From a virus (taxonomy: Duplodnaviria > Caudoviricetes), in IMG/VR virus record IMGVR_UViG_3300037697_000022, positions 1-36,303 of that record: DNA of 36,303 bases, one strand, 5' to 3'. The translations under genes were made by a program, and so were the position numbers. This document shows positions 1 to 36,303 of this stretch, one piece after another. The first letter of the stretch is position 1. Each line of letters begins with the position of its first letter. The notes under the pieces are model-generated. The model was not told where the DNA came from. It did no database searches and saw only the letters and a program-made list of their open reading frames with translations.

Positions 1-159
1 GGTTGACTCGATACCCTCGTCAGCCCAGATGGACACTGGAGTGTCGTGCTTGGTGCGGGCGCCGACCATCCGCCAGAAGCCATCCTTCGGCGCAAGGGTC
101 TGATGATTGTGGGCCTCGCCGGCCAACTCCCGGCGCCACAGCGCGTACCGGATATCCAT
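1..159 (-). CDS. Hypothetical phage protein, N-terminal part only (runs off the window edge)
   Basis: Not in the ORF track. ATG at 159 with GAGGG RBS upstream; open to position 1: MDIRYALWRRELAGEAHNHQTLAPKDGFWRMVGARTKHDTPVSIWADEGIEST. Confidence 0.7.
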   Translation of the reverse strand, partial: MDIRYALWRRELAGEAHNHQTLAPKDGFWRMVGARTKHDTPVSIWADEGIEST

Positions 160-180
160 TGAATCCCTCATACAGGATGC

Positions 181-221
181 TTGTAGATGCCACAATATGG
201 CGCTATATGATGCGAAGTCAA
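181..221. promoter_or_regulatory. Overlapping divergent sigma70-like promoters
   Basis: Plus strand TTGTAG(181-186)-N17-TATATG(204-209); minus strand TTGACT(221-216)-N18-TATTGT(197-192). Lies between divergent genes. Confidence 0.55.
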
Positions 222-246
222 TCGCGGCTACAGGAAAAGATTTGCC

Positions 247-414
247 ATGCCCACCACCGACATTGATCGCACCACTATCCAGCTCACCGAAGTGCTCAAA
301 GAGTACCTTAAGAAAGAGGCCATCAAAGCCCATCGCAGTCTCTCGGCGGAGATCGTTATGAGGCTCGAACGGTCTATGGCCAACGACAAACGCAGGACGA
401 TGAAGTCCACGTGA
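247..414 (+). CDS. Arc-family ribbon-helix-helix DNA-binding protein (55 aa)
   Basis: Not in the ORF track. MPTTDIDRTTIQLTEVLKEYLKKEAIKAHRSLSAEIVMRLERS...; RSLSAEIVxRLExS is the typical Arc helix B. Stop overlaps the next start (GTGA). Confidence 0.8.
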   Translation: MPTTDIDRTTIQLTEVLKEYLKKEAIKAHRSLSAEIVMRLERSMANDKRRTMKST

Positions 415-767
415 ACGGGTATCCGCCCGGCACTCTGTGCTTCTACTGCGATGTCCTGTTGACGTGGATGCGGCCGGGGAAAGGCCGCTCTCAAACTGAT
501 AGCGCCGGGACGGAAGAGCATATCTTCCCGGTCGCCAGCCTACACCGGGTGGCCATGAGTGGGCACCTAAAATTCGCGGAGTGGCGCACCCTCAACAAGG
601 TGCCGGCGTGCCGGGGCTGCAACAACTACAAAGGCATGATCGAGCCGCTTGACTGGTTGGTCATCATGCCGTCGAACAAAGGGGCCAAGCGGTTGGCCGA
701 ACGCCTCGTCAAACTCGGGGTTCCGATGGCTGACGTGTACGCTGCTCTCAACAGGAGGAAACGTTGA
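411..767 (+). CDS. HNH endonuclease-like protein
   Basis: CFYC ... EHIFP ... N ... CRGCNNYKG, the Zn-finger HNH pattern. Confidence 0.8.
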   Translation: MNGYPPGTLCFYCDVLLTWMRPGKGRSQTDSAGTEEHIFPVASLHRVAMSGHLKFAEWRTLNKVPACRGCNNYKGMIEPLDWLVIMPSNKGAKRLAERLVKLGVPMADVYAALNRRKR

Positions 768-1441
768 TCACTGATCTCTACAAAATCCTTGGCGTCGGCA
801 AGAAGGCGACCAAGGCGCAAATCCGTGCCGCGTACCGGCGCAAGGCAAAGACCGCGCACCCGGATGCCGGCGGCGATCCCGAGGCGTTCCACGCGATCTC
901 GAAAGCCTATCGCATCCTCTCCAACGATAAGGCGCGGGCGCGGTACGATGAGACTGGCAACGCCGACGAAGCCACCGCCAGCACCATGGACAACACGACG
1001 GCGCTGGCCATGGAAATCCTTGCGCAGCTGCTTGGCGACGCGCTCGAAACCGACGCGGCTCTCAACGTCGATCTCACCAAGGAAATCGCTGGCGTGCTGG
1101 CCGAGTCGTCGGCGGAGATCGCCGTTGCGATCACCAAGGTTGAGACAAAGATCGCGCGTATCGAAAAGGTGGCGCGCAAGTTCATCCTCAAAGATCAGGA
1201 GGTGCCCAACCATATCCAGATGATCCTCGATCATGGGCGCGGGGTTGAGAAGGATCATCTGGACCGCCACCAAGCCCGGCATGCCGCCATCAACCGCGCC
1301 TCCGAGATCATCGGCAGCTTCACCTATGAGCCTGACGCGTCGAAGGCAGCAGCGACTCCAGAGACAGAGATCGACCGGCTCATGAAAGACCTTTTGGGGT
1401 CGCACGGCGGGCGTGTCTACAAGAAGGGTCCGTTCGTGTGA
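764..1441 (+). CDS. J-domain (DnaJ-like) co-chaperone
   Basis: DLYKILGV..A...IRAAYRRKAKTAHPDAGG...F..ISKAY.ILS....RARYD: complete J-domain with HPD, followed by a helical C-terminus. Confidence 0.92.
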   Translation: MITDLYKILGVGKKATKAQIRAAYRRKAKTAHPDAGGDPEAFHAISKAYRILSNDKARARYDETGNADEATASTMDNTTALAMEILAQLLGDALETDAALNVDLTKEIAGVLAESSAEIAVAITKVETKIARIEKVARKFILKDQEVPNHIQMILDHGRGVEKDHLDRHQARHAAINRASEIIGSFTYEPDASKAAATPETEIDRLMKDLLGSHGGRVYKKGPFV

Positions 1442-1893
1442 GCAAGAGCTGGCGGCGCATCGGGACGTTGAGCGGTGCGGACGCCGGCCGCCTCGCCGTC
1501 AAGGTCTACGTCTGCAACGGCTGCGGGCTGTGGCATCTGGCGGCGGCACCTAAGCAGTGCCAAGGCTGCGGCCGGATGGACTTCACCCGCTTCGATTCCA
1601 AGGGTGAAGCGTCGCGCTTCGCCGATCTCAAACTCCGCGTGCACGCCGGATTGATCAAAGACTTGCAAGTCCATGTGCGCTATCCTCTCTACACCGTCGA
1701 CCGGCATATGATGATGGTCCAGTTCGGTGAGTACGTCGCCGACTTCGTCTATCTCGATCTCAATAGCGGGCAGATCGTGATCGAAGATTTCAAGCCCCGC
1801 GCTGGCGCATCCCGCGACGCCAAAATCAAACTGCGGATCATGGAAGCGTCCGGTCGCCCCGTGACGCTCGTAACCTCAAAAGGAATCGTCTGA
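1438..1893 (+). CDS. DUF1064-family PD-(D/E)XK-like nuclease with N-terminal Zn ribbon
   Basis: CxxC...CxxC, then FDSKGEA.RF..L, Y.ADFVY and IEDFK motifs. Confidence 0.8.
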   Translation: MSKSWRRIGTLSGADAGRLAVKVYVCNGCGLWHLAAAPKQCQGCGRMDFTRFDSKGEASRFADLKLRVHAGLIKDLQVHVRYPLYTVDRHMMMVQFGEYVADFVYLDLNSGQIVIEDFKPRAGASRDAKIKLRIMEASGRPVTLVTSKGIV

Positions 1894-2492
1894 TGAGTGA
1901 GGCACCAAAGAAGGTAACGATCCACGGCGGATCGAACATGGCCTACATCGAAGAGGAGGTGGCCAAGGGTATCGAGAAGACGCGCAAGCACAAGAACAAT
2001 CGCCAGAGCGAAAACGATGAGCTGCGTGCCATCAAGGCCCACCTCGAAACCCTCGGCATCCGCAAGGAAGCCTTCGTGATGGCCATCCAATATCTCGAAT
2101 GGGACGAAGACAAGCGGCAGGGTTTCGACCTTGCCTATTCCATCGTCCGCAAGGTCGGCGGCTCCCCCATCCGTCTCGATCTCGTCGGCCTCGCCGACCG
2201 CGATCAGATCGCCGATCAGAAGAACGTGCTGCGTCTGGTGCTGGACAAAGGTATGACGCCTGAGATCAAAGCCCAGATCAAGGCGCTGCTCGAACTTCCC
2301 AGCGGCGAAGATGGCCCGTCTCCGGTTCATGGTGACGGCTCGGCTGTCAACATGAAGAGCAGCCCTGACGCCGGCAACAATAATGGCAAGTCGCGGCCTC
2401 TGACCGGGCTGGCCAAGGCGGTGGCGGAGTCTGACGCCGCCGTCGCTGCCAGCGTCGCGAAGCATGAGGAAAAGAAGTCGAACGCTTCGTAA
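1893..2492 (+). CDS. Hypothetical protein, possibly GapR/DUF2312-like DNA-binding protein
   Basis: Helical pattern NDELRAIKAHLETLGIRKEAFVMAIQYLEWDEDKRQGFD resembles GapR by eye; low-complexity tail. Confidence 0.5.
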   Translation: MSEAPKKVTIHGGSNMAYIEEEVAKGIEKTRKHKNNRQSENDELRAIKAHLETLGIRKEAFVMAIQYLEWDEDKRQGFDLAYSIVRKVGGSPIRLDLVGLADRDQIADQKNVLRLVLDKGMTPEIKAQIKALLELPSGEDGPSPVHGDGSAVNMKSSPDAGNNNGKSRPLTGLAKAVAESDAAVAASVAKHEEKKSNAS

Positions 2493-2494
2493 TG

Positions 2495-2532
2495 TTGCAA
2501 CTCGCCGCACGATGCTCCATATTCGTGCGGCG
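2495..2532 (+). promoter_or_regulatory. Promoter overlapped by a perfect 10-bp inverted repeat
   Basis: TTGCAA(2495-2500)-N17-CATATT(2518-2523); CGCCGCACGA(2503-2512)/TCGTGCGGCG(2523-2532); AGGAGG RBS downstream. Confidence 0.6.
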
Positions 2533-2549
2533 CAAACAGGAGGATCGAT

Positions 2550-3176
2550 ATGGCCCAGAAGGTGGTGCCAGCACACACAGTTTTAGTAGACGAGTCCGGT
2601 AAGCATACGTCTGGTCAAGCGCTCACCTGCGCATGCGGACGAACCGAGACGATCAAGACCAACCGCCGCCAGCACTCTCTAAATGAAGCGGCGGCGCGGC
2701 GGAAATTCTTCCAGAAAGGATGGACCATCAAGGGTGGAAAAGCGATCTGCCCGATATGTTCCAACCCACCACGCCCTCAACCGAAGGAACACCCAATGCA
2801 GCTCAAATCTGTCTCTGATACCCCGCGCGAAATGAGCGCCACGGATCGGCGCCGCGTCTTCCGCTCTATCGATGATGAGTGGGATGAGGATCGCGGGCGG
2901 TACGCCGGCGGCGCCACCGATCAGACCATCGCCACCGCCCTCGATGTCCCGCGTATCTGGGTTGAGACGATCCGCCGTGAGTCCTTCGGCGACACCGGCA
3001 ACAACGCCGAGATTGAAGAGTTTCAGGCCGATCTGAATAAGCAGATCACCATCGTCACCAACCATATGAACGACGCCATCACGCTGGCCGGCAAGTTCGA
3101 GGATACCCTCAAAGATTTGCGCGCGATCAAGAAGCGGATGGAACGGATCGAGTCGGCGGTCTTGCCACGGCGCTGA
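2550..3176 (+). CDS. Hypothetical phage protein (N-terminal Zn finger, HTH-like middle, coiled-coil end)
   Basis: CACG...CPIC; TDQTIATALDVPRIWVETIR is HTH-like; strong RBS. Confidence 0.7.
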   Translation: MAQKVVPAHTVLVDESGKHTSGQALTCACGRTETIKTNRRQHSLNEAAARRKFFQKGWTIKGGKAICPICSNPPRPQPKEHPMQLKSVSDTPREMSATDRRRVFRSIDDEWDEDRGRYAGGATDQTIATALDVPRIWVETIRRESFGDTGNNAEIEEFQADLNKQITIVTNHMNDAITLAGKFEDTLKDLRAIKKRMERIESAVLPRR

Positions 3177-3185
3177 TCGGGGTCC

Positions 3186-3258
3186 ATAAAAAGAGCCACC
3201 GGGTTGCCCGCCCGGTGGCTCAACATCAACCCGCTGGATCGGAGCGTTCGATGAAACA
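3186..3258 (-). ncRNA. Predicted ~70-nt antisense-strand sRNA upstream of the replication initiator
   Basis: Minus-strand promoter TTGCAA(3292-3287)-N17-TATTGT(3269-3264), paired with a minus-strand intrinsic terminator at 3188-3221. Confidence 0.6.
3188..3221 (-). terminator. Intrinsic terminator oriented on the minus strand
   Basis: 11-bp stem GAGCCACCGGG(3193-3203)/CCCGGTGGCTC(3211-3221); A5 at 3188-3192 is a U-tract on the minus strand only. Confidence 0.75.
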
Positions 3259-3299
3259 TCATCACAATACATCACACCAGAATCGGTTGCAAGCGAACG

Positions 3300-4124
3300 G
3301 TGACTGCCGTGGCTGAGTATCCGATGATGCCATTGTGGACCGACGCCTATCTCGGCGACACCACCCACCTCACCACCCTCGAACATGGCGCCTACCTGCT
3401 GCTGCTGATGAGTATGTGGCGTGCCGGCGGGATGCTCCCCAACGACGACAAAAAGCTGGCTCGGTTTACCCGCCTTGGCGCTCAGCAGTGGCGGAGAATC
3501 AAGCCGACGATTATGGAATTTTTCACCGTTGATGGTGACGTCATTATCCAACAAAGGCTTCATGAAGAATACATTGCTGTTAAACAGCGCAGCAAGGTGG
3601 CGTCAAACAACGCGAGAGCTAAGTATAAGAAAACAAACAATGTGGGTCCTGCGGACGCTGTGCCAGACGCCAGCCAAACACCTGCTCTCCATAACCATAC
3701 CCATAACCAGAAAGATATCTTCGACTCTAACGAGTCTCAGATATCTGAATCCTCGCTTCGCTCGGAACGCGCGCGCGACTTCGATGTGTTCTGGGATGTG
3801 TATCCGAACAAGGTCGGGAAGGCAGCTGCGAAGAAGGCTTTCGAGAAGGCCACCAAGCGCACCGATCTTCCCATCCTCATGGCCGGCCTTGATCGGTACA
3901 TCCACAAAACCGATGATCGCCCATGGTGCAACCCAGCGACGTGGCTCAATCAAGATCGGTGGGAGGATCGTCCGGCGATGAATGGACACAACCAACCTCG
4001 CATGTCTCGCACCGAACTGACCCGCGCAAACCTCATGAGGAAATTTGCAGATGACGAAAGAGCAGAACGCCAAGCAAGCGATGATCCTCGCTATGCTGGA
4101 AGGCTTCAACTTGCCGGTGAATGA
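3300..4124 (+). CDS. Phage replication initiator, DUF1376/YdaU family (start may be GTG 3309)
   Basis: N-terminal PMMPLWTDAYLGDTTHLTTLEHGAYLLLLM..W; C-terminal FDVFWDVYPNKVGK..A..AF and NPATWLNQDRWED. Confidence 0.88.
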   Translation: MTAVAEYPMMPLWTDAYLGDTTHLTTLEHGAYLLLLMSMWRAGGMLPNDDKKLARFTRLGAQQWRRIKPTIMEFFTVDGDVIIQQRLHEEYIAVKQRSKVASNNARAKYKKTNNVGPADAVPDASQTPALHNHTHNQKDIFDSNESQISESSLRSERARDFDVFWDVYPNKVGKAAAKKAFEKATKRTDLPILMAGLDRYIHKTDDRPWCNPATWLNQDRWEDRPAMNGHNQPRMSRTELTRANLMRKFADDERAERQASDDPRYAGRLQLAGE

Positions 4125-4587
4125 GTACATGGTTGACGCCCGCGCTCGGGCGCTGGAGGAGTTCTCTATCGAGGCGGTCGCCTACGCCTGCAACCGCTTC
4201 ACCGGAGGCGCGATCACCGACCGCGACAACGCCTATCCCCCAACCTCAGCAGAGCTGGCGCGTGAGGCCCGTGGGTGGTTTGGTGAGACACCGACGCGCA
4301 GGATGGAGCTGCCGCCACCTGAAATCAATCTCACTCCAGAGGCGCGGGCGCGTATCGCAGCTGGTTTCAAAAAGCTGGGCGAAGACCTCGGCGCCCCGTT
4401 GAAGGCTAAACAGGAGGAGGAGGATGCTTTGTGGCGGGCCACCCTGCGGAAGCGGCATGACGCCATGATCGCCCGTGATCCGCGCCCGATCTTGGTCCGG
4501 CTCGGCATCCATCCTGACCTTGCAGACAATGAGGGATCGACGTATGATCCTCGGCAACCGGCAGATGAACCGGGCTCCAAGCAATAA
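4051..4587 (+). CDS. Putative helicase loader / replication accessory protein
   Basis: Overlaps the 3' end of the initiator gene; YPPTSAEL resembles the PxxAE motif of phage loader proteins; GAGG RBS before ATG 4051. Confidence 0.55.
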   Translation: MTKEQNAKQAMILAMLEGFNLPVNEYMVDARARALEEFSIEAVAYACNRFTGGAITDRDNAYPPTSAELAREARGWFGETPTRRMELPPPEINLTPEARARIAAGFKKLGEDLGAPLKAKQEEEDALWRATLRKRHDAMIARDPRPILVRLGIHPDLADNEGSTYDPRQPADEPGSKQ

Positions 4588-4613
4588 GCAACCCAGCAAT
4601 CGGAGTTTGAACC

Positions 4614-5072
4614 ATGCCCTCAGCTTTTAAGTCCATTTGGGGCCAGTACCTCGGCGTCGGAGCCGGTGGTCAGCTCGTCACCAATCATGGTGCGAGGATC
4701 GACGCCACCCGCCCATGCGTCGATGCTTTGATTGTCGTCGGCGACGAAGTGGCCAACGTCCGCGCCATCACCATCCAGCTCAGGGATGCCTATGGCAAGG
4801 ACATCGACTATCAGGAGATTGTCGACATCTTCGTGGTCGGCGCCGCCAACCTCAACGCCATCATCACCACCGGCGGCTCCACCGGCATCGCCATCGGTAC
4901 GGACGGCGCGATCCTCGAAACCCGTGTCGCCAAGAAGATTTTCCAAGTCGCCTCCGAGGCGGATGGTGATATCGATCTGACATGGACCGACACCGGAACC
5001 GAAGCTGCGTTTCTCGCCGTGCGTCTGCCGAACGGCCGGGTGATTTTCAGCTCGGCGCTCACCAACACCTAA
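4614..5072 (+). CDS. Hypothetical beta-rich protein, possibly a virion decoration protein
   Basis: GGAG RBS; rich in G/T/V/I/A; followed by a terminator. Confidence 0.6.
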   Translation: MPSAFKSIWGQYLGVGAGGQLVTNHGARIDATRPCVDALIVVGDEVANVRAITIQLRDAYGKDIDYQEIVDIFVVGAANLNAIITTGGSTGIAIGTDGAILETRVAKKIFQVASEADGDIDLTWTDTGTEAAFLAVRLPNGRVIFSSALTNT

Positions 5073-5090
5073 TCCTGAACGCCCCGTGGA

Positions 5091-5127
5091 AAGGGCCGGG
5101 GGATCACTCCTCCGGCCCTTATTTTAT
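5091..5127 (+). terminator. Intrinsic terminator ending the replication operon
   Basis: AAGGGCCGG-G-GGA/TCC-T-CCGGCCCTT stem with TCAC loop, followed by ATTTTAT; at a convergent junction. Confidence 0.8.
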
Positions 5128-5157
5128 GATACCGTCTGTTTTGCTCATATTTGCCCG

Positions 5158-5220
5158 CACAGCGGAGTTGGATGGTTCAGGCTATACCCCTACCTTGGGG
5201 TTCGATTCCCCCACCGTGTG
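5158..5220 (+). ncRNA. tRNA-like element (T-arm present, no anticodon arm)
   Basis: GGGG-TTCGATT-CCCC T-arm; closing helix CACA(G)CGG/CCGTGTG; D-like hairpin containing TGG. Confidence 0.35.
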
Positions 5221-5442
5221 ATAGATCAGTGGCGAAGCTGGACGGTATCCAGCCCTGAATGCCAGCAAAAGGTGTGCCTGAGTGTACGACAGGGTGCGGC
5301 GACCAGACTCGAACTGGTGCCACGCCTGCCGCACATACTTGCCGGTGAAGCCCATCATGTGACCGGCTTCCTCCAGCGTCCAACCCAGCTGCTCGCGGAT
5401 CGCGCGCACCTCGCTTGGGGTAAGGATCGGATCATCATTCAT
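5182..5442 (-). CDS. XRE-family helix-turn-helix protein
   Basis: LTPSEVRAIREQLGWTLEEAGHMMG...WHQFESGRR. Confidence 0.85.
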   Translation of the reverse strand: MNDDPILTPSEVRAIREQLGWTLEEAGHMMGFTGKYVRQAWHQFESGRRTLSYTQAHLLLAFRAGYRPASPLIYHTVGESNPKVGV

Positions 5443-5713
5443 CTTTGATCACCTCAATGGTAAAGGCAGTCAGCGGCCGGTTCGGTGAGCCGTTCGTGTT
5501 GAACTCCTCACCCTTCACCGTGCGCCGCTTGCGCCATGTACGCCACGCGTCGGCCATAGTGTCGAACCGCAGGGCTTTCGCCTTGTCATCGGTCCACCCA
5601 CCCAGCTCTTCCGTCGCCGGCTTGTTGGGATCGTACCACTCCAGATACTGCCCTTCTGCGCCGCCGGATATCCCGGCGGCATAGCCGTGGCTCTTGATCA
5701 GATATGCCATCAC
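5435..5713 (-). CDS. Hypothetical phage protein
   Basis: GGAGG RBS; translationally coupled to its neighbours. Confidence 0.75.
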   Translation of the reverse strand: MMAYLIKSHGYAAGISGGAEGQYLEWYDPNKPATEELGGWTDDKAKALRFDTMADAWRTWRKRRTVKGEEFNTNGSPNRPLTAFTIEVIKDE

Positions 5714-6310
5714 TCACCTCCAAAAATAGGCGCGGTCGCGCCTGCGCTGCGCGAGGTAGAAGTCCCTACCCCACGATCCTTGCCAGTCGGCCTTGCCGCC
5801 ATACTTCCGGTGCAGCCGCTTGCTCTCCTCATACTCGTCGTCACTGAAATCGTCCCAGATGTCGTGCCACACCGCGCCATACCGAGAATGGGCCGGCGGG
5901 TAGGTGAAGGCGTCGGCGTTGACGATCTCGACGCGTGGATCGACGGTGTAAGTTGGTCCGACCAGCGCGATCACGTCCGGATCGATCTCGACCACGGTCG
6001 CGGAAATCACCTCGGGCTTCTTCAACACCGCTCCCAGCGCCAGCCCAAGGCCAAGCCCGTTCATCAACACGTGGCCATGCGCCCGCCGGATGAATGGCAA
6101 GTGGTCGCGCTGCTCTGCCAGCGTGTCGCTCATGACGATGCCGCGATCATTGTGGATCAGCCGGGTGAATAGCCCAGCGCCCGGATCACGGCCGTCGAAC
6201 ATCAACCGCAGGCGCGCGATGTTCGGCTCCTTCGGAATCTCGAACCGCTCAATGGTCCACTTGCCGCGCTCGCCTTCCGGCACGGCAACCCTGTCAATCA
6301 ACGTCGTCAT
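5714..6310 (-). CDS. Class I SAM-dependent methyltransferase, spermidine-synthase-like fold
   Basis: MSDT..E..DH, VLMNGLGLG (motif I), TVVEIDPDVI, IVNADAF, WHDIW. Confidence 0.82.
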   Translation of the reverse strand: MTTLIDRVAVPEGERGKWTIERFEIPKEPNIARLRLMFDGRDPGAGLFTRLIHNDRGIVMSDTLAEQRDHLPFIRRAHGHVLMNGLGLGLALGAVLKKPEVISATVVEIDPDVIALVGPTYTVDPRVEIVNADAFTYPPAHSRYGAVWHDIWDDFSDDEYEESKRLHRKYGGKADWQGSWGRDFYLAQRRRDRAYFWR

Positions 6311-6540
6311 CACCAACTCCTTCTGTAGTAGTCCGTGCCATCCTCATTGATGCGGATCGCAACAATGTCCGTCACGTCCATGTTGTGCTTTCGGGCATAT
6401 TCCTGCCGCGCCTCGTAGGCGCCTCCTACACGATCCGCCTTGATGTGTGCGACTTCTGGCCAAGGACTCGCATAGCGCTTCCAATGCTCGCGGTCGCCGG
6501 GCTCCGGTAGTGGCGCATACACCCTGTAAAGCCTGCTCAT
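6310..6540 (-). CDS. Hypothetical protein (76 aa)
   Basis: AGGAGGTGTGAC-ATG start at 6540. Confidence 0.7.
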   Translation of the reverse strand: MSRLYRVYAPLPEPGDREHWKRYASPWPEVAHIKADRVGGAYEARQEYARKHNMDVTDIVAIRINEDGTDYYRRSW

Positions 6541-6629
6541 GTCACACCTCCTGCGATCACCCAAAGCACCAAGGCTCCTGACAGCACCGCCGCCAGCACC
6601 TGCATCATAGCGATGTATTCCTTGCTCAT
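6537..6629 (-). CDS. Small single-TM membrane protein (30 aa)
   Basis: MSKEYIAMMQVLAAVLSGALVLWVIAGGVT; AAGGAGGTGTGAC RBS. Confidence 0.7.
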   Translation of the reverse strand: MSKEYIAMMQVLAAVLSGALVLWVIAGGVT

Positions 6630-6815
6630 GTCACACCTCCTTAAACCAGATACTGGATGCCGTACGCCAGCACCCAAAACGCCACTGCGCCGGCCGGCGC
6701 GAACCATCCAGAGATCGGCCGTGGTGCCATCCCCGCGATCAACCAACCAAGCCCGGCCCCGAAAAGCAGCACCTGCCACACCGCGATGTATTCCTGAGCG
6801 TCCATGTCACACCTC
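6538..6815 (-). repeat. Three copies of the 13-bp start cassette GAGGTGTGACATG
   Basis: CATGTCACACCTC at 6538-6550, 6627-6639 and 6803-6815. Confidence 0.9.
6641..6805 (-). CDS. Small two-TM membrane protein (54 aa)
   Basis: Not in the ORF track. MDAQEYIAVWQVLLFGAGLGWLIAGMAPRPISGWFAPAGAVAFWVLAYGIQYLV; GAGGTG RBS. Confidence 0.75.
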   Translation of the reverse strand: MDAQEYIAVWQVLLFGAGLGWLIAGMAPRPISGWFAPAGAVAFWVLAYGIQYLV

Positions 6816-7178
6816 ACTGATCTTCACACACCCGGTCTTGATCGCCGCGTCCGGGTTGAAGGCGGCTTGCTTCTCGCCGATGATGCAATCTTCCTCATCG
6901 GGAATCTCGTAGGTGCAGAGCCGATAGCCGATCTCATCCAGCTTCTCGCGCTCCCACTTGCGGCGCACCCACGACTTCATCTGGCTGATGCTGGTGAAGG
7001 CGAACCGGGTGTGATCCCACCGTCCCCGCCGCTGGAACGCCGGGTCATAGGTTGGGCTCGGCCGCGACCGCGTCGCGCCTCCATCCCAACCCAGCGCCTT
7101 CGCGCCCATCCCGGCCCAGATGCCCCATCCCTCTGCGTCCTCGATCCGATAGAGCGTCGTTCCAAACAGGTTGGCCAT
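6807..7178 (-). CDS. Hypothetical phage protein
   Basis: AGGAGGAGG RBS; LYRIE...FAF...YE...KQAAF pattern. Confidence 0.75.
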   Translation of the reverse strand: MANLFGTTLYRIEDAEGWGIWAGMGAKALGWDGGATRSRPSPTYDPAFQRRGRWDHTRFAFTSISQMKSWVRRKWEREKLDEIGYRLCTYEIPDEEDCIIGEKQAAFNPDAAIKTGCVKISEV

Positions 7179-7352
7179 CTATGCCTCCTCCTGTGTTTCG
7201 TGCACCCGCTCGGCGATGAAGTCGGCGTACCAGTCAGCCCACTCCTCATCGCGCTTGCCCAGCTTGGCCTCGTACTTGGCATGTGCCGCCTCAGCTTCCC
7301 GCAACAGCACCGCCAGCTCGTCGGCGTCTTGAATCCTCAGCACCTCACCCAT
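7179..7352 (-). CDS. Hypothetical protein (57 aa)
   Basis: Not in the ORF track. MGEVLRIQDADELAVLLREAEAAHAKYEAKLGKRDEEWADWYADFIAERVHETQEEA; fills the gap exactly, with GAGGAGG RBS. Confidence 0.75.
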   Translation of the reverse strand: MGEVLRIQDADELAVLLREAEAAHAKYEAKLGKRDEEWADWYADFIAERVHETQEEA

Positions 7353-7565
7353 CTAAGCCTCCTCATTGTTGGCGCTCAGAACCTCTCTGATCCGCGCCTC
7401 GGCGTCCTTGCCGATCTGCTCGATGGCAGCAACGGTCGCCGCCATCCTGTCACCCTCGTCGTTGTCGCCGCACTCGGCGGCCTCTTCGAGCAAAGCTGCC
7501 AGCTGCTCGAACGTCCCTGCCAGCTTTTCCATCGCCAGCTTGTGGGGGTTGTCTGCGTAGATCAT
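7353..7565 (-). CDS. Hypothetical helical protein (70 aa)
   Basis: AAGGAGGG RBS before ATG 7565. Confidence 0.7.
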   Translation of the reverse strand: MIYADNPHKLAMEKLAGTFEQLAALLEEAAECGDNDEGDRMAATVAAIEQIGKDAEARIREVLSANNEEA

Positions 7566-7576
7566 CTGTCCCTCCT

Positions 7577-7735
7577 TCACCAAAGGTTGAGGCTCATCCT
7601 GAGCCCGGTGCCCCAGATGATGACGTTGATCATCACCAACGGCAGCAGCGCCCATTCCCAATCGGCGCTCATGTACCAGCGCAGCTCCGATCCGAACCAC
7701 CGGATCACCCGCGCCTCGATCCTCTCAGTGTCCAT
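7577..7735 (-). CDS. Small membrane protein (52 aa)
   Basis: AAGGAGGG RBS before ATG 7735; hydrophobic WALLPLVMINVIIWG. Confidence 0.65.
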   Translation of the reverse strand: MDTERIEARVIRWFGSELRWYMSADWEWALLPLVMINVIIWGTGLRMSLNLW

Positions 7736-7791
7736 CTTTCCCTCCTTCGTGGGTCCGTCATCCGGGCGCGACTGGCGCCCGGCAAACTGAC

Positions 7792-7848
7792 CTACTTCTT
7801 GCCGATGATCCGCTTGGCCTGCGCGATCATGAGAGCGAGGTATTCCAT
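7792..7848 (-). CDS. Putative 18-aa peptide
   Basis: MEYLALMIAQAKRIIGKK; AGGAGG RBS; ATG directly follows the upstream stop. Confidence 0.45.
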   Translation of the reverse strand: MEYLALMIAQAKRIIGKK

Positions 7849-8151
7849 TCAAGCCTCCTGAGCGATGTTGATGATGGTTTCGAGGGCGGTCAGGACGTGC
7901 ACGTGAACGTCCTTGCCAGTCCGGAAATACGTGGTCCGACCGAAGATCGCCCGAAAAAGCCAGTGGTAGCATTCGACCGGATTGTGACGGCAGTTCCTGT
8001 AGACACAGGCGATGAGGATGAAGGTGGCGCCGTCGAAGTGATCCACCTCCACCGAGCGCTTGGCTTCCGCCTTGTGATACTCGCTGAGCGAGTAGACGTG
8101 CTCAATCGAGAACTCAGAGCGGATCGCCAGTAGCTCACCCTTTGCTATCAT
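7849..8151 (-). CDS. Hypothetical protein
   Basis: AAAGGAGG RBS; first gene after the promoter at 8180-8209. Confidence 0.75.
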   Translation of the reverse strand: MIAKGELLAIRSEFSIEHVYSLSEYHKAEAKRSVEVDHFDGATFILIACVYRNCRHNPVECYHWLFRAIFGRTTYFRTGKDVHVHVLTALETIINIAQEA

Positions 8152-8179
8152 TGTGTCCTCCTTTGTTTCCTACCCTCAC

Positions 8180-8209
8180 AATGTAGGGCCTGCGTCCTAC
8201 GGCGTCAAG
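8180..8209 (-). promoter_or_regulatory. Early-type promoter with GTAG-N10-CTAC palindrome
   Basis: TTGACG(8208-8203)-N17-TACATT(8185-8180). Confidence 0.85.
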
Positions 8210-8238
8210 TGGGAAAATGCATCACGCTGCATCTTTTT

Positions 8239-8541
8239 TCAAAGCGACTCCATGAAGGCGTCGTCGCCTTGGACGATCACCACGTTGCCCACAAGGAAGT
8301 CGCCCGCCTGCGTCTGTTTGCGCCACAGATTGGTGGCGACGCTGTTGACCGGCAGACCCTTCAACTTGCCCTCCTCATTGCAGAAGGCGACGCACGCCTT
8401 GCGGTGGAACTTGGTGAAGCCGGGCACCTCTTCGATGTAGCCGCCGACGCCGGCTTGCAGCGCCTCCAGCTTGATCGGATCGGTGTAGCCATTGGTGGTC
8501 ATCTGGCCGGTCGGCTCGATGGTGGTCACGGTTCCTCTCAT
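8239..8541 (-). CDS. DUF3846-like protein
   Basis: LEALQAGVGGYIEEV...CNEEGKLKGLPVN..AT...LVGNVVI. Confidence 0.78.
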   Translation of the reverse strand: MRGTVTTIEPTGQMTTNGYTDPIKLEALQAGVGGYIEEVPGFTKFHRKACVAFCNEEGKLKGLPVNSVATNLWRKQTQAGDFLVGNVVIVQGDDAFMESL

Positions 8542-8542
8542 G

Positions 8543-8836
8543 TCAGCTCTCCTTTCCTTTTGCGATGGTCTGCGTCTCTGAGTAGCCGCGTGGCCATATG
8601 GCGAAGGCCACAACACCACGCAGCCAGACAGCGTCATCGGCGCCCTCGCCAAGCGAGGCGTCCATCGCCATGCTGGCGCCGGCCCACAGATCGAGGTTCA
8701 TCCTATCGACTGCACTCCCACCCATGACGCGGCCGGTGCGCTCCTTGTGCTGCCGCTTCTGCTCTTCAACCCGCGCTTCGATCCGAGCGGCGATGCTGAT
8801 CAGCAGCTCTTGGCGGCGTCCGTTGCTGTGGTCCAT
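8543..8836 (-). CDS. Hypothetical protein
   Basis: AGGAGGG RBS; packed in the operon. Confidence 0.7.
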   Translation of the reverse strand: MDHSNGRRQELLISIAARIEARVEEQKRQHKERTGRVMGGSAVDRMNLDLWAGASMAMDASLGEGADDAVWLRGVVAFAIWPRGYSETQTIAKGKES

Positions 8837-8837
8837 G

Positions 8838-8978
8838 TCAGTACCCTCCTGTGAGTTCGATGCGCCACCGGGCGCCGAACTGATCCGGGTAGGCTCGGAA
8901 GGAAACGCCCTCCCTAACCAGCCCGGCGATGATGGTGGCCAAGTCCTTCAACTCGATGTCCTCGATCACCTTGGTCAT
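8838..8978 (-). CDS. Hypothetical protein (46 aa)
   Basis: Not in the ORF track. MTKVIEDIELKDLATIIAGLVREGVSFRAYPDQFGARWRIELTGGY; GGAGG RBS; ATGA overlap. Confidence 0.7.
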   Translation of the reverse strand: MTKVIEDIELKDLATIIAGLVREGVSFRAYPDQFGARWRIELTGGY

Positions 8979-9283
8979 GATGTAGCCTCCAGAACCTCGG
9001 GCAGGTAGTTGGCGAGGGTAAGCTTGGCAGCTGCCAGATCAGCCACGCTGAACGCCTCGGGGAAAGTCACCGCGACCATCGCCCAATCCGCGTCCTCCTC
9101 GTACCAGCCGGAATGGCTGAAAGCGGTTGCCTTCATGGCGTCCGGCATCTGGGCGTAGCGCTCGGGCGAAAGCCGAATGCCACCGTGGCTGGGGGTGCTG
9201 ACAAACCAGATACCCGGTGCCAGCTCCCACGAGTCTTGGATGATGCCCCAAGGGCTCATCTGTCCGTTCAGTGGTCCGTTCAT
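8975..9283 (-). CDS. Conserved mobile-element protein (DUF7007-like)
   Basis: PWG..Q...PGIWFVSTPSHGGI.LS.ER...WYEEDADW; GGAGGG RBS before ATG 9283. Confidence 0.72.
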   Translation of the reverse strand: MNGPLNGQMSPWGIIQDSWELAPGIWFVSTPSHGGIRLSPERYAQMPDAMKATAFSHSGWYEEDADWAMVAVTFPEAFSVADLAAAKLTLANYLPEVLEATS

Positions 9284-9516
9284 TACATTCCCTCCATTGC
9301 TTTGTAGACGCTGCTGTAGTTGTAGATGCCGCCATCCGGCGTCCGGAACGGGAGCTGCCCGCTGCGGATGGTCTGCATGAACAGCTGTGCCGCGCGCTTC
9401 CGCGACCCGGTCGACTCCATGCAGTCCTTGGCGAAGGTGTAGAGTCCCTCGTCGTTGTTGATCCAGAGGCTCACGTTCCACGCGTTCCAGCTGGAATGTC
9501 CGTTGTACTTGGCCAT
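9283..9516 (-). CDS. Conserved phage early protein (YNG..WNVxLWxxNDExxY type)
   Basis: KYNGHSSWNAWNVSLWINNDEGLY; AAAGGAGAGG RBS. Confidence 0.75.
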   Translation of the reverse strand: MAKYNGHSSWNAWNVSLWINNDEGLYTFAKDCMESTGSRKRAAQLFMQTIRSGQLPFRTPDGGIYNYSSVYKAMEGM

Positions 9517-9537
9517 CTGTCCTCTCCTTTCATGCCT

Positions 9538-9567
9538 CATGTAGGGCACGCGCCCTACCCCGTCAAG
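9538..9567 (-). promoter_or_regulatory. Early-type promoter with GTAGGGC-N4-GCCCTAC palindrome
   Basis: TTGACG(9566-9561)-N17-TACATG(9543-9538). Confidence 0.85.
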
Positions 9568-9579
9568 AGGCGCGGTGCA

Positions 9580-9765
9580 TCACTTTGCACTGGCGCCGAT
9601 CTTGTCCCACACCCGGCGCGCAATCTTGTGGGCGTTGCGCTGGGGTTGCCGCACGCGCACCCACTTGCGCCCGATCTTCGCCTCGACAATGCGGATGCCG
9701 CTGGCGATGCCGGGCACCTCATCGATCAGGTGCACCTGAAAGCGTGGCCATGGTTGCTTTTTCAT
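9580..9765 (-). CDS. Small basic hypothetical protein (61 aa)
   Basis: AAGGAGG RBS before ATG 9765. Confidence 0.7.
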   Translation of the reverse strand: MKKQPWPRFQVHLIDEVPGIASGIRIVEAKIGRKWVRVRQPQRNAHKIARRVWDKIGASAK

Positions 9766-9823
9766 CGGGGGTTCCTCCTTGGTTGGCCCGTTGAGCGGCG
9801 CCCTCCAGACGCCGCCTGACTGG

Positions 9824-10219
9824 TCAATCCATCCGGCTGTCGGCGTAGGCATCCTCAACGCCGCCGTCCCTCAGCACCTTGGCATAGGCGCGGGCGTAGG
9901 CTTCCTTGCGCTGCATGCTCTGCCCGAACCCGCTGACATGGACGGAGAGCCCCTTGGGGTAGCCGGTGCGCGCCTTGCCCATCCGCTTCATATAGCGTCC
10001 GAACGGCGTGTTGCCGGGGAACTTGACCCACGCGAAACCGCACACGCCATCGGCGATGTACTCTTCGGTGCCGGGGATCATTTCATCGCTGAATATGCTC
10101 TTGGCTTGTCCAACGATCATCGGCACGGGCAGGGCAGCGTGCCCCGCCTCATTGCCGGCCGTCTCAGCCTTGCGTACCAGCTCGGCGAAGACACGGTCTT
10201 GGTCGTTAAGCTTCCTCAT
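9824..10219 (-). CDS. Conserved hypothetical phage protein
   Basis: GVCGFAWV...QSMQRKEAYARAYAKVL...SRMD pattern; GAGGAGG RBS. Confidence 0.8.
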   Translation of the reverse strand: MRKLNDQDRVFAELVRKAETAGNEAGHAALPVPMIVGQAKSIFSDEMIPGTEEYIADGVCGFAWVKFPGNTPFGRYMKRMGKARTGYPKGLSVHVSGFGQSMQRKEAYARAYAKVLRDGGVEDAYADSRMD

Positions 10220-10229
10220 CTGATCCTCC

Positions 10230-10427
10230 TCAGAATTTGCAGGCGGCCATGAACTTGGCCCAATCGAAGCGGGGGTTGTCGGCTCTGAACGTGTCGGCGA
10301 CGGTCATCGCCACGTTCAACAGAGCCTGCTTGACGGCGGCATCGCAGTAGGTGTCGCCGGCAGTCTTTTCCACCTCAGCCTTGAAGGCGTCGGCGACGGC
10401 TCGGTAGTCTTTGCGGCTGGTCATCAT
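10230..10427 (-). CDS. Conserved hypothetical phage protein
   Basis: SRKDY..VA ... F.ADNPRFD..KF..AC pattern. Confidence 0.78.
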   Translation of the reverse strand: MMTSRKDYRAVADAFKAEVEKTAGDTYCDAAVKQALLNVAMTVADTFRADNPRFDWAKFMAACKF

Positions 10428-10687
10428 ATGATCCCTTCAAAATCCACACCGGCCTTGGCGACATCGCCGCCCTTCTCGCCGATGCTGCGCAGCAGGCCAC
10501 GAACCTGATCCTTGTCGGACTCAGTCAGCTCGCCGTCCTGATACAGGTTGTAGAAGCCGCCGAGTTCGTAGCACTCGTAGCAGCCCTTGAAGCCGACACT
10601 CACCGCGTTCGTCTCGCGGGTCATTCGGTCGCAGTAGCGGCACTTGAAAGCGCCGGTGCCACGCTTGAAGCCATCTGTCCTTTTCAT
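10424..10687 (-). CDS. Small Zn-binding hypothetical protein
   Basis: CRYC ... CYEC; AAAGGAGGG RBS. Confidence 0.75.
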   Translation of the reverse strand: MKRTDGFKRGTGAFKCRYCDRMTRETNAVSVGFKGCYECYELGGFYNLYQDGELTESDKDQVRGLLRSIGEKGGDVAKAGVDFEGII

Positions 10688-10712
10688 CGTGTCCCTCCTT
10701 TGTGTACGCCCT

Positions 10713-10741
10713 AATGTAGGGCTTGCGTGCTACATCGTCAA
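10713..10741 (-). promoter_or_regulatory. Early-type promoter with ATGTAG-N10-CTACAT palindrome
   Basis: TTGACG(10741-10736)-N17-TACATT(10718-10713). Confidence 0.85.
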
Positions 10742-10772
10742 CCCACAAAAACAAGGGTTGAGTAGAATTTCG

Positions 10773-10801
10773 TTGCAAAACGATGCACCAATCGCTACTT
10801 T
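10773..10801 (+). promoter_or_regulatory. Rightward promoter for the methyltransferase operon
   Basis: TTGCAA(10773-10778)-N17-TACTTT(10796-10801), in the divergent intergenic region. Confidence 0.65.
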
Positions 10802-10823
10802 GGGAGCAAAGGAGTTCTGAGGC

Positions 10824-11459
10824 ATGAGCGAAAAACCGAGCGGCTATGACCGGATACCGGGTGACCGCTATTACACGCCGCTGTGGGTGACCGAGCTGCT
10901 GATCAAGGCAGAGGAAATGCGCCCGCCGATCTGGGACCCGGCCGCTGGTGCCGGGCATATCCTCGCCGCCTTCCATGAGGCCGGGTGGCCTATGAACCAG
11001 CTGCGCGGCACCGATATCGCGCCGGATGTTGAGCCGGTGAGAGTGCTCAGCACCCCGGACAGGCCCTCGCCAAGCCTAACAGTCACGCCGGGCGACTTCT
11101 TCCAGATGTCCGGCGGCGACGGCACCGTTATCAGCAACCCACCGTTCGGGCCGCAGGGGCGCACTGCCGTCCGGTTCATTCGGCATGCCCTGAGTGAGGC
11201 TGAGCATTGGGATGGCAAGGTGGCGATGCTGCTGCCGATGAGTTTCGACAGCGCCAGCGGCCGGCGCGATCTCTTCAAGGATCACCCGGCCTTCGTCGGC
11301 AAGTACACGCTCACCAAGCGGATCATCTGGGCCAACCTGCCGCCGAAGTTCGACAAGAACGGCCGTCAGATTGGGTCGACCAAAGACCACGCGTGGTTCA
11401 TCTGGGACTGGCGCCGCCACCCGCTGAACGGGAACCGCTTTCTGAGGTATTTGCCATGA
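10824..11459 (+). CDS. DNA amino-methyltransferase (likely N6-adenine), orphan in this window
   Basis: D.YYTP.W, WDPAAGAG (motif I) and ISNPPF (motif IV). Confidence 0.88.
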   Translation: MSEKPSGYDRIPGDRYYTPLWVTELLIKAEEMRPPIWDPAAGAGHILAAFHEAGWPMNQLRGTDIAPDVEPVRVLSTPDRPSPSLTVTPGDFFQMSGGDGTVISNPPFGPQGRTAVRFIRHALSEAEHWDGKVAMLLPMSFDSASGRRDLFKDHPAFVGKYTLTKRIIWANLPPKFDKNGRQIGSTKDHAWFIWDWRRHPLNGNRFLRYLP

Positions 11460-11659
11460 TGCCCAAGCCGCCGTCAGAACTGATCGATGAGCACTTGATC
11501 GAGGCGATCAAGATGTACCGCGTGCTCAACAAGTCGAAGATGCTGCCGCGCCGGGACTATCAGCGGCGCCTCAAAGAGCTGAACGCGGAGGCGAAACGCC
11601 GTGGCATCTACGTGCCGCAAAAGCGGGTCGAGATCATGGAAGAGGATGAGAGCAATTGA
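11456..11659 (+). CDS. Hypothetical protein (67 aa)
   Basis: ATGA overlap with the methyltransferase stop; GAGGT RBS. Confidence 0.65.
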   Translation: MMPKPPSELIDEHLIEAIKMYRVLNKSKMLPRRDYQRRLKELNAEAKRRGIYVPQKRVEIMEEDESN

Positions 11660-12024
11660 CCAATCCCTATGAGGAAATGGCCGCTGGGTTGCGGGCTGTG
11701 GCGATCTCATTGCGCCACAATGACCACCTGCCTCCGATTACCACCCGCACCATTGATTCGGAACTGCTGCTCAGGGCCGCCAATGAGCTGGAAGCCACGG
11801 GTGCCGCCGTCGAGGCCGCCACGCATCTGGCGTTCACCGCTGCCAATGATGTGGTCACCACCAAAAAGCAGAACAGCGAGCTGCAAGAGGCCAACGGCCG
11901 GCTGGTCGACGCCAACAGAAGGCTGAAAAAGCATGTGAGTTGGTGGAAGGCTCTCACCCGCCAGCTCCACAACCATTCGCTGGAGCTGGAACGGCGCTGG
12001 CAGGACGGAGACGATATCAGATGA
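11656..12024 (+). CDS. Hypothetical coiled-coil protein
   Basis: TTGA overlap; heptad-like C-terminal half. Confidence 0.65.
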   Translation: MTNPYEEMAAGLRAVAISLRHNDHLPPITTRTIDSELLLRAANELEATGAAVEAATHLAFTAANDVVTTKKQNSELQEANGRLVDANRRLKKHVSWWKALTRQLHNHSLELERRWQDGDDIR

Positions 12025-12221
12025 GGTTCACCACCGAAGAGAAGCTGGATGAGCTGCGCACCGAGCTGCGCTATCGCCGCCGCGTCTATGCCCGGCTTGT
12101 CGTGCAGGGCAAGATGAGCGAAGCGGATGCTGATCATCGCCTCGCCATCATGACTGAGATCGCCATGGACTATCAGGACAAGGTGACACTCGCCAATCCA
12201 ATGCTGCCGGGGCTCAAATGA
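12021..12221 (+). CDS. Conserved hypothetical phage protein (66 aa)
   Basis: EL.YRRRVY.RLV.QGKMS...AD pattern; ATGA overlap. Confidence 0.75.
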   Translation: MRFTTEEKLDELRTELRYRRRVYARLVVQGKMSEADADHRLAIMTEIAMDYQDKVTLANPMLPGLK

Positions 12222-12472
12222 GGCCGCTCCTGCCCGGTCGCGTGCGCTGCTGTGTGCCCGGCTGCGGGCGCACCTTCAAGGAGGGTGACTACAGCGAGAT
12301 CGTCTGCGGTAAGCACTGGCGGCTTGGCGATCAGCGTCTCCGCCGGCTGCACTGTAGGATCAGGCGCAAGGCCAAGAAGCACGTCGGCTGGACACCGCAG
12401 CTGGTGCGCCTCGAATACCGGGTGTGGCAGAAGCTGCGGGATCAAATCATTGAGCGGAGCATGGGAATATGA
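12218..12472 (+). CDS. Small Zn-finger protein
   Basis: CCVPGCGRT ... CGKHWR. Confidence 0.72.
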   Translation: MRPLLPGRVRCCVPGCGRTFKEGDYSEIVCGKHWRLGDQRLRRLHCRIRRKAKKHVGWTPQLVRLEYRVWQKLRDQIIERSMGI

Positions 12473-12711
12473 GTGTATTTGACTGGATCGCACGGCTTCT
12501 CGACCGGCAGGACGATCATGATCCTCATCACCATCACAAGCGCCGCGCCGAAGTGCTGGCCATCATCGACATGGCGCACCGCAGCAGCCTCACCTTCGAT
12601 GAAAACCTGAGCGTGCTCGTCTCGTGCATCCGCTGTGGCAACGTCGTATATATCGGTATGAGCAAAGACTTGCCCGATGTCATCAACCACACCTGCAACG
12701 GACTGCACTGA
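12469..12711 (+). CDS. Hypothetical protein
   Basis: ATGA overlap; His-rich stretch, CIRC...HTC. Confidence 0.65.
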   Translation: MSVFDWIARLLDRQDDHDPHHHHKRRAEVLAIIDMAHRSSLTFDENLSVLVSCIRCGNVVYIGMSKDLPDVINHTCNGLH

Positions 12712-12713
12712 CT

Positions 12714-13016
12714 ATGAGGAACAAGTTCAACAGCCCAACGCGCCTTCGGGTGCATGACCCGCTATCCGCTACCTTCAAGGCGGACAGAGGCATAGGCAAC
12801 AGGATCGTCACTATCGATGACGCGCTTGACGTGATCGATATCAAAAATCGAAGCAAGGCCAACAGCGTCCGCAAGGCCAAGGAACGCGGGCAGCTCACCC
12901 TGCAACAGCAGCTCAATCTGGCAAAAGGCCGCACAGCCATGAAGACCAAACGCGGCACGATCAAAATGCCCCAAATCTCCTTTCTCCAACACGATGACGA
13001 TGAAGATGGGACGTAA
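12714..13016 (+). CDS. Hypothetical basic protein
   Basis: ATG 2 nt after the previous stop; operon continuity. Confidence 0.6.
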   Translation: MRNKFNSPTRLRVHDPLSATFKADRGIGNRIVTIDDALDVIDIKNRSKANSVRKAKERGQLTLQQQLNLAKGRTAMKTKRGTIKMPQISFLQHDDDEDGT

Positions 13017-13431
13017 GATCACCTCGACCAAGCCCAAACTCCGCGCCGATGGCCATCGCATCCCGGTGTTCATCAACGCATACATCGCTGATCCGACGCG
13101 CAACGGAACACGCGCTGCCATCAAGGCTGGATACAGCAAAGCGACCGCCGGACAGAAGGCGCATGAGCTGTTGAAACGCAGTGATATCAGGGAAATGATG
13201 GCCAAAGCGGCCTACGACATGGTCAAGGATTTGCAGTTCGACGGCAAGATGGTGCTGCAAGAGCTGGGCACCGTCGCCTTCTCGCCGATCCTCCCCGGTG
13301 GACACATCACATCCTCCGCAAAGGTCCGCGCGCTCGAACTTCTGGGTCAGCACTTCCGGCTCTGGGAGGGATCGACCGGCAGCAAGGTGATCAACATCCA
13401 TATGACCAACATCGATCTGCGGACGATGTAG
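12994..13431 (+). CDS. terS: Terminase small subunit (start may be 13000 or 13006)
   Basis: F..AY..D..RNGTRAAIKAGYSKATA...A.ELLK...I ... KVRALELLGQH, the SPP1 G1P/Terminase_2-like signature. Confidence 0.85.
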   Translation: MTMKMGRKITSTKPKLRADGHRIPVFINAYIADPTRNGTRAAIKAGYSKATAGQKAHELLKRSDIREMMAKAAYDMVKDLQFDGKMVLQELGTVAFSPILPGGHITSSAKVRALELLGQHFRLWEGSTGSKVINIHMTNIDLRTM

Positions 13432-13438
13432 AATAAAT

Positions 13439-13699
13439 TTGCGCGGCGAGGGGCCAAAATGGCCTGTTTATTGCCCTACGTGTAAGCAAAATTATACCCC
13501 TAAATGGAGCGAAGAAATGAATTATGAGCGGTGGGCACAGCGGGTGCTCTTGCAAGCGGCCAAGCGCACCTCGCTGGTCAAGTGTCAGGAGTGCGACAAA
13601 CCCTTCATGGCGGGGTATCTGACCGGCAGGAGCCGTAAGGCCAAGTTCTGCTCTACTCAATGCCGCGTGCGCAGCTGGCGCAAACGCACCTTGCAATGA
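13439..13699 (+). CDS. Zn-finger protein with FCS motif (start uncertain)
   Basis: CQEC.KPF ... KFCSTQCR. Confidence 0.6.
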   Translation: MRGEGPKWPVYCPTCKQNYTPKWSEEMNYERWAQRVLLQAAKRTSLVKCQECDKPFMAGYLTGRSRKAKFCSTQCRVRSWRKRTLQ

Positions 13700-13719
13700 T
13701 CACCATCGTGCATCACATT
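13691..13719 (+). promoter_or_regulatory. Promoter of accessory module 1
   Basis: TTGCAA-N17-CACATT with CGTGCATCA abutting the -10. Confidence 0.6.
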
Positions 13720-13747
13720 GGTGCATCTGGAAAGGAAGGAACCACCA

Positions 13748-14041
13748 ATGAACAAGGAACGCATTGCCGCTGTGGCTGAGGCCATGAACGCCATCACCGA
13801 AGGTGTTGGCCATGTGCTGCACGATCAGTACGGGGACAGGATGACCCGTGAGCAGACGCTGGAAGCCATCGCCGGACTGTCGATGGCCACCGCCATGCTG
13901 TCCTCAGCCGTCATGAGCGGGGATCAGAAGAGCGCCCGTGATGCCGCCAGCGAAGCGCTGGAGATCGCCTTCGGCCACGCCGATGTGGTCATTCCCCTCT
14001 ACATGGAAGAAATGCAGCGGAGGATGAAGCCCGATGCTTAA
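13748..14041 (+). CDS. Hypothetical helical protein A1 (paralogue of 14676-14954)
   Basis: AAGGAAGGA RBS; shared GD..TR.Q..EA...GD...AFG. Confidence 0.75.
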   Translation: MNKERIAAVAEAMNAITEGVGHVLHDQYGDRMTREQTLEAIAGLSMATAMLSSAVMSGDQKSARDAASEALEIAFGHADVVIPLYMEEMQRRMKPDA

Positions 14042-14426
14042 GATCGATGTCGACAGGACAGTGGCCGATGTTGAGGCCGCCTTCCGGCAAATGGGCAAGG
14101 GTGAGGCTGAGCCGAGTCTCGTCCTGCAAGCCAAGCACGCTGATCTGGGTGGCCACCTCATGCGCTACTTCCTCGAACTGGAAGGCACCGACTATACGTT
14201 CGAGGATCGGATCGGAGCCCTCGCCGCCATGGTGGCCGGGACCATCGCCAACCTTGGGGATGAGCGCTCGCGCGAGTCCAACATCGCGGCCATCCTCTTC
14301 GTGCGGGCCTTCATGTCGGATATCGACCAGTATCGCGCGGCACAGGCTGAGGCCAAGGCCGGCAAGGGTCCGGAGAACGATAGCCTGTCGTTCGACGTGC
14401 ATCGCATCGACGTGGGTGACGCATGA
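14034..14426 (+). CDS. Hypothetical protein B1
   Basis: GGAGG RBS; termini resemble those of 15362-15784. Confidence 0.75.
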   Translation: MLKIDVDRTVADVEAAFRQMGKGEAEPSLVLQAKHADLGGHLMRYFLELEGTDYTFEDRIGALAAMVAGTIANLGDERSRESNIAAILFVRAFMSDIDQYRAAQAEAKAGKGPENDSLSFDVHRIDVGDA

Positions 14427-14623
14427 TCAGTGCCTCCACATTCCTCGTCGCCTTTGTGTTCGCCGTCCTCTACCTCGCTATCGGCGTGGTGGTGGACGTG
14501 GTGATCCATATCGCCCTCCCCATCGTCTATTGGGATCGGGACCACGCGATGAAGTCGCATGCAGTGGTCATCGTCACATGGCCCTATGTGGTGGTGCAAA
14601 TCATCCGGCACGGCGGCTTGTAA
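14423..14623 (+). CDS. Small membrane protein
   Basis: Two hydrophobic segments; ATGA overlap. Confidence 0.7.
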   Translation: MISASTFLVAFVFAVLYLAIGVVVDVVIHIALPIVYWDRDHAMKSHAVVIVTWPYVVVQIIRHGGL

Positions 14624-14646
14624 TCTGCCGCGCCGTGCATCATCTT
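14618..14646 (+). promoter_or_regulatory. Promoter of accessory module 2
   Basis: TTGTAA-N17-CATCTT with CGTGCATCA abutting the -10, as in module 1. Confidence 0.55.
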
Positions 14647-14675
14647 ACATCCAACCCCTGAAAGGAGGGACGGAT

Positions 14676-14954
14676 ATGAGCAAGTTTGAAGACAACGTGA
14701 GCCGGCTGGAGCGCAGCATTCACAACCTGATTATTGCGCACCTTGGTGACAACCCCACGCGTGATCAGGAGATCGAGGCGCTGTCAGCTATCTACAGCGC
14801 CTCTGCCGCCATCGCCTTGGCCTTCGCGGCCGGTGATCCCGTGCAGGGTGAGAAGTTCGCCCATGGTGGGATCAAGGCCGCCTTCGGCGACATTCGGGCC
14901 AGCGGCATTGGCGAGCGGTTGCGGCACGCGGTGAAGGAGGCTCGGAATGGTTAA
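14676..14954 (+). CDS. Hypothetical helical protein A2 (paralogue of 13748-14041)
   Basis: AAAGGAGGG RBS before ATG 14676. Confidence 0.78.
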   Translation: MSKFEDNVSRLERSIHNLIIAHLGDNPTRDQEIEALSAIYSASAAIALAFAAGDPVQGEKFAHGGIKAAFGDIRASGIGERLRHAVKEARNG

Positions 14955-15360
14955 GAAGATCGATGTTGAGAGGATGGCGCAGCTCATGCGCGAGGCTGTG
15001 GGCAACACCCCCATGCCCGAAGGGCTGAGCGAAGTGGATCGCGCCATCGTGGAAGCCGTCTTCGCCGCCTCCGAGGCACAGATCGGGCTCATGCGGTGGT
15101 GGGCCGGGCAGGCCAATGATGGAGTGAACCGCGACGTTATCGAGGCAGCTCTCGCCAACGTGCTCACCAATCAGATTCTCAACGCCGCGATGTCGCTCTA
15201 TGACTCGCCGCTCGAAGCAATCGAGTTCTGCCACAGCATCATCGGTGGCATGCCGATCTTGATGCAGCGCGGGCTCAAAGCCTACACCGGACAGCCTGAC
15301 GACAAATCCCTGATCCTCGGGAAGGGCGTCACCTATGTCCCCGAAAAGGAGGTTGACTGA
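14947..15360 (+). CDS. Hypothetical protein B2
   Basis: AAGGAGG RBS; N-terminus KIDVER resembles B1 KIDVDR. Confidence 0.75.
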   Translation: MVKKIDVERMAQLMREAVGNTPMPEGLSEVDRAIVEAVFAASEAQIGLMRWWAGQANDGVNRDVIEAALANVLTNQILNAAMSLYDSPLEAIEFCHSIIGGMPILMQRGLKAYTGQPDDKSLILGKGVTYVPEKEVD

Positions 15361-15361
15361 C

Positions 15362-15784
15362 ATGGTTTTGAAATTCGTGGATATCGACAAGTCGGTGGCG
15401 GAGATCGTCGCCAAGGGCGTGGAAGCGCAAAACAACCCTGACATGCCGGACTTCGCCAAGTTGCAAGCCCGGCTGCTGCCCATCCAAGCGGCGTTCGTGC
15501 GCGGCTACCTCGAAGAGCTGAACCGTGGCACAGACCTGCAAGAGCTGGTCACAGCCATGGGGCTCTCAGCCGGCACAGCGCTGTTCAACCTTGTGCGCAA
15601 CAGCGAGGCCACGGACGCGACGCCGGAAGGTGAAGACCCGACGCACCTCGCCATGCACCAAATGATCGATCTGGTGAGCCGCGCCATGCACGACGCGTGG
15701 AACTATGACCGTGGCGAAACCCCAGAGGGGATCGTCGGTGATGGCAACGTCGACTTCAACCGCAAGGAGGTGGGAGACGCGTGA
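15362..15784 (+). CDS. Hypothetical protein B3
   Basis: AAGGAGGT RBS; ends VGDA like B1. Confidence 0.75.
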   Translation: MVLKFVDIDKSVAEIVAKGVEAQNNPDMPDFAKLQARLLPIQAAFVRGYLEELNRGTDLQELVTAMGLSAGTALFNLVRNSEATDATPEGEDPTHLAMHQMIDLVSRAMHDAWNYDRGETPEGIVGDGNVDFNRKEVGDA

Positions 15785-15987
15785 TGCAAAACGACATGCA
15801 GGACAAGATCATCGAAGCCACCATCAAGCTGCAAGAGGCGGCCTATCGTGCCGGCTTTGCCGCCTGCAAGGCGGTGGCTCTCGAATGCGCCAGCGACATG
15901 CCCGAAGTCTTGCGGATCGCGGCTCTGAGCCCAGATGAGGATGAGCTGGCCCGTCTGCTGCGCCGGATGCGGGAGATGTCCAGATGA
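15781..15987 (+). CDS. Hypothetical protein
   Basis: GTGA overlap; operon continuity. Confidence 0.65.
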   Translation: MMQNDMQDKIIEATIKLQEAAYRAGFAACKAVALECASDMPEVLRIAALSPDEDELARLLRRMREMSR

Positions 15988-16184
15988 GCGAAACCAAGAT
16001 CGTCATCCTGCTCTCGCTGTCGGTCTTCTTCTTTATCCCGGTCGGGTTTGTCAGCCTCTGCGCGGTGTGGGTCAATATCGACAAGAACCAGTTCGAGAAA
16101 GCGGGGTGGTGGCTGGAAACGTCGGCTTACGCCATCGTCGGGTCGATCTTGGTCGGCTCCATGATTGAGCCATTCGTTGACTGA
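15984..16184 (+). CDS. Small two-TM membrane protein
   Basis: Two hydrophobic segments; ATGA overlap. Confidence 0.7.
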   Translation: MSETKIVILLSLSVFFFIPVGFVSLCAVWVNIDKNQFEKAGWWLETSAYAIVGSILVGSMIEPFVD

Positions 16185-16231
16185 TTCGGGCGCGTGCGCT
16201 TAGATGAGGCTTCCAACCAAAGGAGACTGAA

Positions 16232-16435
16232 ATGGCCAAGCTTCCGACTGTGGGCAGCAAGGTTCTCGTGCACCTCAAAAGCGGCGCCGTCGCCCCGGCC
16301 ACGGTGCTCAAACACAATGACGGCGGGCGCACGCTGGCGGTGAAGGTGGACAGCACCGGCGAGGTTCTGACCAGCCTTGGCGACATGGTGACGCCGCCGA
16401 GTCAGCCCTACTACGAAGTGCCGGTGAAGAAGTGA
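16232..16435 (+). CDS. Small beta-barrel-like hypothetical protein
   Basis: AAGGAG RBS; PTVG..V.V....PA.V pattern; possible promoter TTGACT at 16177. Confidence 0.72.
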   Translation: MAKLPTVGSKVLVHLKSGAVAPATVLKHNDGGRTLAVKVDSTGEVLTSLGDMVTPPSQPYYEVPVKK

Positions 16436-16746
16436 CCCGGCGCCGGGACGGACGCGGTCGGATCGTCGTCCTTACCCCTGACAACTTCGCCGACGCACCC
16501 CTGTCTGTCGGTGAGATCAGGGCCACCAAGGAACGCGACGGCAGCAAGTGGTCGCCGCGCGACGTGCTGATCGAAACCCTGCGGCTGATCGACAGCGGCG
16601 AGCTGGACTTGGATGTCTGCGTGGTGTGCTGGCGGACGAAGGATGATGGTGGGATCAGCTGGACGCAAGCCTCACCGGACTTTGACCTTTCTATCAGCGT
16701 GATGGCACAGGCGATGCACTCGCTTATTGACCGCTCAAAGGCGTAG
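16432..16746 (+). CDS. Hypothetical phage protein
   Basis: GTGA overlap; WSPRDVL...LR.ID.G. Confidence 0.7.
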   Translation: MTRRRDGRGRIVVLTPDNFADAPLSVGEIRATKERDGSKWSPRDVLIETLRLIDSGELDLDVCVVCWRTKDDGGISWTQASPDFDLSISVMAQAMHSLIDRSKA

Positions 16747-16761
16747 CTATAGATTGCCACC

Positions 16762-16841
16762 GTGCTCCTCCTCCTGAGCACTTGGCCCCGGCCCCGGCAG
16801 AGGGTTCAGCCCTCCTTTCCCCCTGCTGGGGCCACCTTTTC
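16762..16841 (+). ncRNA. Predicted cuckoo-like anti-Shine-Dalgarno sRNA 1
   Basis: Promoter TTGACC(16727)-N17-TAGATT(16750); hairpin GTGCTC-[CTCCTCCT]-GAGCAC; second hairpin (16790-16833) enclosing CCCTCCTTTCC; U-tract. Confidence 0.72.
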
Positions 16842-16865
16842 CCCCACCATCATGAGGCAAGTGTG

Positions 16866-16949
16866 ATGATGAGCTGGCAGGCCGCCTACTATTCCACCAT
16901 CACGTTTGTGGTCATCATCTTCTTGGCCACTGTCCTGTTCGTGTCATGA
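16866..16949 (+). CDS. Small hydrophobic peptide (27 aa, one TM)
   Basis: Not in the ORF track. MMSWQAAYYSTITFVVIIFLATVLFVS; GAGG RBS. Confidence 0.55.
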   Translation: MMSWQAAYYSTITFVVIIFLATVLFVS

Positions 16950-16959
16950 GGAGCAACGA

Positions 16960-17130
16960 ATGAGCGCAGCAGCATCAAAGCGCCGCCGCCGGCAGTACGC
17001 CAACGGCTTCGCCCACCTCCCTAAGCAGCGCCGCCCCGGATACAAGATCACCTCTATCGAGAAGGCCAAGCGCCGGCTCGAACAGGTGGTTGAAAAGCAG
17101 AAGGCCATGCAAAGGAGAAAGAAGGTATGA
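16960..17130 (+). CDS. Small, highly basic protein (56 aa)
   Basis: GAGGAG RBS; R/K-rich. Confidence 0.7.
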   Translation: MSAAASKRRRRQYANGFAHLPKQRRPGYKITSIEKAKRRLEQVVEKQKAMQRRKKV

Positions 17131-17318
17131 CGATTCGAGCGCACCTGAAGAACCCTGCTTATGCCGATGATGTCGGCATGATCAAGGTCACCATCGAACG
17201 GCTGGTCGGCGGCAAATGGGTCGCCGACGCCATCCCCACAATTCTGCCGGCTGGACCCGGCGAATTGCTGCTGACGATTGTCCCTGATCGTCGGTTTATC
17301 CTCGAACAGAAGGAATGA
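17127..17318 (+). CDS. Hypothetical protein
   Basis: ATGA overlap. Confidence 0.7.
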   Translation: MTIRAHLKNPAYADDVGMIKVTIERLVGGKWVADAIPTILPAGPGELLLTIVPDRRFILEQKE

Positions 17319-17322
17319 GGCT

Positions 17323-17595
17323 ATGAGCATGGACTACGCAAACGTTCTGGAAGCATTGAAGAGAGGCCATCGCGTGTCACGCGGCGGCTGGCCACGTGGC
17401 GATTATGTGGTGCTCGCCACCGGCGGCACCTTCAACATCGAAGGCCAGCCGATGGGAAATCTGGCACCCTTCTGCGTGCGTCACCGGGACGGCAAGTTCT
17501 ACGTCTGGCAACCCACCAACTACGACCAGCTCAGCGAGGATTGGGTGGCAACCCCGTTCGCGGAATATGTTGACGCACAGGCCGCCAGCGCCTAA
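17323..17595 (+). CDS. DUF2829 / Tad2-like (Thoeris anti-defence 2-like) protein
   Basis: MDY..VLEALKRG.RVSR.GW ... WQPT..DQLSEDW matches the DUF2829 consensus MxFxxAlxxlkxGxkvxRxgW...WxPsqxDxLAxDW. Confidence 0.8.
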   Translation: MSMDYANVLEALKRGHRVSRGGWPRGDYVVLATGGTFNIEGQPMGNLAPFCVRHRDGKFYVWQPTNYDQLSEDWVATPFAEYVDAQAASA

Positions 17596-17604
17596 TCTGG
17601 CGTC

Positions 17605-17741
17605 GTTCACGTAGTAGGGAACTTAGCACGGACTTGCGAACCTGCCCTGATCCCGCGATAGGCGTCTCGCGACCTCAACAGCGGATGCAAGTCAGGGTGG
17701 ATGAACCCTCCAGAGGCTGACGCTCCTCTGGGGGGTTTTCT
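17605..17741 (+). ncRNA. Predicted structured ncRNA 2 (~135 nt)
   Basis: Promoter TTGACG(17570)-N17-TAATCT(17593); several helices; terminator AACCCTCCAGAGG/CCTCTGGGGGGTT-TTCT (17704-17741); no credible ORF. Confidence 0.68.
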
Positions 17742-17776
17742 CTTGAACTGTGCAGCATGGTGACGTATATATCTGC

Positions 17777-17869
17777 AAGGCCGTGCGGGGCTTTCCTCCT
17801 CCCTTGTCCTCGCGCGCCTTAATGGAAACTTGGGGCTGGACCCTGCGACTCCTGTCCAGCCTCCTTTTT
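17777..17869 (+). ncRNA. Predicted cuckoo-family (CCUCCUCCC) sRNA 3
   Basis: Promoter CTTGAA(17742)-N17-GTATAT(17765); hairpin 17777-17820 with loop TTTCCTCCTCCCTT; terminator hairpin 17832-17863 plus T5. Confidence 0.75.
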
Positions 17870-17877
17870 CCCCGAAT

Positions 17878-17965
17878 AGCGCGGCAATCCCCCCGCCGCG
17901 CTCGAAGGATGGCCGGCGGCGATGTGGCGCCCCCCAGAAGCTAGCCCGCCATCCTTCACTCTTCC
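17878..17965 (+). ncRNA. Two further hairpins with C-rich loops (sRNA 4 or late-operon leader)
   Basis: AGCGCGGC-[AATCCCCCC]-GCCGCGCT; GAAGGATGGC(17904-17913)/GCCATCCTTC(17948-17957). Confidence 0.45.
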
Positions 17966-18033
17966 CTTCCCCACGATCCCGGTGTATCAAAGCGATTGCG
18001 TGAGGCGCGATCAACCTTTGAGGGATTCCGCAG

Positions 18034-18387
18034 ATGGCAGTCCGTAATGCGGCTCATGGCGCCTCCACCTCCGCCCACGCCAAAAAGCTGACGTGGTCCG
18101 GTCTGTTGAATACCGACACCGGCGACCACCAACTCCTCCCCTTCTTCAATGACCGCTCGGTGCAGGTGCTCGGCACCTTCGGCGCCGGCGGAGAGGTTAG
18201 CCTCGAAGGCAGCAACGACGGCGGAACCACGTGGGCGATCCTCAGCGATCCTCTCGGCAACGCCCTCACCTTCTCCGCTGCCGGGCTCAAAGCGATCTCG
18301 GAATACACCGAACGCATTCGGCCGAACGTGACGGGTGGCGACGGCACCACCGACCTGATCGTTGTCGTCTTCATGCGGGGGAGCTGA
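18034..18387 (+). CDS. Putative virion accessory beta-sandwich protein
   Basis: VQVLGTFG...V.LEGSNDGGTTW..L.D pattern; GAGGG RBS. Confidence 0.65.
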   Translation: MAVRNAAHGASTSAHAKKLTWSGLLNTDTGDHQLLPFFNDRSVQVLGTFGAGGEVSLEGSNDGGTTWAILSDPLGNALTFSAAGLKAISEYTERIRPNVTGGDGTTDLIVVVFMRGS

Positions 18388-18389
18388 TC

Positions 18390-18941
18390 ATGCTTAAGAA
18401 GCCACAGCCGCTCTCGGCGGCAGAGAAGACCGAACTGAAAGCCGCCATCCGCTATGTGCAGGATCATGCGCAGCAGATGCGGGCGGTGCTCACCATCGCC
18501 GACAAGATCAGCGATCTCTCGCAGCTGGAACGGATGGCCACCGAAGCGCAGGCCATGCTTGATGCCAAGGCGGTACAGAACGCTGAGCTGGACAAGAAGC
18601 GCGGCGTGATCAACGCCGATATCGAGGCGCTGTCCAAGCGGGCGGCGGAGCGCCGGGAGCTGACCAAAAAGGCGGAGCTGGAAGCTGAGGAGGAGGTGGC
18701 GGCGGCCCAACGCCGGGCGCTTGCTGAGGCCGGTGCCATCATCAACGAGGCCAAGGATCGGGCCAAGGCCAAGGCCGACGCCATCGATCTCCAAACGGCG
18801 GAGCTGGGGATGCTGGACGGTGAGATCGCCAAGCGGTTGAAGCAACTGAGCGACATTGAGGCAATGGTGGCGGAGGCTGAGCAGAAGCTTAAGCGCGCCG
18901 AAAACTACCTCAAAAAGCTGGCAGGTGGCTCCGATGGCTAA
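18390..18941 (+). CDS. Coiled-coil protein
   Basis: A/E/K/L-rich heptads; GGGGAG RBS before ATG 18390. Confidence 0.72.
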   Translation: MLKKPQPLSAAEKTELKAAIRYVQDHAQQMRAVLTIADKISDLSQLERMATEAQAMLDAKAVQNAELDKKRGVINADIEALSKRAAERRELTKKAELEAEEEVAAAQRRALAEAGAIINEAKDRAKAKADAIDLQTAELGMLDGEIAKRLKQLSDIEAMVAEAEQKLKRAENYLKKLAGGSDG

Positions 18942-19350
18942 TGCAATCTATCCGGAATACAAGGAATTTCTGCTCTCAGCGTCGGCCAACGTGTCGCTGA
19001 ACGTCGATGATACCACCGATGGCCCATTCGTGGCCTTGGTGGACACCGGCACCTACACCTACTCGGCCGCGCATGACTTCTACAGCGACCTGAGCGGCGT
19101 CGTCGGCACCGATCAACGGATCGCCACGCCCACCGTGGCCGATGGCACCTTCGATGGCGACAACGTCACCTTCACCGCTGTGTCCGGCGCCACCGTCGAG
19201 GCGTTGGTGATCTACCGGCACAACGCCGGCGCCAACACCACGTGGAAGCTGGCCGCCTTCATCGATACCGGGCAGACCGGCCTGCCGGTCACACCCAACG
19301 GCGGCGATATCACCGTCAGCTGGAACGCCTCGGGGATTTTCACGATATGA
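18934..19350 (+). CDS. Phage structural/fibre-associated protein
   Basis: MANAIY...FD.D.VTF..V.G...EALVIY...LPVTPNGGDITVSW...GIF, a pattern recalled from phage accessory structural genes. Confidence 0.7.
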   Translation: MANAIYPEYKEFLLSASANVSLNVDDTTDGPFVALVDTGTYTYSAAHDFYSDLSGVVGTDQRIATPTVADGTFDGDNVTFTAVSGATVEALVIYRHNAGANTTWKLAAFIDTGQTGLPVTPNGGDITVSWNASGIFTI

Positions 19351-19670
19351 GCGACACCAAGGACCCGCTGCTGCTGGCCACACCCACCGCACAGCGCGAG
19401 CTGTTCAAGCGGATGAGCCGGGCTTGCGATGGGTTCTCGACCGAGGACGCCATCGGCGCCGCCGCCAACGTGATGATCAACGCCATCCGGCAGGCACACC
19501 CGACGCGCCGGAAGGCTGAGGTGCGGTTCGATGAGCTGTTCGGCCGGCTCAAACAAATCTTGGTCGACCACTATGAGAGCGGTGGGCGCAAGAAGGGCGT
19601 GTTCCCGTATCCGCAGGTGATCCAGATGGAACGGTTCGACGCCCGCAACAGGTTCGGCGACGAGAAATGA
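19347..19670 (+). CDS. Hypothetical protein
   Basis: ATGA overlap. Confidence 0.7.
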   Translation: MSDTKDPLLLATPTAQRELFKRMSRACDGFSTEDAIGAAANVMINAIRQAHPTRRKAEVRFDELFGRLKQILVDHYESGGRKKGVFPYPQVIQMERFDARNRFGDEK

Positions 19671-19671
19671 C

Positions 19672-20271
19672 ATGCCCTTGGTCGATTTCGATGACCCAGC
19701 CGTCTGGGACTCGCTCTACAGGTGCTGGTCGCCAGATGGCACGACGCTGCTGCACTTCGAGCGTGGCGCCAAGGAGCGTATTCTCGGCAATGACCACTGG
19801 CTGCTGAGGGACGCGCTCAACCTCCAGCCGGGGCAGAGCATCGGGCTCATCGGCGCCGGCTATGGATGGGTCGCTGAGGATTGGGCAGCGGACGGCCTTG
19901 GTCCAATCGTCGCCGTCGACACCTCCACCTACATCCAGTCGAACAAGACGCTGCACGCCACCGTCACGATCCTTGATGAGGACGGAACAAGCAATCCCTC
20001 ACGCGGGCGGATCAGACAGGCGCTCGGGCTCAGCGGTAACCGCAAGGCGGATTGGGGGATCACTGAGGATATCCTGCCGGGGATGACCGATGCAGAGTGC
20101 CTGACCCTCGCCGGGCATATGCGCAACCTCGCCACCACGGTTGTGCATTGGGTGAGCGCGCTGAAAGCGCGCAATCAGGACCCGCGCCTCAACTGGAAGA
20201 CGCTGGAAGACTGGAAGGCTCTGATGACGCCTGATCTCGTGGTGCAGCGCGGCACCAATAGGGTGCTCTGA
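19672..20271 (+). CDS. Hypothetical protein, possible SAM-dependent methyltransferase fold
   Basis: L.LQPGQSIGLIGAGYGW (GxGxG-like), then IVAVDTS. Confidence 0.55.
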   Translation: MPLVDFDDPAVWDSLYRCWSPDGTTLLHFERGAKERILGNDHWLLRDALNLQPGQSIGLIGAGYGWVAEDWAADGLGPIVAVDTSTYIQSNKTLHATVTILDEDGTSNPSRGRIRQALGLSGNRKADWGITEDILPGMTDAECLTLAGHMRNLATTVVHWVSALKARNQDPRLNWKTLEDWKALMTPDLVVQRGTNRVL

Positions 20272-22730
20272 TGGCCCTGCCGACTGACATTTCTGCCCTG
20301 CTTGATACAGCAATAGCTGGCCCTTTTATGTCCAGCGCCGGGAACGTTTATGTTTTTGGCAGGAGTGATGCTGCCACCGATACGTTGCGGGCGATCAAGG
20401 CGACCGATCCTACGTCTTCGTTCTCAGCTGTTGGCAGCGATCAAGACCCATACAACCTCTTTTTGCGTGGCGTTAGTGCTCACCAAGTTGGCGATGTCAT
20501 TCATATTATTGGGAATTTTCATAGCAGCGAGAGCGCTGTCTCTTATCGTTATCTGACCTTTAATATGGCCACTGACGCATGGGTGATCTCAGAAGATATT
20601 GAAACTGGTTTGGACATAACGCCTGCAAGCAATACTGATCCGAGCCTGTACCCAGATATAACCGTCAGATCAGATGGCGATGTCATAGTCGTTTATAATG
20701 GTGAAACCGACGCGATCAAGGGGACATCATACGCCCGCATTAAATACGCAAGGCGTGAGGGCGGCACATGGACAACCAACATTGCTGTGGATGCAGGAGG
20801 ACAGCTTGACTACTCCTTCTCCAGAACAACTCTCGGGTTGGATGACAGGGTGCATATATTCTGGCGTCAACTGGAAAAGACTTCACTCTTTCATAGGACG
20901 CTAAGCAGTGCCAACGTATTGCAAGCCGGCAGCGAGTTGTTGGACGCGTTTGACATCAGTACAAGCAGTTCAGTAAATAATAACGCATACTACTCCGCTT
21001 ATTCGTGGGATGACGGCGGGACGATTAGAGTTGCGGCGATTGGCATAGCGTCAGACGACGTTACAGATGCTCAACCAGTATATTTTGATAGTAGTTTCGA
21101 GCCAGCACTGAATAAGGGCACAGCATTTGGTACAAGCCTCAAAGGAATGCGGTATTGGCATGATGACGATAAGCTATACGTCATCTACGCGTCATCGCCA
21201 AGCAACGACCTATTTATCGCTGCGTCAACGGACAACGGAGCCTCGTTTGGCACCGCGACAAACATATATATGGGGACAGTACATGCGAGCTGGCTTAATA
21301 CGCTTAAAGAACCGGGAGAAGTATATATTCGTGGGGGAAACTATGTTGCTGGTTACATAACGACAGAGGGTATCTCCGACAATAAATATAATGAAGCTAT
21401 TCTACGTGCGGCGACTGGCACACAGAACATCGACGGCGCCCTCTTCACCAACACAAACACCTTCTTCGGGGCGACGGTGTCGACGGGCGCTGTCACGATC
21501 AGCGGTGCACTGTTCACTGACGGTGACACCTTCTTCGCCGCGACCGTTGCGCAGTCCACCACGATCCTCGGTGCGCTCTATGCCGATGACGACACCTTCT
21601 ATCAGTCAGTCGTCACCGCAACCTACGCCATCGCCGGCGCCCTCTATTCGGACGCCGACGCCTTCTTCGGCGCCACGATCTCCTCGTCGTACACGATCAG
21701 TGGGGCTCTGTTCTCGGATGCCGATGCCTTTTTCGGGGCCACAATCGCGCAATCGACCACCATCCTCGGCGGGCTCTACAGCGACGATGACACCTTCTAT
21801 CAGTCGACCGTCGCGGCCGGCACAGTCACCATCACCGGATCGTTGTTCTCAGATGGGGACACGTTCTTTGCGGCCACAGTGGCGCCGGGCGTTGCCACGA
21901 TCTCTGGCGCCCTGTTCGTGGATGGGGACACGTTCTATCAGGGCCACGTCGCCAATGTGATCAGCGGCGCCCTCTACAGCGATCCTGACGCCTTCTTCGC
22001 TTCCACCACTACCGCCTCCTACACGATCAGCGGTGTGCTCTATGCCGACGCGGATGCGTTCTTTGCGGCGACGATCTCCAGCACCTATGCCATCACCGGG
22101 GCGCTCTACACCGACGCCGACACTTTCTTCGAGGCCACCATCGCGTCTGGGTTCGTGATCGAGGGCGCGCTGTTCACCGATGGCGACACCTTCTTCGGCG
22201 CGGCGCTGGCCTATACCATCAACGGCGTGCTCTACACCGACGATGATACGTTCTTCGCGGCGACCGTGTCGGCCGGCGCCAGCCCACAAACCATCGACGG
22301 CGCGTTGTTCGCGGATGGGGACGTGTTCTTCCAAGCGGCGATCACGGCCGCCTACACAATCGAAGGCGCCCTCTACGCGGACGCGGACACCTTCTTCGAG
22401 GCAACCCTCTCGCATGGCCTCAGCGGCAACCTCTACGCCGACGATGACACCTTCTTCGCCGCCACCCTCACCACGACCGTCACCGTCACCGGCGCCATCT
22501 TCGTGGACGGGGACACCATCTTCGGGGCCACCGTCGTCTCGATCTACGGCGTCGACGGCGCGCTGTTCGTGGACGGCGATGCGTTCTTTGCCGCCAACCT
22601 GACCGCCGCCAACACCATCGACGGCGTCCCCTACACCGATCCTGATATCTTCTATGGGGCGGAAGTCGTCGGCGGCCTTCCGAGCGCCGGCGGTGGTGGC
22701 ATGCACTTGTGGGAGCGTCGCGGCCGATAG
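20271..22730 (+). CDS. Fibre/adhesin-like protein: N-terminal BNR-type domain plus 19 tandem ~22-aa repeats
   Basis: Asp-box STDNGASFG; repeat consensus IxGAL(F/Y)xDxD(T/A)FFxAT. Confidence 0.8.
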   Translation: MALPTDISALLDTAIAGPFMSSAGNVYVFGRSDAATDTLRAIKATDPTSSFSAVGSDQDPYNLFLRGVSAHQVGDVIHIIGNFHSSESAVSYRYLTFNMATDAWVISEDIETGLDITPASNTDPSLYPDITVRSDGDVIVVYNGETDAIKGTSYARIKYARREGGTWTTNIAVDAGGQLDYSFSRTTLGLDDRVHIFWRQLEKTSLFHRTLSSANVLQAGSELLDAFDISTSSSVNNNAYYSAYSWDDGGTIRVAAIGIASDDVTDAQPVYFDSSFEPALNKGTAFGTSLKGMRYWHDDDKLYVIYASSPSNDLFIAASTDNGASFGTATNIYMGTVHASWLNTLKEPGEVYIRGGNYVAGYITTEGISDNKYNEAILRAATGTQNIDGALFTNTNTFFGATVSTGAVTISGALFTDGDTFFAATVAQSTTILGALYADDDTFYQSVVTATYAIAGALYSDADAFFGATISSSYTISGALFSDADAFFGATIAQSTTILGGLYSDDDTFYQSTVAAGTVTITGSLFSDGDTFFAATVAPGVATISGALFVDGDTFYQGHVANVISGALYSDPDAFFASTTTASYTISGVLYADADAFFAATISSTYAITGALYTDADTFFEATIASGFVIEGALFTDGDTFFGAALAYTINGVLYTDDDTFFAATVSAGASPQTIDGALFADGDVFFQAAITAAYTIEGALYADADTFFEATLSHGLSGNLYADDDTFFAATLTTTVTVTGAIFVDGDTIFGATVVSIYGVDGALFVDGDAFFAANLTAANTIDGVPYTDPDIFYGAEVVGGLPSAGGGGMHLWERRGR
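21429..22670 (+). repeat. Coding tandem repeat, 19 degenerate units of about 60-75 bp
   Basis: Recurrent GGCGC(C/G)CT(C/G)T(A/T)C...GAC(A/G)CCTTCTTC; unit count read from the translation. Confidence 0.9.
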
Positions 22731-22735
22731 GGCCA

Positions 22736-22764
22736 TTGACAACGTAGTGCTGACGTCCTACATT
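22736..22764 (+). promoter_or_regulatory. Early-type promoter with GTAG-N10-CTAC palindrome
   Basis: TTGACA(22736)-N17-TACATT(22759); same architecture as 8180, 9538 and 10713. Confidence 0.82.
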
Positions 22765-22789
22765 CGGGCGTAAGGGACAGGAGGGAAAA

Positions 22790-23320
22790 ATGACCAGACA
22801 ACTGACAATGAGCCCGGCACGACTGGCCTTGATGGGCTTCTATGCGGCTCTCGCCTTTGTTGCGTGGGCAGCGTTTGCCACGCCGGTGCAGGCGCAAGCC
22901 GATCCCCGCACGCCAGTGGGGTACTTGGTCATGTGCTTGGAATACCCGGAAGAGTGCCGGGGCGGCGGCGGCATTGTGCCAATGACCGAAGAGCTGATCG
23001 TCATGCTGGCCGACGTGAACAAGGCTGTGAACCAGAACATGGTGCAGGTCGCCGATGCGCCCGGCACCGACACGTGGAACCCCAACGAATGGGCGGCGGG
23101 CGACTGTGAGGAGTTCGTCATGGCCAAGCGCCGGGTGTTGAAGTTCATTGGCGTGCCCATTGAGGCGATGATGATCGGCGTGGTGCTGCTGGAGAACGGT
23201 GAGGGACACGCGATCCTCGTGGTCATGACAGACGAAGGCACCCTGACGCTCGACAACCTGACCAACGACGTGGTCCCGGTCGCGCGGACGCCCTATCGGT
23301 TGGTGATGTTGCTGCCCTGA
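22790..23320 (+). CDS. Bacterial transglutaminase-like cysteine protease (BTLCP, peptidase C93; LapG/HvyA-like) with signal peptide
   Basis: Signal peptide ending AQA; L..VN..VN, D.W, GDCEEF..AKR (Cys), GEGHAILVV.TD.G (His), LDNL (Asp). Confidence 0.9.
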   Translation: MTRQLTMSPARLALMGFYAALAFVAWAAFATPVQAQADPRTPVGYLVMCLEYPEECRGGGGIVPMTEELIVMLADVNKAVNQNMVQVADAPGTDTWNPNEWAAGDCEEFVMAKRRVLKFIGVPIEAMMIGVVLLENGEGHAILVVMTDEGTLTLDNLTNDVVPVARTPYRLVMLLP

Positions 23321-23371
23321 CAGAATGGGAATATAAGCCTCGCCAAAGGAGGGATGATGTGAGGCATCCCC

Positions 23372-23590
23372 TTGGCAGAAGTTATCAGGGCGCAGTCCTG
23401 CAAGAGCTGCAAATTCTACAGCGTCGTTGGCGGAGGGCCTGAGTGCCACCGCTTCCCACCCGTCACCCAACTGTTCCTCGCCGCCGTGGATCAGAAGGGT
23501 AAGCCCACCTTCAATCGCGCCACCACCTTCGCCGCCACTGAGCCGAACGCTTGGTGCGGTGAATACCAACGCTCGCTGATGTCGTCATGA
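23372..23590 (+). CDS. Small Cys-rich phage protein
   Basis: CKSCKF...CHRFPP...WCGE. Confidence 0.72.
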   Translation: MAEVIRAQSCKSCKFYSVVGGGPECHRFPPVTQLFLAAVDQKGKPTFNRATTFAATEPNAWCGEYQRSLMSS

Positions 23591-23718
23591 TGGTGCTGGC
23601 GCAAGATATCAGGACGCCATTGGTCAGCGTCGATACCGGCGACCCGTGGGTCGATCTGCTGGTGTTTCTGATCGCCATCGTGGCCATCGTGGTCGCCTAT
23701 CGGCTGATCCGAAAGTGA
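23587..23718 (+). CDS. Small single-TM membrane protein (43 aa)
   Basis: Not in the ORF track. MMVLAQDIRTPLVSVDTGDPWVDLLVFLIAIVAIVVAYRLIRK; 4-nt overlaps at both ends. Confidence 0.68.
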   Translation: MMVLAQDIRTPLVSVDTGDPWVDLLVFLIAIVAIVVAYRLIRK

Positions 23719-25124
23719 CCTTCATCCTGACATCAAAGCAGGTGGTGACCATCACCTTGTTCGGTGGGGATCAGATTCACACTCTGCTCTATGGCGGGTC
23801 ACGATCCGGCAAAAGCTTCATCATCCTCCGGACCATCATCAACCGGGCACTCTGGTGTCCACGCTCGCGCCACTTGATGGCGCGTTTTCGTCTCAGCCAT
23901 ATCAAGGCGTCGCTGGTCGCGGAGACGATGCCGAACGTGGTCCGGCTCTGCTTTCCTGAGCTGGAACATGAAATCGACCACAACAAATCAGAGCAGTGTT
24001 ACGTGTTCCCGAACGGCTCGGAACTTTGGTACGCGGGGCTCGATGACAAGGATCGCACCGAGAAGATTCTCGGTAAGGAGTTCGCCACGGTCTTCGTCAA
24101 TGAGTGCTCTCAGGTGCCGTGGGCGTCGCGCAACATGGTGACCACGCGCCTCGCGCAAAAGACGTGGCGGGAGAACCCGGACGATCCCGAGAGGCCGCTG
24201 TCCGGCCTGCGGCTCAAAGCGTTCTACGATGAAAACCCGCCGCTCAAAACCCACTGGACCCACAAGATTTTCATCGAGAAGAAGTCGCCGGACACCAACC
24301 GGATGCTGGCCAATCCGGAGAACTTCCAGTCGCTGCTGATCAATCCCGAGGACAACAAGGACAACATCGCCCCGGAATACCTTGGGGAGCTGGATCAACT
24401 GCCGGAACGCATGCGCAAGCGCTTCCGCGACGGGCAGTTCGGTGAGGCCGGTGAGGGCGCTCTGTGGACCGAGTTCCTGCTCGAACAGCAGCATATCGAC
24501 AACGACAACGATCTCCCCGGCTGGCAGCGCATTGTCATCGCGGTCGATCCGAGCGGCGCCTCCGATCAGGATGACGCGCACCGTGACGAGATCGGCATCG
24601 TGATTGCGGCGCTCGGCGACAACGGCAAGGCGTACGTGCTCGAAGACCTGACCATGAAGGGCTCGCCCGGCGAGTGGGGAGAAGCTGTGGTCAAAGCCTA
24701 TCGGCGCTGGGGCGCGGATCGCGTCGTCGGGGAAGAGAATTTCGGCGGCGCCATGGTGCAGTTCGTGATCCAGACGGCCGCCGCCAAGCAAGGTGTCCGC
24801 GTCAACTACTCGGCGGTCACTGCCAGCCGGGGCAAGGTGGTCCGGGCGGAGCCGATTGCAGCGCTCTATGAGACGCAGGATGTCTGGCACGTCGCCGGCC
24901 TCGATAGCCTCGAAACCGAATTGTGCCTCATGACCACTTCCGGATACATGGGAGATCGCTCGCCAAACCGCGCCGACGCTCTCGTTTGGGCACTGACATC
25001 CCTATTCCCATCGGTGATCCAACAGGCTAAAGCTATGGCCGCAGGACAAGTGAGAGGCGCACCACCCCGAATCAACCTCGGTCACGCCCAGAGCAAGGCG
25101 CGGCGGATGCTGAAAGGCAGGTGA
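23715..25124 (+). CDS. terL: Terminase large subunit
   Basis: Walker A GGSRSGKS, Walker B variant VFVNE, RNase H-like IAVDPS and SPNRADALVWA; start placed at GTG 23715 (GTGA overlap). Confidence 0.95.
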   Translation: MTFILTSKQVVTITLFGGDQIHTLLYGGSRSGKSFIILRTIINRALWCPRSRHLMARFRLSHIKASLVAETMPNVVRLCFPELEHEIDHNKSEQCYVFPNGSELWYAGLDDKDRTEKILGKEFATVFVNECSQVPWASRNMVTTRLAQKTWRENPDDPERPLSGLRLKAFYDENPPLKTHWTHKIFIEKKSPDTNRMLANPENFQSLLINPEDNKDNIAPEYLGELDQLPERMRKRFRDGQFGEAGEGALWTEFLLEQQHIDNDNDLPGWQRIVIAVDPSGASDQDDAHRDEIGIVIAALGDNGKAYVLEDLTMKGSPGEWGEAVVKAYRRWGADRVVGEENFGGAMVQFVIQTAAAKQGVRVNYSAVTASRGKVVRAEPIAALYETQDVWHVAGLDSLETELCLMTTSGYMGDRSPNRADALVWALTSLFPSVIQQAKAMAAGQVRGAPPRINLGHAQSKARRMLKGR

Positions 25125-25127
25125 GCT

Positions 25128-25385
25128 ATGGGTGGTCTTTTCGGCGGCGGTAGCAGCAGCAAAAAGTCAACATCATCGTCCGCGACCAACCTGAACGCGG
25201 TCAAAGGACCGTATCCAGACGACAACGCCAAGCGCATGCCTGTGTACAACTCGCCCTCGGCGATTGAGGCCGGGCGCCGCAAGCGGCGTGAGATCATGGC
25301 CCGGTCTGGGCGCTCCTCCACGCGGCTGGTGAGTGACGCCGGCGTTCGGCCCTATCAGGGCTCGCTGTTGGGCAATACGACATGA
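25128..25385 (+). CDS. Small basic virion protein preceding the portal
   Basis: MGGLFGG...RRKRR...GRSST...LLG; position typical of podoviruses. Confidence 0.7.
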   Translation: MGGLFGGGSSSKKSTSSSATNLNAVKGPYPDDNAKRMPVYNSPSAIEAGRRKRREIMARSGRSSTRLVSDAGVRPYQGSLLGNTT

Positions 25386-27043
25386 CAGATGTCGTCACCG
25401 AAAACATGATGTCGATCTCCGCCGGGCTGTTCACGAAGAAGCGCCCGTGGGATCAGCTGTGTCAGGATATCGCCGAACACTTCTACCCGGTGCGCGCCAA
25501 CTTCACCCAGACCAACGTGCTGGGGTCTGACTTCGCCATGGGGATCATGGATTCCCACACCATCAACGTCCGTGAGGAGCTGTCGAACGCCGTCGACTCG
25601 ATGCTGCGGCAGGGCGACTGGTTCACGGTCGGCACCGGCGACGAGGACCGCGATAAAGAGTCGGCCAACTCCCGCGCTCTGGAACGCGCCACCCAGATCA
25701 TGTGGGCGATCCTCCACGATCCGCGCGCCAATTTCGCCCCGGCGACCAAGGAGGCGGATCACGATTGGGTGGCCTTCGGAAACCCGGTGCTCAGCGTCGA
25801 AGAGAACAATGCCCGCGATTTTCTGCGCGTGCGGGCGTGGCATCCGGGCACCTGCGCATGGCTGGACGATGATGACGGTCAAACCAACGTCGTGCACCGC
25901 AAGTTCACCATGCAGGCGAGGATCGTCAAGCGCATGGTCGAAACCGGCCGCTGGGAAGGGCCGCTGGACCGCGATATCGAAATGATGTGCCGGGACAACC
26001 CCGGCAAGGAAATCAACTTCCTGCATATCGTGATGCCGTCCGATGAGGTGTACGGCAGCGACGGCAAGAAGATGCGCGACCTCCGCCATCCCTTCGTCAG
26101 CTGCTACATCGACGTTGACCACCGCCAGAAGATGCACGAATCGGGTGAGCCGCTTATGCCGTACATGGCGCCGCGCTGGCGCCGGCTCAGCGGCTTCAAC
26201 TTCGGGTTCAGCCCGGCCGCCATGAACAGCCTGCCTGACGCCCGGATGTTGCAGGACATGGCGCGCGTGATCCTCGAACAGGGTGAGAAGGCGGTCGACC
26301 CGCCGATCATCGGCGCCGGTGAGGTGTTCACCCGCGACATGAACCTCTACGCCGGCGGCTTCACCTATGTCGACATGCCGGCGGGCGCCAAGCTCGGCGA
26401 CCTCATGACCACCGTCGAGACATCGGAAGGGCTGCGCACCGGCGTTGAGCTGAAACAGGACGTGCGCGCCCTGATCACCGAAGCCTTCCTGCTCAACAAG
26501 CTCTACCTGCCCGGAGCGCGCGAAATGCGCGAGCTGGAAGTGGCGGTGCGCACAGAAGAGTTCCGCCGCGCCGCGCTGCCGTTCTTCACGCCTATCGAAA
26601 GTGAGTACCACACCCCGCTGTTGGGCAAGGTCTTCGACCGCGCTGTGCTCATGGGGCTGATCCCGCGCGAAATGTTCCCCGAAGAGCTGACGGATGAAGA
26701 GGTGCGGTTCACCTTCCATTCGCCGCTCAACGAAGCGGAGGGCAAGGCGATGGTCGAATCGTTCAACATCATGATGCAAACGGTGGCGGCGTCGGCGCAG
26801 GTCGATGAAACCGTGGCCAACATCATCAACATCCGTGAGGCCACCCGCGACGCTGTGCGCGGTGGCGGTGCCAAGGCGACGTGGCTGCTGTCCGAGAAGG
26901 AAATGAAGAAGAAGGACGTGGAAGCCGAACAGGTGCAGCAGCTGCGGCAGGGCGCACAGATCGCACGCGAGGGCGCCGGCGTGGTGTCGGATGTCTCCAA
27001 TGCCGCGATGGCAGCTGAGCAGGCCGGGCTGCTGCCGCAATGA
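25382..27043 (+). CDS. Portal protein (T7/BPP-1-type head-tail connector)
   Basis: 553 aa; W......FYP, FGN, PY..PRW......G.SPA...LPD.R.LQ, EKAVDPP, SPL. Confidence 0.92.
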   Translation: MTDVVTENMMSISAGLFTKKRPWDQLCQDIAEHFYPVRANFTQTNVLGSDFAMGIMDSHTINVREELSNAVDSMLRQGDWFTVGTGDEDRDKESANSRALERATQIMWAILHDPRANFAPATKEADHDWVAFGNPVLSVEENNARDFLRVRAWHPGTCAWLDDDDGQTNVVHRKFTMQARIVKRMVETGRWEGPLDRDIEMMCRDNPGKEINFLHIVMPSDEVYGSDGKKMRDLRHPFVSCYIDVDHRQKMHESGEPLMPYMAPRWRRLSGFNFGFSPAAMNSLPDARMLQDMARVILEQGEKAVDPPIIGAGEVFTRDMNLYAGGFTYVDMPAGAKLGDLMTTVETSEGLRTGVELKQDVRALITEAFLLNKLYLPGAREMRELEVAVRTEEFRRAALPFFTPIESEYHTPLLGKVFDRAVLMGLIPREMFPEELTDEEVRFTFHSPLNEAEGKAMVESFNIMMQTVAASAQVDETVANIINIREATRDAVRGGGAKATWLLSEKEMKKKDVEAEQVQQLRQGAQIAREGAGVVSDVSNAAMAAEQAGLLPQ

Positions 27044-27330
27044 CCCTCGAAGAGCTGGAAGCGCTGGTCGTGACCCTCGAAGCGCGGATCGTCACGCTCG
27101 AAGCCGATCTGGTCACGACGCGCGCCGACGCCGCCAAGCTGGTGGCCGATAGGGCAAGGGATCGTGCTGAAACCAATGCCACGATGGCCCGTCTCAGAAG
27201 CGACCTTCGGCGCGGGCGCGACAGTCTGGCGCAAATACCAGAGGCCATCCGCAACGGTCCCGGCCGCCTCGATCCGCGCGTCGAATATGTGAAGGTGGGC
27301 AACCGTAAGGTCTTGCGTCTTAAGAGATAG
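27040..27330 (+). CDS. Hypothetical protein with N-terminal coiled coil
   Basis: ATGA overlap. Confidence 0.7.
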   Translation: MTLEELEALVVTLEARIVTLEADLVTTRADAAKLVADRARDRAETNATMARLRSDLRRGRDSLAQIPEAIRNGPGRLDPRVEYVKVGNRKVLRLKR

Positions 27331-27363
27331 GGAATATGTTCCTCTCGCGGAGCATGAGGCAGG

Positions 27364-27681
27364 ATGATAATCCCACCGAAGATCACAGAAGACGAAGTGC
27401 ACGCCATGGTCGCCTGCGCGGACGGTGTCGCCAACGCGCGGCAGGCCAAAGTGGCGCTGGATTGGGTAATGAGGGAAGCGTCGCGGGTTCTCGACCTGAG
27501 CTATCAGGAAAACAGCCGTGACGGGACGATTTTCGCGGAGGGGCGCCGGTACGTCGGCATGCTGATCCGCCAGATGCTGGAGCCGGAAACTCTGGCAAGG
27601 GCCAAGTCGGAAGCGAGGAAGAAGGGCAACCGCCCGATCATGACCGATGCGCAAGCTGAGGCCATCGTAACCCGCAAGTGA
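27364..27681 (+). CDS. Bbp19-like phage protein
   Basis: FAEGRRYVG..I motif, between portal and scaffold. Confidence 0.75.
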   Translation: MIIPPKITEDEVHAMVACADGVANARQAKVALDWVMREASRVLDLSYQENSRDGTIFAEGRRYVGMLIRQMLEPETLARAKSEARKKGNRPIMTDAQAEAIVTRK

Positions 27682-27689
27682 GGCCCGAA

Positions 27690-28625
27690 ATGGCAGACGA
27701 ACAGAACGACCAACAGAAGCCCGATCCCGCCGCCGAAGCCGCAGCTGCCACAGCTGCCGCCGAAGCCGCCAAAGGCGGTAATCAGAAACCCAACGAACAG
27801 TCCGCGCTCGATAAGGGCGGTGAGGACAAGGGCGGCAACGGACCCACCGACTTCCCGGAAAACTGGCGCGAGCTGGCGGCCGGCGGTGACGCCAAGCTGG
27901 CCAAGGAGCTGGAACGCTTCGCCACCCCGGTCGATCTGGCCAAGGCAGAGTTCGCCGCCAAGCAGAAAATCCGCGCCGGCTCGGTCAGCGCCGATCCGCC
28001 GCCGGATGGGGAGAAGGACCCGGACGGGCTGAAAAAGTGGCGCGAAGAGCGGGGTATCCCGCTTGACCCCGCCGACTACAAGGTGCCGGATGACACCTCC
28101 AAGCGGCTCTATGATGAGGACAAGCCGATCCTCGAATCCTTCATCGCTGAGGCGCACAAGGCCAACATGCCGCAGGCCGTGGTGGACTTCGCCACCGGCT
28201 GGTACGTCGAGCTGCAAGAGAAGGCGGCTGAGGCTGAGGCGGCCAACGACAAAGCGCTCTCGACCAAGGCTGAGGACGATCTGCGCAGCGAGTGGGGACA
28301 GGACTACCGTCCCAACATGAGCATGGCCAAGCGCGTGGCCACCGAAACCGTCAAGGGTATCGACTGGTTCGATGCCCGCCTGCCGGACGGCCGCAAGCTT
28401 GGGGACATTCCTGAGTTCATCAAGGGGCTGGTGCAGTATGGCCGCAACGCCTATGGCGACGGCGCATTCGTTGGGGAGGAGGCGGCGACCCGCACAACGG
28501 ATCGCATCAAAGAGATTGAAAACATCATGGCAACTGATATAAGCAAGTACACGCCTGCGGTGCGGGCTGAGTACGCCGAACTTATGGCGGCTCAGGTCGC
28601 AAACAAGGCGGCAAAGGCTCGGTAA
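27690..28625 (+). CDS. Capsid assembly scaffolding protein
   Basis: Acidic/Ala-rich N-terminus; G.P..PADY, LRSEWG.DY..N; lies just before the capsid gene. Confidence 0.85.
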   Translation: MADEQNDQQKPDPAAEAAAATAAAEAAKGGNQKPNEQSALDKGGEDKGGNGPTDFPENWRELAAGGDAKLAKELERFATPVDLAKAEFAAKQKIRAGSVSADPPPDGEKDPDGLKKWREERGIPLDPADYKVPDDTSKRLYDEDKPILESFIAEAHKANMPQAVVDFATGWYVELQEKAAEAEAANDKALSTKAEDDLRSEWGQDYRPNMSMAKRVATETVKGIDWFDARLPDGRKLGDIPEFIKGLVQYGRNAYGDGAFVGEEAATRTTDRIKEIENIMATDISKYTPAVRAEYAELMAAQVANKAAKAR

Positions 28626-28788
28626 GCCACTAAACCCCGATCTGAGGGGTCGGCAACGCCGGTCCCTCGCCACTCGTGAAGCCCCTGCGGCTCCCGGCTT
28701 TCCCACCCTCTGAGGTGGCCCCGGCCAGACCAACGGCCTTCCTGCACGACACGGCTTAACAACCCTGTTTTGTAGAGGAGGCCCGAAA

Positions 28789-29628
28789 ATGGCCGTTCAA
28801 GCTGCGATTGAAATCTTCAAGAAGGAGATGGTGCTCACCTTCGAGCAGCGCCGCTCCAAGCTCTCCGCCGCCGCCACCAAGGAAGCACTGTCCAATGGCC
28901 ACGTGGTCACATGGGTGGTGTCCGGCTCGGGTGGCGCCACTGCCGTGACACGCGGTCAGAACGGTGACATCCCGTACGGCGGTCCCAGCAACACGCAGGT
29001 CAGCGCGACCCTTGTCGAGAAGCATGCGCCTCAGAGCCTCACCGGCTTTGACGTGTTCGCCTCGCAGGGCAACCAGACCATGCTGATGCAGGAAAACAGC
29101 TACGCCATCATCCGGCGCGATCAGGATCAGACCATCATTGATGAGCTGGCCAACGCCACGCAGGATTTCGGCTCTGGCACCCTCACCCTCGACACCATCA
29201 CCGGCGCCCGCGCCATCCTTGGTGGGCAGGAAGTTCCTGTCGATGAAGAGGACAACATGTTCGCGCTGATCACCCCGGCAGCTGAGGCGTACTTGCTCCA
29301 GATGACCGAGTTCACCAATGCGGACTACGTCGACGTGAAGCCGCTGACCGGCGGCATCGCCACCAAGTACCGCCGCTGGATGGGCTTCAACTGGATCGTC
29401 TCGACCCAGCTGCCCGGCATCGCCGGTGCCTCCGAGAAGCTGTTCTTCTACCATCGCTCGGCCATCGGCTATGCGGTGAACATGGGTGAGGAGAAAATCT
29501 TCGCCGGGTTCAACGAAGAGCAGCAGCGCTCGTGGTCGCTGTGCACGATCTACCACACCGCCAAGCTTCTGCAAGACTCCGGTGTGGTCGTGGTTGGGCA
29601 CAACGGTGCGTCCTTCGTGGCGACCTAA
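28789..29628 (+). CDS. Major capsid protein
   Basis: 279 aa; AI.R..DQ.II, I.P....LL...EFTNADYV, WMGFNWIVS; strong RBS; position. Confidence 0.9.
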   Translation: MAVQAAIEIFKKEMVLTFEQRRSKLSAAATKEALSNGHVVTWVVSGSGGATAVTRGQNGDIPYGGPSNTQVSATLVEKHAPQSLTGFDVFASQGNQTMLMQENSYAIIRRDQDQTIIDELANATQDFGSGTLTLDTITGARAILGGQEVPVDEEDNMFALITPAAEAYLLQMTEFTNADYVDVKPLTGGIATKYRRWMGFNWIVSTQLPGIAGASEKLFFYHRSAIGYAVNMGEEKIFAGFNEEQQRSWSLCTIYHTAKLLQDSGVVVVGHNGASFVAT

Positions 29629-29654
29629 TCGGCCTGATGGCCAGCTAACCCTGT

Positions 29655-29678
29655 AGGGCGGGATTTCGGTCCCGCCCT
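29655..29678 (+). terminator. Stable hairpin after the capsid gene (stabiliser or weak terminator)
   Basis: AGGGCGGGA-T-TTCG-G-TCCCGCCCT; no clear U-tract. Confidence 0.55.
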
Positions 29679-29702
29679 CTAGTCCAAAAGGAACCGATCA
29701 AA

Positions 29703-29963
29703 ATGGCTTACGCTGCAACAAACCCGCCCCGTGCGATCATCAACATGGTCGGTAATGGCGGTCACGTCTGGCTCTACACCCACACCGATGTGCACACCGA
29801 TGTCGATGCCACCAACTACTTCACCGATGGCCTCGCTCTCGGCATGAAGGTCAACGACGTGGTGATCGTGGTGAAGACCACCACGACCATTGGCGCAACG
29901 CTCCATGTGGTCACCGAAGTGTCGTCTGACGGCGCCACGGTGGCCGCTGCGATCTTGTCCTAA
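29703..29963 (+). CDS. Probable capsid decoration protein
   Basis: 86 aa, beta-rich, directly after the capsid gene; Y...D....V....YF.DG..LGMKV.DVV. Confidence 0.65.
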   Translation: MAYAATNPPRAIINMVGNGGHVWLYTHTDVHTDVDATNYFTDGLALGMKVNDVVIVVKTTTTIGATLHVVTEVSSDGATVAAAILS

Positions 29964-30085
29964 TCCGGCCTGATCGCTCTCTTTCGACTGTGGTGCGCCT
30001 CATGCTACGGTCGGATACGGGCAGCGCGGTTCCGCTCGCCGCGCTGCCCAACCTCAATTTGAGGCACCAACCGTGAGGCTCCAAA

Positions 30086-30601
30086 ATGACTTTCAAGGCT
30101 CTCCCCAACAAGTCCCTCCAGTTCTCGGCTGACTATCAGCGGCAGACGTGGCACGCGGAAGTGCCCAACGACACGCTGCTCGAAGAAGTGCTGATGCCGG
30201 CGTTCTGGGTCCACGTCGCCGCCCGGATCAAGGCGCATGCGCTGATCGACGTGGTGACCAAGGACGGGCTGCTCGATCTCCAGCTCCGCGTGACCAGCAT
30301 CGAAGGTGGCATCGTCGTGGTGCGCCCGCGCTTCGTCTACGAAGACAAGGAGGCACGTCAGCTCGCCATCGCCGTGAGCAATCTCCAGAATGCGGAGATC
30401 GAAAGCGAGGCGGCTCCCTCCGAACGCCGCCGGCCGCCCGAAGGGTACAAGGTCGGCTTCAACCCCGCGAAGAAGACCTACTATGCTCAATTCAAGGGCA
30501 CCGGGCAGAAGATCGCCGAAGGTCTGGCGTCGTGGGACAAGGGCGTTGACGCCTGCGAAGCGCACGACAAGAAGCTGCGCACTCCTGCAAAGGCCGCGTA
30601 A
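30086..30601 (+). CDS. Hypothetical virion-module protein
   Basis: Clean ORF between the decoration and tail genes. Confidence 0.72.
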   Translation: MTFKALPNKSLQFSADYQRQTWHAEVPNDTLLEEVLMPAFWVHVAARIKAHALIDVVTKDGLLDLQLRVTSIEGGIVVVRPRFVYEDKEARQLAIAVSNLQNAEIESEAAPSERRRPPEGYKVGFNPAKKTYYAQFKGTGQKIAEGLASWDKGVDACEAHDKKLRTPAKAA

Positions 30602-31239
30602 TGACCAGCAAGCTGGCACTCTACAACCGGGCGCTGAGTTACCTCTCGACTCAGCGTCTGGCCGATCTGACGGAAGACAAAACAGCCCGCTATGAGCTGG
30701 ACGCCGTCTATGCTGAGTGCCGGCAGGAAATGCTCGAAAAGGGGTTGTGGAAGTTCGCGCTGCGCACCTCAGAGCTGACGGCGGACCCGGATATCGACAC
30801 CTCCTTCGGGCTCCCCTACGCCTACGTCATCCCCGATGATTTCGTGCGCCTCGCCGGTATCTCGACCGATGACCGCTTCACCAATGAGGATGAGTCGTAC
30901 ATCGAAGAGAACGGCAAGTGGTACTCTGAGCACAGCCGCCTCTATGTGCGCTATGTGTCGAACGACAACGCCTATGGCTTCGATCTCGGCAAGTACCCAG
31001 AGAACTACTGCTCGGCGTTCGGCGCCTTCATGGCGCTCCGGACAGCTCTCCCGATCACCAAGGATCGCGGCGACCGCAACGATCTGGTGCAGCTGAGTGA
31101 GGAGCTGTTGCAGACAGCCAAGCGTCTCGACGCCGTCGATGAGCGCGTGAAGCGCAAGCCGGCCGGGCGCTGGACGCGGGCGCGCGGGATTAGCACCGGG
31201 CCACACTTCGCTGGCGGTCGCATGGGATGGCGGGGCTGA
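30601..31239 (+). CDS. Tail tubular protein A / adaptor (T7 gp11-like)
   Basis: N.AL..L, Y...R..ML....W.FA, YAY.IP.DF.RL; size and position. Confidence 0.85.
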   Translation: MTSKLALYNRALSYLSTQRLADLTEDKTARYELDAVYAECRQEMLEKGLWKFALRTSELTADPDIDTSFGLPYAYVIPDDFVRLAGISTDDRFTNEDESYIEENGKWYSEHSRLYVRYVSNDNAYGFDLGKYPENYCSAFGAFMALRTALPITKDRGDRNDLVQLSEELLQTAKRLDAVDERVKRKPAGRWTRARGISTGPHFAGGRMGWRG

Positions 31240-31253
31240 AAGGTGGTTAAGCC

Positions 31254-34034
31254 GTGGCAATCCAAGTTCTCCACCATGCCCTCAACGTCGGTGTCGTAGA
31301 TCGCAACAAAATCCACCGCATCGATCTCCAGCGCATGCGGCTGGCGGCTGAGGATCAAACCAATCTGCTGTGCGAGGCGACCGGCCGGATGTTCCTGCGG
31401 CCCGGATTTGAATATCTCGACGCCTCCCACAACAACACCGAAACCCGACTGATCACCTTCGAGGCTGGCGCCACCGCCTCCTACATCCTCGAAATGAGCG
31501 CCGATGTCATGCGGGTGCGGGATGGCACCACCGATGAGCTGATCACCCGTCCTGCGGTCACCGCCACCATCCCGAACGGCGATTTCAGCTCAGGGACCGG
31601 ATGGACTCTCAGCACAGAGCTGGACTTGGACAGCGTCGATATCAACACCGGCGTCGCCGGCACGCTGCGACTGCGCACCTACTCTCTCGGGCAGCGGGCA
31701 TTTGCCAAGCGCAGCGTCACCTGCAATGAGCCGGGGACAGAGCACGGCCTGAGAATCGTGGTGACGCGCGGGCAAGTCACCTTCCGCTGCGGATCAACGG
31801 AAGGTGGGGATGAATATATCTCCGAGACGGTGTTGCGCACCGGGGACCACTCCCTCGCCTTCGTCCCCACCGGCGACTTCTGGGTCCAGTTCTCGAACAC
31901 CGAAAAGCAATGGGCCTATGTGGACTCTATCGAGGTTGAGGCGGCCGGCCCTATCGTTCTGCCGACGATCTGGGACGAAGACCATATCTGGAAAATGGAA
32001 TTTTCTCAGTCTCTCGATGTCATGTTCGTTGCGGCCCACCACTCCAAGCAGCAGCGTATCGAGCGGCGCGGCAACGGCGCCAGCGCCGGCCGCTCATGGT
32101 CGGTGTGCGACTACGATTCTGTGGATGGTCCGTTCGGCTCTGGACGCACCGCCGACGTGACGCTGGCGCCAAGCGTCACCGATCTGACTGGCACTCTCAC
32201 CGCCTCAGAGCCGTTCTTCAACGACTCCCATATCGGCACGCTGTTCAAAATCTATCACGATGGACAGAAGGTGGTGGCCTATCTGGGCGCCGCTGGCGAG
32301 TTCACGCCGACGATCATGGTAACGGGGGTCAATGAGACGGACTATAACGAGCGCGACTGGACGCTCCAGATGGAAGGAACATGGACGGGGACGCTTCGCG
32401 TGCAGCGGTCATTCGATGGCGAGGATATCGAGTTCCACGATTTCCGCCGTGCGCAGACCGTGTCCACCGTCGATATCACCGCCAACGCGACCTTCACCAA
32501 TGACGACAATGAGGACAACGCGATCACGTGGTATCGCGTCAAGTGCGTGGCCTACACCTCTGGCGAGGCCAAGGTCACCCTGACCTATGACGGCGGCGGC
32601 GGCTACGGCATCGCCCGCGTGACCAGCATCGATTCAGCGACAGTCGCACAGATGGATGTGTTGGTGCCGTTCAAGGGGACAGAGGCGACGAAGTTCTGGC
32701 AGCAGAGCGAATGGGGTGGGGAGAAGGGCGACCACGAAGTCACCGCCTCGCCGAACGGCGTCGATTTCCACGAAGGCCGCCTGTTCTTCGTCGGCAATGA
32801 CCGTATCTGGGGATCGGTGTCCGACGCCTATGAAAGCTTCGATGAGGACTTCGTCGGCGACGCCGGGCCGCTGATCCGCGCCATCGCGGTGGGTGGCCGC
32901 AACGTGGCGCAATTCGTCAAATCGATCTCCAATTTGATGGTTGGCTGCGACACGCGCGTGGTGGAAGCGCGCTCCTCGTCGCTGGATGAGATCATGACGC
33001 CTGAGAACTTCGGGCTGCACCTGATCAGCCAAGTTGGCACAAGCCCGGTGACTCCGGTGGCGATCTCGGATGACCGGATCATCTATGTCGCCGACGATGG
33101 CAAGTCGCTTTTCGAGGCCAACTATTCCGGGGAAAAGGCGCGGTTCATCGCCTCAGAGTTCTCCAAGCTGACAACCGATATCTTCGTGCCGGGTGTCAAA
33201 CAGCTGGTGCTCCAGAACCGGCCAGATCAGCGTATCTGGGCGGTGACAGAAGACGACGCGCCGGTGTGCATCGTCTATGAGCCGTTGCAGGAAATGGTCG
33301 CCTTTGTCCCGATCTCGACCAGCGCCGCGACCGACGTAATCGAATCGATGTGCGTGCTGCGCGGCATCGGGCAGGATCGTGTCTATGCCGCCATCAAGCG
33401 CGTGGTCGACGGCAACACCGTTCGCTACATCGAAAAGATGGCGCGCGACGTTGACGCTGTGCCCGGCGATATCTGCAAGTGCGTCGACAGCTTTGTCGAG
33501 TTCGGCGCCGGGGTGACGCAAGTCGACTGCTCGCACCTGATCGGGCGCACGGTGGTCGGCTGGATGGACGGCGACGCCATCAACGATGCCGGAACCACGA
33601 CCACCACTGAATTTGTGGTGCCGGCCGGCGGTATGGTCACGCTGCCATCTGAGTCGGCCACCGGCGGTGTGCTCGGGCTCAAATATCGCGGCCGGTTCAA
33701 GTCGGCGCGGCTGGCGTACGGGTCTGAGAACACCACCGTGATGCTCAAAAACAAGAGCCTGACGGCAGTCGGCCTGCTGCTCGCCGATTACTGCCGCTCT
33801 GGCGTCAAGTATGGGACGGAGTTCGACAACTCCAACCATCCGCTGCGCTCGATGGGCAAGCTGAACGCCAAGGGCGCCGTGGCGGATGAGGTGATCAGTG
33901 GTCCGGACGATGATGAGGAGCTGAAAGAGCTGGGCGATGAGGTGGGCTTTGATTCCCGCCTGTGCTTGGAGTTCAACTCACCCAAGCCGGCCTCGGTGCT
34001 GTCGCTGATCATGTCGGTGGAAAACTATGGTTGA
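31254..34034 (+). CDS. Tail tubular protein B / nozzle (T7 gp12 / P22 gp10-like)
   Basis: 926 aa, beta-rich; G.MFLRPG..Y, QS.DV.F, W...W, P..V.FHEGRL.F, IWGS. Confidence 0.88.
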   Translation: MAIQVLHHALNVGVVDRNKIHRIDLQRMRLAAEDQTNLLCEATGRMFLRPGFEYLDASHNNTETRLITFEAGATASYILEMSADVMRVRDGTTDELITRPAVTATIPNGDFSSGTGWTLSTELDLDSVDINTGVAGTLRLRTYSLGQRAFAKRSVTCNEPGTEHGLRIVVTRGQVTFRCGSTEGGDEYISETVLRTGDHSLAFVPTGDFWVQFSNTEKQWAYVDSIEVEAAGPIVLPTIWDEDHIWKMEFSQSLDVMFVAAHHSKQQRIERRGNGASAGRSWSVCDYDSVDGPFGSGRTADVTLAPSVTDLTGTLTASEPFFNDSHIGTLFKIYHDGQKVVAYLGAAGEFTPTIMVTGVNETDYNERDWTLQMEGTWTGTLRVQRSFDGEDIEFHDFRRAQTVSTVDITANATFTNDDNEDNAITWYRVKCVAYTSGEAKVTLTYDGGGGYGIARVTSIDSATVAQMDVLVPFKGTEATKFWQQSEWGGEKGDHEVTASPNGVDFHEGRLFFVGNDRIWGSVSDAYESFDEDFVGDAGPLIRAIAVGGRNVAQFVKSISNLMVGCDTRVVEARSSSLDEIMTPENFGLHLISQVGTSPVTPVAISDDRIIYVADDGKSLFEANYSGEKARFIASEFSKLTTDIFVPGVKQLVLQNRPDQRIWAVTEDDAPVCIVYEPLQEMVAFVPISTSAATDVIESMCVLRGIGQDRVYAAIKRVVDGNTVRYIEKMARDVDAVPGDICKCVDSFVEFGAGVTQVDCSHLIGRTVVGWMDGDAINDAGTTTTTEFVVPAGGMVTLPSESATGGVLGLKYRGRFKSARLAYGSENTTVMLKNKSLTAVGLLLADYCRSGVKYGTEFDNSNHPLRSMGKLNAKGAVADEVISGPDDDEELKELGDEVGFDSRLCLEFNSPKPASVLSLIMSVENYG

Positions 34035-34419
34035 TGTGATCCCTATCCCCACCTCGGTGATCGCCAGAACTTCCGGCCGGGACGTGCGCTTCCCGGTCGT
34101 TGCCTATGTGGGGATGGAAGACGGCAAGTGTGTCGGCCGTGGCGGGCTGGCGTGGGCAGACGGCAGCTGCTGGCTGTGGCTGGAAGGGGTTGACCCGGAG
34201 CACCGGCATGCGCTGCGGCTGGTACGCGAAGCGAAGAAGATGCTAAAGATAGCCGCTCGGTACGGCGATGAGGTGGTTTTTGCGGTTCGTGACGATCATG
34301 AACCGATGTCGGCAAAGCTTCTCACGCTGCTCGGCTTCGTTCATTGCGGCACTGAGCTGACAGACAAAGGCGAACAGGAGCTGTGGGTATGTCAGGTTTT
34401 GAAGCCATCGCAGCAATAG
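34027..34419 (+). CDS. GNAT-like protein (T7 gp13-like position)
   Basis: VGRGGL...WLW ... SAKLLTLLGF; follows the nozzle gene. Confidence 0.65.
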   Translation: MVDVIPIPTSVIARTSGRDVRFPVVAYVGMEDGKCVGRGGLAWADGSCWLWLEGVDPEHRHALRLVREAKKMLKIAARYGDEVVFAVRDDHEPMSAKLLTLLGFVHCGTELTDKGEQELWVCQVLKPSQQ

Positions 34420-34850
34420 CCACCGTCGCCTCCCTCGGAATTTCTGTCGCCGGGTCGATCTTCGGTGGGCAGAAAGAGAAAGAGGCTGACTACGCCACTG
34501 CCCACACCTTGGAGGGGATGGGCCGCGATGAGTTCGCCGCCTCGCAGCGCGAAGCTGAGGAGAAAAAGCTCCAAGGCAAACTGATCGAGTCGCGCATTCA
34601 GGCGGTAGCGGCGGCGTCTGGGGGTGGCGCCGGGGCGGATTCGCCGACAATCATGAAGCTGCTCACAGAAACGGGTGAGCGCAACCGTTACGCGGTGCAA
34701 TCGACACTCTACGCCGGCGCCCGGCAGCGCCAGAACTACATGGAGTCGGCGGCGGCCAAGCGCCGGTCTGGCGATGCGTCGCTGCTTGGAAGTTTCTTCA
34801 CCGGCTTCGGCACCCTTGCCGGCGGCATCGGTAGTCTGGATTTCGGATAA
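34389..34850 (+). CDS. Internal virion (ejection) protein, T7 gp14-like
   Basis: Hydrophobic Gly/Ala termini; AAASGGG...SP motif; position. Confidence 0.78.
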   Translation: MSGFEAIAAIATVASLGISVAGSIFGGQKEKEADYATAHTLEGMGRDEFAASQREAEEKKLQGKLIESRIQAVAAASGGGAGADSPTIMKLLTETGERNRYAVQSTLYAGARQRQNYMESAAAKRRSGDASLLGSFFTGFGTLAGGIGSLDFG

Positions 34851-36303
34851 TGGCACCGCGCATCCCCTCCCCTTATAGCGGCCCGCAGCCCGCCTCCATG
34901 CGTCCATCCGGCCCGATGCCGGTGGAAGACCAAAGCGGCCTCACACGCGGCGTCCAGAACTTCGCGCGTGGCGTCGAGATCGGTGCGGCGCGCCTGCGTG
35001 AAGAGGTGCAGAAAGAGAAGGCCCGCCAGAACGTCGTGGATGTCAGCGCGGCAGAGGCGGAGTGGACACGGCGCTACCTCGATATCGAGAATCGCTTCTC
35101 CGAGGACGGCGACTTTGAAACCTTCAATGAGCGCGCCTCGGTTGAGGCCGAAGAGGCGCGGCAGGCGGCGGCGGAGCTGATCCGTGACGAAGAGGTGCGG
35201 CAGGGATGGTTGCGGGAAGCGGAGCTGAAAAAGATCAGGCTTGTCGACTCCGTCTCGGATCGCGGCCGGCTGCTGAAACATCAAGATGACCGCGTGTCGT
35301 TCACACAGGCGCTCGAAGACAGCGCCCGGCTGATCTCTGATCCGAACACCGATGAGGCGGTGCGCCAGAAGGCACGCGCCGATATCCAAGCCAGCCTGAC
35401 TCTCGGTCAGTCGAGCGGCCTGCTGACGCCGTCAGAAGCGGCAGAGGTGAAGCGAACAACCCTCGAAGCGGCCGATGAGCAGCTGGCCATCAACCGCGCC
35501 ATGCTGCTCTCCGAGAGTGACCCGAACAGACTCAAGGGTATGCTCGGCACCTCGAAGACCATGGGCGGCAAGGATGTCTCCGACGCGCTGCTCTCGGTGT
35601 CTGCCGGTAAGCCGATGGCGCTCGATCTCGGCGTCGCGGCGGCAGCTGCTGAACGGCTCGATGATCGCGCCTTCCCAGACGATCCGAAGATGGCGGAAGC
35701 CTATCTCAAAGACCCCGAAATGAACGCCAAATACGTGGCGGCGGCGGTCGACCTCATGACCGAACAGTACGGTGGCGACATGACGGCGGCGGTGATCGCC
35801 ACGGCGCCGGGCGGTGGAGAGAAGCTGGCGGAGCGCTGGGTCAAGTCGAAGCACGACGAGTCGATCCTGCCGCCATCGGTGCGCCGCCACTATCGCAACG
35901 TGATGTCGAAGATGGCGCCGCCGGCTGATCTGATCCAGCTGCCGATCATCACTGATGGCGACGCCGATCTGACCAACGTCGACGTGGCGGTGCTGGAGCG
36001 CTTCGAGGGGTTGCAGTCGGCCTTCGGTTCGCAGCTCCCGATCATATCCGGCTACCGCGACCCGGATCACAACAAGCGGGTGGGCGGTGCTGATCGATCC
36101 ATGCATCTGGAACGCCGCGCCATCGATATCGACGTGTCGTCGCTGAATGAAGCTGAGCGCGTGCGCTTCATCGAAATGGCGTCGGCGATGGGCTTCATGG
36201 GGATCGGCGTCTACAGCGACTCCATCCACATCGATACCGGATCGCGGCGCGGTTGGGGTCCAAGCTATAAGAACGCGTCGATCCCCGGATGGGCGCGGGA
36301 AGT
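34850..36303 (+). CDS. Large internal virion (ejection) protein with degenerate lytic-transglycosylase-like and peptidase M15 domains (partial)
   Basis: Not in the ORF track (no stop). Open from ATG 34850 to the window end; IISGYRDPDHNKRVGGADRSMH...AID...GIGVY..SIHID is an M15A signature. Confidence 0.88.
   Translation, partial: MAPRIPSPYSGPQPASMRPSGPMPVEDQSGLTRGVQNFARGVEIGAARLREEVQKEKARQNVVDVSAAEAEWTRRYLDIENRFSEDGDFETFNERASVEAEEARQAAAELIRDEEVRQGWLREAELKKIRLVDSVSDRGRLLKHQDDRVSFTQALEDSARLISDPNTDEAVRQKARADIQASLTLGQSSGLLTPSEAAEVKRTTLEAADEQLAINRAMLLSESDPNRLKGMLGTSKTMGGKDVSDALLSVSAGKPMALDLGVAAAAAERLDDRAFPDDPKMAEAYLKDPEMNAKYVAAAVDLMTEQYGGDMTAAVIATAPGGGEKLAERWVKSKHDESILPPSVRRHYRNVMSKMAPPADLIQLPIITDGDADLTNVDVAVLERFEGLQSAFGSQLPIISGYRDPDHNKRVGGADRSMHLERRAIDIDVSSLNEAERVRFIEMASAMGFMGIGVYSDSIHIDTGSRRGWGPSYKNASIPGWARE

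Follow-up and report, generated by a model that had tools for sequence, protein, structure and literature searches.

Does a phage carry small RNAs with anti-Shine-Dalgarno (anti-SD) loops and, if so, at which mRNAs would they be directed? The question was raised by about 1.2 kb at the early/late boundary of the window, that is, of the whole stretch of DNA analyzed, a 36.3-kb virus record that carries genes for replication and for a small terminase and, from position 18034 on, structural genes of a podovirus type, namely those for terminase, head-tail protein, capsid and tail proteins. The original prediction placed there three ORF-free sRNA units, each with promoter, hairpins and terminator, and five exposed anti-SD loops. 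In our evenly balanced judgement, two predicted transcripts would pair with Shine-Dalgarno (SD) sequences, unit 1 (16762-16841) with those of the phage's own early/middle mRNAs and unit 3, which is cuckoo-like, with SD sequences generically. The features concerned are the following.

5435-10687, minus strand: 19 small genes forming a leftward module; with their strong GGAGG/AAGGAGG sites they are probably the chief targets
16727-16755, plus strand: P1, TTGACC-17-TAGATT, a sigma70-like promoter in which the stop codon of ORF 16432-16746 lies
16762-16781, plus strand: unit 1 hairpin 1, predicted 6-bp stem with open loop CUCCUCCU (16768-75)
16790-16833, plus strand: unit 1 hairpin 2, predicted GC-rich stem, loop with CCCUCCUUU (16810-18)
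16837-16853, plus strand: weak U4 tail of unit 1, then CCCCCACCAUCAU, a motif also present in the closest relative
16866-17595, plus strand: four small ORFs (27-aa hydrophobic, 56-aa basic, 63-aa and 88-aa Tad2-like), from the ORF listing and a domain search
17570-17598, plus strand: P2, promoter-like, TTGACG-17-TAATCT, its -10 weak, situated where the Tad2-like ORF ends
17605-17742, plus strand: unit 2, strong terminator at 17704-17739, no anti-SD loop, core not stably folded
17743-17771, plus strand: P3, sigma70-like promoter, TTGAAC-17-TATATA, directly 3' of the unit 2 terminator
17777-17869, plus strand: unit 3, cuckoo-like, predicted open CCUCCUCCC (17795-803), terminator hairpin 17832-63 and U5
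17878-17957, plus strand: two stable hairpins upstream of the first late-region gene, in its leader, one with loop AAUCCCCCC (17886-94) and the other with a long stem (17904-57)
18034-18387, plus strand: first structural-region gene (117 aa), used as synteny anchor

The three promoters with 17-nt spacing were present as predicted, at 16727, 17570 and 17743, and they are clustered beyond chance. The promoter pattern occurred at 6 sites in the 36.3-kb contig, 3 of them P1-P3; a Markov null gave a mean of 0.9 per genome and reached 6 sites in 1 of 200 null genomes, and three sites within 1.1 kb on one strand were found in none of the 200. A stock consensus promoter scan listed P1, and neither P2 nor P3. 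In the closest relative, G001, P1 has a syntenic counterpart (TTGACC-17-TAGTAT) and P3 corresponds to TTGACG-17-CATATT. Four near-identical promoters of another kind (TTGAC..-17-TACAT) were seen at 8208(-), ~9566(-), 10741(-) and 22736(+). In these four a GTAG-N10-CTAC palindrome, absent from P1-P3, spans the spacer and the -10 and is likely a common operator; the copy at 22736(+) drives a transglutaminase-like peptidase gene (PF06035, 22790-23320) within the late block.

The 1.2 kb is not free of ORFs, since the four small ORFs (16866-16949, 16960-17130, 17127-17318 and 17329-17595) lie inside it, between units 1 and 2. The last of these is the Tad2-like one (PF11195, E 5.5e-15); this gene, of a Thoeris anti-defence type, directly precedes unit 2, and divergent relatives of it were seen in several soil/sediment runs. 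Unit 2 itself was rejected as an anti-SD RNA: it has no anti-SD loop and folds in its terminator only, with a folding z of -1.9 for the whole and +0.1 without the terminator. Its 3' part and terminator resemble an element of G001 ahead of the late gene. Its core (17625-17705) holds two overlapping complementarities, a possible pseudoknot or switch; the possible pseudoknot, seen by eye, consists of GACUUGC/GCAAGUC with UGCCCUGA/UCAGGGUG.

Units 1 and 3 were more stable than all of 200 shuffles (z -3.8 and -4.4, respectively), as was the leader region 17873-17975 (z -4.8). The loops CUCCUCCU, CUUUCCUCCUCCCU (unit 3, 17791-804), CCUGCGACUCCU (unit 3, 17842-53) and AAUCCCCCC were predicted to be open, at an opening cost of 0-0.2 kcal/mol for the three computed. 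Of the exposed anti-SD loops originally claimed, four are thus predicted to be open, but CCCUCCUUU is about 75-80% paired with GAGGGU of its own loop (opening cost 1.5 kcal/mol) and unit 2 has none. Units 1 and 3, each behind a sigma70-like promoter and well folded, hold up, but the terminator of unit 1 is weak: a stem, 3 nt and U4, with no U-run at that place in G001. Because of this weak terminator unit 1 may be a discrete RNA, the 3' end of a long rightward operon or the leader of the four ORFs.

Could these be ordinary cis elements, that is, terminators, processing or stabilizing hairpins and leaders whose C/U-rich loops are a by-product or pair with their own transcript? Both promoters overlap the ends of upstream units, and unit 1 continues into ORFs past a terminator that is not firm. 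Stable folding alone is also not unique to the cluster in this contig: in a sliding fold scan with 90-nt windows (805 in all, of which 319 were tested with 20 shuffles each) those of the cluster ranked 9th, 16th and 23rd, so that other windows fold equally well or better, and four clade records do not have the units. Against this, open anti-SD loops lie within ~85 nt of a promoter-like site twice in the window, while only 2 such promoter-loop cases were found in 3.3 Mb of other loci by a filter that also missed those of G001. Moreover, the loops persisted although the stems diverged, and loops arising as a by-product would not follow the dialect of the ribosome sites (see below). We consider the cis reading quite unlikely.

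Four queries were used in looking for relatives: the 117-aa gene (30 viral loci and 14 from metagenomes), the terminase (48, 19 and 80 loci, the best 4 of the 80 being examined), the capsid (5 loci) and one early gene (80 loci). Among the loci examined the units were found only in G001 (locus L001), a 56-kb record rated complete that is the closest relative of the window and colinear with it genome-wide (identity 71% for capsid, 67% for terminase and 60% for portal). CCUCCUCCC stood upstream of the 117-aa gene in 1 of the 30 viral loci, that of G001; a pattern scan for unit 1 over 109 loci found promoter plus hairpin in G001 alone; and an exact scan of IMG/VR for unit 1 hairpin 1 gave 0 matches. 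The units were absent from G002 (41% complete), G003, G004 and G006, each read whole, G006 having just a C-rich tract and a hairpin ahead of the 117-aa late gene; G005, a 12-kb fragment starting in the terminase, was covered as locus L318. When the region was compared by blastn with cultured phages and plasmids, the matches were only short and weak; two of them were examined and were uninformative. No cultured phage was close (best terminase 45%, best capsid 28%). An alphaproteobacterial host is likely for the window phage because, among named sequences, the terminase is most similar (48%) to proteins from genomes of Rhizobium and Pelagibacterium; in the order of these two genera 4 of 401 genomes had a match to the capsid at 1e-60.

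At the syntenic place G001 has unit 1, a small ORF, unit 3, a tRNA-Met(CAT) and a strong terminator. Its unit 1 comprises TTGACC-17-TAGTAT, two hairpins and a CCCCCACCA tail, and its unit 3 two CCCUCCUCCC hairpins followed by a terminator with U6; the two fold at z -5.8 and -4.5. The stems differ between the two phages and yet pair in both: in the unit 3 terminator GGCUGGAC/GUCCAGCC in the window stands against GGCGGAC/GUCCGCC in G001, one whole base pair being different. The loops of the second hairpin of unit 1 and the first hairpin of unit 3 were kept, and the CCCCCACCAUCAU motif lies 23 nt from CUCCUU in both phages. In hairpin 1 of unit 1, on the other hand, the perfect anti-SD was not kept, since the G001 loop reads AACCCUCAG; the ACUCCU and AAUCCCCCC loops are absent from G001, and no counterpart of the hairpins at 17878-17957 was found there, tRNA-Met(CAT) and other hairpins taking their place. 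For the conserved CCCCCACCA tail no target common to both phages was found.

Of the conserved loops and covarying stems looked for in relatives, two loops are kept and the stems differ yet pair in G001, the one relative found with the units; variable stems with a fixed loop in two sequences give no covariation statistic. Three sRNAs with five anti-SD loops proved too many, as two units carry such loops and two loops are kept. Orthology of the units is argued from position, layout and short motifs. Global alignments of window and G001 were equalled by 0, 41 and 1 of 1000 shuffles, the 0 being that of unit 1, with ends chosen by the analyst; in local alignment the match of unit 3 was not significant (449 of 500 shuffles were as good) and the best match to unit 1 fell elsewhere. 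Near-identical pieces of the window occur in several soil and sediment DNA runs. No RNA run containing the stretch was found. Eight DNA runs were near-identical to the window where they covered it and scarcely or not at all covered 17780-17900, and therefore showed no covariation beyond one change, G16796A, which turns a G.U into an A-U pair in the stem of unit 1 hairpin 2 (one contig of run X7, depth 2.7).

Two further observations concern these genomes. A GAGGCGC motif lies 20-30 nt ahead of the 117-aa gene (window 17985-18010, L001 4955-4985, L332 9370-9395) and is perhaps a late-promoter element in the window, G001 and G006, although its alignment is not significant. In G002 (L323 15860-16140, minus strand) about 280 ORF-poor, hairpin-rich bases precede a tRNA-Gln, with no Rfam match and z -1.6.

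Is unit 3 a member of the cuckoo family? In that family (ar14 RF02344, NfeR1, RSs0680/CcsR) hairpins stand side by side, their stems vary, an open loop exposes the anti-SD motif CCUCCUCCC, a sigma70-type promoter precedes the RNA and a U-run ends it (PMC4615179, PMC7143759); the same features are predicted for unit 3, the stems of which differ between the window and the one relative found. The kinship suggested originally did not hold by score: nothing in the window reached the Rfam gathering score, and the ar14 model, which has three hairpins, gave 17.1 bits (E 4.5) on unit 3 and 22.3 bits (E 0.85) on the G001 unit, both far below the cut-off of 58.8. The limits described for the family are a helix of 6 bp or more, a loop of 9-27 nt and a linker of 10 nt (PMC4615179). 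Unit 3 has two of the two-to-four adjacent hairpins, with loops of 14 and 12 nt on stems of 9-10 bp or more, and its core-stem linker of 12 nt exceeds the limit. The motif is not in every loop of the window unit, where it occupies one of two and the second has ACUCCU, whereas G001 unit 3 carries CCUCCUCCC in both module loops and thus has two cuckoo-type modules. The locus is not of the CcsR type, as there was no DUF1127 among the 60 proteins scanned, all neighbours included. Unit 3 is thus cuckoo-like and not a cuckoo member by score or by the every-loop rule; the phage units also differ from the family in being phage-borne and in the phage-specific loop of unit 1. The main text of the family paper does not contain 'phage' or 'prophage' (PMC4615179), and its member table may list prophage copies. 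As for the original remark that no description of this in a phage was known, no phage-encoded RNA with an anti-SD loop was found in the full-text literature searched, which lacks most subscription papers.

Twin-motif hairpins are not uncommon among viral contigs. Among 121 matching viral loci that were listed, 40 passed a filter for both motifs in loops, a few of them poorly, and 3 of 19 scanned reached the ar14 cut-off; these loci may partly be host copies at prophage edges. Intergenic two-hairpin CCUCCUCCC arrays without terminator occur in L043, L052, L053, L059, L062, L067, L079, L092 and L110 (near 2000), several just ahead of a start codon; the eight scanned, all but L053, were below the Rfam cut-off. 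Such arrays appear to be a recurring phage-borne cuckoo form.

The loop of unit 1 bears on the question of targets. AAGGAG sites precede ATG at 16 places in the window and 20 in G001, and the two phages use different forms, AAAGGAGG in the window and GAAGGAGA in G001, each matched by the second loop of its own unit 1. In the window, CCCUCCUUU is the complement of the AAAGGAGGG sites at 10687, 14676 and 7565; in G001, UUAUCUCCUUC (read as AUCUCCUUC) complements the GAAGGAGA sites, and G001 has GAAGGAGAU sites. Of the early/middle starts called by their SD, GAAGGAGA precedes 12 of 29 in G001 but 0 of 36 in the window (Fisher p 1e-5), the ratio AAGGAGG:AAGGAGA was 10:4 in the window and 2:12 in G001 (p 0.006), and the preference for the cognate unit 1 loop gave p 0.003; these p-values overstate the covariation because genes within one phage are not independent, and the comparison is of two phages across one evolutionary split. 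The commonest flanks were A-AAGGAG-GG in the window (A 9/16, G 10/16, G 6/16) and G-AAGGAG-A(U/A) in G001 (G 15/20, A 16/20, T 7/20 tied with A), so that over three flank positions the loop complement was the modal base in 6 of 6 cases, one by the tie. AAGGAG(A/G) sites numbered 14 in the window and 18 in G001 versus 1, 2, 3 and 5 in G002, G003, G004 and G006, which are without the units. Since the loop tracks the site dialect of each phage, these data favour the phage's own early/middle mRNAs as the targets of unit 1, and the parallel difference of loop and early-gene sites makes it likely that the predicted RNAs reduce the synthesis of early proteins. Loop and sites could instead both have been shaped by a differing host 16S tail.

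The last point belongs to the reading that the RNAs are mainly host-directed, being captured or mimicked cuckoo-type RNAs that repress host GGAGG mRNAs, with loop and sites following the host 16S tail. Predicted pairing was compared in two stand-in host genomes of the order Rhizobiales (200 kb of each, with slightly different filters; the true hosts may differ), which have 5 and 3 AAGGAG sites and no GAAGGAGA site. At -12 kcal/mol the unit 3 loop reached 23% and 22% of stand-in host starts and the window unit 1 loop 24% and 19%. In unit 3 the loop has the canonical host motif and is unchanged between the phages, and its full complement GGGAGGAGG precedes ATG in 0 of 2 places in the window and 0 of 4 in G001; host cuckoo members are reported to repress transporter mRNAs through the same motif (PMC7143759). 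The unit 1 loop of G001, on the contrary, does not follow the usual tail and matches the sites of its own phage: at -12 kcal/mol it reached 0 of 79 and 0 of 90 stand-in SD-bearing starts (0/169) versus 9 of 29 in G001. A mainly host-directed role is unlikely in our estimate, and for unit 1 we retain the phage's own mRNAs as the favoured targets.

Within the window, predicted binding by the loops was stronger at sites of the leftward module than at late sites: unit 1 loop 2 reached -10 or better on 16 of 19 early and 9 of 21 late starts, the early starts being picked by SD strength and two late ones (terminase, portal) mis-picked. This early-over-late preference is not distinctive, because a generic 16S tail matches it (14 of 19 and 4 of 21). 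The capsid gene site GAGGAGG (28789), which binds the unit 3 loop at -13.0, is a clear exception among late genes, and ORF 22790, within the late block, combines an early-type promoter with the strongest unit 1 loop match (-21.0). No antisense match over 12 nt was found between the units and any one gene.

The loops might instead copy the 16S 3' tail or cuckoo RNAs as protein decoys that sequester Hfq, a DUF1127 protein (CcaF1) or a ribosomal protein, pairing being secondary. The window unit 1 loop does resemble the alphaproteobacterial 16S tail, and CcaF1 is reported to act in CcsR RNA maturation and to bind many RNAs (PMC8034643); a decoy, however, need not match phage-specific flanks, and the 60 scanned proteins contain no DUF1127 domain. 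We regard decoys as very unlikely. Scarcely credible is the notion that genes on the minus strand have their ribosome sites here and that the motifs are the reverse complements of these: on that strand AGGAGGAGGAG does stand right ahead of a GTG with which a 150-codon frame begins at 16760, but this frame shadows plus-strand ORFs, one of which has relatives, and is without a match in G001, a stem would occlude the site, and the start nearest to the unit 3 motif is 17 nt off.

The RNA-based translational control proposed originally thus retains promoters, folding, synteny in G001 and a dialect-tracking loop that favours phage mRNAs, but loses unit 2 and extends over only two phages. In the mechanism that we envisage, P1 and P3 would be transcribed by the host polymerase and would fire while a repressor shuts the leftward promoters through their common GTAG-N10-CTAC palindrome. 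Predicted loop-to-site pairing would block 30S entry, as reported for NfeR1 (PMC7143759), and the RNAs would accumulate and mop up leftover early mRNA, freeing ribosomes for the structural genes, whose sites are mostly weaker. Unit 1 would form the arm tuned to the phage; unit 3, with its invariant CCUCCUCCC loop, would be the generic arm, covering host and phage GGAGG sites alike. A full two-tier switch, in which one RNA co-evolving with a private early/middle tag silences that class and a cuckoo-type RNA blankets host GGAGG, favouring structural genes, is a tentative proposal that we consider possible but doubtful. If true, an RNA reading a gene-class tag would be a translation-level early-off switch, and the two phages would be a natural swap pair of two loops and two site dialects.

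To our knowledge few phage regulatory RNAs have been characterised. The c4 RNA of P1/P7 is a phage base-pairing RNA with one or few specific targets. Lambda OOP and an Hfq-dependent lambda sRNA (bioRxiv 10.1101/2024.10.31.621285) are likewise described as phage RNAs that act by base pairing; they have one or a few specific targets, whereas the design considered here would cover a whole class of start sites. The closest published puzzle comes from Cluster K mycobacteriophages, whose start-associated sequences (SAS) extend the ribosome site by a phage-specific motif ahead of non-structural genes, as here; their description does not decide between an RNA and a protein as the binding partner and notes single copies in opposite orientation (PMC3203893). 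At 8 nt the motif here is shorter than the SAS, and it has a visible candidate partner, a hairpin linked to a promoter and carrying a complementary loop. The proposed switch would offer a testable answer to the question why many phages place repeated over-long ribosome-site motifs before small non-structural genes, which the SAS study does not settle (PMC3203893).

A few features elsewhere in the contig were recorded. ARAGORN called nothing in the window; a tRNA-like relic with a GGTTCGATTCCC arm, not called by it, lies 3' of a strong hairpin at 5085-5225 (z -4.2) between convergent modules. A gene with an N-terminal DnaJ domain (764-1441, E 1.9e-18) is also present in G001. The most stable 90-nt windows (z -8.3 to -5.1, 20 shuffles) were at ~7741-7830, 406-495, 30016-30105, 28531-28620 and 14716-14805.

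Follow-up and report, generated by a model that had tools for sequence, protein, structure and literature searches.

Genomic setting and predicted structure of the candidate RNA

The window, by which we mean the whole stretch of DNA analyzed here, is a 36.3-kb virus record from an uncultured soil and sediment phage, with an estimated completeness of 68%. Among its 74 proteins, PHROG hits identify head, portal, and tail genes that are podovirus-like. Relatives of its terminase are found in Rhizobium, Pelagibacterium, Beijerinckiaceae, and other alphaproteobacterial genomes (14 of 19 loci), and it is therefore likely that the phage has an alphaproteobacterial host. On the basis of position, 73 window genes were assigned to four sets, namely replication (9), leftward small (20), rightward middle (23), and late or structural (21), where the terms early, middle, and late are our own labels based on gene position and PHROG hits. 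The candidate RNA lies in a 119-nt gap between a middle-operon gene that ends at 16746 and a small open reading frame (ORF) that begins at 16866. This region is present in 18 sequencing runs, all of which are DNA runs and are uninformative on expression. Contigs from five other DNA runs (X2, X3, X4, X6, and X7) carry all or part of the stretch with 0 to 1 differences, and thus the stretch encoding the candidate RNA is not an assembly artifact.

Positions 16762 to 16841 are non-coding and fold as two hairpins (Table 1) that are collectively more stable than 200 of 200 shuffled sequences (z -4.02). Because the reverse strand also folds well (z -3.56), folding does not by itself choose between the strands. 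The promoter assigned to the element is the sole promoter-like site found in 13500-19500, a count that is non-significant by itself because shuffled sequences give 1.5. Going by its consensus, we take this promoter to be housekeeping-like and unlike a late promoter. An Rfam scan of the window produced no gathering-level hits, and only three unrelated weak hits were obtained for 16600-17000.

Fold predictions indicate that the loop of hairpin 1 is unpaired (p >= 0.99) in the short RNA. Two conformers are predicted for loop 2, since a GAGGG in the same hairpin can pair with its CCCUC. As a result, CCCUC is predicted to be mostly closed (16-31% unpaired) when the 5′ end lies at 16760-16763, and to be largely open (about 80% unpaired) when it lies at 16755. 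Self-pairing of loop 2 may reach about 80%, and the predicted cost of opening 8 nt within it is 0.5-1.5 kcal/mol (about 1.5 with a 5′ end at 16760-16763). One X7 contig carries the change G16796A (depth 2.7, possibly an error), which converts a G-U pair of the open form to A-U. The pyrimidine tail that follows hairpin 2 is a possible weak terminator or 3′ end, and it received no score in terminator prediction.

Several other features of the region and its surroundings were recorded. The small operon just 3′ of the candidate RNA encodes a Tad2-like anti-defense domain (PF11195, E 6e-15) at 17323-17595 (+). The 438-nt gap at 17596-18033 (+) contains several more hairpins, and a near-perfect terminator-like stem at about 17704-17740 resembles one located 5′ of the gene 18034 homolog in the related phage G001, which is described below. 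Gene 20271-22730 (819 aa) carries about 14 imperfect 66-nt (22-aa) repeats at 21421-22670 (+). At 23354-23590 (+), a strong ribosome-binding site (RBS) is followed by ATG ATG TGA, and this stop is in frame with an ORF whose G001 homolog is intact. Possible explanations for this arrangement include a pseudogene, readthrough, a two-codon uORF, or an assembly error.

Table 1. Coordinates of the predicted RNA elements and of loop-complementary sites in the window
Feature	Position	Strand	Details
Sigma-70-like promoter, TTGACC-17-TAGATT	16727..16755	+	Predicted start near 16762
Hairpin 1, 6 bp	16762..16781	+	Loop CUCCUCCU at 16768-16775; extendable to 16756-16786
Hairpin 2, 15 positions, 14 paired	16790..16833	+	Loop 16805-16818 with predicted seed CCCUCCUUU
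Pyrimidine tail ending CCCCCACCA	16834..16849	+	Same 9-mer in G001, 23 nt after the CTCCTT of the loop
Predicted target: RBS of gene 14676	14660..14669	+	10/10 nt with loop-2 10-mer; itself partly folded
Predicted target: RBS of gene 15362	15345..15352	+	8 nt
Predicted target: RBS of gene 10687	10693..10701	-	9 nt; -13.1 kcal/mol after accessibility; first gene behind early-type promoter
Predicted target: RBS of gene 9516	9524..9531	-	8 nt; first gene behind early-type promoter
Predicted target: RBS of gene 8541	8549..8556	-	8 nt
Predicted target: RBS of gene 8151	8157..8164	-	8 nt; first gene behind early-type promoter
Predicted target: RBS of gene 7735	7740..7747	-	8 nt; best site after accessibility, -14.1 kcal/mol
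Predicted target: RBS of gene 7565	7570..7577	-	8 nt
RBS of gene 7178, complementary to loop 1	7184..7193	-	8 open nt plus closing pair
Loop-2 match in late region, behind gene 22790	23345..23353	+	9 nt
Second candidate RNA	17777..17875	+	Canonical CCUCCUCCC loop at 17795-17803; z -4.10 on +, -0.80 on -

Loop matches among the ribosome-binding sites of the window phage

A preliminary description of this DNA held that the candidate RNA mimics the tail of 16S rRNA and matches RBSs of the phage's own early genes. The individual matches it quoted are all real. A loop-2 10-mer (16810-16819) is the exact reverse complement of the site before gene 14676, pairings of 9, 8, and 8 nt occur before genes 10687, 7735, and 7565, and 16767-16776 fits the site before gene 7178. 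The quoted list left out the 8-nt matches at genes 8151, 8541, 9516, and 15362, as well as 23345-23353 and a loop-1 match at 4411 that lies inside a gene. The 10-nt loop-1 match is present and includes the closing C-G pair, such that only 8 nt (16768-16775) are open; at 8 nt, loop 1 matches one of 73 RBSs, that of gene 7178. As the same description stated, terL and the portal gene have no site comparable to that of the capsid gene, with pairings to loop 2 of 4, 3, and 6 nt, respectively, and the capsid gene pairs 7 nt with the loop-1 10-mer. When accessibility is counted, the RBS of gene 14676 falls outside the 14 best sites.

Four promoters of one early type, each with a GTAG-N11-CTAC inverted repeat between the boxes that is likely an operator, are located at 8181-8208, 9539-9566, and 10714-10741 (-), and at 22736-22763 (+). 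Three of these drive leftward genes, whereas the fourth belongs to gene 22790 within the late region. The first gene behind each has a 7-9 nt match to loop 2. The site at 23345-23353 would break a clean division between early and late genes unless the 22790 unit is expressed early.

Pairings of at least 8 nt with the loop-2 10-mer occur at RBSs of 6 of 20 leftward and 2 of 23 middle genes, and at none of the 9 replication or 21 late genes. For the same four sets, the 16S tail gives 6, 3, 0, and 0. Pairing energies of the window loops track those of 16S (Spearman 0.71-0.86), and among the 73 window genes no early/late difference is left after regression on 16S energy (residual p 0.27-0.64). Only 8 of 52 non-late genes bear the full match, versus 0 of 21 late genes (p 0.095, or p 0.43 if 23345-23353, which falls outside the 24-nt span used for gene 23372, is counted). 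A G after AGGAGG, which sets the window tag apart from 16S pairing, shows a non-significant enrichment (6/18 versus 21/130, p 0.10). With accessibility included, the pooled comparison of non-late and late genes gives p 0.30 in the window, where four late-region sites are within the best 14, and p 0.002 in G001, and the comparison of own loop with other loop gives p 1.4e-4 in the window and p 0.063 in G001. Because the 16S tail separates early and late genes equally well, a generic anti-Shine-Dalgarno (anti-SD) loop is a possible reading of the window genome taken alone. For this genome, the initial caution that any anti-SD sequence matches strong RBSs was well placed.

A relative with a different loop and a correspondingly different tag

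The closest relative found is G001 (locus L189; 56 kb, complete), which emerged from a search with a profile of gene 18034. It has 27 of 72 window proteins in common and in the same order, with identities of 67% for the terminase, 60% for the portal, and 71% for the capsid protein. An element is present at the same middle/late gene junction, with a promoter (TTGACC-16-TAGTAT), a hairpin 1 loop AACCCUCAG, a hairpin 2 loop UAUCUCCUUC, and a fold z of -6.03. Its tail lies at the same spacing from CTCCTT as in the window. Aligning the two stems on loop and tail leaves 14 of the 15 positions paired in the two phages alike, 8 of them with both sides changed, but this count presumes the register and any two hairpins in register would give double changes. 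Sequence alignment places the G001 element outside the top 6 of 5596 G001 windows, and nhmmer does not find it. Since plain sequence comparison fails to single the element out, its orthology rests on synteny, promoter, tail, and spacing, and we treat it as a putative positional ortholog. Small hydrophobic ORFs flank the element in both phages, one of 27 aa on the 3′ side in the window (16866-16949, +) and one of 65 aa on the 5′ side in G001 (L189 8846-9043). The complement of the G001 loop-1 8-mer is located inside the 65-aa ORF at 8931, one of 7 copies in that record.

Loop 2 of G001 differs from that of the window and contains UCUCCUUC, the complement of which is GAAGGAGA. In G001, 80 genes were called and 5 were left out of the module sets, leaving 46 non-late and 29 late genes (75 in total). 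GAAGGAGA is found before 16 of the 46 non-late genes and none of the 29 late genes (p 1e-4), with one late gene having another 8-nt match. When the loops are swapped at a threshold of at least 8 nt, the window loop matches 8/52 of its own non-late genes and 0/46 of those in G001, whereas the G001 loop matches 16/46 of its own and 0/52 of those in the window. A 10-nt 16S probe pairs at this threshold with only one of the 75 G001 genes. Independent of gene calls, GAAGGAGA occurs 21 times in G001: 19 copies lie before a start codon (18 of them in the non-late part, and one within the portal gene), one is without a start, and one is the hairpin loop of the element itself. Eight other records contain 0-2 copies. 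The G001 loop 8-mer ranks first of 3054 8-mers with an anti-SD core and first of 134 that are all pyrimidine; the window's three loop 8-mers score 4, 4, and 3, where the best score is 5. Calling genes without SD weighting gives non-late versus late values of 12/48 versus 0/31 for G001 and 8/46 versus 0/23 for the window.

These motifs are scarce elsewhere. Among 402 RBSs in seven related records that do not have the element, GAAGGAGA is absent and window tags occur 8 times, compared to 8/70 in the window (p 8e-4). Among 2360 genes at 113 related loci, which are mostly late regions, the G001 and window tags yield 13 and 17 occurrences, respectively. Five alphaproteobacterial genomes (24.8 Mb) that contain related prophage genes served as proxies and are not the hosts themselves. 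They carry AAGGAGGG-ATG 69 times (2.8/Mb) and GAAGGAGA-ATG 267 times (10.8/Mb), versus own-tag densities of 138/Mb in the window (5 sites) and 232/Mb in G001 (13 matches at 12 sites). The window tag is therefore about 50 times and the G001 tag about 20 times less dense in these proxies. All five have the canonical 16S tail that had been quoted for alphaproteobacteria, with which loop 2 has 9 nt in common.

Tagged genes are early and middle genes and, in G001, also replication genes, and structural genes are nearly all without the tag. Thus, loop 2 follows each phage's own RBS tag and not the 16S tail, a pattern better explained by silencing of its early and middle genes than by host shut-off. 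The initial suggestion that the phage's own RBSs are targeted gains from the relative, whose different loop fits its different tag, while the window alone adds nothing over 16S. Mimicry of 16S rRNA becomes the weaker reading, given that the G001 loop departs from the 16S tail. Host shut-off is disfavored because both tags are rare in host-like genomes. The early-to-late switch that was also suggested would fit the location of the tagged genes. The support for targeting derives from one evolutionary comparison that is strong in G001 and modest in the window. For loop 1 of G001, no called RBS yields a match of at least 7 nt, giving no sign of tag tracking by this loop. The role of loop 1 is probably secondary, as an anti-SD seed of a more generic kind.

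Additional searches covered other relatives. About 40 terminases of the clade are present in the protein collection, and a clade-specific terminase scan recovered only G001, G006, and G007 at >=66% on the stretch searched. No such element is found in G006 (41% complete) or G007 (complete), and the latter has no dominant tag (best 8-mer in 3/71 genes). The G007 terminase (47055-49439, -) has 794 aa and is split in the alignment, which would be consistent with an intein. Of 142 distinct loci with a gene 18034 homolog, L189 is the only one with an anti-SD hairpin pair just upstream. An exact search for hairpin 1 among viral contigs gave no hits, genes 18390 and 16432 retrieved no relatives as queries, and blastn of 16600-18100 against phage records gave a single 30-nt chance match. 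A two-motif pattern returned 120 loci from 14 of 64 parts of the collection, with both motifs in loops at 2 of the 120. A descriptor search over 525 sequences proved lossy, as it recovered the G001 element and missed that of the window.

Two candidate interpretations were set aside. A strong cuckoo-like hairpin pair in a prophage record (L009 of G002, 2282-2362, +; z -7.26) is at a similar distance from terL, but lies over the 3′ end of an ORF and has no matching tag, and was rejected as an ortholog. The notion that loop 1 is merely the reverse of a real leftward RBS was rejected, as the 150-aa antisense ORF from 16760 has a codon score of -47, although its frame is not clearly closed in homologs.

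A predicted silencing RNA, its alternatives, and known systems

We consider it close to, though short of, an even bet that 16762 to about 16850 encodes a small two-hairpin RNA whose loop 2 pairs with the shared RBS tag of the phage's own early and middle genes and blocks their translation. Transcription would begin near 16762 from the promoter at 16727-16755, and the 3′ end would fall near 16850. Loop 2 would then seed pairing in trans over the SD sequences of tagged mRNAs and exclude the ribosome. With a housekeeping-type promoter, the RNA might accumulate during infection and gradually damp the tagged genes, perhaps acting as a timer, and their repression would help to shift ribosomes to the untagged structural genes. 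More tentatively, and with somewhat greater doubt, we speculate that phages write a private code into the RBSs of an early gene class that one short RNA reads, and that loop and sites are retuned together between relatives.

The same pairing could instead be used to prevent lytic gene expression in carriers or lysogens, and to exclude superinfecting relatives that bear the same tag. A housekeeping-type promoter and quick divergence of loop and tag would suit such an immunity code, relatives at a greater distance are prophages or integrase carriers, and the C4 RNA of P1/P7 offers a precedent (PMC12197685). We nevertheless find this unlikely, since C4 acts on a single operon and the present tag is spread over many small genes, no tyrosine integrase is present in complete G001, complete G007, or the 68% complete window, and no resolvase is present in any of five records searched, a set that excludes the window. 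It is similarly improbable that the element is a cuckoo-like anti-SD RNA directed against host mRNAs or strong RBSs generally, in which case the matches to early genes would simply follow from their strong SDs. The 9 nt in common with the verified 16S tail, the tracking of 16S energies with no residual, and a loop 1 that is one base off the cuckoo motif all fit this idea, and host-like genomes each hold 4-37 and 24-120 tag-like sites. However, it leaves unexplained both the exact loop complement before 35% of G001 non-late genes and the 20-50-fold tag excess over host-like genomes, and a host-silencing phage should avoid the complement. Furthermore, a better candidate for that role is the second RNA, which has a true cuckoo loop and whose G001 counterpart finds no 8-nt match among the 75 RBSs of its own phage. 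This second candidate lies behind a promoter-like site (17742-17770) and has an ar14 score of 17.1 bits (gathering 58.8); its G001 version (L189 9491-9602) comprises two hairpins followed by tRNA-Met and scores 22.3 bits.

An effect solely in cis, with the hairpins serving as a structured leader or attenuator of the small-gene operon 16866-17595 or as a middle-operon terminator with incidental C/U-rich loops, seems to us no less doubtful than these two proposals. In favor of such a role, a short U/C run comes after hairpin 2, and GAGGC and a start codon lie a little beyond the tail in each of the two phages. In addition, if the transcript is taken to end at 16980, its 5′ end forms 8 nt of pairing with the gene 16960 RBS. 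This last pairing is gone in longer folds (to 17140 or 17745), however, and the genes 3′ of the element are unrelated in the two phages. A terminator loop also has no reason to match a genome-wide RBS tag at rank 1 of 3054. We give still less credence to a scheme in which a phage protein or the ribosome recognizes the tag and the hairpin is a decoy, or in which the RNA aids initiation. The start-associated sequences (SAS) of cluster K mycobacteriophages, which mark non-structural genes and were left open as RNA or protein sites (PMC3203893), would accommodate another reader. A protein decoy, though, would carry the tag itself and not its complement, and by established mechanism, an SD core that is paired is normally closed to the 30S subunit.

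The element can be compared to several known systems. The primary CcsR locus adjoins a conserved small-protein gene (DUF1127), and a search for DUF1127 (PF06568) found it in 0 of 3 records, including the 68% complete window. NfeR1 is described as repressing by occluding RBSs with its anti-SD loops (PMC10746234). Like the cuckoo or alpha-r14 RNAs (NfeR1, CcsR1-4; RF02344, RF02791; PMC4615179, PMC10746234), the window element has adjacent hairpins, variable stems, open anti-SD loops, predicted RBS occlusion, and an alphaproteobacterial setting. Its two hairpins are within the 2-4 typical of that group. In contrast, CCUCCUCCC, expected in every cuckoo loop, is not in either of its loops: loop 1 reads CCUCCUCCU, with one mismatch and its first base paired, and the seed of loop 2 departs as well, as do both loops of G001. 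Unlike those of cuckoo RNAs, the loops differ from each other, change between phages with the phage's own RBS motif, and are phage-encoded. RF02344 and RF02791 give no gathering hits in the window, and neither is among the three weak hits for 16600-17000. Judged by sequence, the element would share the mode of action of cuckoo/alpha-r14 RNAs but falls outside their group.

Phage precedents are also informative. According to a 2025 review, phage sRNAs act on single phage operons or host genes, and C4 of P1/P7 is an antisense RNA that controls an antirepressor mRNA through loops that pair in trans near an RBS of the phage itself, with differences between relatives setting specificity (PMC12197685). 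C4 has this single antirepressor target, whereas here one seed fits a tag on 8 to 16 scattered genes. The window contains no match to Rfam C4, and no antirepressor is among the PHROG hits of the 74 proteins of this 68% complete record. The SAS is a 13-nt motif that is found at non-structural genes only and is rare in the host; its reader was left open, and a single opposite-strand copy is present in four genomes (PMC3203893). The tags described here are likewise extended, phage-specific RBS motifs, seen at 16/46 versus 0/29 genes in G001 and more weakly in the window (8/52 versus 0/21, with the exception of 23345), and are 20-50 times rarer in five proxy hosts. They differ in length (8-9 nt versus 13 nt) and in having a candidate reader RNA in the same genome. 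The RBS tag would thus work like the SAS, and it is not the SAS sequence itself. PtaRNA1 (RF01811) has a similar two-hairpin layout, and the G001 element scores 20.9 bits with its model, well short of the 47 bits required at gathering level, and the window element does not match this model. A type I antitoxin would be expected to overlap a toxin-like gene on the opposite strand, and none overlaps the window element; the 27-aa hydrophobic ORF runs in the same direction as the element, and pairing with its RBS is limited to 4 nt. Our survey of open-licence literature found no phage RNA matched to a class-wide RBS tag of its own.

If real, such an RNA would add a translational layer to phage timing and provide a testable reader for SAS-type motifs (PMC3203893). 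It would also bear on whether anti-SD RNAs act globally or selectively, a question raised for the cuckoo/alpha-r14 group (PMC4615179). It would constitute an RNA-only, reprogrammable switch for a gene class, with potential use in developmental timing or as an immunity code, and possibly a reader of start-associated sequences. The two natural loop-tag pairs are a ready swap system for examining these proposals.

Finally, hairpins of a different kind are found in late-operon gaps of the more distant relatives G003 (~22755, -) and G004 (~20715, +; L017 17047-17145). Each presents a UUGCCUC loop just 5′ of a GAGGCA ribosome site and is possibly a cis anti-SD element. In G004, a second loop, ACUCCUCCC, follows the UUGCCUC hairpin.
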